A stretch of DNA of 64,000 nucleotides from a virus: the IMG/VR virus record IMGVR_UViG_3300020404_000180, positions 24,339 through 88,338 of that record; one strand, written 5' to 3'. The notes beneath the pieces were generated by a model. The model worked only from the letters and a program-made list of their open reading frames with translations. It was not told the origin of the DNA and made no database searches. This document shows, piece by piece, positions 1 through 64,000 of this stretch. Both the position numbers and the translations under genes were made by a program. Numbering within the stretch: position 1 is the first letter of the stretch; each line of letters begins with the position of its first letter.

Positions 1-433
1 AACCAAAGGATGATGTACCTCCTCCAGAACCTCTACCACCGTTACGAGCATATCCTCCTCCACCACCATAGGTGTAGTTTACAGAACTAACGTTTGATAC
101 ATCAATGTATCTGATTGCAGTAGCACCGCCACCACCACCAGCACCACGATAGGTGTTGTCGTTAACTCTTGCTCCTCCACCACCACCTGTACAATATACT
201 AGGACGTGGTTGCAACCAGCTGGTTTACTCCATACTCCAGATCCACCAGAAGTTGACTTACTATTCCAAGTACCGTTTTGGGATGTGTAAGTATTGATGC
301 TCAATAAAGCACCGCTTACAGTAAAGTTCTGATATGAACTACCGTTCCAAATCTTAAATGAACCGCTAGATACGTCAATAACATTTGCACCAGCCGTACT
401 TTGGATTTGGTCTACTCTTAAAATTCCTGCCAT
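1..433 (-). CDS. Glycine-rich tail/fibre-associated protein (3' end lies outside the window)
   Basis: Not in the ORF track. ATG at 433 reads MAGILRVDQIQSTAG...WSKPAGCNHVLVYCTGGGGGA...GAGGGGGATA, open to the window edge. W-x-K-P-x-G...GGGGG is the Gly-rich module typical of cyanophage fibre accessory proteins. Confidence 0.75.
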   Translation of the reverse strand, partial: MAGILRVDQIQSTAGANVIDVSSGSFKIWNGSSYQNFTVSGALLSINTYTSQNGTWNSKSTSGGSGVWSKPAGCNHVLVYCTGGGGGARVNDNTYRGAGGGGGATAIRYIDVSNVSSVNYTYGGGGGYARNGGRGSGGGTSSFG

Positions 434-443
434 GATTAGTTAA

Positions 444-3400
444 TTAGACTATGCTCCAGTATCCACCACTGTTTATGGTTACAGTTACACCGTTATTTAT
501 AGTAACAGGACCTGAACTTAAACAGTTGTCCCCACTATTTACAGAAATGTTTTCTGCGACGGAGTTTCTATTTCGTTTGAATACTCCATAACGGTCAATC
601 CACTGCTTGTCACCATCAGCACGAAGAACAACATTACGCTGTCCGCTAGATAAACCTTCAGAAGATGTATTAATATTTATTCCGTTAGATCCTCTAACCT
701 CTAATCTGTAAGATGACTGTGTTTGGTCACTACCAGAATACAATGTCCAGTAACCACCATCACCATTGATAGAACCCTGTCCAGTATCATTGTTAGAACG
801 GAAGTAGAAGTCGTCACCTGTTCTTAAGTAAGTATGAGAGTTGTTAGAGAAGTAGAATCTTTCCTGACCACCAGCATCACTAATCCATTGGTTAACACTA
901 CCACCTAAGTATGGAAGATTAAGTGCACTGTAACCATCAAGTAAGTCTGCGTTAAGGTTAGGACATACAGTTGTAGAACTAACAGCGATTGGTGCAGTAC
1001 CTTGTGCAACTGTTGACCTTATAGTATTTGTTGAACGAATGTCGCCTTTAACATCAAGTTTGTAAGATGGTGTACCGCTACCAAAGTTACCAACACCCAC
1101 GTTACCACTTCTTGAGATTCTCATTGACTCGAAGAAGTCTCCAGAACCATCGGTTCCTTGTGTGAAGAATGTCAAACCTAGGTAATCACTATCAGTGTTC
1201 TCTGCAATACCTGATATCATCGCACGTCTGCGACCTCCAGTTCTCCATACGATAGAACCTAGAGTATGACCCACAGTAAATGCTGTGTCAACTTGAATCA
1301 ACATTGATTCTCCACCAGTTACTGTCTGTGATGCTGAACCATCACCGTCACCAGTGTTACCACCCTCATCTACGTGGAAACGTGCTAGAGGATTAGTCTC
1401 GCCAATTCCTAAGCGACCACCACGGAAAGTAATATTATTATATGATAAGTATGTGCCATTCCAACCAAAGGCGTTGCTATCGTTACCAAAACGGATGTAA
1501 CCTTGATTGCTGTCTTGTCTACCCTTAATTGATAACTGGTTAGTGGTTGCCTTACCTATGTTAATACCATTACCATCAGCTAACTGTAAGATAGATGTAC
1601 CAGTGTTAGAGAATATACCTTGGTCGGCATATAAATCGTTGACTGTTAAATGACCTGATGAATCTCTACGAGCAAGAGTGTTTGATGATGCAGATGTTGA
1701 CTGTGTATAACCATCAACATAGTGAGCGTCTAACTGTGATGATGCTCCATCGTTTCCTGCATGCCAGATTGTGTTACCATTTGCTGTTAAATCTCCAGCG
1801 TTAAATCTTAATGTACCATTACCGTTAGAACCATTACCACCAGAGACGATCATTTGAACGTCATAGTCTGGTGCTTGACCAGATGATCTAAAGTCTAATG
1901 TTGGTGTAGTAGATACTGCTGCCTTACCAATCTGTAATTTAGCACCAGATGCATTGTCACGTAATCCAATGATAGTAGAGGAACCACTTGATATTGGGTT
2001 AGATGATGTTACTGTCCATTTTGTGCCAGGATTAGGTCCGAAGACTCTAATGTTTGCGTTAGTGTTATTACCAACAAATGATATTGTTCCAGTAACAAGT
2101 GAATATATTTCACCAGTTGTATGTGTTTTTTCTTGAACACCATTAGAACTATCAACCACGATAGAACCAATGTTATTTGTTGCACCATCATTTGAGTAGA
2201 TAGTGTAGGTTCCACCATTATTGATGTTACCACCAACACCACTATTACAATGGAAGTCTGGAATGTATAGTGTAAATTTATTACCTGTGTCATTAACAAA
2301 GAAGTTCTCAAAGACCATCTTGTCTTGACCAAGAACTTCTGGTAAGAACATATCACCAATCTTGTGATCAAGTCCTGCACGTGTGTCACCAATGTTATAA
2401 CCAGAACCATACCATAGTCCTTGCTTACCGTCTAACTTGTCAGCGTCTAATCCACTGCCAACACCGTCATTTCCTTCTGACCAAATCTTGAACCAGTTAG
2501 AGTAGACTGCATTGATTCCATTATTACCTCTGATGTATAGGTTGTTATTATCTGTAAATCCTAATTGAGTTGATGCAGTTCCAGTAGACTGTCTTCTGTA
2601 TGTGAGAATACCATGTGTTGTACCACCATCATTAAGACCAGTTGCAGCGTTATTTCTAAGTGCTGCAGCAACACCATTTGCTGCCTGAGCAGGAGATGGG
2701 TTTGATGTGAGTGATGCAGTCTCGTTAAATATTCTGTTTGCAGTATCAGCAGTACCAGATATAGAGATGTTGTATGTTATGTTTGCAAGTCTTGCAGGAT
2801 CTAATGTACCGAAGATAATGTTGTTTGCAGTCTGATAGAATGAACCATCGTTACCATCTAATTTGTCAGCGTTAAGTTCAGATCCTGCACCTTGGTCAAT
2901 AGAAACCTGACCATTGTTATCAACAAGGAATCCACCTTGATCTTGGTTTGCAACCGCTTGGTTAGCAACGTCCTTTCTAAATCTGAATACACCGTAGTTA
3001 CCATATACTGAGGAACTCGCAGTTAGAGAGTCACCTTTTCTTATGTCAACTTCAATGTTACCAAATGCTCTGTTAATAGTTCCCTTAGTAGCATTCAATA
3101 CTGCACTGTTACCACCACCAAGTTCACTTGGTATTACAACTGAGAAGTCTCCAGTGTATCCTGTACCAGAGTCAGTAACCTGTGCACTAATAATAGCACC
3201 ACTTGATACAACGTATGTTGCTCGTGCAACATCATCACTTGTAACAGAGACGTTACCGCCTTCCATTGGTAAGTTCTGATAAGTTCCATCTGTATATCCA
3301 GAACCACCATTTGCAATAGTGATTGTGTCAACGTAAGAACTATCAGTAATAGAACCACCAATTAGTATGGCGTCAGATGTTGTAGGTCTAATTGATTGTA

Positions 3401-6400
3401 ATGCATACTCCCATGAAGAATCACCACGTAAGAAACTAAATGAGTTTGCAGTTCCTTTACTTGCTAATCTTTCTGGGTCAATAGTACCAGCAACAATATT
3501 TGATGCATCAATGTTAGTTGATGTTAACTGTGTCCAGTTTGCAGCGTTAGATGCTGATGTATTGATTGTTCTAGTAAGGTCAACAATTCTCTTCCTTGCA
3601 AAGTTACCAGACGTGGTAGCAGCAGTAGGAGAAGTAATAGAATATTGATTTGAGTTTAATAATGTTATAGCGTAGAAACCATCAGGTGCAGTTCCTGTTG
3701 TGAAATCAAAGAACTGTAGAGAACCGTTAGATAAACCATGTGAACTCTCAGTGAATGTAATCGTTGTGCTTCCACTCTGTGAGTAAGTTCCAGTTGCTAA
3801 GTTCGCTAGTGCTTGGTCAACAATAAAGTCAGATGCTTCAAACTTGATATTGTTAGCAATGTTGATTGCAACTCTACCTTCTATCTGTGCAGCAATAACT
3901 GCATTATTAGATGAACCACTAGGTGATGTTAATACCTGTACTGTTGGTTGTGAGTAGTAACCTTTACCAAGGTTTGTAATCTCAACTCTAGTTACAACAC
4001 CACTGGTTACTTTTGCTGTAGCAGCAGCTTGAACTCCATTACTTGTGTCGTCAGGTGCAGATATTGTAAGGTTAAAGTCTCCAGAATATCCAGAACCACC
4101 ACTACTGATAACGTAGTTAAATACAGCACCATCATTGTATGATTGTACAGTACCACGTGCAGTTGTAGAACTACCAACAACGATATCACCATTACTAAAT
4201 TGGAATGCACTGTTAGGTGCAAATGCTAAGAACTGACTCTCTAAGTCATTCTCTAAGATGTAAGAGATAGCAACACCAGCGGTTACAAATTGATGAGTAC
4301 CAGAACCTTGACTTGATAATGTTATCGCAGCACCAGAGTTAGCATTTGATGTTGTTGCAGCAAGTTTGATTGTGTTATCATCAATCTTGATAACGTAGTA
4401 AACGTTATTTGTTGCAAGACCACCGATTGAGGATGAACCCTCTGTGTATGTCAACTGGTCTCCAGTTGATGTACCGTGTCCAGTAATTGTAATTGTGTCC
4501 GCACCAGTATTGACTGATGAAGATGCTACAGAGAATGTAGTAGCAGATGTTTGTATTGCAATATCACCAGCGTTTGCGTCTTCAATCGCAAGTCTTTCTG
4601 CCTGTGATGCAACAGATGTAATATTAAATGGACGTAAGGCAGGAATCTGGTCAATGTTAATCTTACCGTTTGATGTCAACTGAACCAGTGCAGATGGAAC
4701 TGCGTTTGTTGAGAATGGTTGGTTGAGGTAAGGTCCTAAGTTGTTAGAGATATAATCTTTAACAGATGCCTGTGTAGGTAGTAAGGAGTCAGATGCGAAT
4801 GTACCACCAAGTGTATCAGCAGCAGAGAATCCTGTAATTGTAATGTCACCACCAACAATCTTGATAGATGTAAGTTCTGAGATTGCAACTGTACCAACGA
4901 AACTAATAGCACCAGTTCTGTTGAAGATAGTAACAAAATTACCAACCTTGAAGTCACCAAATTCGTTCGTACCAGATGTATAAACCTGACCGAATTGTTC
5001 TTCTGCTGCTTCAAATGCACTTCCTAATCCAACACCACCGTTCTGAGGTAATGCAGCATATGTGTTACCAGAACCAGCGTATTCCCAAGTGTGTGATGAT
5101 GAGTTACATACAGATGGTCTATGGAATTTAATACCTAAACTTACTAGATTTGATAGTGCTAAACTTCCAGCAACAAATCCAGAATCGTTAGATGACTGAT
5201 ACCTATTACCATTACTGATATTGGTAAAGTCCATTGACCTGTTGGTCTTAATCTTAGCAACAATCTGTGTGCCAGGTGAACCAGAAACCAATTCTGTTTC
5301 TAGAATTATATGCTCTACAGCAAGGTCAGATGACCTATGACCATCAATCTTGATGATGTAATCTTCAATAGGTATGTTTGTTAATGATGTACCAGATACT
5401 TGGATAACTTGTCTACCTGTTGGTGTACCATTTCCATCGACGTCTTCTGTAATAGAATCAATAACACCGACGTCAAATGTGTATGCTTCTGCTCTAAATC
5501 CTGTAGCACGTAGTGAGAAAGTACCAAAGTTAGATGCAGAGTTTGTAACAGATGCATAACCACCAGACTGTACTAAGATACCATCTTGACAGAAGATAGC
5601 AAACACAGAAACCAACTGTGTGTAACCATCATTACTGATGTTGTACGCAGTACCACCAAAACATATAATGGTGAATGCGTTTGCAACCATTGACTTACCT
5701 TGTGGGTCAAACTGTGCAACAGTAGCACCCTGTGAGTTTTGTTTTAAACCAGCTCTAGGTACGTTTGGTGTAGCAACCTTAGCACCATCAATCTCACAAC
5801 CAGAACCACCAAGGAATGATATAAGTGAAGAGTTCTGAATGTATGGAGATGCTTCAATGATTGGAAGGTCTAAGTGTACATTTCCTAATGGGAACGAATA
5901 TGATGATTGATCCTGTTCAGTAATTACTGGGTCAGGATTTGTAATTGCACCACTGTATGCTGTAGCACTTGATAATACGTTATCTAATATACCCCAGTTT
6001 GTAGTCAATGCAGATACAACATTAGCACACTCAGGTGCAGATGAATCTACAGTAATAGAACCATTGGATGTAATTGGTATTTGTGAGAACTGACCAGTCT
6101 CTAAATTATTTCTTATTGCGTCTATTGATAGTTCTTTTGCTGCAGCGAACATTGCACGACTATACTGTACCTCGTTGTCTAGGTATTGTATTGCACCACT
6201 AGAGATATAGAGGTTTGCTGCCTCAACAATTGCTGAGTTTCCACCGTAACGTAAGTCGAACTGGAACGCACGACAAATCTTCATTACGTCATCAATACAC
6301 TGTTGGTCGCCAGGTGCAGCAGTTCGTGTAACAGATGATACACTACCAGCAGTAGAACCGCTTCCTAACGCTGTTGTAACGGTGTTGAAGAAGGTTGTAA

Positions 6401-9400
6401 TTGATGATACGACATTTGCACAAGAAGGTGCTGTTGCAACCGTTCTAGTAGCATGTGACATATTGTCGTTAGCAATAGCAGTATCAAGGATTGTGAAGAA
6501 TCCATCTACTAAATTTTGCTCTACAGTTGTTCCTTTATTGTTGTTGTCAGTTACCTGTGTAAATCCGTGATTACCCTCTATGGTAATTGTCTCACTAGCA
6601 GCTGCTTGTTTAGCAATTGCTTTTGCTATTGCAAATACTGCACGTGATTCTGTTTCTTCTCCATCAAGGTGTGTAGAGTTTGTATACAACTGTGCTGCAT
6701 CATATACTTGCTCATTTCCACCATGTGCTAAGTTGTAAACTACAGTACGTACAAAATCACTAACGTCATCTATACAGTTTTGATTTCCACCAGGCACATT
6801 GTGTGATGGGTTATCTATGTTGTAACGTTGAACTGACTCAAATGCAATCAAGTCTAAGTTCTTAAGAATTAGAGTTGCAGCATAACCAGATACAGTTTGT
6901 GCAGGAGTATCTAATGTAAGAGTATGATAGTATTGTAATTTTGTTGAGTTACCATAACGATGTATTGGTAGATTTCTTGATGCTAAGATACATGCATCTT
7001 TTGCATTGTTGAATACTTCTACATAACGGTCTCTTGTTAGTGAGAAACCAGGATCAATATAGAATTTTGCTTGGTCATAGACTCTATCGTTTCCACCCCA
7101 CTTTAAGTTGTGTGCAAGTGCTTTCTGTATGAAGTCTCTAACATCATCGTAGCATGCTGTACTACCTGTAGGAATAGTGTAACCACTATTAGCAGCAAGC
7201 ATTTTATTGACTGCATAATCTGCAATCATATCTGCGTTACCAAATAGTAACTCTGCAGCATCAGCATACTTGTTATCTACTGGTATGCTGTTTGGAGTTC
7301 TAAATGGTTTCTGTAAATCTGTAAATGTACCAACAGTTCCTGTCTGACCATTAGCAGTATTGTTTGCTAGGTCTACAACAAATTTTCTGTCGTCAATAAT
7401 GTCCTTAAGACCATGAGTACCATTGACCACTGCGTTACCAGAGTTAGCAATAGTAATTTCTGTGATTGCTTTCTTAACTGAGTTAGCACCAGCACTTACA
7501 AAATAATGTGTTGAAGTGTCAGATGATACACCAACGTTAACTTCAAATGTATTAGTTTGTTTGTTTGATATCTTTAACCACTTGTCAAATGCAGGGTCAC
7601 TACCTCTAGGATATGGATGTTTAGTTGCACGAGAGTCGGTGTCACATTCAAATACAAACGCACCAGCATCAAACTTAACTAAGTCTCCGTTTTGGAAACC
7701 ATGGTTTGCTATGGTTACTTCAAATACACCAGTGCCAGGTGTGTATGTTGCACCAGTAGGTGTATGCTGACTAAAGTTTGGATATAAGTTATGTCCTCTC
7801 TGTACAATAATTGTACAATCATCGCCTGATACAGACCATGATGTCATCTTCTTCGCAATAGTATCTGCTGCTACTCCGAAATTTGTTCCACCAATAGTAA
7901 GTGCATTAGTACGAGTAGCGGATGATTCATAATAATATTTGACATATGCTACTGCCTCCTGTGCAATAAATTCTTGGTTTATCTTGATTGCCTCAGCACC
8001 ATCTAAGAATCTATCACTCTGATTAATAGCAGTAAATCCATAAGGAGAGTTCCTCAAGGATGCTAGTACATAGTTAGAAGATGATACAACTGTTTGGTCA
8101 CCAGTTGGGTTGATAGAAGCACCAACCTGTGATATGTTTCCACGAATAACAAATTGTAGTGAGAAACCATCAGCACGTTCAATACGATGTGTGATGTATT
8201 TTCTACCATTGAGGTCTTCAAGGTTGTCTAAGATACTAACGCCAGAACCAGAACCAGTTGTTACATCGCTAGCAGTATCAATATTTGCTTGCTTTAGAAC
8301 AAAGGTTACAGTCAAGTTAGAACTGTTGTACCTAGCAACACCTAAACCTAAATCAGTGTTTGATGGTAATGTAGGAGTTCCAGAACCTTGAGTGAATCCA
8401 TCAATATTATATGTCTTACTAAATCTCTCAAAACCAGCAGGGAAGTTGAATGTAATACCCGCTTCAGTTAGAGATGCCCAGTTAGCAAATAATGTTCCTG
8501 TTTTTGTATTGTCAACACTTGATACAGTAACTGTAATCTCTCCACCAGAGATTGTAAAGTTAGTATTTGTTGATGTACCGAAATCTATTGCAGAGTTTTG
8601 GAAACCATATACTTGAACTTCTTGTCCAACCTCATAGTCATGGAAATCAGAACTTGTACTAGAACTTGCAAGTGTAAAGATAGGACCGTTATAAGTTGCT
8701 ACAGTGTTCAGTGATGTGTCAATCGTTGTGATTGATAAGACTCTTTCCTGTATGTCAAATCTTTGGAAACCCTTACCAGCACTTGTTATATCAATTGTAA
8801 TAGGATCATCAGCACCAGATGCATTCTTCTGTGTTGCGTTAGCAGCAGATGCTGCTAATCTGATATAATCATCGTTTTCTTTATATACAAAATATGCAGT
8901 GCCATCAACAAGACCACCTATCGCACCCATTTTTCCAGCACGATATATGATGCCTTCTCCAGTTGATAGTAAATGATTATCAATAAAGATATTATTTGCT
9001 TCTGGCATTATATTACCAGACTCAAATACATGGAAACTATCGTCAGGAGATACATTTGTGATGTCTTTTCTACCCTGAGTTACGCTAAGGTTTATAGCGT
9101 TAGCATGAGTGTCATATAATTCAATAGTATCTGCATCAATAACTCTGACATAGTAGACAGTGGTGTCAATTAAACCTGGCAGAGGATTGAGGTTTTCGTC
9201 TTTACTATAGTATACTGCTGCACCTGTTTTATATCTGTGTGCAGTAAGTGTAATTCTGTCTAGAGCAACATCAATAAAGTTTGTACTACCTTTAAATGTG
9301 ACGAATTCTCTCTCAGCATCAACAGTGTGCTGATAGATTTGGTTAGATATAACTTCTAATTCTGGTCTTAATGACTCAGCATCTACAACGTCAAATCTAT

Positions 9401-10823
9401 CTGATACACCAGCGTTATTGAGATCAGTTATGATATTTGCAGCAACTGAATCATAGAATATTTTCTCAGCGTCTTGGAATACGTCGTTAACACCTGACGT
9501 AATTAGTATCGTTACATTACCAGTTGAGTATGGAGATGCGACAGGACCTGTAAAGTTAACTGTCTGAATTGTACCAAGTGTACCTGATGATCCACCTTGT
9601 ACAAAGTAGCCTGTCTGTAAAGATGTGTTATTACCTGTGTGATTGTTAAAGGTAACCTTAAATATGTTTTGGCCACGAAACTTTTCGCCAGCAACTGCAG
9701 GGATCTGGCGTACTTCTGGTTCATAGTAAAGTCTTTGTTTGTCATCAAACACAAACGCAAACTTCCATGTATGAATAACTGTACTCTGTGGGTCAGAGGA
9801 ATTTTGTAGTGCATCTCTGAATACAACACCATTGATGTATGTTTCATTAGACGCCTTGATCATATGCCTATCGGCATTCTGTGGTCTTAGAATAACACGA
9901 CGAAGGTTGTCACCAATCAGTGAACAGTTTCTAGGAAGTGAGATTGGGTTATCTTCAAAGTATTCACCACCAGATACAATAATAGAAACGTATTCATCAG
10001 ATGGGTCTGGAACTGCTTTCTGCAATCCGTAAGCAATCTGTGCTGCTTTCTTGATAGTTTTTACAGGTCTTGCTGCAGAACGACCATCGTTTGTATCTAA
10101 ACCAATGGTTGATGATACGTATACACGACCACCAGTGTCATTAGTAGCAACTTTATATACAAAGTCAGTGGTAGCAATCCTTCTTGACTGGTCAGTCAGA
10201 GGAGGAGTATCAGCACTTGGGAAGAATGTAGTTCCAAATGTAGGACTTGTGACGTCTGTATCTTCAAAGTTAACTAAGTTTGGTGCTCTTAGATTCAATG
10301 AAGGGTTAACAATTGTACTGATATCAAGGTTTGTAACCTGTGCAGTATCAGAAATGATAGAACGAGTCGTTCTAATTTGTCCCTCAACATCGAGTTCAAA
10401 CTCAGGATTATTAGTATTGATACCAACACGAACGTTTTCCTGTGCGTTTTTGTTTATGAATAATGCGTCTTTCTCTAATGCACCTGTACCAACAGATACC
10501 TCAATAACCTCATCACCTTGAATACTTAATGAACGAACTCTCTTATATGCTAGAGTCGCACCCGCTGTAATTATACTATTTGCTGAACCTACAAAACTTA
10601 AATTATCGTCATCTACCTTAGTTACTGTAAACTCTCCATCTACTTCACCACCACTAGTAAAGTCAATGTATAATTTATCTGATCCTATTATGCCATGTGC
10701 AACCGAAACAATATTACCCACCCCACCAGACGTTCTGCTGTACGTGGCGTTTACCCAGTTTCCTGTCGCTTTAGACCCAGATGCTTCTATCCTCTGCTGG
10801 TCTACATTAAACTTTAAACTCAT
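444..10823 (-). CDS. Giant tail fibre-like virion protein (3459 aa)
   Basis: Ser/Thr/Gly/Asn-rich. Contains a YVS..G.D.NDG...P.KTI.KA right-handed beta-helix-like start, an HTWEYAGSG...GDFKVG module, repeated LDADKLDG/LNADLLDG fibre motifs and GNVGVG...P.YKLDV.G repeats. Confidence 0.8.
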   Translation of the reverse strand: MSLKFNVDQQRIEASGSKATGNWVNATYSRTSGGVGNIVSVAHGIIGSDKLYIDFTSGGEVDGEFTVTKVDDDNLSFVGSANSIITAGATLAYKRVRSLSIQGDEVIEVSVGTGALEKDALFINKNAQENVRVGINTNNPEFELDVEGQIRTTRSIISDTAQVTNLDISTIVNPSLNLRAPNLVNFEDTDVTSPTFGTTFFPSADTPPLTDQSRRIATTDFVYKVATNDTGGRVYVSSTIGLDTNDGRSAARPVKTIKKAAQIAYGLQKAVPDPSDEYVSIIVSGGEYFEDNPISLPRNCSLIGDNLRRVILRPQNADRHMIKASNETYINGVVFRDALQNSSDPQSTVIHTWKFAFVFDDKQRLYYEPEVRQIPAVAGEKFRGQNIFKVTFNNHTGNNTSLQTGYFVQGGSSGTLGTIQTVNFTGPVASPYSTGNVTILITSGVNDVFQDAEKIFYDSVAANIITDLNNAGVSDRFDVVDAESLRPELEVISNQIYQHTVDAEREFVTFKGSTNFIDVALDRITLTAHRYKTGAAVYYSKDENLNPLPGLIDTTVYYVRVIDADTIELYDTHANAINLSVTQGRKDITNVSPDDSFHVFESGNIMPEANNIFIDNHLLSTGEGIIYRAGKMGAIGGLVDGTAYFVYKENDDYIRLAASAANATQKNASGADDPITIDITSAGKGFQRFDIQERVLSITTIDTSLNTVATYNGPIFTLASSSTSSDFHDYEVGQEVQVYGFQNSAIDFGTSTNTNFTISGGEITVTVSSVDNTKTGTLFANWASLTEAGITFNFPAGFERFSKTYNIDGFTQGSGTPTLPSNTDLGLGVARYNSSNLTVTFVLKQANIDTASDVTTGSGSGVSILDNLEDLNGRKYITHRIERADGFSLQFVIRGNISQVGASINPTGDQTVVSSSNYVLASLRNSPYGFTAINQSDRFLDGAEAIKINQEFIAQEAVAYVKYYYESSATRTNALTIGGTNFGVAADTIAKKMTSWSVSGDDCTIIVQRGHNLYPNFSQHTPTGATYTPGTGVFEVTIANHGFQNGDLVKFDAGAFVFECDTDSRATKHPYPRGSDPAFDKWLKISNKQTNTFEVNVGVSSDTSTHYFVSAGANSVKKAITEITIANSGNAVVNGTHGLKDIIDDRKFVVDLANNTANGQTGTVGTFTDLQKPFRTPNSIPVDNKYADAAELLFGNADMIADYAVNKMLAANSGYTIPTGSTACYDDVRDFIQKALAHNLKWGGNDRVYDQAKFYIDPGFSLTRDRYVEVFNNAKDACILASRNLPIHRYGNSTKLQYYHTLTLDTPAQTVSGYAATLILKNLDLIAFESVQRYNIDNPSHNVPGGNQNCIDDVSDFVRTVVYNLAHGGNEQVYDAAQLYTNSTHLDGEETESRAVFAIAKAIAKQAAASETITIEGNHGFTQVTDNNNKGTTVEQNLVDGFFTILDTAIANDNMSHATRTVATAPSCANVVSSITTFFNTVTTALGSGSTAGSVSSVTRTAAPGDQQCIDDVMKICRAFQFDLRYGGNSAIVEAANLYISSGAIQYLDNEVQYSRAMFAAAKELSIDAIRNNLETGQFSQIPITSNGSITVDSSAPECANVVSALTTNWGILDNVLSSATAYSGAITNPDPVITEQDQSSYSFPLGNVHLDLPIIEASPYIQNSSLISFLGGSGCEIDGAKVATPNVPRAGLKQNSQGATVAQFDPQGKSMVANAFTIICFGGTAYNISNDGYTQLVSVFAIFCQDGILVQSGGYASVTNSASNFGTFSLRATGFRAEAYTFDVGVIDSITEDVDGNGTPTGRQVIQVSGTSLTNIPIEDYIIKIDGHRSSDLAVEHIILETELVSGSPGTQIVAKIKTNRSMDFTNISNGNRYQSSNDSGFVAGSLALSNLVSLGIKFHRPSVCNSSSHTWEYAGSGNTYAALPQNGGVGLGSAFEAAEEQFGQVYTSGTNEFGDFKVGNFVTIFNRTGAISFVGTVAISELTSIKIVGGDITITGFSAADTLGGTFASDSLLPTQASVKDYISNNLGPYLNQPFSTNAVPSALVQLTSNGKINIDQIPALRPFNITSVASQAERLAIEDANAGDIAIQTSATTFSVASSSVNTGADTITITGHGTSTGDQLTYTEGSSSIGGLATNNVYYVIKIDDNTIKLAATTSNANSGAAITLSSQGSGTHQFVTAGVAISYILENDLESQFLAFAPNSAFQFSNGDIVVGSSTTARGTVQSYNDGAVFNYVISSGGSGYSGDFNLTISAPDDTSNGVQAAATAKVTSGVVTRVEITNLGKGYYSQPTVQVLTSPSGSSNNAVIAAQIEGRVAINIANNIKFEASDFIVDQALANLATGTYSQSGSTTITFTESSHGLSNGSLQFFDFTTGTAPDGFYAITLLNSNQYSITSPTAATTSGNFARKRIVDLTRTINTSASNAANWTQLTSTNIDASNIVAGTIDPERLASKGTANSFSFLRGDSSWEYALQSIRPTTSDAILIGGSITDSSYVDTITIANGGSGYTDGTYQNLPMEGGNVSVTSDDVARATYVVSSGAIISAQVTDSGTGYTGDFSVVIPSELGGGNSAVLNATKGTINRAFGNIEVDIRKGDSLTASSSVYGNYGVFRFRKDVANQAVANQDQGGFLVDNNGQVSIDQGAGSELNADKLDGNDGSFYQTANNIIFGTLDPARLANITYNISISGTADTANRIFNETASLTSNPSPAQAANGVAAALRNNAATGLNDGGTTHGILTYRRQSTGTASTQLGFTDNNNLYIRGNNGINAVYSNWFKIWSEGNDGVGSGLDADKLDGKQGLWYGSGYNIGDTRAGLDHKIGDMFLPEVLGQDKMVFENFFVNDTGNKFTLYIPDFHCNSGVGGNINNGGTYTIYSNDGATNNIGSIVVDSSNGVQEKTHTTGEIYSLVTGTISFVGNNTNANIRVFGPNPGTKWTVTSSNPISSGSSTIIGLRDNASGAKLQIGKAAVSTTPTLDFRSSGQAPDYDVQMIVSGGNGSNGNGTLRFNAGDLTANGNTIWHAGNDGASSQLDAHYVDGYTQSTSASSNTLARRDSSGHLTVNDLYADQGIFSNTGTSILQLADGNGINIGKATTNQLSIKGRQDSNQGYIRFGNDSNAFGWNGTYLSYNNITFRGGRLGIGETNPLARFHVDEGGNTGDGDGSASQTVTGGESMLIQVDTAFTVGHTLGSIVWRTGGRRRAMISGIAENTDSDYLGLTFFTQGTDGSGDFFESMRISRSGNVGVGNFGSGTPSYKLDVKGDIRSTNTIRSTVAQGTAPIAVSSTTVCPNLNADLLDGYSALNLPYLGGSVNQWISDAGGQERFYFSNNSHTYLRTGDDFYFRSNNDTGQGSINGDGGYWTLYSGSDQTQSSYRLEVRGSNGININTSSEGLSSGQRNVVLRADGDKQWIDRYGVFKRNRNSVAENISVNSGDNCLSSGPVTINNGVTVTINSGGYWSIV
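494..501 (-). promoter_or_regulatory. T4-type late promoter TATAAATA
   Basis: tatttata on the + strand, 60 nt upstream of the ATG at 433. Confidence 0.5.
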
Positions 10824-10838
10824 CTCGTTCCTATAAGG

Positions 10839-11372
10839 TTATGATACGACTGTTATATCTAGAATACCAACCCACTTAACAGTTGAGCTGGAAGTCACAC
10901 TGGAGACTTGGAACGTAAAGAAAGGCACTCCACCAATCTGAATTGCTGCAGGAACTACATTCCATGTTTCTTGACCTGGCGGATTGTTTCTGACTACTAC
11001 TTCGTTAGAAACTACTGCAGTAGGGACACCGCCTGATGTCGTGGTTATAATAATATCAAATTTTGCTGCGTACACATAGGTGTTATTTGTAGTCTCCTGA
11101 CCAAATACAGTTGCAGTAGCAAATGAAACAGAGTCATTTACTAATGGTGGTGTGTTTGTAGCGATAGGAGTGTTGCCATCTAAAGACAATTGCTGTGTGT
11201 TGTTAGCAGCATCAGTTTGTCTTTTAAGAATAAAGATATCTTTGTTAGCGTCGGTGAAGTGGTCACTCACCATGTGCATTGCAGAGATATTTTTCAGAGC
11301 TTTAGAAGTGTTCAATACTTCAGTTGCAGCAACTGCGTATCCTCCTATAGATGAAAAGTTCTTTATTGGCAT
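10839..11372 (-). CDS. Hypothetical virion-associated protein (beta-rich, 177 aa)
   Basis: Lies between two fibre genes in the same orientation and is preceded by TATAAATA. Confidence 0.7.
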   Translation of the reverse strand: MPIKNFSSIGGYAVAATEVLNTSKALKNISAMHMVSDHFTDANKDIFILKRQTDAANNTQQLSLDGNTPIATNTPPLVNDSVSFATATVFGQETTNNTYVYAAKFDIIITTTSGGVPTAVVSNEVVVRNNPPGQETWNVVPAAIQIGGVPFFTFQVSSVTSSSTVKWVGILDITVVS

Positions 11373-11393
11373 GATTTTATAATACCTATGGGT

Positions 11394-11401
11394 TATTTAT
11401 A
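11394..11401 (-). promoter_or_regulatory. T4-type late promoter TATAAATA
   Basis: Exact consensus 21 nt upstream of the ATG at 11372. Confidence 0.75.
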
Positions 11402-14400
11402 CCTTGACCTTTGTAGTTGTGAATCTACCAGTAAAGGATGTGGACGAGGTTGCTGCACTAGATTTTGTAAGCGTGATATTAACGTTAGTACCAGCAACAG
11501 CAATTGATGCATCAACTAGGTCGTTATCAGATGTTACTGAGTTTGTTACGGTGGCATGTGCAGTAGTTCCTGCTGCAGCACATATAGATGTAATCTCCAA
11601 CATATGAACTTTACCATCGTTACTTTCTATAGTTACTAATGTCTTCGCACCTTTGAATGTTGTCTTATTAAATTGTGTGATAGCAGTGTTAGCAGTAAAT
11701 GATGTTAACTGTCCACCCTCTACTCTACAGTCATCAAGTTCAACAAAATCAGCAGTAGAATCAAAGACTGTTAGGTAACTTTCTGTACCACCGTTCCATC
11801 CTCTGTTGATTTTCCATGCTGCCTGTGCACCGTTAGCATCCAAACTAACGAAAGGTTTGGAATCTAATTGAGTTACATAATCTTGCTGAATAACATCAAG
11901 TCTTGCAAATGGACTCTTAGTGCTTGAGAGTGCTGTAACTGGGAAAGTGACATCATTTGCAGGAGTAGCACCACCAAGTAAGTCACCACCAATTGTAATG
12001 ATTTCTCCAGTTTCATAGTTACTACCGCCAGTTGCGATGTTTATTTGGTCTATGTTTCCACTTCCATTAGTGGTGACATTGAATGTTGCTCCTGTACCTT
12101 CAAACTGACCAGTTGATACCACACCGTTATATGTTTGTGATACACCATAAGCACCAGTGCTTGATGTCTCAGTTCCAATCGTTGCTATTGTACCTTGTGT
12201 AGGAACTCCTCTTAGTCTTAGTCCGTTAGCAACTTCAAAGTCTTTCTTAGACCTAAAGGATGCTATGTTAGCACCTTGGAATGTAACTGAGAATGGGTTA
12301 CCAGCAGCGGTTCCGTTAAAGATTGCTGTGCCAGGTACGTCAAATTGTTTTGCATTCTTAAGAGTAAACTTATCTTTATCAAGTGATAAGCAATTAACAC
12401 CTTGAGCAAAGAACTCAAATGTATCTTCGTCAGCGTTTGGTGAAGACTCAGTTAATATGTAAGTATCTTGGTCAACGTCACGAACACCACCTAGAGATAC
12501 AAAGTCATTTCCATTGTATCCTTCAAACTGTTGTTGTGTGCTGTTGAATCTAATTGCACCCGCAAGTCTATCTACGGTGCTTGGTCTTTGGTTAGTTGTA
12601 CCAGATGGAATTATAAATGCACCTGTACTGTTAACCCAAACACTCTTTCCTCCTGCTGGTTTCAATACAAGACCTTGACCTTGGGTGTCAGTAACAGTAA
12701 CAGTGTTTCCAGAACCACCACCGATTGCTCCTGAGTCAAGTGTTATTGTATCACCAATGTAGTAGTTAGAACCTCTAGCAGATGCTGTTGGAACTACAGA
12801 TGTAATTGCACCTCCAGAAACTACAACTGTAAATGTTGCTCCAGTACCCTTTCCGTTTGATGTAGATGTTACGCTACTGTAACTACCGTTTGTATATCCA
12901 GACCCAGTTCCTGTAACTGTACATGTAACAACCTCACCAAATGATGATGTTCCACCTGTATCAGAGTTATTGATTGTGCTTCTTTGAATCTTTAATGCAC
13001 CATCAACTTCTAAGTTACCCTTAATATCAGTATCACCAGTTAAACTGTTTATACTAAACTGCTCTGTGGTTCCATCAGTTACTGAGAATAATATATCTGT
13101 ACCACCTTTTAGAACAAGATTACCAGTTCCTTTTGGTGTAAAAGTAATATCAATGTTTTGGTCAGCACCTACAGCACTAATTTCAGTAGCATTGTTTATT
13201 GATAAGGCAGATTGTACAGTACCTATAACTGTTGTTTCTGTAGCAGGGTCAACCTTAAAGTAAGGATTTGTTGCACCTAGTAATGAATCTACAGTTAAAG
13301 GTGTAGCAGTATCAATAACTGCACCTAATCTAATTTTTTGTACACCCGCTACAGAGAAACTAAATTCGTTAGCAGCAGACCTGTAGAAACCAGTTGTATC
13401 TTCTGATGCTAGAACAAGAGTTGGTGCAGCAGCTGTACCACTCTGTAATTTTACCTTAGCATTGTCAACAAAGTTAGTTGCACCATTTGCAGTCAAGTCA
13501 CCGTTAAGAGTTGTCAATCCTCCTACAGTTAATGTTGTACTGAAACTTGCTCCTGCCTGTCCAGTCAAGTCTCCTCGTAATGTTGCAGTACCAGTTGTTA
13601 ATGTATCATTGGATAATGTACTTGTTGTTGATGCTCCAGAACCACAAGTTAGAATACCAGTTTCTGAGAATCCATATTCTGCAGATTTTAAAGAACCATC
13701 TGCAGCAATCGTTGTAACCTCAGAAGTATCAATGGTATTTGCTTTTAATGCAAAGTTACTACCATTATCACCTAAACCATTGAAGTTTGTGGTATCAAAT
13801 ACTATGTCTTGTCCTTGGAAGAATGCAGAACCACCAGATGATAATACTGCAGAGAATATATAACCTACCTTAGTAACAGTAAACTGGAATCCAGAACCTC
13901 CACCAGAACCTACGTCAGCATCATCAACAGTAAGAACGTCACCTACAGTATATCCACTACCTGATGATACAATGTCAGTTACTGAACTAATACTTGTATC
14001 GTTAGCACTTACAGTAAATGTAAATCCAGTTGTGTTTCCTATTAATGATGAGTTTCCAACTTTAACTACGTCTCCTGCCTTCCAACCAGTTCCTTGTCCA
14101 CCAGTTGAGAATGCAACAGCAGTAACTGCACCACCGCCACCAACAGTAACATCTATTTGTCCACCAACACCATATACACCAGCAGCACCAGTTGTAATTG
14201 TGATGTAGGAACTCTCAGACATAGACTGTCCGTGACTTGTACATGTATAGTAAACAGTGCCTGTGCTTGTAGGTGCGTTTTGTAGAACAACAAAGTCTAC
14301 AAATGCTCCTGCAGTACCTGGCGTTCCATATTCTCTGATAGCATAGTTTGCAGTATCTGCTAATGTAATAGCATCAAATGATATTGGGTGATTTGTATTA

Positions 14401-17400
14401 CTACTATCAGACATATCCATACGATATGTGTTACCCCTTACAAAGGTCAAAGCTGGTGCTTCTTGTGGACCTGATCCTGTGTCTATGAAATATCTGTATG
14501 TCTCAACGGGTGCTTGTACTAAACTTCCACTACCACCAGATGTAAAGTTGACTGTCTCACCCTGTTGGAAAGGTCCGTTTGCTAATGATGAGATAACATA
14601 GTATGCAAACTGTCCTGCACTATCGACATAAGATACAGTTGCAGTAGCACCTGATGTTGCACCAGTTGCTGTGTCGCCAACTGCAGCAGTTCCAGTTATT
14701 CCTCCAGTAGAATCAAATTCTAATAGTCCACGGTTTTGTACCGTTACTGGATATGTTGCTGCAGGAGAATTTGGGTATATGTCTATTTGTTGATATGTTC
14801 CTTCTGTACCACCTGTACCAGCAGTAGTGATTGTTCCAGATAATCCAGCAACTGTTAGAGTTGCAGTAGCACCCGTTCCTGTTCCGCCATTTAAAGTTAC
14901 GTTCTGATAAGTTCCAACTGCATATCCAGAACCACCAGATAAAATATTACCACCAAAAGGTAGGACAGTAATACTTGCCTGTGCTCCAGAACCAGAACCA
15001 CCATTGATTTGGACTGTTGGTGCGGTTGAATATCCTTCACCACCAGATGTCAATGTAATCTCTGATACCTGACCTAATTCTGTGTCTAGAGTTGCACTAG
15101 CAACTGCAGCGTTAGTATTTGCTCCAACAAAACTTACTTGAGGTGTCTGTGAATATCCATATCCTGCACCAGTTAATGTAACACTTGCAACAGCATAAGT
15201 CATGTTTGCAACTGTCGCAGCTGCTCCAGAACCATTAGGGTCGTTAGTGTTTGCAGTGATTACTAGTGATGGTGTGGTAGAAAATACCGCAGTACCAGTT
15301 GTTTGTATTGACCTTACTTCACTACCAAGGTTTACAGTAATTGATGCGTCTGTAATTCCAGCACCTGTCTCACTGATTGTAAGAGTTGGTGCAGCACCAG
15401 TTACATATCCAGAACCTCTGTTTGTAATAGTGATTGCACTAATGTAACCACTTGTCACTGTTGCTGTTGCGGTGGCAGTTATACCAACAAGGTTGTGTAT
15501 TTCATTTGGAGTTGCAGCAGCAGTTAATGATATTGGAGAACCACCAGATGTTGCTGATAACTGTAAAGTATTATTTGTTGTATCTCTGTTTACAATATAA
15601 TAAGTGTTACCATTAACAAGACCATTTAAGTCTGAGTTACCATTATTATCGTAAGTACATGCATCGCCATTTACAAAATCAGATTGAGTAAATGTGATTG
15701 TGTTTGCTGCTGTAGATATAGCAGAGTTAGCATCAAATGCTTTTGCTGGAGGTGCACTTAGAGTTAAGTTTGGTGAACTGTATCCAGAACCACCACTTAC
15801 TATAATAAGAGATGCAACTCTTGCACCTGTACCTAAACTAACAATGAAACTTACGTTACCTGTGACAGGAGTTATGTTAGTTGTGACGTCAGGTGTTTGG
15901 ATGTATAAACCATTACCTTCATTAGTAACATTAACTACACCAATAGAACCATTAGCTGCTAATGTAGCAGTCGCTGTTGCAACTTGGTCTGGGTTTGATA
16001 GTAAAGGAGCGTTGTATTGCCCTGCATCGTATGCTGTACCCTCATTAACAATAGTAAGTCCAGTTGTAAGGTTTAATGCCTTTTTGTTTATCGCAAAGTT
16101 TTTGTTGGAGAAAATACCATAAGAGGAGAAACCCGCTTGTGTATACGAACCAACTGTAAATGCACAAGATGAGTTACCTGTACCTAGAATAGATGCTAGT
16201 CTATTAGATGCAAAGTATATGTTCTCAGGTGCAACTACCTGACCATTAAGAGTAATATCCTCATCACCAGCTGGGTCAAGGATTATCTTACCAGAAGTAG
16301 ATGTTAAACTGTTACCAGCAAGACGTAAGTTACCTGTCTCAACGTATGCAGGATATATGTTTGTAGTACCTGTCTCATCACTTAATGTAATGTTTGCAGC
16401 TGACTGAGCTGATGATGTTGCTTGGAATTGAACATTACCAGTTTCTTGGTCTACTGTAAATGCATCACCTACACGGAAGTCACCGTCTTGGTCTGTAGAT
16501 GAATATAGAACTTTACCACTATTAAGTTCTTCTACCTCATTTGCTTGTACTGCTAGAGATGGGTCATTGGTAAAGTCAGGACCTGCTCCAACATAACCAA
16601 AGTTATGTGCAGTTAAAATTAGTTTTGTACCAGCACCGTCTGCCTGTACACCTTTATTACCGTATACACATGCAGATGCAACTGAACGCATCTCTGCACC
16701 AAATGCAGAATAATCTGCAGTGGTTACAACAGTAGCAGAGTCACCACCACTAGAACGGATGTCACTGGTTCCACCAGAACTATCTGTAAAAATTGTAGTA
16801 GCATCATTACCACCACCATGTAATAGTAATACAGTAAAGAGGTCTGATGTGAACTCACTAGTTGTAGGAGTAAAGTTACCAGAGTATGAACCTTGTGCTT
16901 TCTTGATTCTTACTTCATCAATATGACCGTTGAATGCTTCAGCAGGAGATGTTGTGTCATAGTTAGAACCAATGACAACAGGTTTTGTGTCACCGTAATT
17001 ATTTGTGTCAGTGTAACTAGAACCTAACTCTGTACCATCTAAGAATAATCTTGTAACACCATTACTTCTAGAAACAGCAACGTGATACCATGTATTAACA
17101 GATAATGTTCCACCATTGATTTGAGATGTATTTCCTACAGCATATCTTAGTGCTGTACCATCCATGTATACAGTTGGTGCTGTATCGGTAGCAGAAGCGT
17201 TTCTAAGGTCGAAGATACGCTGTGTACCTGTCACACTAGCAGGACGTATAAATGCCTCTAAAGTCCAGTTTGCAGTACCAAATCCAAAGTCTGCATTAGT
17301 AGGAACTTGTAAGTTATCCTGAGTACCGTCAAAGATGATAGATGAACCACTAAACTTGCTCTGTCCAGTATCAATCTGTGTGTCACCAAATCTACTTAAT

Positions 17401-18677
17401 GTCTTTGCTGGTTTAGTTGTGGATACAAACTCTCCAGTGCCCTTACCTGTAATATAAACGTATGTACCATCGTTAGATGCTACAACACCACGACCAACTG
17501 CTTTCTTGTAAGTTACGTTGCCCGCTGCAATAGTTCCTGATGAACTATCAGTATATGTAAATGTATTATTGTCTACCTTTGTAATCTGATAGAAGTTATC
17601 TGTAGCACCACCACTGATATGGTCTGCATAGATGTAATCGTTAGATACTAAACCATGTGCAGTACGAGTCAGTGTAACTGTTGTTCCTGCTCTTGCATAC
17701 GTTCCTGACTGGAAACCATCTTCTAACTGATATGTAACTTCATTAGTGGAGAATGTTCCACTAGTTCCACCTAGTTTTAATCTTGTTTGTCCTGTGCCAT
17801 ATTTACCTGTAGCACCTTGAACTGCCTGTACACCAATAGAAGCAAAGTAGTTGAAGCAGTTTAACCACTCAACTCTTATACCATTGGTCATGTATAATCC
17901 GACACTACCAGGTGTAATAAATGTACACTCGTTGAATAGTACGGATGCGTTTAATGAATTAGAGTCTACATTGGCACCATCTAGTTTTGCACCTCTACCA
18001 GCATCACCCTGCGAGAATCCATAAGGGTCACTACTAGAAACTACACTACCTTTTGTCGAGACTGTAACTCTTTCTACATATGGACTTGTAGTAGAGTCCA
18101 TTGATGAACCAATAACAAAACCGTATCCAGTGTCAGCACCACTAGCATACAAGAAATCCTTTAATGTAAAATCGGAGACATGGCAATCTCCATTTAATAC
18201 TATCGCATTATTACTCTGCGTAGCATTGGTTGGTTTTATAATTGTCGAACGTAAATTAGTACCACGAACGGTTACACCGTCAGGTATTGTAATTGGAAAT
18301 ACTTCTTGATATTCGCCAGGTGCAATGACTACAGTATCACCAGAACTACACTTAGTAAGTGCCTTTGTAATCGTTAGAAATGGTGTATCTGGATGTTTAC
18401 CATTATTACCACCATTACCTAGCAAGTCATTATCTGAACCTACCGTTGCAACATAAAATGTCTTACCCTGACCATTTGTAATGTCAGCATTAAGCATCGC
18501 AGTGGTGATTTCACCAACTGCGGGTTCAGCGTTAGCGACTTCAACAATATTTGAACCGTCTCTAACATATATTTTTTTGTCTGCGGTATTTACCGCAACT
18601 TCTCCATCAAGGAGTGTCGAAGTCGTCGGAGCTGCTGACGCTGTGCTCGACCTCTTCAGTTTGATTCTCGTTGCCAT
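11397..18677 (-). CDS. Tail fibre-like virion protein (2426 aa) with LamG/concanavalin A-like and cupredoxin-like domains
   Basis: N-terminal IKLKRS...GEVAVNTAD fibre-attachment motif. LamG-like WTLEAFIR...WYHVAVSR...FNGHIDEVRI near 16800-17400. Many GSGYxxxPxV/AxATA repeats. GAIRFN...FEGY and DVDQDTYI modules near the C-terminus. Confidence 0.8.
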   Translation of the reverse strand: MATRIKLKRSSTASAAPTTSTLLDGEVAVNTADKKIYVRDGSNIVEVANAEPAVGEITTAMLNADITNGQGKTFYVATVGSDNDLLGNGGNNGKHPDTPFLTITKALTKCSSGDTVVIAPGEYQEVFPITIPDGVTVRGTNLRSTIIKPTNATQSNNAIVLNGDCHVSDFTLKDFLYASGADTGYGFVIGSSMDSTTSPYVERVTVSTKGSVVSSSDPYGFSQGDAGRGAKLDGANVDSNSLNASVLFNECTFITPGSVGLYMTNGIRVEWLNCFNYFASIGVQAVQGATGKYGTGQTRLKLGGTSGTFSTNEVTYQLEDGFQSGTYARAGTTVTLTRTAHGLVSNDYIYADHISGGATDNFYQITKVDNNTFTYTDSSSGTIAAGNVTYKKAVGRGVVASNDGTYVYITGKGTGEFVSTTKPAKTLSRFGDTQIDTGQSKFSGSSIIFDGTQDNLQVPTNADFGFGTANWTLEAFIRPASVTGTQRIFDLRNASATDTAPTVYMDGTALRYAVGNTSQINGGTLSVNTWYHVAVSRSNGVTRLFLDGTELGSSYTDTNNYGDTKPVVIGSNYDTTSPAEAFNGHIDEVRIKKAQGSYSGNFTPTTSEFTSDLFTVLLLHGGGNDATTIFTDSSGGTSDIRSSGGDSATVVTTADYSAFGAEMRSVASACVYGNKGVQADGAGTKLILTAHNFGYVGAGPDFTNDPSLAVQANEVEELNSGKVLYSSTDQDGDFRVGDAFTVDQETGNVQFQATSSAQSAANITLSDETGTTNIYPAYVETGNLRLAGNSLTSTSGKIILDPAGDEDITLNGQVVAPENIYFASNRLASILGTGNSSCAFTVGSYTQAGFSSYGIFSNKNFAINKKALNLTTGLTIVNEGTAYDAGQYNAPLLSNPDQVATATATLAANGSIGVVNVTNEGNGLYIQTPDVTTNITPVTGNVSFIVSLGTGARVASLIIVSGGSGYSSPNLTLSAPPAKAFDANSAISTAANTITFTQSDFVNGDACTYDNNGNSDLNGLVNGNTYYIVNRDTTNNTLQLSATSGGSPISLTAAATPNEIHNLVGITATATATVTSGYISAITITNRGSGYVTGAAPTLTISETGAGITDASITVNLGSEVRSIQTTGTAVFSTTPSLVITANTNDPNGSGAAATVANMTYAVASVTLTGAGYGYSQTPQVSFVGANTNAAVASATLDTELGQVSEITLTSGGEGYSTAPTVQINGGSGSGAQASITVLPFGGNILSGGSGYAVGTYQNVTLNGGTGTGATATLTVAGLSGTITTAGTGGTEGTYQQIDIYPNSPAATYPVTVQNRGLLEFDSTGGITGTAAVGDTATGATSGATATVSYVDSAGQFAYYVISSLANGPFQQGETVNFTSGGSGSLVQAPVETYRYFIDTGSGPQEAPALTFVRGNTYRMDMSDSSNTNHPISFDAITLADTANYAIREYGTPGTAGAFVDFVVLQNAPTSTGTVYYTCTSHGQSMSESSYITITTGAAGVYGVGGQIDVTVGGGGAVTAVAFSTGGQGTGWKAGDVVKVGNSSLIGNTTGFTFTVSANDTSISSVTDIVSSGSGYTVGDVLTVDDADVGSGGGSGFQFTVTKVGYIFSAVLSSGGSAFFQGQDIVFDTTNFNGLGDNGSNFALKANTIDTSEVTTIAADGSLKSAEYGFSETGILTCGSGASTTSTLSNDTLTTGTATLRGDLTGQAGASFSTTLTVGGLTTLNGDLTANGATNFVDNAKVKLQSGTAAAPTLVLASEDTTGFYRSAANEFSFSVAGVQKIRLGAVIDTATPLTVDSLLGATNPYFKVDPATETTVIGTVQSALSINNATEISAVGADQNIDITFTPKGTGNLVLKGGTDILFSVTDGTTEQFSINSLTGDTDIKGNLEVDGALKIQRSTINNSDTGGTSSFGEVVTCTVTGTGSGYTNGSYSSVTSTSNGKGTGATFTVVVSGGAITSVVPTASARGSNYYIGDTITLDSGAIGGGSGNTVTVTDTQGQGLVLKPAGGKSVWVNSTGAFIIPSGTTNQRPSTVDRLAGAIRFNSTQQQFEGYNGNDFVSLGGVRDVDQDTYILTESSPNADEDTFEFFAQGVNCLSLDKDKFTLKNAKQFDVPGTAIFNGTAAGNPFSVTFQGANIASFRSKKDFEVANGLRLRGVPTQGTIATIGTETSSTGAYGVSQTYNGVVSTGQFEGTGATFNVTTNGSGNIDQINIATGGSNYETGEIITIGGDLLGGATPANDVTFPVTALSSTKSPFARLDVIQQDYVTQLDSKPFVSLDANGAQAAWKINRGWNGGTESYLTVFDSTADFVELDDCRVEGGQLTSFTANTAITQFNKTTFKGAKTLVTIESNDGKVHMLEITSICAAAGTTAHATVTNSVTSDNDLVDASIAVAGTNVNITLTKSSAATSSTSFTGRFTTTKVKV

Positions 18678-18822
18678 CTAAAGCAGTCTCATTAGGATTT
18701 TGTTCGGTTATAGTATTTAACTGTGCTTGCAAATCAGCGATTTGAGCTTCCAGCATCACATTTGTTAAAGTCAGGTCAGAGATTTTTTTCTGTAATGTGT
18801 TAATAACAATTTGTACGTTCAT
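18607..18822 (-). CDS. Small coiled-coil protein (possible fibre assembly chaperone)
   Basis: Heptad-like VINTLQKKISDLTLTNVMLEAQIADL, located between fibre genes. Confidence 0.6.
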   Translation of the reverse strand: MNVQIVINTLQKKISDLTLTNVMLEAQIADLQAQLNTITEQNPNETALDGNENQTEEVEHSVSSSDDFDTP

Positions 18823-18835
18823 GTTTAATTAAGGA

Positions 18836-20512
18836 TCAAAATGTTCCACCATCGAGGGTATTACTCCATACAGGTACGCCAGCCGCTGTGACTGTTAATA
18901 CTTGGAATGAAGTTGTAGCATCATCGCCTGTGCCAGGTGATGCCATGTTAGCAGCAGAGGTTACTTGTAATGCACCAGCGTTGTTTCCGTATACAATACC
19001 GTTTTGTACAAATTGACTTGCACCTGTACCACCGAATTGTACTTCTAAGTCAGTATCTAACTCAAGGTCACCTAGTACAACTGTACCACGGTTACCATTT
19101 ACTCCGAAAACTGTTCCTGTATCGGTTGCATCTTCAATGAATGTCCATGCACCGTTACCATCTGCACCTCCAGTTCTATCATAACCGAAGAATCCAAATT
19201 TAGCAGCAGCACCAGTGTAGTAGTGAACTTTAACACCACGGTCAAGTGCGTCGTTGCTTGATCTTGTTACGGTTAATTGAGTACCAGATGCAATGATTGC
19301 ATTAGTTGCTTGTGATAATGTAAGTGTCTTAGTACCAGTGTTGATACTTGAAATTGTTGTGCCACCAGCGATTCCAGATGCAGCAGTGATTGCGTCTCCT
19401 GCAGCAATTCCTGTAACCTTGTCAACAACGATTGTAGTTGAACCACTAGAAGTAGAACCATCAGATGATAATACTGTTGTTGGGTCTCCTAATTCGATTG
19501 TTGGGTCGTTAACAGACATTGATGCACTGTTAACAGTTGTGGTTGTACCATCAATTTGTAGATCACCTTTAATAATAACTAGACCTTCTGCGTCTCCCCC
19601 AGCTGGAAATGGGTCAATAATCATCTCTGTACCAGAGGTAGTAGAGATTACATTACCGTCCAGTTTCAAACTGTCGATTGTGAATTGTCCTGTTTGAGCA
19701 ATATCAGCATTGATATTGGTCGTTCCGTTGAATGTGACGCCATTAGAAAATACAGTGGTAGAGTTAACAGTCAGACTGTCGCCACCCGCATCACCAACTG
19801 TAGCATCTCCTTCAACGAGAAGAGACCCAACAGAAGCTTTGCCAGCGATACCCGCTCCACCAACGACTTGTAATGCCCCAGATGTGCTATTTGTTGAAGC
19901 AGTAGTATCGGAAATTTTAATGGAAACTCCATTATCGTACTCCCAATCTGCTCCATCTACTCTTACTTTGTCTAGAGTAGTTTCATCATAACGAATGCCA
20001 CCGTCTTTATTAGTACCGAAGTACAAACGCATGTCATCTTGGATACGTAAATCAGGAGAACCAGCTGCTCTCTTGATGTCCAATGCTGCATCACCGTCTG
20101 TAAAGACTAGTTCTACATCACCAGTTGTACCAAACTCAAGTTCTTGCCCGTCTTCTATGACGAGTTTTCCAGTGCCATTGGCACGGAAGATCAAGTCTGC
20201 GTCAGTGGTCGAGGTTGTTATGACATTTGCATTAAGAGTAATGTCGTCAACGTTCCACTGATCTATTTTTGAATTACTGTCAACTATGACAGATGAGTCA
20301 GCTGTAAGTGTCCCATGAACATGGTCTAGCATGTCCATAAAATATCTACCACCTACAACCTGTGCAGCACCGTTATTGTCCCCTATGAACAAACGGTCAC
20401 CACTATTTGCTTGCGTTCCGTTCGCACCAGTCGTAATGGCTAATTCACCAAAGGTAATTGTGCCTGGTGCAACAGAACCCGTACTCCTTTTAATTAGGAT
20501 ATTTGATGCCAT
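18836..20512 (-). CDS. Tail fibre/structural protein (558 aa)
   Basis: ILIKRS...GELA N-terminus, GDLQIDGTTTTVNS..M.V.DP.IELG module and LDGGTF C-terminus, all typical of cyanomyophage fibres. Confidence 0.75.
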   Translation of the reverse strand: MASNILIKRSTGSVAPGTITFGELAITTGANGTQANSGDRLFIGDNNGAAQVVGGRYFMDMLDHVHGTLTADSSVIVDSNSKIDQWNVDDITLNANVITTSTTDADLIFRANGTGKLVIEDGQELEFGTTGDVELVFTDGDAALDIKRAAGSPDLRIQDDMRLYFGTNKDGGIRYDETTLDKVRVDGADWEYDNGVSIKISDTTASTNSTSGALQVVGGAGIAGKASVGSLLVEGDATVGDAGGDSLTVNSTTVFSNGVTFNGTTNINADIAQTGQFTIDSLKLDGNVISTTSGTEMIIDPFPAGGDAEGLVIIKGDLQIDGTTTTVNSASMSVNDPTIELGDPTTVLSSDGSTSSGSTTIVVDKVTGIAAGDAITAASGIAGGTTISSINTGTKTLTLSQATNAIIASGTQLTVTRSSNDALDRGVKVHYYTGAAAKFGFFGYDRTGGADGNGAWTFIEDATDTGTVFGVNGNRGTVVLGDLELDTDLEVQFGGTGASQFVQNGIVYGNNAGALQVTSAANMASPGTGDDATTSFQVLTVTAAGVPVWSNTLDGGTF

Positions 20513-20733
20513 TAGAAGCTACCTCCATTAATTGTTACGTTGCTCAAAACGTTTGTTGCTACAAATTTTGTATTAGTCCCGTCATATACAAGAATAGATC
20601 CATTCGCTAATCCACCTTGCGATGTATCCGTCAAATCTACGTCTGACAGACCTCCTAGTGAACCACCACCGCCACCAGCAGCGACACGTGTAACTTTTGG
20701 AACCGATTGATCCCCGAATCTTAACCTTGCCAT
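20512..20733 (-). CDS. Small structural protein with an LxxLxDV repeat
   Basis: LGGLSDVD...GSILVYD...INGGSF. Overlaps both neighbours by 1 nt. Confidence 0.7.
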   Translation of the reverse strand: MARLRFGDQSVPKVTRVAAGGGGGSLGGLSDVDLTDTSQGGLANGSILVYDGTNTKFVATNVLSNVTINGGSF

Positions 20734-21071
20734 TAGAGTGTTACTCCTTCAAGTACGCTTACAGAACCTTCTAATACTCTGGTTTTTTGACCAGTAGTAG
20801 AAGTAATAACGACATCATATACATATCTCCCTGCCTTCATTGCAGTCGTAACAGAGTTACCAAGAGATAATTGGATTTGTCCAGAAGTAGCTGGTGACAA
20901 TATTGCACCTGTTACTGTTGTGGACGTACTACTTGTGTAGTGTTTTTTTATCTTACATGCAACTGTGTAACCAGACAGGTCAAACAACGTACCGTTATCA
21001 TTCTCGATTGTGAAATCGGTAACAAAATCAGCACCCTGATAAATTATTAAATTTGATATAGCAGATGCCAT
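20733..21071 (-). CDS. Virion structural protein (BppU N-terminal/Ig-like)
   Basis: QGADF...DLSGYT...G.IQLSL...AGRYVYDV...RVLEG pattern of conserved T4-like structural proteins. Confidence 0.7.
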   Translation of the reverse strand: MASAISNLIIYQGADFVTDFTIENDNGTLFDLSGYTVACKIKKHYTSSTSTTVTGAILSPATSGQIQLSLGNSVTTAMKAGRYVYDVVITSTTGQKTRVLEGSVSVLEGVTL

Positions 21072-21106
21072 AAGACAATAGTATTCCTATATTATTTAGC
21101 TTAGGA

Positions 21107-21319
21107 TTATTTATGGTCTTTGGACACTAACCCCCTTACTATTTCTTTAAGTTCATCAAGTTCTGCTTTCACTTCTTCTAACTCTCTATCCTTCTTCTTT
21201 GCAGCAGCACGTGCTTTCTTATACGCCTCATACCCAGTAGAGTCCGTATTCACTATCGCATTAGACTTTGGGTCTCTACCTAGAGTAGTATGACCCTCTA
21301 CAGGAATTAACTCCGTCAT
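21107..21319 (-). CDS. Conserved hypothetical protein
   Basis: VEGH..L.RD..S.AI.NTD...Y..Y followed by a coiled-coil tail, directly after the VrlC-like gene. Confidence 0.7.
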   Translation of the reverse strand: MTELIPVEGHTTLGRDPKSNAIVNTDSTGYEAYKKARAAAKKKDRELEEVKAELDELKEIVRGLVSKDHK

Positions 21320-24300
21320 GCTAGAGCAATTCCTCTAAAGTCTCTAACTCTAGGTATGTATGGTTGGTCATAACCGAGTAGACTGATTTTAATTTGGAAT
21401 CCATCAAACTCATCTGTATCCTCTACGGTATACTCATAATCTGTAAATGTTTCCAAATCATTCTGTGGAATTAATCTTCCGATGTCTGGTACACCTGTAC
21501 TATTAAAGTATCTAAATTCTAGTTCATCTAGGTTTCCAGCAAAACCAACAGGAACCAACTTAAACATCACGACAATCTTAGACTGTTCAAAGGTATTTGC
21601 AGCAAGCATAACCTTAAGTCCAGTAGCACTCTTCTCTAGTTGTGCAACCTTAGTGATGTAGTTACCCGCACACTCTCCACCGATACCAGCAGTAGGTTCG
21701 ATGTTGTTGTATTGGTTAGCATGTGTAATGATTGAACATCTAGTCAAATCAATTACAGGTGATAAGTGTGATACCTCAGATGAGAGGTTCAACTCCATAG
21801 TAAATGACTTGGTGCTGTTCATTCTGTTGATTTCATTCAATTCATTGGCAATCACCTTAGTATTAGTGAAGTAGTTCTCTTCTCCAATAGTGATGTCCTC
21901 ATATATTGTATCTTTAATGAATGATGTCTCTGCAGTCGTTCCAGCAGGGAAAGGTCCGCAAGAGGTTCCAGATGTTCCTAGTGCTCTAGCAACCATGCTA
22001 GTTCTAGGTTCTAGTTGACTCTGTATCTGTGGTGTAAGAGCATCCCATGGAACGTTCTGTGATACAACCACGTTTGTACCACCACCAGTAATACCAGATG
22101 TGGCAGTCTTATTTGTAATCTTAAGATTATAACTATGAGGACTGTTGAGTGATATAAGTCCACCAGTTGTAGAATTATGAGTCGTATTGATTAATGTAAG
22201 AGGTATGCCATCAAAGTTATAGCATTCTACTACTGCGTTGTTTGCATGTGCAAATCCAGTACCAGAACCTGATGTACCATTGTGGTTTCTACCAGATGAG
22301 TTGATTGTGATAACGTTACCACTAATACCTTCGTATGCAATTATCTCATCGCCACTACCGTCTTCTTGTGTACCACGTATTCTGATGAATCCTAAGTTAG
22401 ATGAACTAACAGCAGAACCACCGATTGTTGTATGGAACTGAGAAGCATCTGTGACAGTCAATGATGTAGATGTAGTATCAAATCCACCACCCATGTTTAT
22501 TGTGGTGTCTGCTACCTCAGAGATAACTCCTGACATCTTGACATAGTTTAGTCCAGACTGCATACCATGATTACTATGGAATACTCTAATTTCATCACTA
22601 CCTGAAGTTGTCCTTAGTGTATTAGGTGCAAGGTTCAGGAATCCACCATTTTGCTCACCAAGTTGTGCGTTCTCTAGCATAAGTCTACTAGGTGCTGCTG
22701 TCGTTGGTAGTGTAAAGTCTGCTCTGTAAATCTTGAACATCAAGTCTTCATACTGTGATGGTGTCCAAGTAGATGCGTTCTGTGACTTGAATAGTACACC
22801 GATGTATGGTTGCTCAGAAATTTTCTCTCCCTGATGTGCTGCATCAATAGCATCCTTACCTAGTAATGATATGAATACCTTATACTGATTAGAGTCTGAT
22901 GTTAATATCATCGCATGCTCTGTTCTGTATGGTATGAATACAGGTGCTTTAAATGTGAACGTTGTGGGTTTGGACGCATCTGATGATGTGAATACGTCTG
23001 CTGCCTGTTTAACTACCTTAGAGAAAGGTAGAATTGTTTGTGTAGGTGTACCGTTTTCTACAGTTCTGATGTCTAGTGCTACAGGAATCTCTTCATCCTT
23101 AGTAAAGAAGAATAGGTCAATCTTAGTTAAGAATACACCACCTTCTAGAGAAGAATCTTCGATAAGGAAGGTTTGTGCTAATGGGTCACAGTATCTTGTT
23201 TCATTTACTGATGTAGATGATACATTGACTAATGTTCTTGCATCAAACTGGTCTTCCGATGTAACTCTTGCATTTCTTACAGAGATGATTGTCTCTTGAG
23301 TTGTCTGTAAAAGACCTGATGATACAAATTCTGCTTCACCATTACTATCTGATACACCAACAGTTCTGTTATTGGTTTCTGAATCAGTTAGTCTGAATAG
23401 TTTTGTACCTGTCTTAAATTTAAGATTACCAGCAGTGTTAGGTGCATCTATAAAGAATGAACCTCTAAGATTACCTTGCTTGTCAGTAATCATATCTTTG
23501 TTAGATACTTTTGCTACTGCACCACTAGTTTCTCCTACTAAGTAGTCGTTTAATTTGGGAGAACCATAGTAACTACCTTTAACTTGGTCTGCAAGTGACT
23601 TAGTATCAATGTTGATAAACCCTAGGTTAGATGTATAGTCATTTGTAGCACTAATATCTGTACCATCAAGAGGGTTGATTTGCATGTTCTCATTAGGTGC
23701 TGCAACTCTTGCTTTGAATCTAAACTTACCGTTGCTCTTCTTGACATGTACAGTCTCACCAATCTGGAAAGGTATACTGTTTGTTTGTGCATCACTAGAT
23801 GGGTCTTTAATCAATCCCATTATCTTAGGAGTGATAAGTTTCTTAGGTAATGCGATACCATCAAAGAAAGCAAAGAATTTTGTTCTTGGTTTTAGTTTCT
23901 GACAAGTAAACTCAATATTTCTAGAACGCATAAATTGGATATGCTCTACAGATACAACTCTACTTCCTAGTGACTGCTGTTCAATAACAGGAGTAACTCT
24001 GTACCTTATACCTGTCCTTGTTTGCTTTGTAGTAGTTGTTGTAGTAGTGGTAATAGTTCTGTCACGTCTGTTTCTTCTCTTACCATGTCTTCTCCATGCA
24101 CCAACTTGTCTTGTGGTGTTTGAACCAGTCCATGTTGTCTTCCATGAGTTCCACTGTATAGGTGAGAATCCATTTTGGTCTGCATTGTATTCTCTAACTG
24201 TAGTTAAGAAGTTACCTTCTACAACAGGACCTTGAAGAGGATTGAGTGATGTTGTATCAATCCAGTTATCTGACTCAGGATACAACTCAATGTCACCAAC

Positions 24301-27300
24301 ATAAGTGAAGACGTTAAATGGGTTAACGTTCTCTACTGCTGATGCATATGGTTGGTCAATAAGAACCTCTGATGTGTAAGGCAGTGTTATGATGTCATCT
24401 GTCTGTTGTACATTCTGTGACGCTGTACTATATGATAGAGGGACTTGTGTTGTGTAGTGTGCTGGTCTTAAATAACCTTCTTCAAAATCTGTAGATACTC
24501 TGTAATCAGGATGTAATGTATCTGCAGTAGCAAGACTTGCAAAGTTATCAACTATAAAACCATTTTTGAATCTGCTAAGACCACTAGTGTCTCTAATCTC
24601 CATGCTTGCTGTCTCGCCTTCAAGCAATGATAGTTGTGTATAGTATTCTAATGTCTTAATTCTATCTTCTAGATATTGGATATCACGGAAGGTATATCTC
24701 TTGTAATTTGTCTCCTCAATACTGACATCTTGTTCTACATCAAAAACGTATGCATTATATGTCAAGGTAGCAAGTAGCATTGCATCCTCAATATCTTCTG
24801 GAGCTTGAGGTCTAGTAGATGGAGCACCCTTTACTATTTGTATAACGCTATCTCTACTCATAAAGATTTTATCAATACGAGGTAGGTAGTATTGTAGACT
24901 AAGAATAGTGCTATCACCAAGACCAGGCAATCCAGTTTCGTTTCCTGTAAATGCTCTGTTGTTAAAATCAAAATACTTAGTTCCACTAAGTGTAAATGGT
25001 GATGCTTGAGAACCAGAACCTGTCAATGACTCAGGAACTATTGGTCTATAGTCAATTACATCTCTAAGTTCTACGTTAGTGTAAGATGGTATAATTTTAT
25101 ACTCTGATGTAGGGTATGAGTCTACTGTATAAGGACTTGTACCATTAGTTGTAAGGAATCTATCGAAGATAACAATTATCTTATGTGTAGGAGGAGCGAA
25201 TCCTGCTTTTCTTACAATTCTAGAATAATCATAGAACTGGTCTCTCTGACCATCATCTAAATCAAATGAACTTGTTATATCTGTAGAACCTTTTGTAATA
25301 CCACCAGTAGAAATCTTTAATGTTGCATTAGGTGCAGTGATTGTCTCACCTTCTGTAAACTGGTCATCTTCTATGGGTACGAAATACACATAGTTACTTG
25401 TAGTAGAAACTATCCTTGCTCTAGAACCAGAACTGTCACCTGTGATGACGTCATCTATTGCTAGAGTTCCAAGTAAGTTTGTGTATTGGAAATTAGGAAT
25501 GATTGGGTCATTGCTATCCTTAGACTCATAGATTGCCTTAATTTTAAATACATCACCAGTTCCTAGTGAGATAGAAGTGTCATCTACTCTAGTACCAAAA
25601 CCACCAGCAACAGTAGTTAAACCATTTACAGCACTACCTGTAGTGTCATCTATTTTAAGAACCTTCATGCGTTCTGTGGTCTTTGCTTTTGCTGACCTAT
25701 CAGATGAGTAGACTGTACCAATAATTGTTATGGTGTCAGAACCACCTGTATTAGAAAGTCCTGTTAGTGCAATGGTCTGTGTATTTGCACTTGTACCACT
25801 TATACTAAAACCATTACCAGATGATAGTACATCTCCATCTCCAGAACCAGATGTAATGATAACTTGGAAGTCATCGTTATCTGCACCGTTCTTCCATAGT
25901 AATCCAGCACCAGCATTTGCAGATGCTTCACCACTACCATTAACAGTTGTGTTTACACTGATTCTAAAGAATCCTGCAGGATTCTGTGTGTTGTTATTAT
26001 TTGTATTCTTAACAGCATTGAAACCAAGAGGAGTTATTAATCTCTTCTTGTTTGCTTCTTTGAGTTCTGGACGTGTTCTAATAACAGGACTTGTAAGTGC
26101 ACCGTTAGCAATGTTGTTTGATGTTAGAGATGCAATTGTAAAACTAAAGTTATTAGTTACTGCAGTAATCGTTGCTTTGTGTACTAAGTCATTGTTTGAG
26201 AATTCTATGATGTCTCCTATTCTCAATTGAGACGCAAAGTTAGACAACGTAGATGTGATTGTTCCTGTAGCACTTGTACCAGTTCCTGATACACCACTAA
26301 GAATAGGACCTGAGCCAGGCAATGCTACCTTAACATCTAATACAGCATCTGCTGTACCACCAGTTCCAAATGCATATGATTTTACATCACCGAAACCATA
26401 TTTTCTTACACCACCCGAAGCCACCGTAGCAAATGTACTACCGCTTGCATTGTTTGTTTTTAGAACCTCTCCTGCAACAAACTCTCCATTGGTTTCGTAG
26501 AGATATCCAGTAGTACCACTACCGCTTACAACAAAACCTACAGCACCAGATGTTGCACCGAATAGTAAGTTACCCGCTGTCCATGTGACACTTCCTGTTG
26601 TAACAATTTTTACATAGAATTGTGTATCTATGATATTGGTACGATATAATGTAGTCTGATTATTAAGTGCACCAGATTCGTAAGTAAAGTTGATTGCTCT
26701 TGTCACACCAATAACATTACCAGCAGCAACGCCAGGTGTAGATGTCAATGTATCTCTAAGTTCAACTGTCTCATACATCGTAGGTGCTTGATGCTGATTA
26801 GTTGTAAATATAAAGTTACCAAAGTCTGATGTTAGAGACTGATTTGATTGTGTATCAAATGTACGTGGTTTGTCTACGTCTGTATAAGTTGTAGATAATC
26901 TTTCAGTTCTATATCCTTGAACGTAAGCACAACCAGATGATAGTTGTACAGACATGTTCTCCTCTGATGGAGCAACACCACTTGATGTTAATTCTGTAGA
27001 TGCATAGACACCGTTATTGAATCCGTCGTCTAAGTTTTCTCTAGCATCAACTTTAAATTTCTTGACGTAGTAGTTACCAGATTCTTCTTTTGTTCTGGTT
27101 GCAAGTATATCATTAATAAAACTAAGGTCACTACGTTCAACCCTCTTCTCAATATTACCAATGTTAGTTCTAAGAAGTTCTATAAAGTCAGCAGAGTTAG
27201 GTGCTGTTAATATCTTCTTGACTAATGTAAGATTAATCTTAAACCTGTCTGCACCTGGTGCAGAGAAGTTTGTACTACCGATTGCGTTATCATATAGAGT

Positions 27301-27996
27301 CGCATCTTCGTCAGCAGTTATAATTCTCTCTTCTACTTTTAGACCTACTTTGTAGGATGGGTTTGTACCATACTGGTCTAAAATAATTGTCTGTTCTGCA
27401 ACGGTTACAAAGTATCCTCTAACAAAGTATACACCAGCACCGATGTTAGCAGTAGAACCTCTAGAGTTAGAGTTTGAGTTCAACAACTGAGCAAGAGGAG
27501 TTCCAGCAGCAATAGTTGTTGATGCATAGGTTATATCTTCTTCACAAGTAAATGTCTCTCCATCTGTAAATGTGCTTGTGACATTATCAGATGCTTTCTC
27601 TAGGTAGTTGACATAGAATGTAATGTTATTTCTAGTAGAGGTAGTAGCACTAATAGAAAATAAAATACGTCCACGAACACCAGAGGTAGAACCTTTTATA
27701 ATTTTACCACTAAGTGCATTTCTATAATTTTCTACGTCTAGGTTAAGGTAACTGTTTTGTATTAGAACACATGGCACATCGTTGTTCAATGTAATACCGC
27801 CAGGCACCACCATAGAACCTTCTTTATAGACACCTTGACCAAACGTGTCTATTTGGTTCTGCAATAAACTTTGCAGCGTCGTAAGTTCTCTTGCCTGTAC
27901 TGGATAGCCAGGTTTGAACAATACTTTTAAAAACCCCTTATCAGAATCAAAGTCGTCGTAATAAGGAGCTATGTTTAGGTTGGTATTCTGTGCCAT
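21316..27996 (-). CDS. vrlC: VrlC-like (DUF4815) virion structural protein (2226 aa)
   Basis: N-terminal PYYDDF...VLFKPG.PVQARELT.LQS.LQNQ, plus PGADR, RFKNGFIVDNF, NVNPFNV, DPLAQTF, LFKSQNASTW and a C-terminal RxIALA. Directly downstream of gp8. Confidence 0.85.
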   Translation of the reverse strand: MAQNTNLNIAPYYDDFDSDKGFLKVLFKPGYPVQARELTTLQSLLQNQIDTFGQGVYKEGSMVVPGGITLNNDVPCVLIQNSYLNLDVENYRNALSGKIIKGSTSGVRGRILFSISATTSTRNNITFYVNYLEKASDNVTSTFTDGETFTCEEDITYASTTIAAGTPLAQLLNSNSNSRGSTANIGAGVYFVRGYFVTVAEQTIILDQYGTNPSYKVGLKVEERIITADEDATLYDNAIGSTNFSAPGADRFKINLTLVKKILTAPNSADFIELLRTNIGNIEKRVERSDLSFINDILATRTKEESGNYYVKKFKVDARENLDDGFNNGVYASTELTSSGVAPSEENMSVQLSSGCAYVQGYRTERLSTTYTDVDKPRTFDTQSNQSLTSDFGNFIFTTNQHQAPTMYETVELRDTLTSTPGVAAGNVIGVTRAINFTYESGALNNQTTLYRTNIIDTQFYVKIVTTGSVTWTAGNLLFGATSGAVGFVVSGSGTTGYLYETNGEFVAGEVLKTNNASGSTFATVASGGVRKYGFGDVKSYAFGTGGTADAVLDVKVALPGSGPILSGVSGTGTSATGTITSTLSNFASQLRIGDIIEFSNNDLVHKATITAVTNNFSFTIASLTSNNIANGALTSPVIRTRPELKEANKKRLITPLGFNAVKNTNNNNTQNPAGFFRISVNTTVNGSGEASANAGAGLLWKNGADNDDFQVIITSGSGDGDVLSSGNGFSISGTSANTQTIALTGLSNTGGSDTITIIGTVYSSDRSAKAKTTERMKVLKIDDTTGSAVNGLTTVAGGFGTRVDDTSISLGTGDVFKIKAIYESKDSNDPIIPNFQYTNLLGTLAIDDVITGDSSGSRARIVSTTSNYVYFVPIEDDQFTEGETITAPNATLKISTGGITKGSTDITSSFDLDDGQRDQFYDYSRIVRKAGFAPPTHKIIVIFDRFLTTNGTSPYTVDSYPTSEYKIIPSYTNVELRDVIDYRPIVPESLTGSGSQASPFTLSGTKYFDFNNRAFTGNETGLPGLGDSTILSLQYYLPRIDKIFMSRDSVIQIVKGAPSTRPQAPEDIEDAMLLATLTYNAYVFDVEQDVSIEETNYKRYTFRDIQYLEDRIKTLEYYTQLSLLEGETASMEIRDTSGLSRFKNGFIVDNFASLATADTLHPDYRVSTDFEEGYLRPAHYTTQVPLSYSTASQNVQQTDDIITLPYTSEVLIDQPYASAVENVNPFNVFTYVGDIELYPESDNWIDTTSLNPLQGPVVEGNFLTTVREYNADQNGFSPIQWNSWKTTWTGSNTTRQVGAWRRHGKRRNRRDRTITTTTTTTTKQTRTGIRYRVTPVIEQQSLGSRVVSVEHIQFMRSRNIEFTCQKLKPRTKFFAFFDGIALPKKLITPKIMGLIKDPSSDAQTNSIPFQIGETVHVKKSNGKFRFKARVAAPNENMQINPLDGTDISATNDYTSNLGFINIDTKSLADQVKGSYYGSPKLNDYLVGETSGAVAKVSNKDMITDKQGNLRGSFFIDAPNTAGNLKFKTGTKLFRLTDSETNNRTVGVSDSNGEAEFVSSGLLQTTQETIISVRNARVTSEDQFDARTLVNVSSTSVNETRYCDPLAQTFLIEDSSLEGGVFLTKIDLFFFTKDEEIPVALDIRTVENGTPTQTILPFSKVVKQAADVFTSSDASKPTTFTFKAPVFIPYRTEHAMILTSDSNQYKVFISLLGKDAIDAAHQGEKISEQPYIGVLFKSQNASTWTPSQYEDLMFKIYRADFTLPTTAAPSRLMLENAQLGEQNGGFLNLAPNTLRTTSGSDEIRVFHSNHGMQSGLNYVKMSGVISEVADTTINMGGGFDTTSTSLTVTDASQFHTTIGGSAVSSSNLGFIRIRGTQEDGSGDEIIAYEGISGNVITINSSGRNHNGTSGSGTGFAHANNAVVECYNFDGIPLTLINTTHNSTTGGLISLNSPHSYNLKITNKTATSGITGGGTNVVVSQNVPWDALTPQIQSQLEPRTSMVARALGTSGTSCGPFPAGTTAETSFIKDTIYEDITIGEENYFTNTKVIANELNEINRMNSTKSFTMELNLSSEVSHLSPVIDLTRCSIITHANQYNNIEPTAGIGGECAGNYITKVAQLEKSATGLKVMLAANTFEQSKIVVMFKLVPVGFAGNLDELEFRYFNSTGVPDIGRLIPQNDLETFTDYEYTVEDTDEFDGFQIKISLLGYDQPYIPRVRDFRGIALA

Positions 27997-29511
27997 TTAG
28001 AATTCAATTACTACTTTGAGCTCTTCGTTTTGGTCTGCCGAACGAGTGATCGGAATACGATTATCTATGTATAGGATTTCACCTGAGTTTAACTCTACTT
28101 CTTCATTGGCATAACCAGTGACAAATGATAAACCTAACTCATACACAGATACACCTATAGTTATCTGTGATAAAGGAACGGATGATGTTCCAAATGTTGA
28201 ATCTGGAGTTGCGGTATAAGCATTGGTTCCTGATGTAATCTGATTACTTCCAGAGAATGCTATAACGTTTCCATTTACTGTACCATCAACTGAGTCTTGA
28301 TAATACTTCAATACTTTTGTTGTTGAATCGTATGATACTACAAATCCCTTTGCATTTGTAGATGATTGTGTGATTGTTTCGCCAGGTGCAAAGTTACCGC
28401 TAGGTGTACCAGTACCAGACTGAGGGAAGATCATTGCTTTTACAGCAGACCTTGTATTCTGACTACACACTGTTGTTGTGTTGTAGTCGGTTGGGTTCAA
28501 TACTAATCCAACACGTCTATATGTTAAATCATTAGGGAAGTCAACAAATGCACTAGTAGTTTCTAACTTACTAGCAAACATAAGTCTGTATGCACCAAGT
28601 TCTCTTACTGCATCATCTCCATGTCCGTTATTAGGAGGGAGAACAACGTCAAGAACAGCACCAGTACCATTACCGATATTAGATATCAAACTAACATCAA
28701 TACTTCCGAATGTATATCCAGAACCTGCCTGAGTGATAGTCACTGTAGACACAGAACCAGATACAACAGTTAATGTACACAACGCTTGTGTACCACCATT
28801 GATTTCATAGTCACCACGAACAGGGACGTTCGTATATGTACCATTATTATAACCCGCTCCAGCGTTCTCAACAACCACAGTGTCAACAGAACCAGAGTTG
28901 GCAGCAGATTTTACAAGTGAGTTTGATAACACAGGGATGAACTCTGAGGTAACAAACTTTAGAATGTTGTCTGCGTCAATAGTATAGAGATACTTCCATC
29001 TGTATGAGTATACGCCAGGACTATCTGAGGTCTCAATAATTGTTGTTGATGTTCCTGTTGGTTCTACCAAAGAGGGGCGTCCTCTTGGGAAGTCAGGACT
29101 CTGACCGTTGTAAAGACACTTGTAAACATTGAAACTACTATTCATTACATAGAAGTTTGAGTCATACAATCTTGATGCTCCATTTGCAGTTGTCTTTGTG
29201 GGTGCATAATCAGGTTTGTACATAGAATATGTACGCCCTACACCACCTGTGGTTTTTGTAGGATCAATCCAGTCAACTCTAGGAACTACGAGAGCGGTAT
29301 CAGATATATCAACACGCTTAAACGCAACAGAATCACCATAAGTGGTTCTAGCATATTCAAAACTATCAATTGGTTCGCCTGTGGGTGGCACATCTGTACT
29401 ACCCCAAGTTTTTGCTCTACCTACAAACATATAGACCTTATTGGTTGCAGTAAGAGTGTCCCTAAAACTTTCCGCAGCGTATATTCTAAATTTGTCAGTA
29501 ACTAATGCCAT
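27997..29511 (-). CDS. gp8: Baseplate wedge subunit gp8
   Basis: FYVMNS.FNVYKCLYN, YRWKYLYTI, SGEILYIDNR.PITR...Q.EE.K.VIEF, and gp6-gp7-gp8 synteny. Confidence 0.9.
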   Translation of the reverse strand: MALVTDKFRIYAAESFRDTLTATNKVYMFVGRAKTWGSTDVPPTGEPIDSFEYARTTYGDSVAFKRVDISDTALVVPRVDWIDPTKTTGGVGRTYSMYKPDYAPTKTTANGASRLYDSNFYVMNSSFNVYKCLYNGQSPDFPRGRPSLVEPTGTSTTIIETSDSPGVYSYRWKYLYTIDADNILKFVTSEFIPVLSNSLVKSAANSGSVDTVVVENAGAGYNNGTYTNVPVRGDYEINGGTQALCTLTVVSGSVSTVTITQAGSGYTFGSIDVSLISNIGNGTGAVLDVVLPPNNGHGDDAVRELGAYRLMFASKLETTSAFVDFPNDLTYRRVGLVLNPTDYNTTTVCSQNTRSAVKAMIFPQSGTGTPSGNFAPGETITQSSTNAKGFVVSYDSTTKVLKYYQDSVDGTVNGNVIAFSGSNQITSGTNAYTATPDSTFGTSSVPLSQITIGVSVYELGLSFVTGYANEEVELNSGEILYIDNRIPITRSADQNEELKVVIEF

Positions 29512-29530
29512 GCGACTAAGCTTTTTTTGT

Positions 29531-29538
29531 TATTTATA
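29531..29538 (-). promoter_or_regulatory. T4-type late promoter TATAAATA
   Basis: Exact consensus 19 nt upstream of the gp8 ATG. Confidence 0.75.
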
Positions 29539-32500
29539 ATGATCTTAGACGAACTTCTGGTAGCAGAGAGCAGTTTCCGCTTGCTGTCCGCGAGAATGGA
29601 AATTCGACTGTGAACGATGTTGCTGTTGTAACAGTAACTTTGTAAGAACCATCAAATCCAGTTCCTGATGTGCAATCCAAATAGAATTCCTGACCAGTAC
29701 TTAAATTATGATTAGAACTTGTAGTCACGGTGCATAAAGTTCCTGATGAACTATATGTACCAGTAATGACTGGGTGTGCAGCAGCAGTGGTACCTAAGTA
29801 ACCTCTACCACCAGTAGCAACAGTTAGTGTTTCTGCTACTGTATCCTTAGAACCATACAAGATTCTTTCGGCACTCCACACACTATTTACACTGTCATAA
29901 AATGGTATCAAAATTTCACCTTCATCAGGGAATCCATTTTTCTGTGATGAATCAAACCAAACATTCTTTAGATTTATTGTTGTGCCAGATTGTGATAGTG
30001 TAGACGTTAGGTATGTAGCAGATAAGTTTTTAGAATTAGATATAAGTCTATTTCTTTGTTTTCTTTCCACTGCAATTGGGTGTGTTGGAAGCACAGTTGG
30101 AGCACTTGTATAATTTGCACCACCTTGTAAGTTTACTACACCTGTAACTCTACCACTACCTATTTCTATTGTTGTTTCTGCAAATGCTCCTTCTCCACCA
30201 CCACCTTGGAATAGTAGGATAGGTGGTACCTCATAGTTAGAACCAGCATTGATGATGTCTACCTGTGTTACTGCACCGTTGACTATAGTAGCAACAAACT
30301 CTGCAGTTGATGGTCTTAGACCTGTATACTCATAACTGTCAATAGTGGTAGAACTAGAAACCTTAGCGATTGAACGGTCAGAACCCTCAGAGTCAATCTG
30401 GAATCTATCTCCTATATCTAATGAGTTAAATGTGTTGCTGACTAGAACGTCCTCAGCAGAACCTGTAAATATGAATATTTCACAAGTTGATCCTGCACGT
30501 GGTGGTTCACTAAACTCTATAATAGAACCTGTTAGAGTAAATGCTACACCTGGCTCTTGATAGATTCCGTTTAAGAATATGAGTAGGTTGTTTTGTGCTT
30601 CTACTTCTACGTTGTCACTTTCTAGTGAGAATGGTTCAGTATCCTCTTTCATAGTAAATGTCTTCTTCTGACTATCAAAGAATGGTGCAATCTCATCTAG
30701 TAATGTCAACTTACCAAGATAGAATCCGTAGAAGTCCATGCCTGGCAGAGGTGCTTCTGTAAATGTTATTGTGCTTCCTGTATATGTGTATGCTTCTGTA
30801 GTACCCTTGACTTGGAATGTGCTATTCAAGAATATCAAGAAGTTATCACTAGCGGGTAGTACTTGTGTACTACCGCCTACCTGTGCAGTAAATATTTTAT
30901 CAGTGCCATCAAAGGTTACTGTGTCTACTTCTACTTGGAAGAATGGTTGTGTTGCAGATGTCCTTGTAATACCATTAAGATTACCAGAACCCCCTGCTGT
31001 AGTTCCAACTGCCTGTGTTACTATCGCCCAGAGAGTTGTTATTGTCGATGCTGTGTCAATACAACATGCTTCAGAGTATGATGTGCTTCCAGAGTCATTA
31101 CTGATTGTATTGTCTTTGACCTGTGTACCTACAGTGTATGAGTTTGTAGTAACTGTAAGGTTACGCATAACCTGACGACAAATATCTCTAGCAGCATTGA
31201 ATACTTCTACAGATTGATCTTCTTCTCCTGTTAGGTGTGCTGTAGCAACATAGAAGTTAGCAGCATCATAAGTTGCATCGTTACCGCCAAACTCTATATT
31301 GTCAGCAACTGCATCTACGAGTAATTTAGTATCACGAATACACTTGACCTGATAAGAACTAGAGAATCCAGCATTGTTTGCCATCATTCTACCATATGCA
31401 GTTGTAGCAATAAATTCTTGGTTTGTTCTTAGTAGTGATGCACCATCTGCGTTCTTGCTGTAACCATATACACCGTATGATACAACTGCTCTTGTGACAG
31501 CAGTAGAAGTGGCACTAACAAATGTATGAGTTGATGTATCAGATGATACACCGACGTTAACAGTGAATGTATCATTTGTTACTGCGTCAATTGTATGCCA
31601 TGCACCCTCTGATGGGTCACCTACTCTAGGATATGTGTGCTGTGTTTGATTGTTGTCTAGACCACATGTAAATGTAAGACTGTTTGTAGCAAAGTATATT
31701 CTGTCACCCTTAATCATGCCATGACCAGAAACAGTCACGACCATCTCACCTGTAGTTGGTGTGTAAGCAATATCTGTAGGTTGGAACTGGTATGTTGATA
31801 ATCCTACCCATGTATGTGAGTCAGTGTTTGTAGCAGTTGTACCGTTCAATGCATTGACTGTAATCGTAGTCGTACCAACCGCTTCCACAGGTATATCTTT
31901 CATCTTACCCTGTGTACCTATTGGGTCAGTAGCACGTGGATATGATGCAGTACCACCACCATTGTAACCACAACTAAACTGTAATGATTCGTTTGCAATT
32001 CTAACTGTGGATACTGCAAACTTGACACTATTTGACACTGCAGATACAAATGTATGTGCATCAGTATTTGTAGAAGGAATACTGTCTAATACTTGTACAG
32101 TAAATGTATTTTCTGTGCAATCAAATACTTGTAACCATCTATCAGATGCGTAGTCTGTAGAACGAGGATATGCTTCGTCACCACCACCATTGTAACCACA
32201 GTTAAATGTAATCGCACCATCTGCAAACTTAACTTGGTCACCATTGACAAGTCCATGACTATTGATAGTTACCACCATCAAACCAGTTGTACCACTGTAG
32301 GTTGCACCGCCTGGCGTATGTGTTGTTGGTGCAGATAAACCATGACCAGATCCTATAGTCAATACCATCTCACCAGATGCAGGAGCATAAGTTCCTGTTG
32401 ATGGAAGGAAGTTCTTAACTAACTGTTCTCCAACACGAGGATCCGATATTCCTAATACATCGTTATCTGTATATCCATTACCAGCAGTATTAAGTGCAAC

Positions 32501-35500
32501 TCCTGTTACCTTACCACCAGTGACTGTAATGTCAGCAGTAGCACCAACGCCTCCACCTAGATTATTTTTCAGTGGCACGTTTGTGTATACACCATCGCTA
32601 TATGTGTTGCCAGATGTAATTGCACCGAATGTTTTTATCTCATCTCCAATTTGATCTAACTGGAAACTAGATGTGTAACTTGCACGGTCATAATACATGC
32701 AAAGAATCTTAGTCTCAGCAAGAGGAGGTGTAAGGAATGTTATGGCGTCGTTTGCAAATGTATATGTTGCAGGGTTTGTTACTAGACCATTTGTCATTAC
32801 GAGTAGTTGCTTCTTATCAGCAGCATGACCAATCTTAGTTCCAATATCAATATTGTTTGTTCTCAACTTAAATGTATCGTTGATACCATCAATGAATAAT
32901 CTTAGTGAGTGTCCTACACCAGTTCCTAATGATGATAGATTAATTGCACTACCACCTTCAGTAGTAGCAAGTTGTATTGTATTTGCATCTACAAATTTAA
33001 CATAGTATGCAGAACCATTTGTTAGACCACCAACAGGTGTACCAGTTCTATTGTTAGGATAGTTACCAGTATTGACTGTAGGTAGAGTAGATGGATTGTC
33101 TATACCTTCTGTGATGATTCCAGACAATGTAGTAATTGCACTCTTAACGTCTGAACATCCACCTGAGTCTACTGTAATACTCAAGTCAGTAACAGGAGCA
33201 ATGTTTGTGTAAGTTCCTTCTGGTAGACTATTGGTAACTGCTAGGTTACATAAGTCTCTTGCTTTGTTAAATGCAAATATAGTCTCTGTCTCTTCACCAG
33301 CAATATGTGTAATGTATCCAACTGGGTTTGTCCTTGTGACAGTTGACAAACTGTCTGTACTAATTGCAGTAGTAATGATATTGAACAAAGTATCCATTGC
33401 AGCGTCAACTGTGGCACATATCGCTGCATCAAATGTTACACCAGTATTTGTTACTTGAGTAAATCCATGACTACCTTGGATATTGATAGCAGTATTAACT
33501 ATGACATCAGCTGCTAACTCTTTTGCCTTATCAAATGCCCAGATTGCCTGTGTCTCTTCGCCATCTAAGTGTACAGTATTGACATAGAGATTTGCAGCAT
33601 CCCATACCTCACTGTTTGCACCGTATGTCAAGTTATATGCAATTGCCTCTATACAATCTACAATATCATCTATACAGTTCTGAGGTCCGCCAGGCACACC
33701 AGCAAATCCACTTGGAATACCGACTGTTGCATCTTCTAACATTAGATGCACTGCCTCAGCAGCAATCAAGTTCTTATTATTCTTAAGTAAGTTACCAGCA
33801 TCAATATATGCATTGCCTTGACTTATTACTCCACCAATGTATGAGTTAGTTGCTGCAACAGTAAAGTAGTTACCACCATACTTGAGGTCATTAGTCCATG
33901 CAGCAATTACTAATCTTGTGTCTCTAGCACATGTTGCATTGTTATAGTTGAGTGATGGATACTGTGCATTCAAAGCACCAATAGTCTCTTCTACAATATG
34001 GTCGATGTTGTTGATAATCAAATCTCTAGCATCTTGGAATCTATCACCACCAGCGTTGTAGATTACACGTTGGTTATTAAGGAATCCATGACCAGTAAGT
34101 GTAATTTGGTCACTACTTGTGTTGACGATGCTGCTAGAAGATGCATCGAAGTTAATTGTTCTGTCACTGATGTCATCAATCTTATAAACGATACAAGATA
34201 AGATTTTCTGTATGTCTAGTAGTTGTCTACCAAAAATCGAGACCTCAGTTGGTACAAGTGCACTGTAGTCGGGTTTGGCAAGTGCAAAATTGTTAATAGT
34301 AGCAAGCTTACCAGTATTCTTAGCAGACGGTTTAGGTGTAACGTAGGTTGTTCCATTGAAGGTGCTTCCAATACTATTTGTTGTCGGTACCCACCAGTCA
34401 GTAGAATTACCAGAGTTCAAGTCTAGATTTGCTTTAGACCTGTAATCCTTTTTAACTGTCTGTGTAATGACCTGTGTTCCAACAACCTTGAATCCAGCAG
34501 GATGTGCTGCAAACTTAAGTGGATTCTTCCAGTTGTTGATATTAACTGATGATGATATGTCATATGAGAACTCTTGGAACCTATCGCTATCATATACACG
34601 CTGTTCATTAAGATCCAAGAATCCAGTTGTCCTTTCCCAACCAGATGCACTGATACTAATAGGTGATACGTCAAATACTGCATCTGCACGACTAAATGCA
34701 TGTATCTGACCAAATGCTGCAGTCTCTTCTCCAAATACAGGTTCGCCAACCTTAAACTCGCCTTCTACTATCTCTACACTAACAACACGACCAGATGCGT
34801 CCCAATTCTTCACAAAACCGTATGCAGTGAATGAACTTGTTGATGCACCTTGATAAATCCTCTCTCCAACCGAGAAAGTTGCTGGTTTCATAAATGCATT
34901 GATGGTATCACCTAAATCTGTTGTTTCTAGTAAGAAATAAGTTTGACCTGTTGATATATCGCCTGTTGGTGCACTTGTAAACGTAATAGTGGTTTCTGTG
35001 TTTGCATTTGCAAGAGATGTCGCTAATCTAATCTGATTATCTGCTAATCCGTTTGCAGTGGTTGCTGCAACCGCATAATAGGTTGTATTTGGTAATAATG
35101 GTTCTGGGAACTGTCCTGATTGCTGAACTAGAGTTACTTTTGTGCCAGAAGGTATTTTTGCATTATAAGGGAAGTTGATAGTGCTACTTGACTGTAATCC
35201 AACCCAAGTATGTGTAACTTTAGCAGATACAGTTGGTGCAGACGTAAATCCTCTACCAGCGTTCTCTACAAGCACTGATTGGATGACTTCGTTCTCAATA
35301 ATTGGTTTTAATGAGAATAATGACCCTTGACCACCTGTAAGAACGATTGTTGGGTTAGCAACGAAGTTTTGACCACCATTTACAACATCTAGGTAGTCAA
35401 TGACCTGAGTTCTGATTAATTGTAGATTATAGGTTGTGTTTAGTGATGGTTTTAGTGTTCTATCGTGAGAATAGTTGTAAGTGATGTTATCACCACTGAT

Positions 35501-38500
35501 TTTAAGTATCTTACCTAAGTCAGATGACTTAAGAAGTATAGATGCACCAGATCCTGTCTTTTGCTCGATGTTAACAACTGGAGGTGACTGATATTGCTGA
35601 CCACCTGTCTCTATGGTAACTGCGGTAACACTTTGGTTCTGAATAGTCGCATTTAAGACTGCATTGATACCATTACCACCACTAACCGATACAGTAGGTG
35701 CAGATAAGAAACCAGAACCACCATTTGTCACTGTGACTGTATCAATTGCTGCATCAATGACTGTAGCGATGCTTGCAGGGTCATCAAAGGACAATGTATC
35801 GACTTGTATAGTAAAATCTTCTGTACTATCACCGCCAGGCAACTTAGTACCATCAAATGTCAAGATTGATGATGTATCGTATGCAGATCCACCAGCAGTT
35901 ACGGTTACTGTACTGATTCTACCATTACCGTCAGTGACAATAGTAAATTCAGCACCAGATGCACCATTTGGGTTTACTGATGTTTGAGTAACGCCTGTAG
36001 TTGTGGTATCTGCAGTAAATGTACCATTACCAGCGGGTTGAGTCTTAAGAGACGCAGTTGCGACTGACCCATAGTAAGGATCATCAAATATAATGTCAGG
36101 AGCACTCCTGTAATTAGAACCAGCTTGAGTAATTGTAACACTTGCAAGTTTTCCACCACCACTGACCGCTGAAGAGACAGTTGCTTGTGTACCACTGATT
36201 GCTTGTACAGAACCTTGTGAGTCAGAACTGTAAACAGTATTAGTCTCAGCAGTTCCTGTGCTAAACATGATGTATCCTTTGTTACCAGCACCTACTCTCT
36301 CATTTTTAAGTGGTTTGATTCTCAATACAGAGTTAACTGGGTTCCATGATATTACTTGACCCCTAGCAGTTGTATTTGCCTGTGTCTGTTGTGATATGAC
36401 TATCTCATTAGGTATGAATGACCCGAATACATTTTGTAGTGTTAAATCTACAAAGTCAGGAAGTGTAACTACTGCAGTAGGTAATGAAGCAGCATTGTAT
36501 CCTGCACCATCGTTTGTGATAGAGACATTGGATAGAGAACCAGATATTGTAGCAGTCGCTGTTGCACCAGAACCAGAACGTGTAGAACCACTGAGTTTAG
36601 GTAGTGATGAGTAGTTTCTGCCAGGATCACCAATTGTGATTGTCTTGATTCCACCTGTAGCGTATATGCTGTTGGTATCATATGATACACCTGTACTATA
36701 ACCTGTCTCAGGTTCTAGAGCAGTAATGTAGTCGAATGTAGTATCTGTCTTTGCTGAGACTATGTTAGTTCCTATTACTGGGTCGTTGATTGTTGTGAAA
36801 TACCTTGATGATAATAATGTGCCAGAACTTACAGATATTCTATTACCCATATAACCGTGTGCTTGGCAAGCATAGTAGAGCGTGCTAGGAGCGTCTTCTG
36901 CAACTGTGATACTAACACTACGTGTGGTTGCTGTTGCAAACCCTGTAGCATATGATGCATAGTCAGGCATGACTACACCATCTAGTGTGTAGGTTACGTT
37001 TGTCTCGTATCTCTCTACTCCACCGTACGCAGATTCGCTTTGAGAGAAGTAAATTGCGTGAGTAGTATTACTTGAGTCATTTTGCTCAAACTTATATGTC
37101 GCACCTTTTACAAATTTTAGTGCGGGTGCTTGTGTGACTTCGTTATATTCACCACCAACTAAGTAATAACCATTACCACTGCCTTGACCGAAGTATGCGT
37201 GTGCGGAAGTCTTCGCTGCTACAGTAGTAGTGTAAGTAACTACGTTTGCACCTTCTATCAAATCAAAGTAGTAGAATATGCCTGGCAAACCAGTTATCTT
37301 AACAGTAATAGAATTCTGTTCGTTAGTTACCGTGTCTAATACTTCAGCAGTAATATTCTTGTAAGTGAATATGTCTGTGTTGAGCGGATCAAATGTAAAT
37401 GCAAGTTTCTTACCATTGTTAGATGCGTCACTAGTGTCAAAGTTGTAAGAGTGTCCGTCAATGAGTTGTAACTTTGGTTCCTTGTTGTATACAGTAGCGG
37501 AACCTACGTTTGCTGCTGCAGGAGTAGCAAAGTTACTCTTGATTGTAAATCTCCTTAATGACTCAGTTCTAACAACCTGATAACCTGTATTATTATAAGA
37601 CGTAGGTGAGACGCCTGAGACTAATACTATATCGCCTATACCTAGTTGATGTGCTAATGTAGTATGGAAAACTGCTTCTCGCTGTGTTTCTGTCAGTGTA
37701 ATGGTAAAACCAGAACCAGCAGGACTGGTTGCATTACCTAAGTTGATGTTATCTGCAGATATTGTATCTCCTACGTTATATCCAGTTCCGCTACTTGTGA
37801 TTGTAACAGATGATACACTGTTACCTGTAACCACGATAGTTGCTCTAGCACCTAGACCAGAACCATTAGTTGTAATTGGCACATTGCTGTAGGTTCCGTT
37901 TTCGTAGTTAGAACCACCTGTAATACTTGACCATCCGTCTTGATGTAGGTTACCGTCTGTGCGGAGTCTTACGTATGTCCATACAAGGTTGCCATCAGAT
38001 ACAGAACCAGATGTATGTGTGGGTGCATTAGCAACATCACTATCTGATGTTCCGCTTGATGCTGCCTTGTACACTCTATTGTCTACGTAAACAAGATCCT
38101 CTTGATTGTATGCTGTACTATTTGTCCACGCACCGATTAGTTTGATGCTCTGTAAATCGTAATACTTGAAGTAATACTTGTTATTGTATATCTTAGTATT
38201 GATTGTTCGTGTGTTACTATTGTCCGCCACGGATACGGTAACTTGGTCACCAGGCAAGAGATAGTGATTAGTTGATGTAGCAACTGTAGTAGTGTAGATG
38301 TCATTGAAACTTGATACTGCGTTTGTTATACCTGTAGCAAGCACGCCTTCTACAGTAGAGACTACTCCGCTTACTCCGTCGCCATTAGTTCCTGTGTTAT
38401 CGAAGAGAAGTCTATCATTTACCTTATACTCTTTACCACCACCTTCTACAAGATACTGGTCAATACCAGATGAGGAATACTGGTTTGTTGCGGAAACAAC

Positions 38501-41500
38501 TAGGGAGTCTGCAGTACCACCTCTAATGAACGGATAGTAACTATAGTAACCAATACCATCTTCGATGTATGTAAGTGTTTCTCCGCTCTCCATTACAATG
38601 AGAGTAGTAGTATCTTCTAGTGCAAGGAAGAAGTCAACCTTGTTGTCTAACTGTTTTCTCTTTGCAACGATATTGTCAACACCTACGTATGGTGCTCTGT
38701 ATCTTATTGCGTCTTCTGTAAAGTTTTTCTGTAATCCGTTACCATCCCAGTTTGTAGAATCTGCCTCTGCGTAAAACTTAGGACCTATGAAGTAAGGGAA
38801 CGCGGGTTCTCCAGCAGAACCTTTGATTGTTGTGAAGTAAGCGTATACACCATTTGGGTATTCTGGAGTTACACAGAATCTACCATTATATTCATCTAAA
38901 TCACCTAAACCTTGTATATACTCATAATCCTCAATATAAGTCCCTAGAGGGTCACTGAGACCGCTTAGAAGAGAACTTCTGTTGGTCTTGACTCTATAAC
39001 TACTGATTATCTGTTTATATGAATTATATGGTGATGCATTCTCTGGGTCAACGTAACCGTAAGGTCCGTAGATAGGGTGTCCATCATACGCCCAACCAAT
39101 GATAGGTGAGTGTGCTGTAGGGTTGAGTTCCGTAAGTGCTGTGCTTATACTATCCTTAGTAAGGAATCTAAGTTTCTTAGGGTTATGTAAGTATCCGTAT
39201 TCTCCGCCATATATCAAATAGTTCTCACCTTGGAATACACCACCACCCGCATTGTCTGTAGTTTTGCGGTTTACAAATGCGGGATCTCCTAATTCTTCCG
39301 CAGTTGCTGCTTCGTTAAATGTTAATTCTGTAAGTTTAGTTTGGAATACCGCACCTGAGCCAGGATAAACAATGCTTACTGTTGTAGCACCCGCTGTATA
39401 TCCCGCACCTTTGTTAGTAACTACGACACCAGTAACGATATTGGAGCTCTGGTCTACTTGAGCAAACGCGGTAGCACCTACTCCATCACCAAGAATGACA
39501 ACATCAGGTGCACCATAGTATCCACTTCCTCCAAATGTGACGATTATACTTTCTATCTTTCCGTTTAGTATTGATGGATACGCAACAGCACCACTACCAG
39601 TAATTAACTTGATAGTAGGTTCGTAAGTATATTGACTACCTGTGTCTGTAATAGTGACAGTGTTTACAGGTCCTCTGCATACTGCGGTAGCAGCAGCACC
39701 AGTTCCGTTACCTCCAGTGATTGTGATTGTAGGAACGCTTGTATATCCAAAACCACCACTGACAATATTGATACCAGTTACAGACCCTGCAGTAATCTGT
39801 GCGGTTGCAGATGCTTGGTTACCAGCAGTTGCACCACCACCTGTAATAGAAACGATTGGTTGTGTAGTATATCCTGATCCTCCGTCAGTAACGTTGATAG
39901 AAGTTACAGAACCTGTGACGGTTACAATAGCAGCAGCGGACTCTCCTTCGTATGTCCAGTTAACTGTACCTAATGTCTGTGTACCAGTTGTATGAGTTGG
40001 GTATAGTGTAGTAGATGTTACACCACTATTATCAGCAACGTACCTATTTCCGTTATACTTGACTCTAGTAAACGTAGCATACGTATTACCTAGTTTGTAG
40101 TCTTCTTCAAATTCTACAGTTGGTGGGTTAGTGATATCATATCCTTCACCACCGTTTATCTTGGCAATTGATAATAGACCACCATACTTCTTAATTCCGT
40201 TACCTTTGTAAGAGAATAAGGGAACTCCGTTAACACCAATACCAATTTGACCTACTGGAGTGTCAGTCTTTGTAGATTTGACTGATGGTATCAAAGGTAA
40301 CCTCTTTAAGTATCTTTGGTTACCTGGCGTTAGGTCATTTGTACCAAAAGGTCCTATCTTGTGTGATGGTATACCTGTACTAGTTACAATAGCAGTATCG
40401 TCAGTCTTATAAGTGTTTTGGACGTCTGCAGTGAATTTATTGATTGCTACATTGATAGAATTGTAATCACTCTTACCATATGCAAATTCTCTGGCAATAT
40501 AGAACTCATATCCACTAATACCGTTTGCAGGAGTAGAACTGAAGTTAAACTCGAATGTATTAGCATCAACAATACCTACAACGTCGTGATTGTTGTTATA
40601 GATGTCTTCTGGTGCATTAAGAATTCTAATTACGTCATCTCTGACTAATCTATGCTTCTCTACAGTGATTACGGTACATTTTACCGAACCATCAGCATTA
40701 ACGCTTCCTAGAGTCGCAGAGACGCCTCTCAGTGCCTTTCTGACGTTATATAAGTATGAATCCCAGATAGGGTCGATAGAATCAAAACCTGGTGCTCTAG
40801 GAGTTGTGACTTTACTGTTAGGTAAGTAATATTTTCCACCATCGTTAAGAATAACTCCTCTAGTTCCACCATACACCTTTAATTGTACAAGTGAACCATC
40901 TACATTGGAATATCCGAATATTTTGAACGCAGCAAACACTTCCTGCCCTGCATCGTGTGCTCTATTGATTGTATTCTCTCTAGCACGACTACAACCGAGG
41001 AATTGGTTGACTGTTTTGTCTGTATATGAAATTATCTCGTCTTCTACTCTAAATCTTCCGTTTTGCTCTGGCCACCCTATTGTAGAATCGACTGTTACAA
41101 CATCATCAACTAATTCTTGACCTAAATCCGCAGCAAGCACTGTTTTGTACGGTGTAACAAAGGAACCAGTCGAATTATTGGTATCTACGTCGATTTCGTA
41201 GATAGAACCTTCGCTAGTAAAAACTTCTACTACGCCTTTTACGTAAATCCTTGCAGCAGACACAGAAGGGTCTGTAGAATCCGCTTCTTGGTACAATACT
41301 TGACCTACAAGTGATATTGGGTCGCCTGTTACAGGAACTGCACGGATAACTTCTCTAGAACTGTAAAATGCGTCGGATGGTTTGAAGATTCTGTCTCGTG
41401 GGTAAGACACATTAGACTCAACACCAAATAACGCTCTTAGTACAAACTGGAAAGACCTAGTTGAACCTTTAGATGCGTAAAAATCCTTAATACGCTTAAT

Positions 41501-42127
41501 TACGGTGCTTTCTGTAACACCATCTGCAAAATTCTTTGGAAATGTTGATAAAAACTGCTCTTTGAACTTTCCAAGCATGTACAGCGGGAAAATATTGTTC
41601 AAATTGACTACTGTACTGCCATTTACGTGTGATGCAGCGACTGTATTCTCAAATTTGTACTGATCAAACTTTCCAATCGACTTTACAGCGTTAAATCCAC
41701 GTCCACAATCTTGAAAAAGCGTAGATCCCTTCTTTTGGTAGTAAATTATCTCTTCATCTATCAATAAAAGTCCTTCTGACGGAAAATCACGTGTAGATTC
41801 GACGTCAATCGTTGTTGTATCAATTGTAACAGCGGAAATTAACTTAGTTTGGGTGACAAGTTCACCATATTGGTCAATATTATAGTAATCACTCCAGTTT
41901 TGGATGACGTCAATGCAATATCCCTTTAATTCTTGTGACTTATAGTACTCTTTTACAAATTCTATGAACGTGCCAAAGTTTTCCTGTATGAAACTAGGAA
42001 ACTGTGCTGCAATATTCGTTGATATCTTCGATCTCGACTCTGGACTGACCTCCGACGGTACAGGTGTCGCTGTTACCGTAGTGGTCGGTGTTGTCCACGA
42101 CCCGACTTTCCAACTGCTATTCGCCAT
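29534..42127 (-). CDS. gp7: Baseplate wedge initiator gp7 (4197 aa, expanded; includes a YHYH domain)
   Basis: Q.P.FI.E....F.EF.KEYY.SQE and IKDFYASKGS N-terminus. YHYH-domain motifs GWAYDGHPIYGPYGY and GDLDEYNGRFCVTPEYPNG.YAYF. QEFSY...HPAGFK motif. Lies between gp6 and gp8. Confidence 0.88.
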   Translation of the reverse strand: MANSSWKVGSWTTPTTTVTATPVPSEVSPESRSKISTNIAAQFPSFIQENFGTFIEFVKEYYKSQELKGYCIDVIQNWSDYYNIDQYGELVTQTKLISAVTIDTTTIDVESTRDFPSEGLLLIDEEIIYYQKKGSTLFQDCGRGFNAVKSIGKFDQYKFENTVAASHVNGSTVVNLNNIFPLYMLGKFKEQFLSTFPKNFADGVTESTVIKRIKDFYASKGSTRSFQFVLRALFGVESNVSYPRDRIFKPSDAFYSSREVIRAVPVTGDPISLVGQVLYQEADSTDPSVSAARIYVKGVVEVFTSEGSIYEIDVDTNNSTGSFVTPYKTVLAADLGQELVDDVVTVDSTIGWPEQNGRFRVEDEIISYTDKTVNQFLGCSRARENTINRAHDAGQEVFAAFKIFGYSNVDGSLVQLKVYGGTRGVILNDGGKYYLPNSKVTTPRAPGFDSIDPIWDSYLYNVRKALRGVSATLGSVNADGSVKCTVITVEKHRLVRDDVIRILNAPEDIYNNNHDVVGIVDANTFEFNFSSTPANGISGYEFYIAREFAYGKSDYNSINVAINKFTADVQNTYKTDDTAIVTSTGIPSHKIGPFGTNDLTPGNQRYLKRLPLIPSVKSTKTDTPVGQIGIGVNGVPLFSYKGNGIKKYGGLLSIAKINGGEGYDITNPPTVEFEEDYKLGNTYATFTRVKYNGNRYVADNSGVTSTTLYPTHTTGTQTLGTVNWTYEGESAAAIVTVTGSVTSINVTDGGSGYTTQPIVSITGGGATAGNQASATAQITAGSVTGINIVSGGFGYTSVPTITITGGNGTGAAATAVCRGPVNTVTITDTGSQYTYEPTIKLITGSGAVAYPSILNGKIESIIVTFGGSGYYGAPDVVILGDGVGATAFAQVDQSSNIVTGVVVTNKGAGYTAGATTVSIVYPGSGAVFQTKLTELTFNEAATAEELGDPAFVNRKTTDNAGGGVFQGENYLIYGGEYGYLHNPKKLRFLTKDSISTALTELNPTAHSPIIGWAYDGHPIYGPYGYVDPENASPYNSYKQIISSYRVKTNRSSLLSGLSDPLGTYIEDYEYIQGLGDLDEYNGRFCVTPEYPNGVYAYFTTIKGSAGEPAFPYFIGPKFYAEADSTNWDGNGLQKNFTEDAIRYRAPYVGVDNIVAKRKQLDNKVDFFLALEDTTTLIVMESGETLTYIEDGIGYYSYYPFIRGGTADSLVVSATNQYSSSGIDQYLVEGGGKEYKVNDRLLFDNTGTNGDGVSGVVSTVEGVLATGITNAVSSFNDIYTTTVATSTNHYLLPGDQVTVSVADNSNTRTINTKIYNNKYYFKYYDLQSIKLIGAWTNSTAYNQEDLVYVDNRVYKAASSGTSDSDVANAPTHTSGSVSDGNLVWTYVRLRTDGNLHQDGWSSITGGSNYENGTYSNVPITTNGSGLGARATIVVTGNSVSSVTITSSGTGYNVGDTISADNINLGNATSPAGSGFTITLTETQREAVFHTTLAHQLGIGDIVLVSGVSPTSYNNTGYQVVRTESLRRFTIKSNFATPAAANVGSATVYNKEPKLQLIDGHSYNFDTSDASNNGKKLAFTFDPLNTDIFTYKNITAEVLDTVTNEQNSITVKITGLPGIFYYFDLIEGANVVTYTTTVAAKTSAHAYFGQGSGNGYYLVGGEYNEVTQAPALKFVKGATYKFEQNDSSNTTHAIYFSQSESAYGGVERYETNVTYTLDGVVMPDYASYATGFATATTRSVSITVAEDAPSTLYYACQAHGYMGNRISVSSGTLLSSRYFTTINDPVIGTNIVSAKTDTTFDYITALEPETGYSTGVSYDTNSIYATGGIKTITIGDPGRNYSSLPKLSGSTRSGSGATATATISGSLSNVSITNDGAGYNAASLPTAVVTLPDFVDLTLQNVFGSFIPNEIVISQQTQANTTARGQVISWNPVNSVLRIKPLKNERVGAGNKGYIMFSTGTAETNTVYSSDSQGSVQAISGTQATVSSAVSGGGKLASVTITQAGSNYRSAPDIIFDDPYYGSVATASLKTQPAGNGTFTADTTTTGVTQTSVNPNGASGAEFTIVTDGNGRISTVTVTAGGSAYDTSSILTFDGTKLPGGDSTEDFTIQVDTLSFDDPASIATVIDAAIDTVTVTNGGSGFLSAPTVSVSGGNGINAVLNATIQNQSVTAVTIETGGQQYQSPPVVNIEQKTGSGASILLKSSDLGKILKISGDNITYNYSHDRTLKPSLNTTYNLQLIRTQVIDYLDVVNGGQNFVANPTIVLTGGQGSLFSLKPIIENEVIQSVLVENAGRGFTSAPTVSAKVTHTWVGLQSSSTINFPYNAKIPSGTKVTLVQQSGQFPEPLLPNTTYYAVAATTANGLADNQIRLATSLANANTETTITFTSAPTGDISTGQTYFLLETTDLGDTINAFMKPATFSVGERIYQGASTSSFTAYGFVKNWDASGRVVSVEIVEGEFKVGEPVFGEETAAFGQIHAFSRADAVFDVSPISISASGWERTTGFLDLNEQRVYDSDRFQEFSYDISSSVNINNWKNPLKFAAHPAGFKVVGTQVITQTVKKDYRSKANLDLNSGNSTDWWVPTTNSIGSTFNGTTYVTPKPSAKNTGKLATINNFALAKPDYSALVPTEVSIFGRQLLDIQKILSCIVYKIDDISDRTINFDASSSSIVNTSSDQITLTGHGFLNNQRVIYNAGGDRFQDARDLIINNIDHIVEETIGALNAQYPSLNYNNATCARDTRLVIAAWTNDLKYGGNYFTVAATNSYIGGVISQGNAYIDAGNLLKNNKNLIAAEAVHLMLEDATVGIPSGFAGVPGGPQNCIDDIVDCIEAIAYNLTYGANSEVWDAANLYVNTVHLDGEETQAIWAFDKAKELAADVIVNTAINIQGSHGFTQVTNTGVTFDAAICATVDAAMDTLFNIITTAISTDSLSTVTRTNPVGYITHIAGEETETIFAFNKARDLCNLAVTNSLPEGTYTNIAPVTDLSITVDSGGCSDVKSAITTLSGIITEGIDNPSTLPTVNTGNYPNNRTGTPVGGLTNGSAYYVKFVDANTIQLATTEGGSAINLSSLGTGVGHSLRLFIDGINDTFKLRTNNIDIGTKIGHAADKKQLLVMTNGLVTNPATYTFANDAITFLTPPLAETKILCMYYDRASYTSSFQLDQIGDEIKTFGAITSGNTYSDGVYTNVPLKNNLGGGVGATADITVTGGKVTGVALNTAGNGYTDNDVLGISDPRVGEQLVKNFLPSTGTYAPASGEMVLTIGSGHGLSAPTTHTPGGATYSGTTGLMVVTINSHGLVNGDQVKFADGAITFNCGYNGGGDEAYPRSTDYASDRWLQVFDCTENTFTVQVLDSIPSTNTDAHTFVSAVSNSVKFAVSTVRIANESLQFSCGYNGGGTASYPRATDPIGTQGKMKDIPVEAVGTTTITVNALNGTTATNTDSHTWVGLSTYQFQPTDIAYTPTTGEMVVTVSGHGMIKGDRIYFATNSLTFTCGLDNNQTQHTYPRVGDPSEGAWHTIDAVTNDTFTVNVGVSSDTSTHTFVSATSTAVTRAVVSYGVYGYSKNADGASLLRTNQEFIATTAYGRMMANNAGFSSSYQVKCIRDTKLLVDAVADNIEFGGNDATYDAANFYVATAHLTGEEDQSVEVFNAARDICRQVMRNLTVTTNSYTVGTQVKDNTISNDSGSTSYSEACCIDTASTITTLWAIVTQAVGTTAGGSGNLNGITRTSATQPFFQVEVDTVTFDGTDKIFTAQVGGSTQVLPASDNFLIFLNSTFQVKGTTEAYTYTGSTITFTEAPLPGMDFYGFYLGKLTLLDEIAPFFDSQKKTFTMKEDTEPFSLESDNVEVEAQNNLLIFLNGIYQEPGVAFTLTGSIIEFSEPPRAGSTCEIFIFTGSAEDVLVSNTFNSLDIGDRFQIDSEGSDRSIAKVSSSTTIDSYEYTGLRPSTAEFVATIVNGAVTQVDIINAGSNYEVPPILLFQGGGGEGAFAETTIEIGSGRVTGVVNLQGGANYTSAPTVLPTHPIAVERKQRNRLISNSKNLSATYLTSTLSQSGTTINLKNVWFDSSQKNGFPDEGEILIPFYDSVNSVWSAERILYGSKDTVAETLTVATGGRGYLGTTAAAHPVITGTYSSSGTLCTVTTSSNHNLSTGQEFYLDCTSGTGFDGSYKVTVTTATSFTVEFPFSRTASGNCSLLPEVRLRSL

Positions 42128-42129
42128 GC

Positions 42130-43986
42130 TTAATACTTATAGCTAGATTCTGGTATCACTCCTGTACCAGAAAGATTTGAACCACTGCTGATAGTGTCTT
42201 CTACAACACTTACAGTTGTATTATCTATACCTAGTGTCAAATAAGTTTCACGGAGAGAAATAAGGTCATTTGACTTTGGCGTTGCAGAAATTTGTAGTGT
42301 ATTATTTGCTACACTAGTAGATTGTATAATAAGGTCATTAATTACGATGTCACCCATATCGTAGTCTACAGTTCCCCATAGTCCATCAACATATTCAAAC
42401 TCACCAGTACCTTTGACATAGTAGAGTCTAAGTGTACCCGCACCATCGTCATTTAGGTAGTAAGTATTGATGTCATCACCCACGATCTTAAAACCAGACG
42501 AAGAAACTGAAGGTTCTTTCGATGATCCTGTATTAATTCTGTTTCCATAACATATGTTGTAGTTGACACGAGCGTTTAATTCGATAGGAACGTTCTTTCT
42601 CATGGTGACACGAGTAATGTTCGAGGTAATTGAGTTTTCTGCGTTGTCAATTACGCTCTGCACCTTGGAGAACTTGAACTTACCGCCAAATTTATTGAAC
42701 TCTGCACTTTGATTTAGTGCAGTTAATGCAGTAATCACAATATTCTTGATTTCTGACTGGTCACGACGTGTAATATTGGGATTATAATACACAAATGACA
42801 CCAAATCGATGAAAAGAATGCTTGGATCAATGATTGTTGGTTGAATTGCTGCCACAGAGAAGTCTCTTAACTTCTTAAGTATGGCATTTTTCTCTGAAAG
42901 AGATAATTTATCAGCATTTTTTGGTTTGATTGCCAAAAATACCTTACCATATTGCGGTGGTGACGCTTCTTCACCTCCATAACATGATATAGAACCGATG
43001 TTAGAGTAGATTTGCGGTACAATTGCTTCATAATCACGTGTACTAACCGCTCTACCGAACGCAGAATAGAATTTTGGTGCACCAAACTTGATAGATTCAG
43101 TGCTTTCCTCTGCTGCACCTCCGTCTGGGAACGCAACTACGGTAATTGTGATGCCAGAAGTGATAGCATTTAGGTTATTATCTCTAAATGTACCAATATT
43201 TTCAAAAACTTTTAGTCCGTTTGCTCCAGTTCCTGATGAAGTTGTGTATTTTACCTCTACAACATCACCATTTGCAAGGTCTTTACCAATAATTCCGTCA
43301 CCAAATAACACTTCGGGTACAGAATACTCAGATTCTTCTAAGAAATACACCTTAGAGGTTGCATCTATCTTGGTAATATCGGTTGCTTGCAAATATTTTT
43401 CTGTAATTGTACCACTTGTGACCTGTACAATCATAGATGAGGTGTCTGCCTTCTCGTTTGTAAGTATAAATCTCTGTCTTTGATTGATATTTCTTACAAA
43501 AGTATCAGTCAAGAACAAACCTTCAGACAAAACTATGTTAGAAAACGTTGCGATACCTGTTAAACTGTCTACAGAAACGGTTGTATCAGTCGGAAGAGAG
43601 AAAACAAAGTTGTTATTGTCCAATCCTGTGAAGTTTAGAACCAATCCTGCTGCCATTGTAACAGTAGTAGGGTATGGAAACGTTGTCTGAACTGCAATAT
43701 TGACTGTTGTAGTTGCACTTCTAGCACTTTTTGGAGTGTAACCAAGCATTCTTGCTAATTTTACGACGTTTTCTCGTAAAACTGCTGTCTCTAGGAACCC
43801 TTCGTTGACTGCAAGGTTCGCATTTACACTTGTATAGTAAGTATTATATGCAAGAGTGTCCAAAAGCACCGTCAAAGACGACCCTTCAAAGTCATAATCA
43901 CTAAATTGTGACTGTGATTTTAAGTATGCTTTAATTTGTGCCTTGATTTCGTTAAATTCAAGAGCATTAACTTGGTTAAATGCCAT
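42130..43986 (-). CDS. gp6: Baseplate wedge subunit gp6
   Basis: F.DYDFEGS.L..LLD.LAYNTYY, FGDG..G and RAV...DY motifs. Confidence 0.93.
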   Translation of the reverse strand: MAFNQVNALEFNEIKAQIKAYLKSQSQFSDYDFEGSSLTVLLDTLAYNTYYTSVNANLAVNEGFLETAVLRENVVKLARMLGYTPKSARSATTTVNIAVQTTFPYPTTVTMAAGLVLNFTGLDNNNFVFSLPTDTTVSVDSLTGIATFSNIVLSEGLFLTDTFVRNINQRQRFILTNEKADTSSMIVQVTSGTITEKYLQATDITKIDATSKVYFLEESEYSVPEVLFGDGIIGKDLANGDVVEVKYTTSSGTGANGLKVFENIGTFRDNNLNAITSGITITVVAFPDGGAAEESTESIKFGAPKFYSAFGRAVSTRDYEAIVPQIYSNIGSISCYGGEEASPPQYGKVFLAIKPKNADKLSLSEKNAILKKLRDFSVAAIQPTIIDPSILFIDLVSFVYYNPNITRRDQSEIKNIVITALTALNQSAEFNKFGGKFKFSKVQSVIDNAENSITSNITRVTMRKNVPIELNARVNYNICYGNRINTGSSKEPSVSSSGFKIVGDDINTYYLNDDGAGTLRLYYVKGTGEFEYVDGLWGTVDYDMGDIVINDLIIQSTSVANNTLQISATPKSNDLISLRETYLTLGIDNTTVSVVEDTISSGSNLSGTGVIPESSYKY

Positions 43987-44375
43987 TACGGTTTAAATGC
44001 AATTCTAATATCATCGAATTTAGGAGTCAATCCTAGTATAATGTATGAAACACGAACGTCTAATTGATTACGATCCTCTTCCCAATTTGCATCTACCTCA
44101 TAGACCGCAACTCTGGGTTCATGTATTTCAATAGCTTCAGTAATACGTACTTCGATTTCTGTTGCTAAACTGTCTGTGTAATTCTCAAATAACAAACCAA
44201 TGATGTTCCCACCAAAAGCAGGGTCAAATGGTTTCTCATAAAAGTTGTATAATACTATATTTTTTACTGCTGCTTTTATTGCAGCTTCATTCTTCAGAGA
44301 CAAGACATCGTTTGTCACTGCATTCTTCTCAAAAGTTAAACTAAAGTCACGGAATGACTTCGATGTCAACGCCAT
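43986..44375 (-). CDS. gp25: Baseplate wedge subunit gp25 (GPW/gp25 family)
   Basis: AIK.AVKNIV....EKPF.P.FG.....LFE...EPRV, directly upstream of gp6. Confidence 0.92.
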   Translation of the reverse strand: MALTSKSFRDFSLTFEKNAVTNDVLSLKNEAAIKAAVKNIVLYNFYEKPFDPAFGGNIIGLLFENYTDSLATEIEVRITEAIEIHEPRVAVYEVDANWEEDRNQLDVRVSYIILGLTPKFDDIRIAFKP

Positions 44376-44401
44376 ATACGGGTACTATACCTTCAATAAT
44401 G

Positions 44402-44409
44402 TATTTATA
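44402..44409 (-). promoter_or_regulatory. T4-type late promoter TATAAATA
   Basis: Exact consensus 26 nt upstream of gp25. Confidence 0.75.
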
Positions 44410-44605
44410 CTCGTTTTTCGTAATATTTTCTAAGGTATGCATCTGACCTTGGGTCAGTGATTAGATACTTACAATGCTCCCAACCGTTGTCATAGAAGTC
44501 ATCTGACATATCTACGGGTATGTTATGGTTTCTTTTGCCATCTACGATTCTATTTGCCTTGCCCACGATACCTCTTCTTCGCCTTGTTACGTGACGTCGC
44601 TGCAT
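44405..44605 (-). CDS. Hypothetical protein (true start probably an internal GTG, about MGKANRIVDG)
   Basis: VDMSDDF...YLITDPRSDAYL. Its 5' end overlaps the upstream basic ORF. Confidence 0.55.
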   Translation of the reverse strand: MQRRHVTRRRRGIVGKANRIVDGKRNHNIPVDMSDDFYDNGWEHCKYLITDPRSDAYLRKYYEKRV

Positions 44606-44690
44606 ATGATGTATGCTTTCCTCTACCCTGCGATGTCTTTTTGGGTTTTGCTTCTATGCCTACTTTACCCATGCTATACTGTGTTGCCAT
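44550..44690 (-). CDS. Small basic protein (46 aa)
   Basis: Not in the ORF track: MATQYSMGKVGIEAKPKKTSQGRGKHTSYAATSRNKAKKRYRGQGK, starting 2 nt after the PAAR stop. Confidence 0.75.
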   Translation of the reverse strand: MATQYSMGKVGIEAKPKKTSQGRGKHTSYAATSRNKAKKRYRGQGK

Positions 44691-44692
44691 AA

Positions 44693-44983
44693 TTAACCTG
44701 CAAATACGTTATCTGAACCTTCAGCGACTGATGTACACCCGCTGATACCATCACCTATTCTACCACATCCTTTGCCATTGACAAATACGGTTGTACTACC
44801 CGTTGCAATTGGTGCACTGTGGCCAGGACAAAAAGGACCTGCTGGTAAAAGGTGTCCTGTATTATTATCACCTTGGCGAGATACTCCGATACCATTCACA
44901 AATACATTATCACTACCCTGTGCTCTGGTCATTCCAGAACAATGAGTGACGTCTGCATCTCCGATACGTGTTACCGCTGGCAT
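44693..44983 (-). CDS. gp5.4: PAAR-domain baseplate spike tip protein (T4 gp5.4-like)
   Basis: PAVTRIGD...GS.NVFVNG...H...GS.TVFVNGK..GRIGD...C...GS.NVFAG. Confidence 0.92.
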   Translation of the reverse strand: MPAVTRIGDADVTHCSGMTRAQGSDNVFVNGIGVSRQGDNNTGHLLPAGPFCPGHSAPIATGSTTVFVNGKGCGRIGDGISGCTSVAEGSDNVFAG

Positions 44984-45189
44984 TACTTTCTCTCCCTAGA
45001 TACTAATTCTTGTAAGTACTGTGTATACTTACTCATCTCACTATGTTGTTCGTCCGTGTGTGGCGGTTCTGGCGACACAGGAGCAAACTTAATCAAGTGG
45101 TCAAAAGCATCGGGTAAGTCACCACACCGAGTATAGGTCAGTTTCTTACCCTTGTCCTTTATTATGAATTCTCCTTCGAGATTCTCCAT
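44983..45189 (-). CDS. Hypothetical protein
   Basis: P..FDHLIKF.P..PEPPHT..QH. Overlaps the PAAR start. CTAAATA late-promoter variant at 45205-45211. Confidence 0.7.
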   Translation of the reverse strand: MENLEGEFIIKDKGKKLTYTRCGDLPDAFDHLIKFAPVSPEPPHTDEQHSEMSKYTQYLQELVSRERK

Positions 45190-45236
45190 GATTTACTTTT
45201 TAGTTATTTAGAGTACAACGCGGGGTTACGCGGTTT

Positions 45237-45488
45237 TTAGGACTCTAAGTCTCCAACCTTATATTCTATAATTTCTTGAATACATGCTTCGTGGTCACAT
45301 ACCACGTCCACAAGTCTCTCGTAGTGACCGTCAGGGGTTCGTTTCATCATTAACTTAGAATCGTTAACCTTGGTCTCTAGTTCGTTAAGTTTATCTGTGA
45401 GCATGTCTATTGCTTTCCACGCTGCAGATTGTCTCATAATTAACTCTTCATATTTCCTATCAACATGAGTGTGGTAATCACCTGACAT
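45237..45488 (-). CDS. Hypothetical protein (coiled coil)
   Basis: ORF track; coupled to the upstream ORF. Confidence 0.6.
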   Translation of the reverse strand: MSGDYHTHVDRKYEELIMRQSAAWKAIDMLTDKLNELETKVNDSKLMMKRTPDGHYERLVDVVCDHEACIQEIIEYKVGDLES

Positions 45489-45705
45489 TTAATTCCTCCT
45501 TGTTAAGGTATACTTCGTTGAGGTCGTAATTGATACGCCAATTGTCAGTGTTAACGTAGTAACCTACGATGCCTGACTCGTCTGACGTGTAACCGTAACC
45601 TCGTACCCTCTCATTTATATCACCAAGTCTAAAAGTTTTGTTGGTGTGAAGGTAAGTTCCGTATTTTTCGTCGAGACGTATCATTTTAGGTACTAAAGAA
45701 TGCAA
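45478..45705 (-). CDS. Hypothetical protein (start possibly MIRLDEK)
   Basis: Lies downstream of the sigma70-type promoter at 45726-45754. Confidence 0.6.
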   Translation of the reverse strand: MHSLVPKMIRLDEKYGTYLHTNKTFRLGDINERVRGYGYTSDESGIVGYYVNTDNWRINYDLNEVYLNKEELNVR

Positions 45706-45725
45706 TCTGTTTTAGTATGTATACG

Positions 45726-45754
45726 ATTCTATCAGGAAGTCAACACATTGTCAA
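45726..45754 (-). promoter_or_regulatory. sigma70-type promoter TTGACA-N17-TAGAAT
   Basis: tgtcaa at 45749-54 and attcta at 45726-31 on +, with a 17-nt spacer. Confidence 0.7.
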
Positions 45755-46203
45755 GTATAAATGTAACCAATTACATCATCTGGTAAGTTAGGTATCTCAG
45801 TCAATCTATCATAATGCTTGACAACACGTCTCCATTTATTCGGTGTAAACATGAACTCACCAACGTTATCTGCAATACGTTCTTTCTTGTACTTAGTGTA
45901 TGCTTCCTTGCAAGTCCATAACCGATAGAACCACTCCTTGTCCTTAGTAACCTCCATGTGATGAAAGTATCTCCTAGAGATTTTCTCAAAGGGACGTTCT
46001 TTCATATACTCGATGTCAATACCAACTTGTTTACTAGAGACAGCAACAACTGAGTAGGTATGTGTATCGGATTTATTCCAGTGTAACGTTACTGGTTTCT
46101 TACAGTCTAATGTGTAAGTGTCCAAGTAATCTCGAAGGGACGCTCTTACATCATCAGTAAAGTATACAGTCGTATCGACGTTTTGAAAAATGACCTGTGG
46201 CAA
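45751..46203 (-). CDS. 4'-phosphopantetheinyl transferase (Sfp/ACPS family)
   Basis: HWNKSDT (FNxSHS-like), VGIDIE and FYRLWTCKEAYTK are the canonical PPTase motifs in the right order. TTG start. Confidence 0.8.
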   Translation of the reverse strand: MPQVIFQNVDTTVYFTDDVRASLRDYLDTYTLDCKKPVTLHWNKSDTHTYSVVAVSSKQVGIDIEYMKERPFEKISRRYFHHMEVTKDKEWFYRLWTCKEAYTKYKKERIADNVGEFMFTPNKWRRVVKHYDRLTEIPNLPDDVIGYIYT

Positions 46204-46548
46204 AATTTTACGAAAAAAAATATTTTGTTTTTAGGGAACCTTGTATCACGTTCGCGAATGCAAGACTTTATAGCTTATCGCTATGGGACTCCTTTAAATA
46301 CGCCCCCCGCCCGCGAACTGGGTTAAGGGGACTGGCAGCAGATGTCTGACCTATCCTAACTCCTTTGCGAAGTCTAACTAAGGTCTCAGGGATGCCCGCC
46401 AGTCTTAAAGTGTGGTCTTACATCAATTGGCAATACGCGAGATGAACGCCACGGAGCATAGGATGTGGACTTATAGTAGTAGAGGTCTCCACACATAAAG
46501 GGCATGTTCCACTGGGGTCGCCCACCCTTGCCTACTACATGCCACGCA
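46204..46548 (-). ncRNA. Candidate structured non-coding RNA or origin region
   Basis: 345 nt with no convincing ORF. Several stems (46330-36/46398-404, 46464-69/46488-93, 46501-07/46537-43), a G-tract and an A/T tract. Confidence 0.35.
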
Positions 46549-46749
46549 CTATGCTACACCAACCATGCGTTCTATGTCCTGCATGAAGTCGTCATACTTC
46601 CACTGTGCAGACTGGTTGAGCATCTGCTGTCCATACATGGGTAGGTCACCTGTGTCGGTTGCCTCTGCTACTACCTCGTCGTAGCATGCCTGATATATAC
46701 CCTCTCTAGTTACGGGGTAGTCTGTAATGTCAATGTAAAGAAAGTCCAT
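46549..46749 (-). CDS. Early hypothetical protein
   Basis: Preceded by TATAAT at 46774-79. Confidence 0.65.
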   Translation of the reverse strand: MDFLYIDITDYPVTREGIYQACYDEVVAEATDTGDLPMYGQQMLNQSAQWKYDDFMQDIERMVGVA

Positions 46750-46792
46750 AATAACGTTTGTCTGTATGTTCTTATTATAGAGGATAAGTCCC

Positions 46793-46972
46793 CTATATGG
46801 AAGTACCCTCTATACAAGGGGGTGTATAATAAGTACCTAGTTCAGCTGAGTCGTACTTGTAGAAAAGTTGATAATAGAGGTCGTTCATTAAACCGAATTC
46901 AAACGAAGTCGTAGCGTGGTCGTCTGTTTCCCCGTGATAGCACTTTAGGATTTCTTCGTAATTAATGGTCAT
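46793..46972 (-). CDS. Early hypothetical protein (start MTINYEE)
   Basis: Internal ATG overlapping the end of the upstream ORF. Confidence 0.55.
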   Translation of the reverse strand: MTINYEEILKCYHGETDDHATTSFEFGLMNDLYYQLFYKYDSAELGTYYTPPCIEGTSI

Positions 46973-47189
46973 AGAATAAAGGGTGATTAGTTTCAAAGGG
47001 TTCGGGTTCGTAAGAAGTCGAGGCGTCAATGTTTTGTTTTAGGTTTGGGTCGTAAAGTCTAATTGACAGTTCGGCATCATCTGCAGTGCCTACCCAACCT
47101 TTGCGGTCTAGAGCATCGTCTATGATGTTCCAGACCTTGTGAACTTCTTCATCATTTAAGAATGAGCAGATGTTCCAGTATTTGTCCAT
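46962..47189 (-). CDS. Early hypothetical protein (start MDKYWN)
   Basis: GGAGG Shine-Dalgarno upstream and a TAATG stop/start overlap with the upstream ORF. Confidence 0.65.
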   Translation of the reverse strand: MDKYWNICSFLNDEEVHKVWNIIDDALDRKGWVGTADDAELSIRLYDPNLKQNIDASTSYEPEPFETNHPLFYDH

Positions 47190-47371
47190 TAGCGAACCTC
47201 CATCCACTTGAACTCAGACTTAGTACCGCATTTGAAGATTGTAGCGGGTTCGCCTTCGTTGCTTGCAATATACTGAGCAAGGGATTTAGCATCTGCGAAA
47301 GTTGCTGTGTAGTCTGCCCAACTTCTAAGGTCGTTGCCCCATGATGTTGGTTGTACTGCCCATGTAGTCAT
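47189..47371 (-). CDS. Early hypothetical protein (start MTTWAVQP)
   Basis: TATAAT at 47400-05 and an AGGA RBS make the internal ATG at 47371 the likely start. Confidence 0.65.
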   Translation of the reverse strand: MTTWAVQPTSWGNDLRSWADYTATFADAKSLAQYIASNEGEPATIFKCGTKSEFKWMEVR

Positions 47372-47466
47372 GTTGTTTTGTCCTGTGTGGTATATACTTA
47401 TTATAACGTCATCTATGACGTTTATAAGTCTTTGTTTGTAGATTGAAATAGTTTGTAACATAACGA

Positions 47467-47634
47467 TTAATGTCTGTCTGAGATGTTCCAGTGTCCGTGC
47501 AATGTTGGTAGCGGTTCAAAGTTGCGTGCTTCCATGTCTGCTAGGACTGCTTGAACTATAGGGTCATTCGCTGCTGCCTCGTTCATTAGTACACGTCCGT
47601 TGCAGTAGGGTTTGAGTTCGTTTGTTTGTTTCAT
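47467..47634 (-). CDS. Early hypothetical protein (55 aa, probably leaderless)
   Basis: Not in the ORF track: MKQTNELKPYCNGRVLMNEAAANDPIVQAVLADMEARNFEPLPTLHGHWNISDRH. The ATG is 6 nt downstream of TATAAT (47641-46). Confidence 0.65.
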   Translation of the reverse strand: MKQTNELKPYCNGRVLMNEAAANDPIVQAVLADMEARNFEPLPTLHGHWNISDRH

Positions 47635-47676
47635 ACCTTTATTATAATACGTATCGCATGTATGTGTAGTTACCTT

Positions 47677-47698
47677 GTGCCAGTTTATAAACTGTCTA
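47677..47698. promoter_or_regulatory. 22-bp early-promoter palindrome between divergent promoters
   Basis: gtgccagtttataaactgtcta. TATAAT lies 30 nt away on - (47641-46) and CATAAT 30 nt away on + (47729-34). Confidence 0.75.
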
Positions 47699-47755
47699 GC
47701 ACTGGTTAAATTGCGTCCCAGTATATGTCATAATGACTATAGAGTTAATCAGGTT

Positions 47756-48055
47756 ATGCAATCACACAGTATTACCGTTGGTCTAAACATCGGCACTGAA
47801 GGCAAAGTTACCCGCCAAATGTGGGACGACTTCGTTATTAACACGGTTGCATCTCATCTAGATTACTGCACTATAACCGACTGCGTAGGCATTTACCAAG
47901 GTACCGTAGAGCAATCAAAATGCCTCACTGTCCTTACTGACGATGCAGCGGTTATTAAGTCACTTCTTAAAGTGGGCGATATCTACAAGAAAGCATTCCG
48001 TCAGGATGCTATAATGTATAACGTTACCGCTGTCCCCTCTCTCTCTTTTCTCTAA
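47756..48055 (+). CDS. DUF3574-like / phage SAM-lyase-like protein
   Basis: Start MQSHSIT after the CATAAT promoter. W.DFV...V...T..D..GxY.G..E.S...YKK.F.QDAI pattern. Confidence 0.55.
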   Translation: MQSHSITVGLNIGTEGKVTRQMWDDFVINTVASHLDYCTITDCVGIYQGTVEQSKCLTVLTDDAAVIKSLLKVGDIYKKAFRQDAIMYNVTAVPSLSFL

Positions 48056-48218
48056 ACCATGGAATACGCCCGCAGCATCTGGAAAGCAATTTATGCATTT
48101 GCTCTCACTATCCTTTATTTTTTTGACGCATGAAAGTTGTAATCACACCAGCACATATAACAATGCAGCTGCCCCGTGCATCGCGTCCCGTATACAACAG
48201 GGACGGATTTCCATATGG

Positions 48219-48277
48219 TAGACGGTTGGGAAAGTGTCACAACAAAACCCCACTACCTACAGTAGCGAGGTTATAAT
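48219..48277 (+). promoter_or_regulatory. Early promoter: palindrome plus TATAAT
   Basis: tagacggttgggaaagtgtcac (48219-40), 31 nt, TATAAT (48272-77). Confidence 0.7.
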
Positions 48278-48302
48278 AGGTACATACCACACAGGAGCAT
48301 TT

Positions 48303-48632
48303 ATGCGAATCGTTGAAGAAAACATGAACACAGCAATCCGTTACAGACGTAACTGGGCATCATCGAACACTATGGTGAGATGCTTCAAAGAGGTTGTAGA
48401 AGTTTACCTCCACGGAAACCACATTGCATCAGTTGACACAGCGACCAACAACCTAACCTTATTTGATGGTGGTTGGCAGAGTGTAACAACTAAGTCACGC
48501 TTGAACGCTCTACTAACAGAATTCACCCATGGCGGTTTGTCTGTTGTACAGAGGAACTTCGACTGGTTTATTAGAGACAATGACTTCACCAATAAACCAC
48601 TTGTTCCCTTCGTCTCAGGTATGCAAGTGTGA
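48303..48632 (+). CDS. Early hypothetical protein (start MRIVEENM)
   Basis: AGGAG RBS before the ATG at 48303. VYLHGNHIA...DGGWQS.TTKSRLNALL...Q.NF.WF motif. Confidence 0.75.
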   Translation: MRIVEENMNTAIRYRRNWASSNTMVRCFKEVVEVYLHGNHIASVDTATNNLTLFDGGWQSVTTKSRLNALLTEFTHGGLSVVQRNFDWFIRDNDFTNKPLVPFVSGMQV

Positions 48633-48690
48633 ACACACACTTGTATCATATGTACTAGCACTATCCAAACCTATTCTGTATAATAAAGGC

Positions 48691-48879
48691 ATGACTACTA
48701 AACAAAACCCAGAGTGGATTCGCACTCTTAACATTACTGAAGCAGAGGAAGCAGTCCTTGTTTCAATCGCTCGTTACTTCGTTGACATGGGATTACCAGA
48801 CGACATTGACGAATCAGATTTTGACACTCTAGTTGAGAAAATTTGCGAACCATCACCTTTTGACTATGCCACAAACTAA
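48691..48879 (+). CDS. Early hypothetical protein (leaderless, MTTKQNPEW)
   Basis: ATG is 6 nt after TATAAT (48679-84). Confidence 0.65.
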   Translation: MTTKQNPEWIRTLNITEAEEAVLVSIARYFVDMGLPDDIDESDFDTLVEKICEPSPFDYATN

Positions 48880-49129
48880 CGACTATTACAACAGCGTTCT
48901 ATTCGGGATGAGTTTCCGAATAGACGACCAAGGTTTACTCCTAGCATGTCCCACCTTTAAGGACGGGCAACCAGACATAGACAACGAGGGTGCTGTTTAC
49001 GACTGGGAGAACTGGGACGAGTTAAACCATCATCACCACGTTGCTCTCATGGGTGTTATTCAGTATTGCATACTGGCACGCGACACCCGCAGGGTGGACT
49101 ACTACGCGAGGGTATTCAATGGACGCTAA
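48866..49129 (+). CDS. Early hypothetical protein (MPQTNDYY)
   Basis: Internal ATG overlapping the previous ORF. Confidence 0.6.
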   Translation: MPQTNDYYNSVLFGMSFRIDDQGLLLACPTFKDGQPDIDNEGAVYDWENWDELNHHHHVALMGVIQYCILARDTRRVDYYARVFNGR

Positions 49130-49373
49130 GTTATTACTAGAACTTAAAGAGTTCTTGACAGAGAGAATGGTGGACAACATGTCCACCCAAGACCTAGTAG
49201 AGTATGTGTCAGATGACCTCTTTAAGTACTTTGACAAACTAGGTGAACATGAATTCTTACAAGAAGCAAAGAACTACTGGGACGACTCATTTGACGAGGT
49301 TGTAGAAGAGGTTAAAGACTATATGAAGTGCGACTTCAAACGAGAACCAGGTAATACAGTTCGTCACCCATAG
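49119..49373 (+). CDS. Early acidic helical hypothetical protein (MDAKLLLEL)
   Basis: GAGG RBS. ERMVDNMST.DLVEYV.DDL motif. Confidence 0.65.
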   Translation: MDAKLLLELKEFLTERMVDNMSTQDLVEYVSDDLFKYFDKLGEHEFLQEAKNYWDDSFDEVVEEVKDYMKCDFKREPGNTVRHP

Positions 49374-49374
49374 T

Positions 49375-49417
49375 TGTAAAAAATGATACAGCAGGTCAGC
49401 TTGACTTGCTGTATAAT
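49375..49417 (+). promoter_or_regulatory. Canonical NtcA-activated promoter (TGTA-N8-TACA, 22 nt, TATAAT)
   Basis: tgtaaaaaatgataca at 49375-90 and TATAAT at 49412-17. Matches GTA-N8-TAC-N22-TAN3T exactly. Confidence 0.7.
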
Positions 49418-49585
49418 AGAAGTATAGAGAGTTGGGTCGCTCGTTAAATCTTCGACACCCAAGCAGCTGAATTTTCTCGGTGAACATACTGGTGTTACAA
49501 TTGATACCATGTATCATATGTACATACACAAGGGGTTGCATATCGTTTATAATAAACACATGAACAAAACAAATCCTTTAACCTT

Positions 49586-50083
49586 ATGCCTAATCATTGC
49601 TACAATCGTGTTACATTCTACAGCGACGACACTACCGCAATTCTAAAGTTACATAAGATTTTTAATGGTGACACTGACACCCAAACAGTATTTGAGAACT
49701 TCATACCCGAACCAAACTGGGCGGAGATTCCCTTAACAGAAAACACACTTAAAGAGCATGGTTTTTCATCACCAAGAGGTGAAGTGGGTGAACTACCCGA
49801 ACTGATAGACCATGAAATCATGGGCAAATGTTTACGCTTCAAATCTACAGATGCACAAGATGATCGCTGGTATAACTGGCGAGTCCAAAACTGGGGCACT
49901 AAGTGGGATGCCTATGACCTAAGCATAGAAGAAGACGATATGCCCTATGGTTTCCAAGTCACCTTTAACACTGCGTGGTCACCTCCAGAGGAGATTTGCC
50001 ACGCTATCAGAGACCAATTTGATGACCTTAGCGTCTCATGGTTCTATGACGAACCAGGTTGTGAAGTTGCAGGGTATCTATAA
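49586..50083 (+). CDS. DUF1281/YubB ferredoxin-like family protein
   Basis: MPNHC.N...WYNWR..NWGTKWD...F.TAWSPP...YDEPG. Confidence 0.8.
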   Translation: MPNHCYNRVTFYSDDTTAILKLHKIFNGDTDTQTVFENFIPEPNWAEIPLTENTLKEHGFSSPRGEVGELPELIDHEIMGKCLRFKSTDAQDDRWYNWRVQNWGTKWDAYDLSIEEDDMPYGFQVTFNTAWSPPEEICHAIRDQFDDLSVSWFYDEPGCEVAGYL

Positions 50084-50092
50084 ATGCTCAGT

Positions 50093-50151
50093 GTGCCAAT
50101 TAAAGAACTGCCACACCCTATGCAGTTCTTTGCCTTCCTATCCTCTATAAT
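50093..50151 (+). promoter_or_regulatory. Early promoter: palindrome plus TATAAT
   Basis: gtgccaattaaagaactgccac (50093-114), 31 nt, TATAAT (50146-51). Confidence 0.7.
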
Positions 50152-50172
50152 ATACGTATACAAACAAACATC

Positions 50173-50448
50173 ATGACTATGCCAGCAATCGCAATCCAAA
50201 AGAACCTCCCACTAGAAAGAGACTATAACGGGTGGTTTAACTGGTCAACATGGAACGCTGCTCTCTGGATTAACAACGATCAGGGCATGCAAGAAATGTT
50301 TCAAGATTTCGACACATACAAAGATTTCGTATACTTCATGGTTAACGAGATGAACTGTAAAGCGACCCCAGATGGGGCGTTATGGTCTGACGCTGACGAG
50401 TCTGAAATGCAAGAGATGCTTGATGAATTAAAAGACGGGGACTACTAA
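50173..50448 (+). CDS. Early hypothetical protein
   Basis: YNGW.NW.TWNAALWINND...TPDG..W.D motif common in phage early genes. Confidence 0.75.
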   Translation: MTMPAIAIQKNLPLERDYNGWFNWSTWNAALWINNDQGMQEMFQDFDTYKDFVYFMVNEMNCKATPDGALWSDADESEMQEMLDELKDGDY

Positions 50449-50542
50449 GTCCCTGTTACATTTTATACATTGTATAATATGTACATAGACCTACCTATCC
50501 AAATCCTTTATAATAAGGATAACAAACAAACACATTTACATT

Positions 50543-50692
50543 ATGAGTTGTCTAGCAAACGAATCAATCCTAGAATCATTATTTGAAGAATGCCTAGCAA
50601 AACTAGAAGAAGCAGGGCATGACATTAACAGCACAAATGCTCAAGCGGTTGCCGCGATAAGAGCACAGCAAATCTTCGAGGAGATGGGTTAA
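50543..50692 (+). CDS. Early hypothetical protein (49 aa)
   Basis: Not in the ORF track: MSCLANESILESLFEECLAKLEEAGHDINSTNAQAVAAIRAQQIFEEMG. Follows TATAAT (50509-14) and has a TAATG overlap with the next ORF. Confidence 0.65.
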   Translation: MSCLANESILESLFEECLAKLEEAGHDINSTNAQAVAAIRAQQIFEEMG

Positions 50693-50928
50693 TGATACAA
50701 GAGTTCATCGATTACGTCTGTTCGTTCTATCTACCAACAGACCCTGAGGTCCTCTACCCTATCCAAGGGTTAAAACGTTCACACGTTCAGAGAGCGACAG
50801 AGGACTACTTAACCCTATGCCTTGATGAGTCCTTAACTAATATCACATGGGGCAACGGGGACTCTCTCGACAGAGAAAGAGTCCGTGACATTCTTTTAAA
50901 TCAGTACAATTTCACATCAGGTTGGTAA
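50692..50928 (+). CDS. Early hypothetical protein with a GDSLD motif
   Basis: FIDYV.SFY...LYP...GDSLDRERVRD. GGAG RBS. Confidence 0.7.
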   Translation: MIQEFIDYVCSFYLPTDPEVLYPIQGLKRSHVQRATEDYLTLCLDESLTNITWGNGDSLDRERVRDILLNQYNFTSGW

Positions 50929-50930
50929 TT

Positions 50931-51095
50931 ATGCGAACAACACCCAAAGAAAAAACCATTATAAAACTCATGGAAATGGTCATCGATACGCTCTCTACGT
51001 GTGATGACCTTTCTGACCCTGCCTTTAGCATGTATTACACTATGAAAGATGCTGTATTGCATGAGGTCATATACCCTATGGAGAAAAATCTATAA
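50931..51095 (+). CDS. Early hypothetical protein (54 aa)
   Basis: Not in the ORF track: MRTTPKEKTIIKLMEMVIDTL...PMEKNL. Fills the gap in the operon. Confidence 0.5.
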   Translation: MRTTPKEKTIIKLMEMVIDTLSTCDDLSDPAFSMYYTMKDAVLHEVIYPMEKNL

Positions 51096-51229
51096 TGGAA
51101 GAATCATTATGGGAACATGCCACGGACAAGGCACATGAGATGATGAAACATCGAACAGACCTAGACCCAGAGACGTTTGACTATCAGATTCTATACTGGA
51201 CTAAAAAAATCTTTCAACAATTATCATGA
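51095..51229 (+). CDS. Early hypothetical protein (44 aa)
   Basis: Not in the ORF track: MEESLWEHATDKAHEMM...FQQLS. TAATG and ATGA couplings on the two sides. Confidence 0.55.
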   Translation: MEESLWEHATDKAHEMMKHRTDLDPETFDYQILYWTKKIFQQLS

Positions 51230-51459
51230 ACACAATTAAACTAACAGACGTCGAACTAGTTGCCCTAGCGGTTCTATTCGAGGGACAAAACGAAATCAGT
51301 TGCGAATCACGTGCCAACGACGATGCATACCCTAACGGTAGACCACAGAGTCCAGAGGAAATAATCCTCGACAAGATAAGTGCAAAGGTTTCTACCCTAC
51401 TATGGAACCCTAAAAACAAAATTAATGTAGGTAAAATCTTAACTCAACTACGCAAATGA
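51226..51459 (+). CDS. Early hypothetical protein
   Basis: ATGA-coupled at both ends. Confidence 0.65.
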   Translation: MNTIKLTDVELVALAVLFEGQNEISCESRANDDAYPNGRPQSPEEIILDKISAKVSTLLWNPKNKINVGKILTQLRK

Positions 51460-51677
51460 ATTACAACTCAGCTGACTCAATTGGTATCGGTGACCACGTG
51501 ACCTACAAGGGGACGGAATACTGTGTGTTAATTAACTATGTCAAGGGTGACACAGACCGCACAGGGTATACATCTCCAGATAACTGGACAGTATTAATTG
51601 ACGATGACGGGAACCGTACCACGTGCTATGACTATAGACAGTTAGTGCCAGTACACAAACTGGTACAAGACATTTAA
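51456..51677 (+). CDS. Early hypothetical protein (SH3-like beta pattern)
   Basis: IGIGDHVTYKG..Y.V. The 3' end runs into the palindrome at 51645. Confidence 0.6.
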   Translation: MNYNSADSIGIGDHVTYKGTEYCVLINYVKGDTDRTGYTSPDNWTVLIDDDGNRTTCYDYRQLVPVHKLVQDI

Positions 51678-51702
51678 AAAACCTCTCAGGCGTTGCTATA
51701 AT
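51645..51702 (+). promoter_or_regulatory. Early promoter: palindrome plus TATAAT
   Basis: gtgccagtacacaaactggtac (51645-66), 30 nt, TATAAT (51697-702). Confidence 0.7.
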
Positions 51703-51797
51703 AAGAATAACAATCGAGAGAGGTTCGGGGTAGGACTGATGACGATAAACATTCGTCACCAACCCTGCCAGATATTTTTAACAGTGTCAGTGCGACC

Positions 51798-51980
51798 CTA
51801 TTCTACAGGGTCAGGCACATAGTAACAGAGACCTTCCAAAATATAGTAGTCACATAACTTCCGATACTTAGGGTATCGACTCAGTGTCTCAGTGTCTAGT
51901 AGTCCCTGTGCGAGGTCAATAGATGACTGCCAAGTACCAGTAGTCTCATATGAGTCTACTAAGGACTCTATACTACTCAT
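51798..51980 (-). CDS. Hypothetical protein (start MSSIESL)
   Basis: GGAGG RBS upstream of the internal ATG. Confidence 0.6.
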   Translation of the reverse strand: MSSIESLVDSYETTGTWQSSIDLAQGLLDTETLSRYPKYRKLCDYYILEGLCYYVPDPVE

Positions 51981-52143
51981 GTAAATCCTCCATAATGGTG
52001 TGATCATAGTGTATACGATTTTTATTAGATAAGTGATCTAAGTAACCAGAACTGTATAAATCGTCAAATTCTGCCAGTTCTTTCTTTTTTTGTGAAAATG
52101 AACCTTTTTTGGTGTTACCTCTGTAATCCCAACTTTTACCCAT
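51973..52143 (-). CDS. Hypothetical protein (56 aa)
   Basis: Not in the ORF track: MGKSWDYRGNTKKGSFSQKKKELAEFDDLY...EDLHE. Fills the gap in the operon. Confidence 0.55.
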   Translation of the reverse strand: MGKSWDYRGNTKKGSFSQKKKELAEFDDLYSSGYLDHLSNKNRIHYDHTIMEDLHE

Positions 52144-52158
52144 TTTTCTGCTCTTTTG

Positions 52159-52413
52159 CTAGACTTCTGTGATTTGTACTAAATCTCCACTTTTTAACGA
52201 ATTGTTATAAAAACGTCCAAGTGAGAGACTCTCAGGGTCTTTGACAAAACCTTCCAGTTTCCCTAGAAGTTTTGAGTTTGCAGGTTTCCAAGCATACTCG
52301 TAAGTTTTCTCATTTCCTGAGAAATTTATGAAAACCTTGGATCCCTGCACGATTATTTTGTCGATGGCAGAACTTAAAGTTCCTATGTCGAATGTGTGTT
52401 TCTTTGAGGGCAT
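52159..52413 (-). CDS. KTSC-like domain protein
   Basis: SSAI..I....V.I.F....Y.Y...SLGRFYN pattern. AGGAG RBS. Confidence 0.55.
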   Translation of the reverse strand: MPSKKHTFDIGTLSSAIDKIIVQGSKVFINFSGNEKTYEYAWKPANSKLLGKLEGFVKDPESLSLGRFYNNSLKSGDLVQITEV

Positions 52414-52436
52414 GTGATTTGTTCTCCTTACACTTA

Positions 52437-52494
52437 ATTATAAGGGATTTTGCCAAAAAGGTCAAGATATGGTGGACACTAAACAAACTGTCAC
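52437..52494 (-). promoter_or_regulatory. Early promoter: palindrome plus TTGACC-N17-TATAAT
   Basis: Palindrome at 52473-94, -35 at 52460-65, -10 at 52437-42. Confidence 0.8.
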
Positions 52495-52920
52495 AGTCCT
52501 CCTTGACATCTCGTAGTCCGTCCGCTAAGACCCACTGACTCCAACTAGATTGACCGCCCAGATATATTTTTTAAAACATTTCCAAAATACTATGAAAATG
52601 ACTATACATTCTCCCATATTACCTTGACACGTTGCGGAGATGTACGATATAATAGGAAATATGTGGGTATTTGGTATAAAATGATACAAAAATACCCTGC
52701 GGAATCTCTGCGTCCACTCCATACAGACTCAGAGCAGCATCTACTTAGAGTCTATAGAGATTCTTTGAGGTCTTGGCAAGTGGATAGAAAAAAATCCGCT
52801 GCGTCTGCGATATCCTCTGAGGATTGAGTGAATTCATTACAAAATTCATAGACTTTACTGTCTAATGAGATACCTCTATGAGATATTGAAAGAAGGCATT
52901 CTCTCCTCCTGTCTAACATA

Positions 52921-53151
52921 CTATCTTCCACGACTACCTACCTTTAATAGTTCTTTATTTGTAGTCCCATATGTAGTGAATACCTTAGCGTCGTCGATTG
53001 CTTGACGTTCATGGTTGAAAGGACCGTATGATATGTCTACTGATTCATATGACCAGTATGTACCTTTACGTGCTTCGTGTAGGTTGATGATAATATCCGT
53101 ATCATGGACGTTATCATGGAATTGTACTCGTTTGGAAATTGTGTTAGACAT
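52921..53151 (-). CDS. Hypothetical protein
   Basis: G.YWSY....GPF.....A..DA motif; coupled to the upstream ORF. Confidence 0.65.
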   Translation of the reverse strand: MSNTISKRVQFHDNVHDTDIIINLHEARKGTYWSYESVDISYGPFNHERQAIDDAKVFTTYGTTNKELLKVGSRGR

Positions 53152-53374
53152 CTTGTGTACGTGGGTGAATGTGTTTCCATTGTAGTGGTGGGACGACTAC
53201 GTTAACCTCCCGCCATGGTGAGACAGCATGTTCTGCTTCCTCTGGAGTCTTCAATGTCCTATGCTTGCATACTACTATGTAGTGTGAAGATACGAATTTT
53301 ATGAAGGCATCGTCGCTACCATCGTATGATACGAGGTCACCGACGTTAAAGGGGATAGAGTCTTTTCTAGGCAT
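53144..53374 (-). CDS. Hypothetical protein (SH3-like)
   Basis: FNVGDLVSY.G...FIKFV...YI.VC. Confidence 0.65.
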   Translation of the reverse strand: MPRKDSIPFNVGDLVSYDGSDDAFIKFVSSHYIVVCKHRTLKTPEEAEHAVSPWREVNVVVPPLQWKHIHPRTQDV

Positions 53375-53572
53375 TTAACCAAAACCGTATCCCTTATTTA
53401 ACGATGTTCTCTCTGCGTACAATTCTCTCAATGAACGTTTTAGGTGACGTATCTCTTCATCATTGTATAGTTCTGGTTGTTTAAGAGCATTCTTAATACC
53501 CTTAATCTGCTTGGTGATGTCACCAGTTGTAATAGGTTGCATGTTGTTTGGATTGTTGGGATTAAGTTTCAC
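53375..53572 (-). CDS. Hypothetical protein
   Basis: ALK.PELY..EEI..LKR.LREL...KG.G motif. Confidence 0.65.
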   Translation of the reverse strand: MKLNPNNPNNMQPITTGDITKQIKGIKNALKQPELYNDEEIRHLKRSLRELYAERTSLNKGYGFG

Positions 53573-53575
53573 ATT

Positions 53576-53779
53576 CTAAAATGGGCAGTCGTCAGGTACA
53601 ACAAACTCTGGTGTTTCTCCTCCTAACCACTTGGCACGTTGCTCGTCTTGCCATTTCATGTGCTCAACACGCTTCAGCATTTCATCGATATGCTCACGTC
53701 GTTGCATTTCTTTGGTGGTCAGTTCCTTCTCGTACTGATACTCAGTCCATACAAGGTCATAATAAAGTTTGTTTGACAA
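53576..53779 (-). CDS. Hypothetical protein (likely TTG start, MSNKLYY)
   Basis: AGGAG RBS precedes the TTG at 53779. The track ATG at 53845 lies inside a hairpin. Confidence 0.55.
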   Translation of the reverse strand: MSNKLYYDLVWTEYQYEKELTTKEMQRREHIDEMLKRVEHMKWQDEQRAKWLGGETPEFVVPDDCPF

Positions 53780-53829
53780 GATGTGCTCCTGTAAAAATGG
53801 GTGGACGAAAACAAAACTCAATCTTAGTA

Positions 53830-53978
53830 ACGTGGGACTACTCATCTAAGTTTCACTTAGGAGTCCAAATTTACGCTATGGGAATCGCTTACACCTGTAC
53901 CCCTACTGCTGCCATATAGGACTTAACGTTCGGGCATAGCAACCAACTGAGTTAACTAGGGTTGGTTTGTTTTCGTTA
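53830..53978 (-). ncRNA. Candidate structured ncRNA or long 5' leader
   Basis: Immediately downstream of TATAAT (53984-89), with three or more stems (see findings). Confidence 0.45.
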
Positions 53979-53983
53979 TACTT

Positions 53984-54041
53984 ATTATAACGCATCCATA
54001 TCTCTTTGTCTACCCTTACGTGATGGTTTCTTAACTGTCAC
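53984..54041 (-). promoter_or_regulatory. Early promoter: palindrome plus TATAAT
   Basis: gtgacagttaagaaaccatcac (54041-54020), 30 nt, TATAAT. Confidence 0.7.
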
Positions 54042-54146
54042 ATCGAACTCCCTTGTAGAGTATGAGCTAGGATATGATTTCAGTATAAACAATGCAATAG
54101 CAGCACCTACGGAAGATGCTCCTAAAACAATCAAGAATAAAGGCAT
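53985..54146 (-). CDS. Small membrane protein (53 aa)
   Basis: Not in the ORF track: MPLFLIVLGASSVGAAIALFILKS...DMDAL. Downstream of TTGACT-N17-TATAAT (54170-54198). Confidence 0.55.
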   Translation of the reverse strand: MPLFLIVLGASSVGAAIALFILKSYPSSYSTREFDVTVKKPSRKGRQRDMDAL

Positions 54147-54154
54147 TCGTACTA

Positions 54155-54742
54155 TTAATATCTACTAGTATTATATGATATATTTGGTGAACAGTCAAGT
54201 ATCTCCTGTAGTGTGAACAGTGATACTAATTCTAGATTATTTGCTTCCATAAACTCATCTGCTTCCTTATCCTCCTGCCTATCAACGATGCATACAATAC
54301 GATTGACTTCATATCCCATGTCACGTAGTCTTGTCGCTGCTTTGATTGCACTACCTCCTGTGGTGATAACATCTTCCAATACTGTCACCTTACTACCTAT
54401 GGGATGTATAGGTCCTTCAATCCATGCCTGTGTACCATGTCCTTTTGCTTCCTTGCGTACTATCAGTGCATCCAGTTCCTTTGATTCATATGCCACACCA
54501 CATACTAATGGGTCAGCACCTAGAGTTAACCCTGCGACTGCAACACTACCCTCCTCCACCTGTGCCAGTAGTAGTGTAGATGCTAGTTTGATACCACGAT
54601 TGCGTAGTATGATTGGTTTGCAGTTGAGGTAGTGCATCGATGTCTTGCCACTTGATAGTATGACATCGCCATGCTTATACCCATACTCCTTGAGGTATAT
54701 TTTTAATTCTTCTTGCATATACTCTAACATGGATACTTTCAT
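54155..54742 (-). CDS. pyrE: Orotate phosphoribosyltransferase
   Basis: LSSGK.S..Y, AGLTLGADPL, IVRKEAKGHGT...IEG and the PRPP-binding VLEDVITTGGS motif. Confidence 0.95.
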   Translation of the reverse strand: MKVSMLEYMQEELKIYLKEYGYKHGDVILSSGKTSMHYLNCKPIILRNRGIKLASTLLLAQVEEGSVAVAGLTLGADPLVCGVAYESKELDALIVRKEAKGHGTQAWIEGPIHPIGSKVTVLEDVITTGGSAIKAATRLRDMGYEVNRIVCIVDRQEDKEADEFMEANNLELVSLFTLQEILDCSPNISYNTSRY

Positions 54743-54894
54743 TAGTCTTGCTTTGGGTAGTAAACTTGTACAAATGATTCACATGTAGGACATGTGAGGT
54801 TAGTGACGATGCTATAGTCTTCTTCACAACCATAGTCTTCAGCATCGAAGTCTGAACCCCATATGAGTTCAGTATTGCAGTGCCAACAATTCAT
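54742..54894 (-). CDS. Small zinc-ribbon protein (50 aa)
   Basis: Not in the ORF track: MNCWHC...LIWGSDFD...LTCPTCES...YYPKQD (two CxxC). ATGA and TAATG couplings. Confidence 0.7.
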   Translation of the reverse strand: MNCWHCNTELIWGSDFDAEDYGCEEDYSIVTNLTCPTCESFVQVYYPKQD

Positions 54895-55136
54895 TTTCTC
54901 CTCCTACGTTCTTTAGTTACTAGGTTACGTGCCGACTCTTCGTTACGACAGAACTTTATCAGGTCGGACATATAGAATACTGCTAACTTTTTACCTCCTG
55001 CGGGTACAGCATAGTAACCATCCTCGGTAGCGAAACCGTATTTGGTGTCAGCATAGAACCTAGCGATTGCACGTAGTTCTTTCTTAGTCGGTAAGTCCGA
55101 TGTCTTTTTCTGTGTATTCATACCATGGGTGTTCAT
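54891..55136 (-). CDS. Hypothetical protein
   Basis: GF.T.DGYYAVP...CRN..SA motif. Confidence 0.6.
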   Translation of the reverse strand: MNTHGMNTQKKTSDLPTKKELRAIARFYADTKYGFATEDGYYAVPAGGKKLAVFYMSDLIKFCRNEESARNLVTKERRRRK

Positions 55137-55347
55137 AATGTGTTTTATCTTTTACTTTGTGTATGGACAAGTATGCGTCCTTGCCCCAACTATTCATGTG
55201 ACGTATACCACCGAATGATAGTTCCAAGTCCTTCTCGTCCCAACCTAGTTCATCTACCAGTTCCTTGCGGACATATATGTGTAGTTCTCCCTCCACATAC
55301 TTGTAGTCGAAATAGTCTTGGATGTTTGGTTTAATTTTTGGCATCAA
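55084..55347 (-). CDS. Hypothetical protein (AbrB-like pattern possible)
   Basis: ELHIYV.KELVDELGW...DLEL resembles the swapped-hairpin motif. Confidence 0.55.
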   Translation of the reverse strand: MMPKIKPNIQDYFDYKYVEGELHIYVRKELVDELGWDEKDLELSFGGIRHMNSWGKDAYLSIHKVKDKTHYEHPWYEYTEKDIGLTD

Positions 55348-55847
55348 TTGTAATGTAGACCCTCGTTATTTAGCAAGGACAGGTTACCTGACATTACTAC
55401 TCTATCGTGGTTACATGTGTGTGGTGGCACATAGTGTATATCATTACCATCAAAGATATGTAAATTACCTCTGTGTGGTGTGAATACTCGTAATGGTGGC
55501 ATCCAAGGATGCTCAGGGTCTGGAAATACTAGCGGAGAGCAATGAGGACAGGTATCCACAAACCAAACAAAAGACAAGTCAAACCCACTATGGTTATGAG
55601 TCTGAGCAAAGTCCCCCTGCTGATATGTGCATCCCCAGAGTTCTTCGACTTGGTGCTTTGGGTATAAGACATAAAGTTGACCTATTAGTTCATCAAAATC
55701 ATTTGAGCAACAGTGTACCATCCAATCAGTCACAGTTGCCTTGACTGAGGTACGACGTTCCTGTACATCCCCTAACTCATAGATTCTGTCTAATAGTTTA
55801 TGAGATGGGGCAACGTAAAACGTTTCTGTCTTAATGATTCGTTGCAT
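55344..55847 (-). CDS. 2OG-Fe(II) oxygenase superfamily protein
   Basis: W...Y..GD....HNH...S.VW.V....PLVF...G.L.IF....H.V.....RVVMSGN. Start taken as MQRII. Confidence 0.8.
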   Translation of the reverse strand: MQRIIKTETFYVAPSHKLLDRIYELGDVQERRTSVKATVTDWMVHCCSNDFDELIGQLYVLYPKHQVEELWGCTYQQGDFAQTHNHSGFDLSFVWFVDTCPHCSPLVFPDPEHPWMPPLRVFTPHRGNLHIFDGNDIHYVPPHTCNHDRVVMSGNLSLLNNEGLHYN

Positions 55848-56280
55848 ATTCTTTATATTTGGCGAAATAGACTTTCTCACGTTGGTAAGCATCTATCTCC
55901 CATGGTTCTTCACAATAATCTAATGGCGGTAGTTCTTTACCATGCCATTTGTTTATCATTTTTGTAGTACGAGGACAAAATGATACTTGATGCTCACCTC
56001 GTAACCGTTGCTCAAAATGTATGAGTTCGTGTATAAGAGTCGTGATGTACTCATCAAGTGACAATCTATTCTCAATTTCTATCTCAAAGAACCGTGGTTT
56101 CTTCAGTTGGTCGATAGTATGAATGCAACCATCCATCTTACGACCCCACAACCGCTTGTCTATAATATGGACAAACGTGTTGAAGCGACTGAGTTTACGA
56201 TACTCCAAGAACCATTTGACGATATGGCGAGCGACCCGCTTGCGACAGCGATACCCACCAAACGTGACATAACAAGACAT
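55831..56280 (-). CDS. HEXXH zinc metallopeptidase-like protein
   Basis: TLIHELIHFEQ...Y...PWEIDA. Confidence 0.75.
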   Translation of the reverse strand: MSCYVTFGGYRCRKRVARHIVKWFLEYRKLSRFNTFVHIIDKRLWGRKMDGCIHTIDQLKKPRFFEIEIENRLSLDEYITTLIHELIHFEQRLRGEHQVSFCPRTTKMINKWHGKELPPLDYCEEPWEIDAYQREKVYFAKYKEYATNH

Positions 56281-56364
56281 AATTGTGTGCCCCAGTGTAA
56301 AAAGTTGATGAATGAAAAAATAAAGACAAGTTTCTCAGTACCTGTCATGTTCTTAGCGTTCATA

Positions 56365-56568
56365 TTATCTAGTCTCCGTGTATACCATGCCGAGGTCAGC
56401 AGTGATTTCATTGCGTCTCTCTAGCATCTTCTCTAGTTTAGCATATAAACCTTTCTGGTCACTGCTATCTTGCATCATCAAACCCATCAAATATGATAAG
56501 TCTTTCTCTGTCAAAGGTGATTGAAATAAATCCATAGTTATGTGGTCTGGTGTGATTACTACTTCCAT
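56365..56568 (-). CDS. Hypothetical protein
   Basis: ORF track; alternative start MDLFQSP at 56535. Confidence 0.55.
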   Translation of the reverse strand: MEVVITPDHITMDLFQSPLTEKDLSYLMGLMMQDSSDQKGLYAKLEKMLERRNEITADLGMVYTETR

Positions 56569-57500
56569 ATTATAGCGGGTAATGGGGTCGGTACGCTATC
56601 TATGCGGTCAGTTTGTAAACTGGCATAGTCTTCATGCAACTCGCATCCAATATAGTGTCTACTATGTTTCTTAGCGACCATTGCAGTTGTACCTGACCCC
56701 ATGAAAGGGTCAAGTATTACATCACCCTCCTCGCTCCCTGCCAAGATACATGGTTCAATGAGGTCTGGTGGGAACACTGCGAAATGTGCTCCTTTGTACG
56801 GTTTATTTGTAATTGACCATACGGAACGTTTATTTCTCTTGGTGTATGATTTCTCAAGACCAGTATGTGGCTGTAACCCTGACCCTTCATTATGATATTT
56901 CCCTTGAGTCCTATCACGTGTGCCCCAGTCTTGCTTGACTGGTTCTTTGATTGCTTCGTTATCATAATAATACTTGCGTTGTTTGCTCAATAGAAACAGA
57001 TATTCATGTGACTTTGTACATCTGTCACGAACTGACTCTGGCATAGGATTAGGTTTATGCCATATAATATCCTGACGTAGATACCATCCATCAGCACGCA
57101 ATGCGAATGCTAACATCCATGGTATGCCTATCAGGTCTTTCTCTTTTAGTCCATCTAGTTTGTTACCTCTACGTGGACATGCCTGTGGTTGGTCACGTTC
57201 TGTTGATGATAAAGTTTGTTTAACCAGTGCTTGACCCTTGCCAGGTCTATAGTTATAATAACTATCACCTATGTTCACCCATAGTGTACCATCGTCAGTA
57301 AGACAGTCTCTAACCACTCTAAACACCTCTACAAGGTTCTCAATGAACTGTTCTGGTGTATCCTCCTGACCTATTTGATTCTTCTCTCCACCATAATCAC
57401 GCAGACCATAATAAGGCGGTGACGTTACGCACATCCTCGCCTTTGTATCCAGTGTTTTTAGTGTATCACGGCAGTCGCCAAACAAAATGGTATCTTTCAA
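56559..57500 (-). CDS. DNA methyltransferase, N4-C/N6-A family (beta group)
   Basis: TSPPY catalytic motif precedes the LDPFMGSGTT SAM-binding motif. IIWHKPN and HFAVFP also present. Confidence 0.92.
   Translation of the reverse strand: MKDTILFGDCRDTLKTLDTKARMCVTSPPYYGLRDYGGEKNQIGQEDTPEQFIENLVEVFRVVRDCLTDDGTLWVNIGDSYYNYRPGKGQALVKQTLSSTERDQPQACPRRGNKLDGLKEKDLIGIPWMLAFALRADGWYLRQDIIWHKPNPMPESVRDRCTKSHEYLFLLSKQRKYYYDNEAIKEPVKQDWGTRDRTQGKYHNEGSGLQPHTGLEKSYTKRNKRSVWSITNKPYKGAHFAVFPPDLIEPCILAGSEEGDVILDPFMGSGTTAMVAKKHSRHYIGCELHEDYASLQTDRIDSVPTPLPAIIWK
56569..56626 (-). promoter_or_regulatory. Early promoter: palindrome plus TATAAT, inside the MTase 3' end
   Basis: atgccagtttacaaactgaccg (56626-56605), 30 nt, TATAAT (56574-69). 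Confidence 0.7.
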
Positions 57501-57760
57501 TCGTTCAAATCCTTTAGTTTCTTCTCAACCCAATGGTCGTCATTGTTTATCCCTGCAGCTTCTACATAACGCAAGATATGTTGGTCTATTTGTTGGTAGA
57601 TAGGGTGTAAATCTAAGTCCATGTTGATGTCATGTGCGATTTGCGTTACCTGTGACTCTGTAAAACAGTGGTCAGGGTGTAGCAAATCACAACATGGGAC
57701 TCTCTTTTCTATTAATTCATTGAGATTAATTCTAATCTCATAGTCTCTGTAAACTGGCAT
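57497..57760 (-). CDS. Hypothetical protein
   Basis: ORF track; abuts both neighbours. Confidence 0.7.
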   Translation of the reverse strand: MPVYRDYEIRINLNELIEKRVPCCDLLHPDHCFTESQVTQIAHDINMDLDLHPIYQQIDQHILRYVEAAGINNDDHWVEKKLKDLND

Positions 57761-58273
57761 CTAAACGTACTTAGAGGGTAAATGTGAACGGTCATAGAGG
57801 AAACCTCCTGCCCATGTGGTCTTGGTTGGGTCTAGTAGGTACTCTCTGTCTTTGATGATTCTGTAGTCGAATCTTACTGGATGCTTACCTGTTGTAGTAG
57901 GTTTGTTGTATCCTGCGGGCATGTAAACCTCGCCTGTATTCTTATCTATGAATGCAACGACAGTGCTGTCTTTGTATTCTTTAGTTGGATTAGGACCCAT
58001 GTCATCAAACTCTTGTCTGACAATTTTGATGTACTTACGACCTGTGTATGCTCTGAACCTGTCAAGATTTGCTTCTCCTCTAGCGATTTCTGCAAGTCTC
58101 TCTGCATGATACTTGTTTGACCAGTCATCTTGGTTAGCAGATAGATGTCTCTCGTGAGAGTCAATTTGATACTTCTTGTAGTTTAACTCTAGGTTGTCAC
58201 AGATGTTTAAAACCCATAGTTCTACTTTTGCTTGCATCTCTTGCTTAGGTGTTTGTGCTAGTACTGTAGTCAT
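57761..58273 (-). CDS. Conserved early phage protein
   Basis: GRKYIKIV...V.AFIDK.TG.VY.PA....P motif. GAGG RBS and its own promoter. Confidence 0.75.
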   Translation of the reverse strand: MTTVLAQTPKQEMQAKVELWVLNICDNLELNYKKYQIDSHERHLSANQDDWSNKYHAERLAEIARGEANLDRFRAYTGRKYIKIVRQEFDDMGPNPTKEYKDSTVVAFIDKNTGEVYMPAGYNKPTTTGKHPVRFDYRIIKDREYLLDPTKTTWAGGFLYDRSHLPSKYV

Positions 58274-58295
58274 AAGTCCTCTTGTGTATGTACTT

Positions 58296-58353
58296 ATTAT
58301 AGTCTGTATTACACAAAATCCAATGGGTTAGTGGACACTTTCTGAACTGGCAT
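58296..58353 (-). promoter_or_regulatory. Early promoter: palindrome plus TATAAT, inside the MTase 3' end
   Basis: atgccagttcagaaagtgtcca (58353-58332), 30 nt, TATAAT (58301-58296). Confidence 0.75.
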
Positions 58354-58851
58354 ATACAGCGTACCATACTTACCAAATGTGCGGTTGAATCTACCAATAC
58401 GGTCACCCATGTATATGACTGCTGATTGGAATGGAGCAGCACTATTAGCAGCACCAAACTTAAGACGTTTGTTGACTGCAATCCATGGGTATTGTGATAC
58501 TGAGTTCCACCACTTAGTTGATACATCAAGTTTAATCAACAGCACTAACTCTTTAGCATAACCTAACTCATATTGTGATACAGCATAAGGAATCCACCTC
58601 TTACTATCACTGTAAGGGTGGTTCATAAAGACTGATTGTGCCTTCCACAAATGTGCAAGACCATTAGTCTTCTCTGTGTATACTTTCTTAGCAGGAACAT
58701 TTGGTTCCTCCTCGCTGTTAGAACATGGGTCTAGTTCTATAGTTCCTCCAAAGAACTCTAGTACATCGCCTACAAACTCAGGCGGTGTATTCCAACAGTC
58801 GGTCTTTGTGCCAGTCGTTGAGGTTAGTGCTTTTAGTGCTGATGATGACAT
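58309..58851 (-). CDS. Phage DNA N6-adenine methyltransferase (Dam-like phage family)
   Basis: W.TP...LDPCS...NGL...W...VFMNHPYS (NPPY variant)...RLKF....APF.S. Confidence 0.85.
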   Translation of the reverse strand: MSSSALKALTSTTGTKTDCWNTPPEFVGDVLEFFGGTIELDPCSNSEEEPNVPAKKVYTEKTNGLAHLWKAQSVFMNHPYSDSKRWIPYAVSQYELGYAKELVLLIKLDVSTKWWNSVSQYPWIAVNKRLKFGAANSAAPFQSAVIYMGDRIGRFNRTFGKYGTLYMPVQKVSTNPLDFV

Positions 58852-58857
58852 AGTATT

Positions 58858-58886
58858 ATTATACCACGTATAGGGTTTACTTGCAA
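58858..58886 (-). promoter_or_regulatory. sigma70-type promoter TTGCAA-N17-TATAAT with extended -10, giving a leaderless MTase mRNA
   Basis: -10 at 58858-63 preceded by TGG. The ATG is 6 nt downstream. Confidence 0.65.
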
Positions 58887-59344
58887 TGTCTGTTACGAAA
58901 GTTATCTTCTGACATAATCTCTACGTCAGGATACAATTCTTTCATATGGTGTTTGAAATTGTCACTCAAATAATATTCTTTGAGTGTCCAACCGTCGCCA
59001 CATAATACTATTACTGCACCTTCATAGTTGTGCCTGTCTATAGAATGTTGCAACTTGATGAACTCATAAGGAACTTTCTCCTCTGCAGTGCCATCAACAC
59101 CTTGATACTTCAAACTTATCAACTCACCACCCTTGTGTAGAGACGTAGGTAGTTTGTTGTTCTCTTTCACGTACACTTGACCACCTAATAGTATGTCTAA
59201 CTTATGTTTCTTTGTACCATTAGGATGGTATCCTAACCATACCTGAGAGTGTACGTCTCGTGTCTGGTTCTCTTTCAAAAATGTTTCGATACTCAACTCA
59301 TTTACTGCACCAGTTGTAGTATCTCTGGAAGCATGGGTTGCCAT
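58877..59344 (-). CDS. PD-(D/E)XK superfamily nuclease (restriction-endonuclease-like)
   Basis: TG...E..I..FL; LDILL...ISLKYQ...GTAEEKVPYE..KL...IVL.G.GW. Confidence 0.7.
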   Translation of the reverse strand: MATHASRDTTTGAVNELSIETFLKENQTRDVHSQVWLGYHPNGTKKHKLDILLGGQVYVKENNKLPTSLHKGGELISLKYQGVDGTAEEKVPYEFIKLQHSIDRHNYEGAVIVLCGDGWTLKEYYLSDNFKHHMKELYPDVEIMSEDNFRNRHCK

Positions 59345-59391
59345 GACAAAAATGTAATTACATCTATGATATCATATTGATATAAATTTGT

Positions 59392-59712
59392 CTACCAATC
59401 AAATTCTGCTTCCTCCTCTTCTCCAAACCATTCCGCATAACATTCGGCATCTTCTGTGTCAAATGTAGCAAAATTCCACTGCATGACCTTTCTTCCGTCT
59501 AATGAACCCATAGAAATGCATGAGTCTCCATCATTCATGCAGAATCCCCGCTTCAACCACTCTGTTATTTCATGGTCTGGGTGTGATTCTATCATCAAGT
59601 CTAACAACTCCTCGAACTTATCACGTTCTAGGTGTTTGTATTCATTCCATGGCAACCCTTTGAAACGTTGCCATACTGGTTGTCCATACTCGTCTAACTC
59701 AATCACGGTCAA
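59392..59712 (-). CDS. Hypothetical acidic protein
   Basis: ORF track; overlaps the upstream gene. Confidence 0.6.
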   Translation of the reverse strand: MTVIELDEYGQPVWQRFKGLPWNEYKHLERDKFEELLDLMIESHPDHEITEWLKRGFCMNDGDSCISMGSLDGRKVMQWNFATFDTEDAECYAEWFGEEEEAEFDW

Positions 59713-60352
59713 ATACCTCTATCCTATTAGATAACCATAGTTTTGCATAGTCTAGCACACTTTCCTCCATATTGAAAGGGTCTGGTGTATATTCTATCAG
59801 TTGTCCACGTTTTGTAAACCGAACAGTCTTATTTAATACTGCCTTGATGATACTACCCTCCTTACCTATACTACAGTCTACTGTTGGTATCAGGTAAGAA
59901 TCTATTTTTGGTTGGTATACATCACCAGCGTTGAATGTATGAACTAATCTCCTGTAGCATGGTATTGTATCCATGTCAGGGTCAATCCCAACACAAATAG
60001 CACTAGCGTTGTCCGTTAGTGCAGTAAATCTAGTCAGTCCTGACACTCTGAAGTTACAGTATGACTCTGGTTTATATCTTAAAAACTGTGGATATGCAGC
60101 AGTCTCTGACATCCATACTCCTTCTGTAAACACTAAGCATCTACTATGAGCATAGAATCTATAGATGAACTCGTAAGGAAAGTCCCTGTAGTTGGGAAAC
60201 TTCTTCTTCGCTACATCTAATTGTTTGTCTGTGATGTATGTTTTATGTTCTTCTGGGTCATCTCCAAAGAATTTAAAACCTTGCTTACATCCTTTATGAT
60301 ATAGTACGGTCAGATGGTCTAGTTTATCAGTGACCGTGTATTCATTCTTCAT
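59699..60352 (-). CDS. Hypothetical protein, paralog of 60349-61065
   Basis: Collinear similarity to the adjacent ORF; ATGA coupled. Confidence 0.7.
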   Translation of the reverse strand: MKNEYTVTDKLDHLTVLYHKGCKQGFKFFGDDPEEHKTYITDKQLDVAKKKFPNYRDFPYEFIYRFYAHSRCLVFTEGVWMSETAAYPQFLRYKPESYCNFRVSGLTRFTALTDNASAICVGIDPDMDTIPCYRRLVHTFNAGDVYQPKIDSYLIPTVDCSIGKEGSIIKAVLNKTVRFTKRGQLIEYTPDPFNMEESVLDYAKLWLSNRIEVFDRD

Positions 60353-61065
60353 CTAGGTACGATTTCAATAAGTCCATCCTCTATTTGGTCTAACCAAGTT
60401 TGCATGAAATATTTTGTATCTGGTTTTTCTTTCGTAAATTCTACGATAACTGTAGGTTTGTCTACTGTTAGTTGTACAGTTCCTTCCTCCGATATTGGAA
60501 ATGGAAAATGTTGTACTAGTTTGGTCTTATGATACCAGCAATCATGCATTGGTATTATTATACTACCAATTCCATGAGGTGTAAAGTCTTGTGATTGTTT
60601 CAAGAAATGTACACGTCTGCCTGTAGTGGTTGTGTCCTCGTAACCTGAGCAAGCAATGACTCCGTTCGGTTCTTGAGAAGTTAGTCGGCATATGCCTGGC
60701 ATTCTAAAATGACTGTGTGCACCATTATGATATACGAAACTTACATGTGCTGGTTTTAAACTGTCACTCCTCCATGTACTGCCAAACGATACTGTTCTAT
60801 AGTGACATACAACCATAGGACCTACCTCTTTGAGTATGTCATGGTATCCTGCTGCTTTTCCTTTTGGATTTGCTTTGATGTGCTTCTCGATTATATCGTA
60901 TGCACTATCAAATACTACCTCCTTAGTTGGGTCTGGGTCATTACCAAATATTTTTTTACCTTGCTTTGCATTTGTATTACTAAAAACAGTCAACCCAAAC
61001 TGAGATATACTCTTACCAAAGGTATACTGTGCGATTCTACTGTCTTGTTCATTAACAAGATACAT
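60349..61065 (-). CDS. Hypothetical protein, paralog of 59699-60352
   Basis: Collinear similarity to the adjacent ORF. Confidence 0.7.
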   Translation of the reverse strand: MYLVNEQDSRIAQYTFGKSISQFGLTVFSNTNAKQGKKIFGNDPDPTKEVVFDSAYDIIEKHIKANPKGKAAGYHDILKEVGPMVVCHYRTVSFGSTWRSDSLKPAHVSFVYHNGAHSHFRMPGICRLTSQEPNGVIACSGYEDTTTTGRRVHFLKQSQDFTPHGIGSIIIPMHDCWYHKTKLVQHFPFPISEEGTVQLTVDKPTVIVEFTKEKPDTKYFMQTWLDQIEDGLIEIVPR

Positions 61066-61539
61066 TTAATTACCCTCGTTGAGTTGTTGACTTAGTAACT
61101 CGAACTGGTCATCAAAGTCATCTTCACTGTAGATGTTGACTACCTGTGCTGACGATAATACAGCATCAACATGTGTGTCATCATTCTTTGCAACTTGTTC
61201 ACGATGCTTCATCAAATCTTCCATGTCAACTGATTGTTCTATACCTATCATCCCTGCTAATACCATTTGCGATGATGACATGTCACACTCTGCTAGTCTA
61301 CTCCTTGTGACTGCATTGTATACCTGTTCTGCAATCTGGTACTTTATAGGTTCTTCATGGTCTGGTTTCATAGAATCCAAGTCCATACCTATAGGACCGT
61401 ACCACTCATCATTATTAAGTGTGCCATCGTTGTAGTACACACCGAACTCACCACTATCTACGTCAAAATCCTTGACTATAAAAGTAGGAGCAACTTCTGA
61501 ATCCAATCTAAACTGTGGATCAATATCTTGAATTGACAT
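61066..61539 (-). CDS. Hypothetical acidic protein (possible fibre assembly factor)
   Basis: Directly downstream of the Gly-rich adhesin-like gene. Confidence 0.6.
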   Translation of the reverse strand: MSIQDIDPQFRLDSEVAPTFIVKDFDVDSGEFGVYYNDGTLNNDEWYGPIGMDLDSMKPDHEEPIKYQIAEQVYNAVTRSRLAECDMSSSQMVLAGMIGIEQSVDMEDLMKHREQVAKNDDTHVDAVLSSAQVVNIYSEDDFDDQFELLSQQLNEGN

Positions 61540-61548
61540 AATTGTTAG

Positions 61549-62448
61549 TTAATTAATTTTAGGACCACGGATGTCTCCGTCGTTGTTACCTGATTGTCCA
61601 TATCTATATGACCAACCATCTATAGCAGTGCCAGATGATCCTGCTGTACCACCCGCATTCTGTCCTGCGTTACCGAGGTTACCACCAGAGCCACCAGAGT
61701 TAGAACCGCAACCACCGTTGCCACCTCCACCTCCGCCAGCGTTTTGCTGACCGTTTTGACCACCATCGCCACCACCAGAACCGCCAGGATATCCAGCACC
61801 TCCACCTCCTCCGCCACCTTTAGCTTCTGAAGTGTTAGTGGTTTGTCCTGCACACTGACCACCCTTCATACATCCGTAATAGTACGTCGTGGTATAGGAG
61901 CATTCTCCATTATTGCCTCCTGCACCTCCACCGCCACCACCAGCAATGATGCCAGCGTTGTCCAAAACGAATGGGGTTCGACTGTAAAGTCCTCTTTGTC
62001 CTGATTGTCCATTGTTACCTCCTCGACTACCACCGTTACCACCTTTGCCACTTATTCTTCTATTATTATTAATTCTAAGATATACCTTAGAATCACCAGA
62101 AAAGTTGCCTAGGTTCAGTTGTTGTCTTGTACTGTTGACTGTGACAAGTCCTTTGATAAGGTTGCCATTGTATCCTTGACTAGTTATGTAACTAGATAAA
62201 CTCCACTCACCAGTGCCATCAGAACCAATCGTTACATTGAATAAGAAGTGCTCACCCTCGTGAACTTTACGCCATGAACCACCTGACTTGACCCATACTG
62301 CCTTAGTATTACGCCATGAACCACTGTGTTTGACCTGTATATCTTCTACATGCTTGAATCCACCACCAGTATGAACTGACATGTGACCACCAAGCACATT
62401 ACGTACACTCGTTCCTGTCTCTGCTACTGTATTATATGGTATTGCCAT
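61549..62448 (-). CDS. Glycine-rich tail-fibre tip/adhesin-like protein (T-even gp38-like organisation)
   Basis: N-terminal VK.SGSWR...WVKSGGSWRK and I.N...I.G.GG.GG...N.G.IAGGGGGG poly-Gly blocks. Follows a fibre ending in GDIWYKY. Confidence 0.65.
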   Translation of the reverse strand: MAIPYNTVAETGTSVRNVLGGHMSVHTGGGFKHVEDIQVKHSGSWRNTKAVWVKSGGSWRKVHEGEHFLFNVTIGSDGTGEWSLSSYITSQGYNGNLIKGLVTVNSTRQQLNLGNFSGDSKVYLRINNNRRISGKGGNGGSRGGNNGQSGQRGLYSRTPFVLDNAGIIAGGGGGGAGGNNGECSYTTTYYYGCMKGGQCAGQTTNTSEAKGGGGGGGAGYPGGSGGGDGGQNGQQNAGGGGGGNGGCGSNSGGSGGNLGNAGQNAGGTAGSSGTAIDGWSYRYGQSGNNDGDIRGPKIN

Positions 62449-62464
62449 AATCTATGGTATCTCC

Positions 62465-64000
62465 TTAGTACTTATACCAGATGTCGCCATCTGATCCACC
62501 ACTAGGGTCACCAGTTGATACTGTTCTTGCACCGTATGCGTTTTGGTTTGCATTACCAAACGTTCCATTTATCTGACTAGCGTTTATATTTAATCCTGAG
62601 AGTAAATTACTGCTAGGATTGTACACTAGATGACCGTTATCAGTATCAATAAATTGTCTACTGTATCCTGCATCACTTAATGCTGAGAATGTTACTTGAT
62701 AACTGACGTTATCATTCTTCTCGTCAATATTGATGTTGTCTGCCTGTGTTGCAGTACCACTTGTGTTTTGGTTACCAGCTATGTTGACGCCAGGTAAATC
62801 TATATCAGCAGTACCATTGAACGATACACCACCAATATTTCTAGCATTCTGTAACTGTGTTGCTGACCCTGAGTTACCAGAGATTGCACCAGTTATTGTG
62901 CCATTGACTGTCACGTTATTGAATGTAGATGTACCAGTAGATGCAGTTACATTACCTGATAGTCCACCAGAGAATGTAGTTGCATATGCTGTACCTGACA
63001 AGTAAATGTCTTTCCACTTAAGGTTAGTTTGTCCTAAATCATATGTGCCAGTAGCAGATGGGTCAACATCAGCATTTATCTGTGCTGTTATTGTTAGTCT
63101 GTCAGTTGTAGCATTACCTAGTATAGTGTTACCATCGACTGATAGACCACCCGCAGTGTAAATGTTACCTGTGCTTGATGCGACAGTCATCTTATCAGTC
63201 GTGCCAGATCTGACTGCGAAGTTTGCATCAACATCAACTGTGCCATTAAACTCACTATTTCCTGATACTGTCAAGTTGCCACCAAGTGTAGTAGCACCAC
63301 TGTTAACATTAAGTGCACCAGTGGATTGTATGTCAATACCTAATCCATTCTTAAGTTGTAAGTCTCCTGCACCATCAGTCCATGAAGAACCAGATGCACT
63401 ACCACCAGTAATTTTTAAGTTACCTGTATCTGATAGTCCAAACTTCGCCCATGCTGAACCTGTCCAGTAGAATCCTAGATGCTCACCAGCAGTGAAATTA
63501 CCAAGATATGATATGTCACCTGTGTTTGCAGCATCAGCAGTAGATGGTGTCTGTGTAACTACGTTAAACTTCTTCTCTGCTTCGTTGTTTGCTGCTTCAC
63601 CCTTGATAGTTAAGTCACCACATGATACGTTCTTGTCAACCACGACGTCCTGTCTGACTGCCATGAATCCTTTGAACTCACTCTCTAACTGTGTGTCTTC
63701 AACTGTAATCTTGTCTCTGATAATAATTTCATCAAATACAGGACGTAAGTTTGCAGTCTCACCAACGATTGATAATGTTGGTGTATCAAGTGATGCTTCT
63801 TCACCAGTAACAGCAGATATTCTAGTGTTACCAATGAATAGGTCACCATTACTGTTAAGTCCAGAGTAGAATGCGATACCACCGTCTTCTTTCTGTGACT
63901 GTGATAGCAATGTTTCTGCTTCAGTAAGAACTCTGTTCTGTACAGATGGTAGACCAGTAGAGTAGTTACCAGGTCCGAAACCAACGTATTCAAATGTGTG
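62465..64000 (-). CDS. Tail fibre-like protein, C-terminal part (5' end lies outside the window)
   Basis: The frame stays open from 64000 (HTFEYVGFGPGNYSTGLP...) through the track ORF. Contains YDLG....W..IY and AT.L..AR.IGGV.F.GTADI.LPGVN, and ends PSGGSDGDIWYKY. Confidence 0.8.
   Translation of the reverse strand, partial: HTFEYVGFGPGNYSTGLPSVQNRVLTEAETLLSQSQKEDGGIAFYSGLNSNGDLFIGNTRISAVTGEEASLDTPTLSIVGETANLRPVFDEIIIRDKITVEDTQLESEFKGFMAVRQDVVVDKNVSCGDLTIKGEAANNEAEKKFNVVTQTPSTADAANTGDISYLGNFTAGEHLGFYWTGSAWAKFGLSDTGNLKITGGSASGSSWTDGAGDLQLKNGLGIDIQSTGALNVNSGATTLGGNLTVSGNSEFNGTVDVDANFAVRSGTTDKMTVASSTGNIYTAGGLSVDGNTILGNATTDRLTITAQINADVDPSATGTYDLGQTNLKWKDIYLSGTAYATTFSGGLSGNVTASTGTSTFNNVTVNGTITGAISGNSGSATQLQNARNIGGVSFNGTADIDLPGVNIAGNQNTSGTATQADNINIDEKNDNVSYQVTFSALSDAGYSRQFIDTDNGHLVYNPSSNLLSGLNINASQINGTFGNANQNAYGARTVSTGDPSGGSDGDIWYKY

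Follow-up and report, generated by a model that had tools for sequence, protein, structure and literature searches.

The canonical class II promoter of the cyanobacterial nitrogen regulator NtcA is laid out as a GTA-N8-TAC dyad followed, after 22 nt, by a -10 element of the form TAN3T without a -35 element. The same layout recurs in NtcA-activated small RNA genes of cyanobacteria, such as NsiR4 of Synechocystis, in which a class II NtcA box and a -10 element precede a short non-coding transcript. To our knowledge, marine cyanophages have so far yielded few non-coding RNAs, and we know of no test, since 2010, of the NtcA sites that have been predicted in these phages. A cyanophage early-promoter element is reportedly described in the work of Doron and colleagues from 2016 on the Syn9 transcriptome.

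Promoters of the NtcA type have been predicted in every sequenced T4-like cyanophage, at 1–16 per genome, with the proposal that they couple phage gene expression to NtcA and 2-oxoglutarate of the host (Sullivan et al., 2010, PMC3037559). A second kind of described element, the PeSL, combines a promoter with a stem-loop in one cassette and is located where T4-like genomes have their indels (Arbiol et al., 2010, PMC2839356; Comeau et al., 2014, PMC4122927). On the host side, the yfr2 genes carry a 22-nt palindromic motif that starts 55–57 nt before the transcription start; this palindrome, CGRE1, is bound by PMM1637/PlmA, with induction by N starvation and high light, and the part of that source cited here places NsiR4 outside Prochlorococcus (Lambrecht et al., 2018, PMC6191309).

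The locus described here lies in a stretch of 64,000 nt (hereinafter the window; positions 24,339 to 88,338 of the IMG/VR record IMGVR_UViG_3300020404_000180) and shares traits with each of these systems. Its promoter, P1, together with the conserved non-coding block that follows, resembles the NsiR4 gene in layout (class II NtcA box, -10, non-coding stretch), but the block has no sequence or Rfam relation to NsiR4, lacks a terminator hairpin, and is borne by a phage. Like the intergenic GTA-N8-TAC sites predicted in Prochlorococcus and Synechococcus myoviruses, the P1 box is a predicted site; however, those sites, in the part of the study drawn on here, front protein genes, whereas the P1 box fronts the conserved non-coding block (Sullivan et al., 2010, PMC3037559). 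Cyanophage sites of the NtcA type, PeSL cassettes, and small RNAs driven by promoters all belong to known kinds of element. The block has no counterpart among curated RNA families, and a literature search found no description of this 40-nt block or of an NtcA-driven cyanophage small RNA. What appears to be new is the exchange of promoter type ahead of one conserved non-coding element. The locus is a modest, testable finding and not a surprising one.

Genomic setting of the intergenic region

The region 48800–50300 matches only the T4-like Prochlorococcus myoviruses MED4-213, P-HM1, and P-HM2 (genus Eurybiavirus), at 71–73% identity, and the parent IMG/VR record comprises 88 kb with an estimated completeness of 49%. 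The window is the early region of an uncultured T4-like Prochlorococcus myovirus near MED4-213 and P-HM1, with the locus in an early stretch of small genes. The features of the intergenic region and of the two genes bounding it, all on the plus strand, are as follows:

49119–49373, +: upstream early gene of 84 aa (cluster 371 in the P-HM1 annotation; DUF7326; phrog_1352), with its stop codon at 49371–73
49375–49390, +: TGTA-N8-TACA dyad (NtcA-type box), centered at about -41.5 if the start is 49424
49386–49414, +: 13-bp stem-loop found by folding, with its loop at 49399–401; candidate terminator, or hairpin at the 3' end, of the upstream gene in the manner of a PeSL
49412–49417, +: -10 box TATAAT of P1, without a -35, read in the sequence
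49424–49427, +: putative region of the P1 transcript start, placed by spacing 7–9 nt past the -10
49428–49467, +: conserved non-coding block of 40 nt with four polymorphic sites across relatives, from the alignment of relatives
49432–49462, +: previously proposed hairpin (ttgggt..cg / cg..acccaa), which can be drawn and is neither stable nor covarying
49472–49475, +: T-tract whose spacing is shared by 22 of the 23 distinct copies, without a stable stem directly ahead, from the alignment and terminator prediction
49510–49553, +: P2, the promoter belonging to the next gene (box TGTA-N7-TAC, then 24 nt and TATAAT at 49548–53)
49586–50083, +: downstream early gene of 165 aa (cluster 484; DUF1281_C-like; phrog_20518)

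The order of genes around the block differs among its carriers, viz., 371-block-484 in the window, 484-371-block-66 in MED4-213, and 484-block-66 in three further loci (L019, L034, L035). Immediately 5' of the block, a gene of cluster 371 is found in 32 of 42 contexts, one of cluster 484 in three, and others in two; the slot 3' of the block is occupied by a different gene in most relatives, namely cluster 66 (phrog_1987; at least 28 contexts), versus cluster 484 in the window. Since the flanking genes vary among the carriers in this fashion, the block and its promoter behave as a unit.

An NtcA-type geometry overlapping a strong spacer hairpin

The first-pass annotation had described P1 as a perfect NtcA promoter that appears to drive a non-coding hairpin RNA, and every coordinate that it gave for the promoter holds on rereading: TGTA at 49375–78 is followed after 8 nt by TACA at 49387–90, and a distance of 22 nt (49390–49411) leads to TATAAT at 49412–17, with the GTA-N8-TAC core (49376–89) flanked by T and A. 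P1 thus has both the dyad and the 22-nt distance to a TAN3T -10 of a class II NtcA promoter. It shows no -35 element: the hexamer at the 17-nt spacing is CAGCAG, and P1 is missing from the sigma-70-like site prediction. The surroundings of the promoter also stand as first described, in that no ORF follows P1 other than unconserved frames of 27 and 45 aa, a T-rich patch (TTTT, 49472–75) lies past the proposed hairpin, and the gene at 49586 has a promoter of its own with TATAAT at 49548–53. The near-repeat reported around the promoter is present in the window (TTCGTCACCCA at 49360–70 and TTCGACACCCA at 49451–61) but is absent from MED4-213 and P-HM1, which have other gene-end codons.

In terms of chance expectation, the GTA-N8-TAC word occurs 51 times in the window versus 29.4 expected, TGTA-N8-TACA 11 times versus 4.4 expected, and the full GTA-N8-TAC-N22-TAN3T pattern four times versus 1.44 expected, a count reached by 4 of 100 shuffles. 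Ten of the 11 TGTA-N8-TACA words are repeated coding words inside giant structural ORFs, and the window-wide excess of such 'NtcA boxes' is therefore explained by repeated coding sequence; the box at 49375 is the sole intergenic one. The giant structural genes that hold the ten words (e.g., at 6327, 31535, and 37802) span 444–42127 on the minus strand, and several of these words are one and the same repeated word.

The spacer of P1 is filled by a hairpin (49386–49414) with a folding energy of -18.4 kcal/mol and a z-score of -5.98, equalled by none of 200 shuffles. Its 5' arm holds the TAC half-site and its 3' arm enters the first three bases of the -10, such that T49387-A-C49389 pairs with G49411-T-A49413. 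As a consequence, the hairpin and the -10 by themselves are enough to account for the right half-site and for its 22-nt distance. An analogous spacer hairpin is found in MED4-213 (z = -4.21). Among the relatives, three pairs of the spacer hairpin are changed on both sides, as is also seen in 74 of 500 shuffles of an alignment of 25 rows, five of which have non-homologous spacers, and the covariation of this hairpin is suggestive only.

In joining an early promoter to a strong stem-loop, a candidate terminator of upstream transcription, and in recurring as units across the hyperplastic early region at points where the gene order of relatives breaks, the cassette is similar to the PeSLs (Arbiol et al., 2010, PMC2839356; Comeau et al., 2014, PMC4122927). 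However, the PeSL promoters of those accounts are sigma-70 type -35/N17/-10 pairs, whereas P1 has no -35 and an upstream dyad in its stead; furthermore, the window cassette has its stem-loop within the promoter spacer and an extra conserved 40-nt block. The best reading of the intergenic region appears to be that of a composite early promoter-terminator cassette of a PeSL-like kind.

A 40-nt non-coding block that is exact or absent

In MED4-213 and P-HM1, the 64–79 nt after the homologous 84-aa gene align to 49397–49475 with 83.5–87.5% identity, and the genes flanking the block in these phages fall below this at 70–76%; at the homologous locus of P-HM2, the block is not found. A scan of metagenomes with a 21-base pattern from the 5' half of the block recovered 37 stretches; the flanks are those of phages in 36, and one (L041) is a chance match with unrelated flanks. 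The metagenome loci, viral contigs, and window together furnish 47 pattern matches; the 46 genuine ones collapse to 21 distinct 52-mers or 23 distinct 63-mers. Because the 5' half is fixed by the search pattern, a second scan was anchored on the 3' half, and all seven loci that it returned have an identical 5' half. Block identity to the window is 37–41 of 41 positions in 24 of 26 contigs, with the adjacent gene at 57–86% nucleotide identity; the two exceptions are the divergent L054 and a copy truncated where its contig ends. The block is placed 10–12 nt past a TATAAT or TATACT in all 46 genuine copies, and a run of four to six T starts 4–5 nt past the block in 22 of the 23 distinct copies.

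Only 6 of 79 viral loci anchored on gene 66 carry the block, and nhmmer found no diverged copies in these loci at E<=10; here, the block is either exact or absent. Searching one genome per prokaryote species with the 21-base pattern gave no genuine bacterial or archaeal copy, and a host origin of the block was rejected, as the sole prokaryote match, in a Lachnospiraceae MAG, has unrelated flanks. The high identity of the block with its sharp borders could result from recombination and not from selection. Position 49427, immediately ahead of the block, and position 49443, the 16th of the block, lie 16 nt apart and are not Watson-Crick partners; they are perfectly coupled across 27 distinct sequences (alignment columns 5 and 21; A-G in 16, C-T in 10, and G-G in one), with the markers on either side shuffled.

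A contig with two block copies has blocks that are identical at 40 of 41 positions, promoters at 58 of 70, and downstream parts at 69 of 96. In the 7-kb metagenome contig L026 (reverse strand, 3600–5700), two promoter-block-promoter cassettes lie 1.4 kb apart, each preceding a diverged copy of gene cluster 66, and this pair reflects either a true duplication or an assembly chimera. Many metagenome contigs (L018, L025, L038, L039, L042, L050) start or stop within a few dozen bases of the block, as expected of assemblies that break at the joins between a single shared sequence and divergent flanks.

Structure, family, and possible transcription of the block

The hairpin that the first-pass annotation drew from the block (49432–49462) did not survive folding and alignment. 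The corresponding sequence folds no better than shuffled sequence (z = +0.48 for 49420–49500 and -0.73 for 49424–78), and the homologous stretches in three homologues have z-scores of -0.25, +0.73, and -1.48. Although 96.7% of the cells of the proposed helix are paired, none of its pairs is changed on both sides, giving zero compensatory pairs, and the one variable partner forms G-U in 17 sequences, G-C in two, and is unpaired in four. RNAalifold on the block alignment yields just a 4-pair stem of -2.9 kcal/mol and does not predict the proposed hairpin, which was rejected as a functional feature on account of its unremarkable fold and lack of compensatory pairs. Rfam returned no match at the gathering score for the window and 15 related loci; at E<=10, nothing covered the block within 49300–49650, where three chance-level matches fall elsewhere.

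At the T-tract of the block, no stable stem of the kind that directly precedes the U-tract of an intrinsic terminator was found, so a discrete short RNA is not assured, and read-through from P1 into the gene at 49586 is equally possible. As in a trans-acting small RNA gene, an own promoter is combined with sequence conservation that carries no coding signal. Antisense complementarity to the block within the 88 kb of the phage itself stays near expectation, with three complementary 11-mers versus 1.9 expected and no 12-mer. Parts of 47600–52700 occur in five marine metatranscriptome runs from two studies; the contigs of four of these runs cover several early genes in a patchy fashion, with no piece on 49394–49493. 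This speaks neither for nor against expression, and an RNA of 55 nt is not expected in such libraries.

Two promoter types ahead of one block

The promoters preceding the block fall into two variants. The more common one, variant B (25 distinct copies, including MED4-213 and P-HM1), has a 22-bp palindrome 30–31 nt upstream of the -10, with a spacer hairpin of the form CCAGCTG..CAGCTGG, usually then followed by TTTTG, in between. Variant A, represented by six distinct sequences (the window, L006, the L007 group, L028, L029, and L033), has TTGTA-N8-TACAGC, another spacer hairpin, and a -10, and in this form (box, 22 nt, and -10) is found ahead of the block in additional contigs as well as in three phage records. 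The GTA..TAC half-sites are retained in five of the six variant-A promoters, L029 having GTT; among the six sequences, these half-sites are no better conserved than the spacer. The palindrome-type promoter serves as the general early promoter across the window, and the palindrome is not found at P1 itself. As most relatives drive the block from this palindrome early promoter, the NtcA-like box is a lineage-specific promoter swap.

Variant B, in which some 30 nt separate the 22-bp palindrome from the -10, is comparable in layout to the host yfr2 promoters as presented in the cited part of Lambrecht et al., 2018 (PMC6191309). P1 differs from the yfr2 promoters in having no palindrome, and the block, having no Rfam match, is not Yfr2. 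The replacement of the palindrome by the TGTA-N8-TACA box may have put the block under host NtcA in the lineage of the window.

A proposed transcribed element and its competing explanations

The sequences show the geometry of the motif, the conservation of the block, its lack of coding constraint and of structural support, and the promoter swap; from there we infer a transcription start at P1, an RNA-level function of the block, and possible binding by NtcA. We would give an even chance to the combined reading that the cassette with the block specifies a short early non-coding RNA or leader acting by its sequence, from a promoter that may be NtcA-responsive. Under this proposal, the strong hairpin at 49386–49414 would close the upstream gene, and the promoter overlapping that hairpin, without a -35, with its -10 at 49412–17 and an NtcA-type dyad at the class II position, would initiate transcription at about 49424, to run through the block (49428–67) and the T-tract, beyond which lies the next gene's independent promoter. 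The block would be the working part, either as a short RNA ending near the T-tract or as the 5' module of a longer leader of the next gene, and would act via its sequence, through base pairing or protein binding, and not via the proposed hairpin. Most relatives have the standard cyanophage early promoter ahead of the block, with the palindrome exchanged for the TGTA-N8-TACA box in the window lineage. Of the original description of an NtcA promoter driving a non-coding RNA, the class II geometry, here in a promoter without a -35, and its aim at a non-coding stretch, which proves to be under strong sequence constraint, are supported, whereas its hairpin is unsupported and its NtcA component weakened.

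NtcA control of P1 is plausible but weakened, and actual binding of NtcA to the predicted box is a tentative assignment that falls somewhat short of an even chance. The main competitor on this point, which we regard as a minority view of substantial weight, is that the box is not an NtcA site and belongs to the lineage's own TGTA-N7/8-TACA early-promoter class, with another reader or none; the match to the NtcA consensus would then come from a 1-nt spacer variant together with the need of the hairpin for ATAC opposite GTAT, as embodied in the pairing of the TAC half-site described above. The pattern TGTA-N7/8-TAC-N21-24-TATAAT indeed occurs five times in the 88-kb record, four times with the 7-nt spacer, versus none in the genomes of MED4-213, P-HM1, and P-HM2 and none for the reversed-pattern controls. 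With a looser -10, 16 TGTA..TACA sites are present in four related records, eight with N7 and eight with N8, the controls again giving zero. The orthologous P2 boxes alternate between N7 and N8, one spacer base apart, and both GTATAATATGTAC and GTATAATATGATAC are found at orthologous promoters. Against this class-based account, the N8 spacing with 22 nt recurs ahead of the block in all three phage records that have the box, as well as in L028 and L033; a second N8 promoter with 22 nt but without such a hairpin is present in G002; and the geometry is that of the canonical NtcA class II layout, with the consensus as given in the part of PMC3037559 cited here. The class as a whole, with its dyad 21–24 nt before TATAAT, is lineage-specific and can be traced over 46803–50515 of the window, where N7 boxes lie at 48642, 49510, and 50471, and in G001–G003.

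The remaining rivals concern the block and not the box. It is unlikely, though by no means negligible, that the block acts as DNA without a functional RNA, either as an operator or as the junction of a PeSL-like mobile cassette, i.e., a patch recombined among co-infecting phages. The shuffling of gene order exactly at the block, the many metagenome contigs breaking in or beside it, and its exact-or-absent distribution over the gene-66 loci are in line with such a role, as is the position of PeSL cassettes at the indel points of T4-like genomes in the accounts cited here (PMC4122927, PMC2839356). However, the block is single-copy in most genomes, unlike the PeSL repeats; the flanking promoter parts should recombine along with it, yet are far more variable; and its fixed distance of 10–12 nt after the -10, seen with either type of promoter, suggests that the element is transcribed. 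Transcripts also serve replication in T4, where the origins oriF and oriG use a promoter transcript as primer or R-loop RNA. By analogy, the P1 transcript might prime a replication origin, in which the block would be unwound or would form the hybrid, and the co-occurrence of a promoter, a short conserved non-coding stretch, and an A/T-rich tract as a single copy in the early region would suit such a role; nevertheless, absence of the block from the close relative P-HM2 and from 73 of the 79 gene-66 loci is odd for an origin, and we regard this explanation as very improbable. The least credible alternative is a 12-residue micro-peptide encoded by the sole possible frame through the block, from TTG at 49432 to TGA at 49468–70. 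In this frame, two of the four polymorphic sites fall on third positions and are synonymous, but the other 10 of its 12 third positions are invariant next to a gene that is 57–86% identical, the TTG start has no ribosome site, and, depending on the copy, the frame is 12 or 15 codons long or stays open into the next promoter. With only two variable third positions and differing frame ends, the constraint on the block is not coding, and the micro-peptide was rejected.

A broader version of the reading as a transcribed element, which we deem improbable, would make the block the core of an undescribed family of phage regulatory RNAs in the myoviruses of high-light Prochlorococcus, with its promoter exchanged between two host readers of carbon and nitrogen status: most of the phages would use a palindrome of the PlmA/PMM1637 type, which drives the host small RNA Yfr2, and the window lineage the NtcA box. 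If this were true, one phage RNA effector would be tuned to different host nutrient signals. With one ultra-conserved non-coding block and two host-type promoters in related phages, the locus is a compact case for testing, and two of the carriers of the block, P-HM1 and MED4-213, are cultured on Prochlorococcus MED4. Should the block prove to be an RNA effector, it would show a coupling of early infection to host nutrient state in ocean viruses; otherwise, the locus remains an example of promoter swapping and of PeSL-like promoter-terminator cassettes in the early regions of cyanophages.

Other non-coding elements in the same slot and in the window

The intergenic slot upstream of gene cluster 66 holds other conserved non-coding inserts in several relatives (L001 2285–2390, L009, L011, L076, L080). 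One of these is a shared word of about 40 nt that is also present in the MED4-213 spacer, and another, of about 90 nt, is found in L009, L011, and L076; a long 5' leader containing the stem GGGAAACAAAA..TTTTGTTTCTC is present in L073, L080, and L082. None of these inserts and leaders has an Rfam match at the gathering score. In phages of the P-HM2 type, the slot of the block is taken by a different element between tandem early promoters (L003 2336–2384, which is P-HM2, and L085 1065–1113), comprising a 9-bp hairpin (z = -1.52 and -2.48) and end words that resemble the ends of the block.

Elsewhere in the window (51645–51790), a full palindrome-type early promoter with TATAAT at 51697 aims into a gap bounded on its far side by a convergent gene. 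The RNA predicted from it (51709–88) would form a two-tier hairpin followed by TTTTT (z = -2.84). An exact 23-mer from this stretch is not found in the viral contigs, only the promoter part matches P-SSM2, and the stretch has 14 of 18 bases in common with the center of the conserved block.
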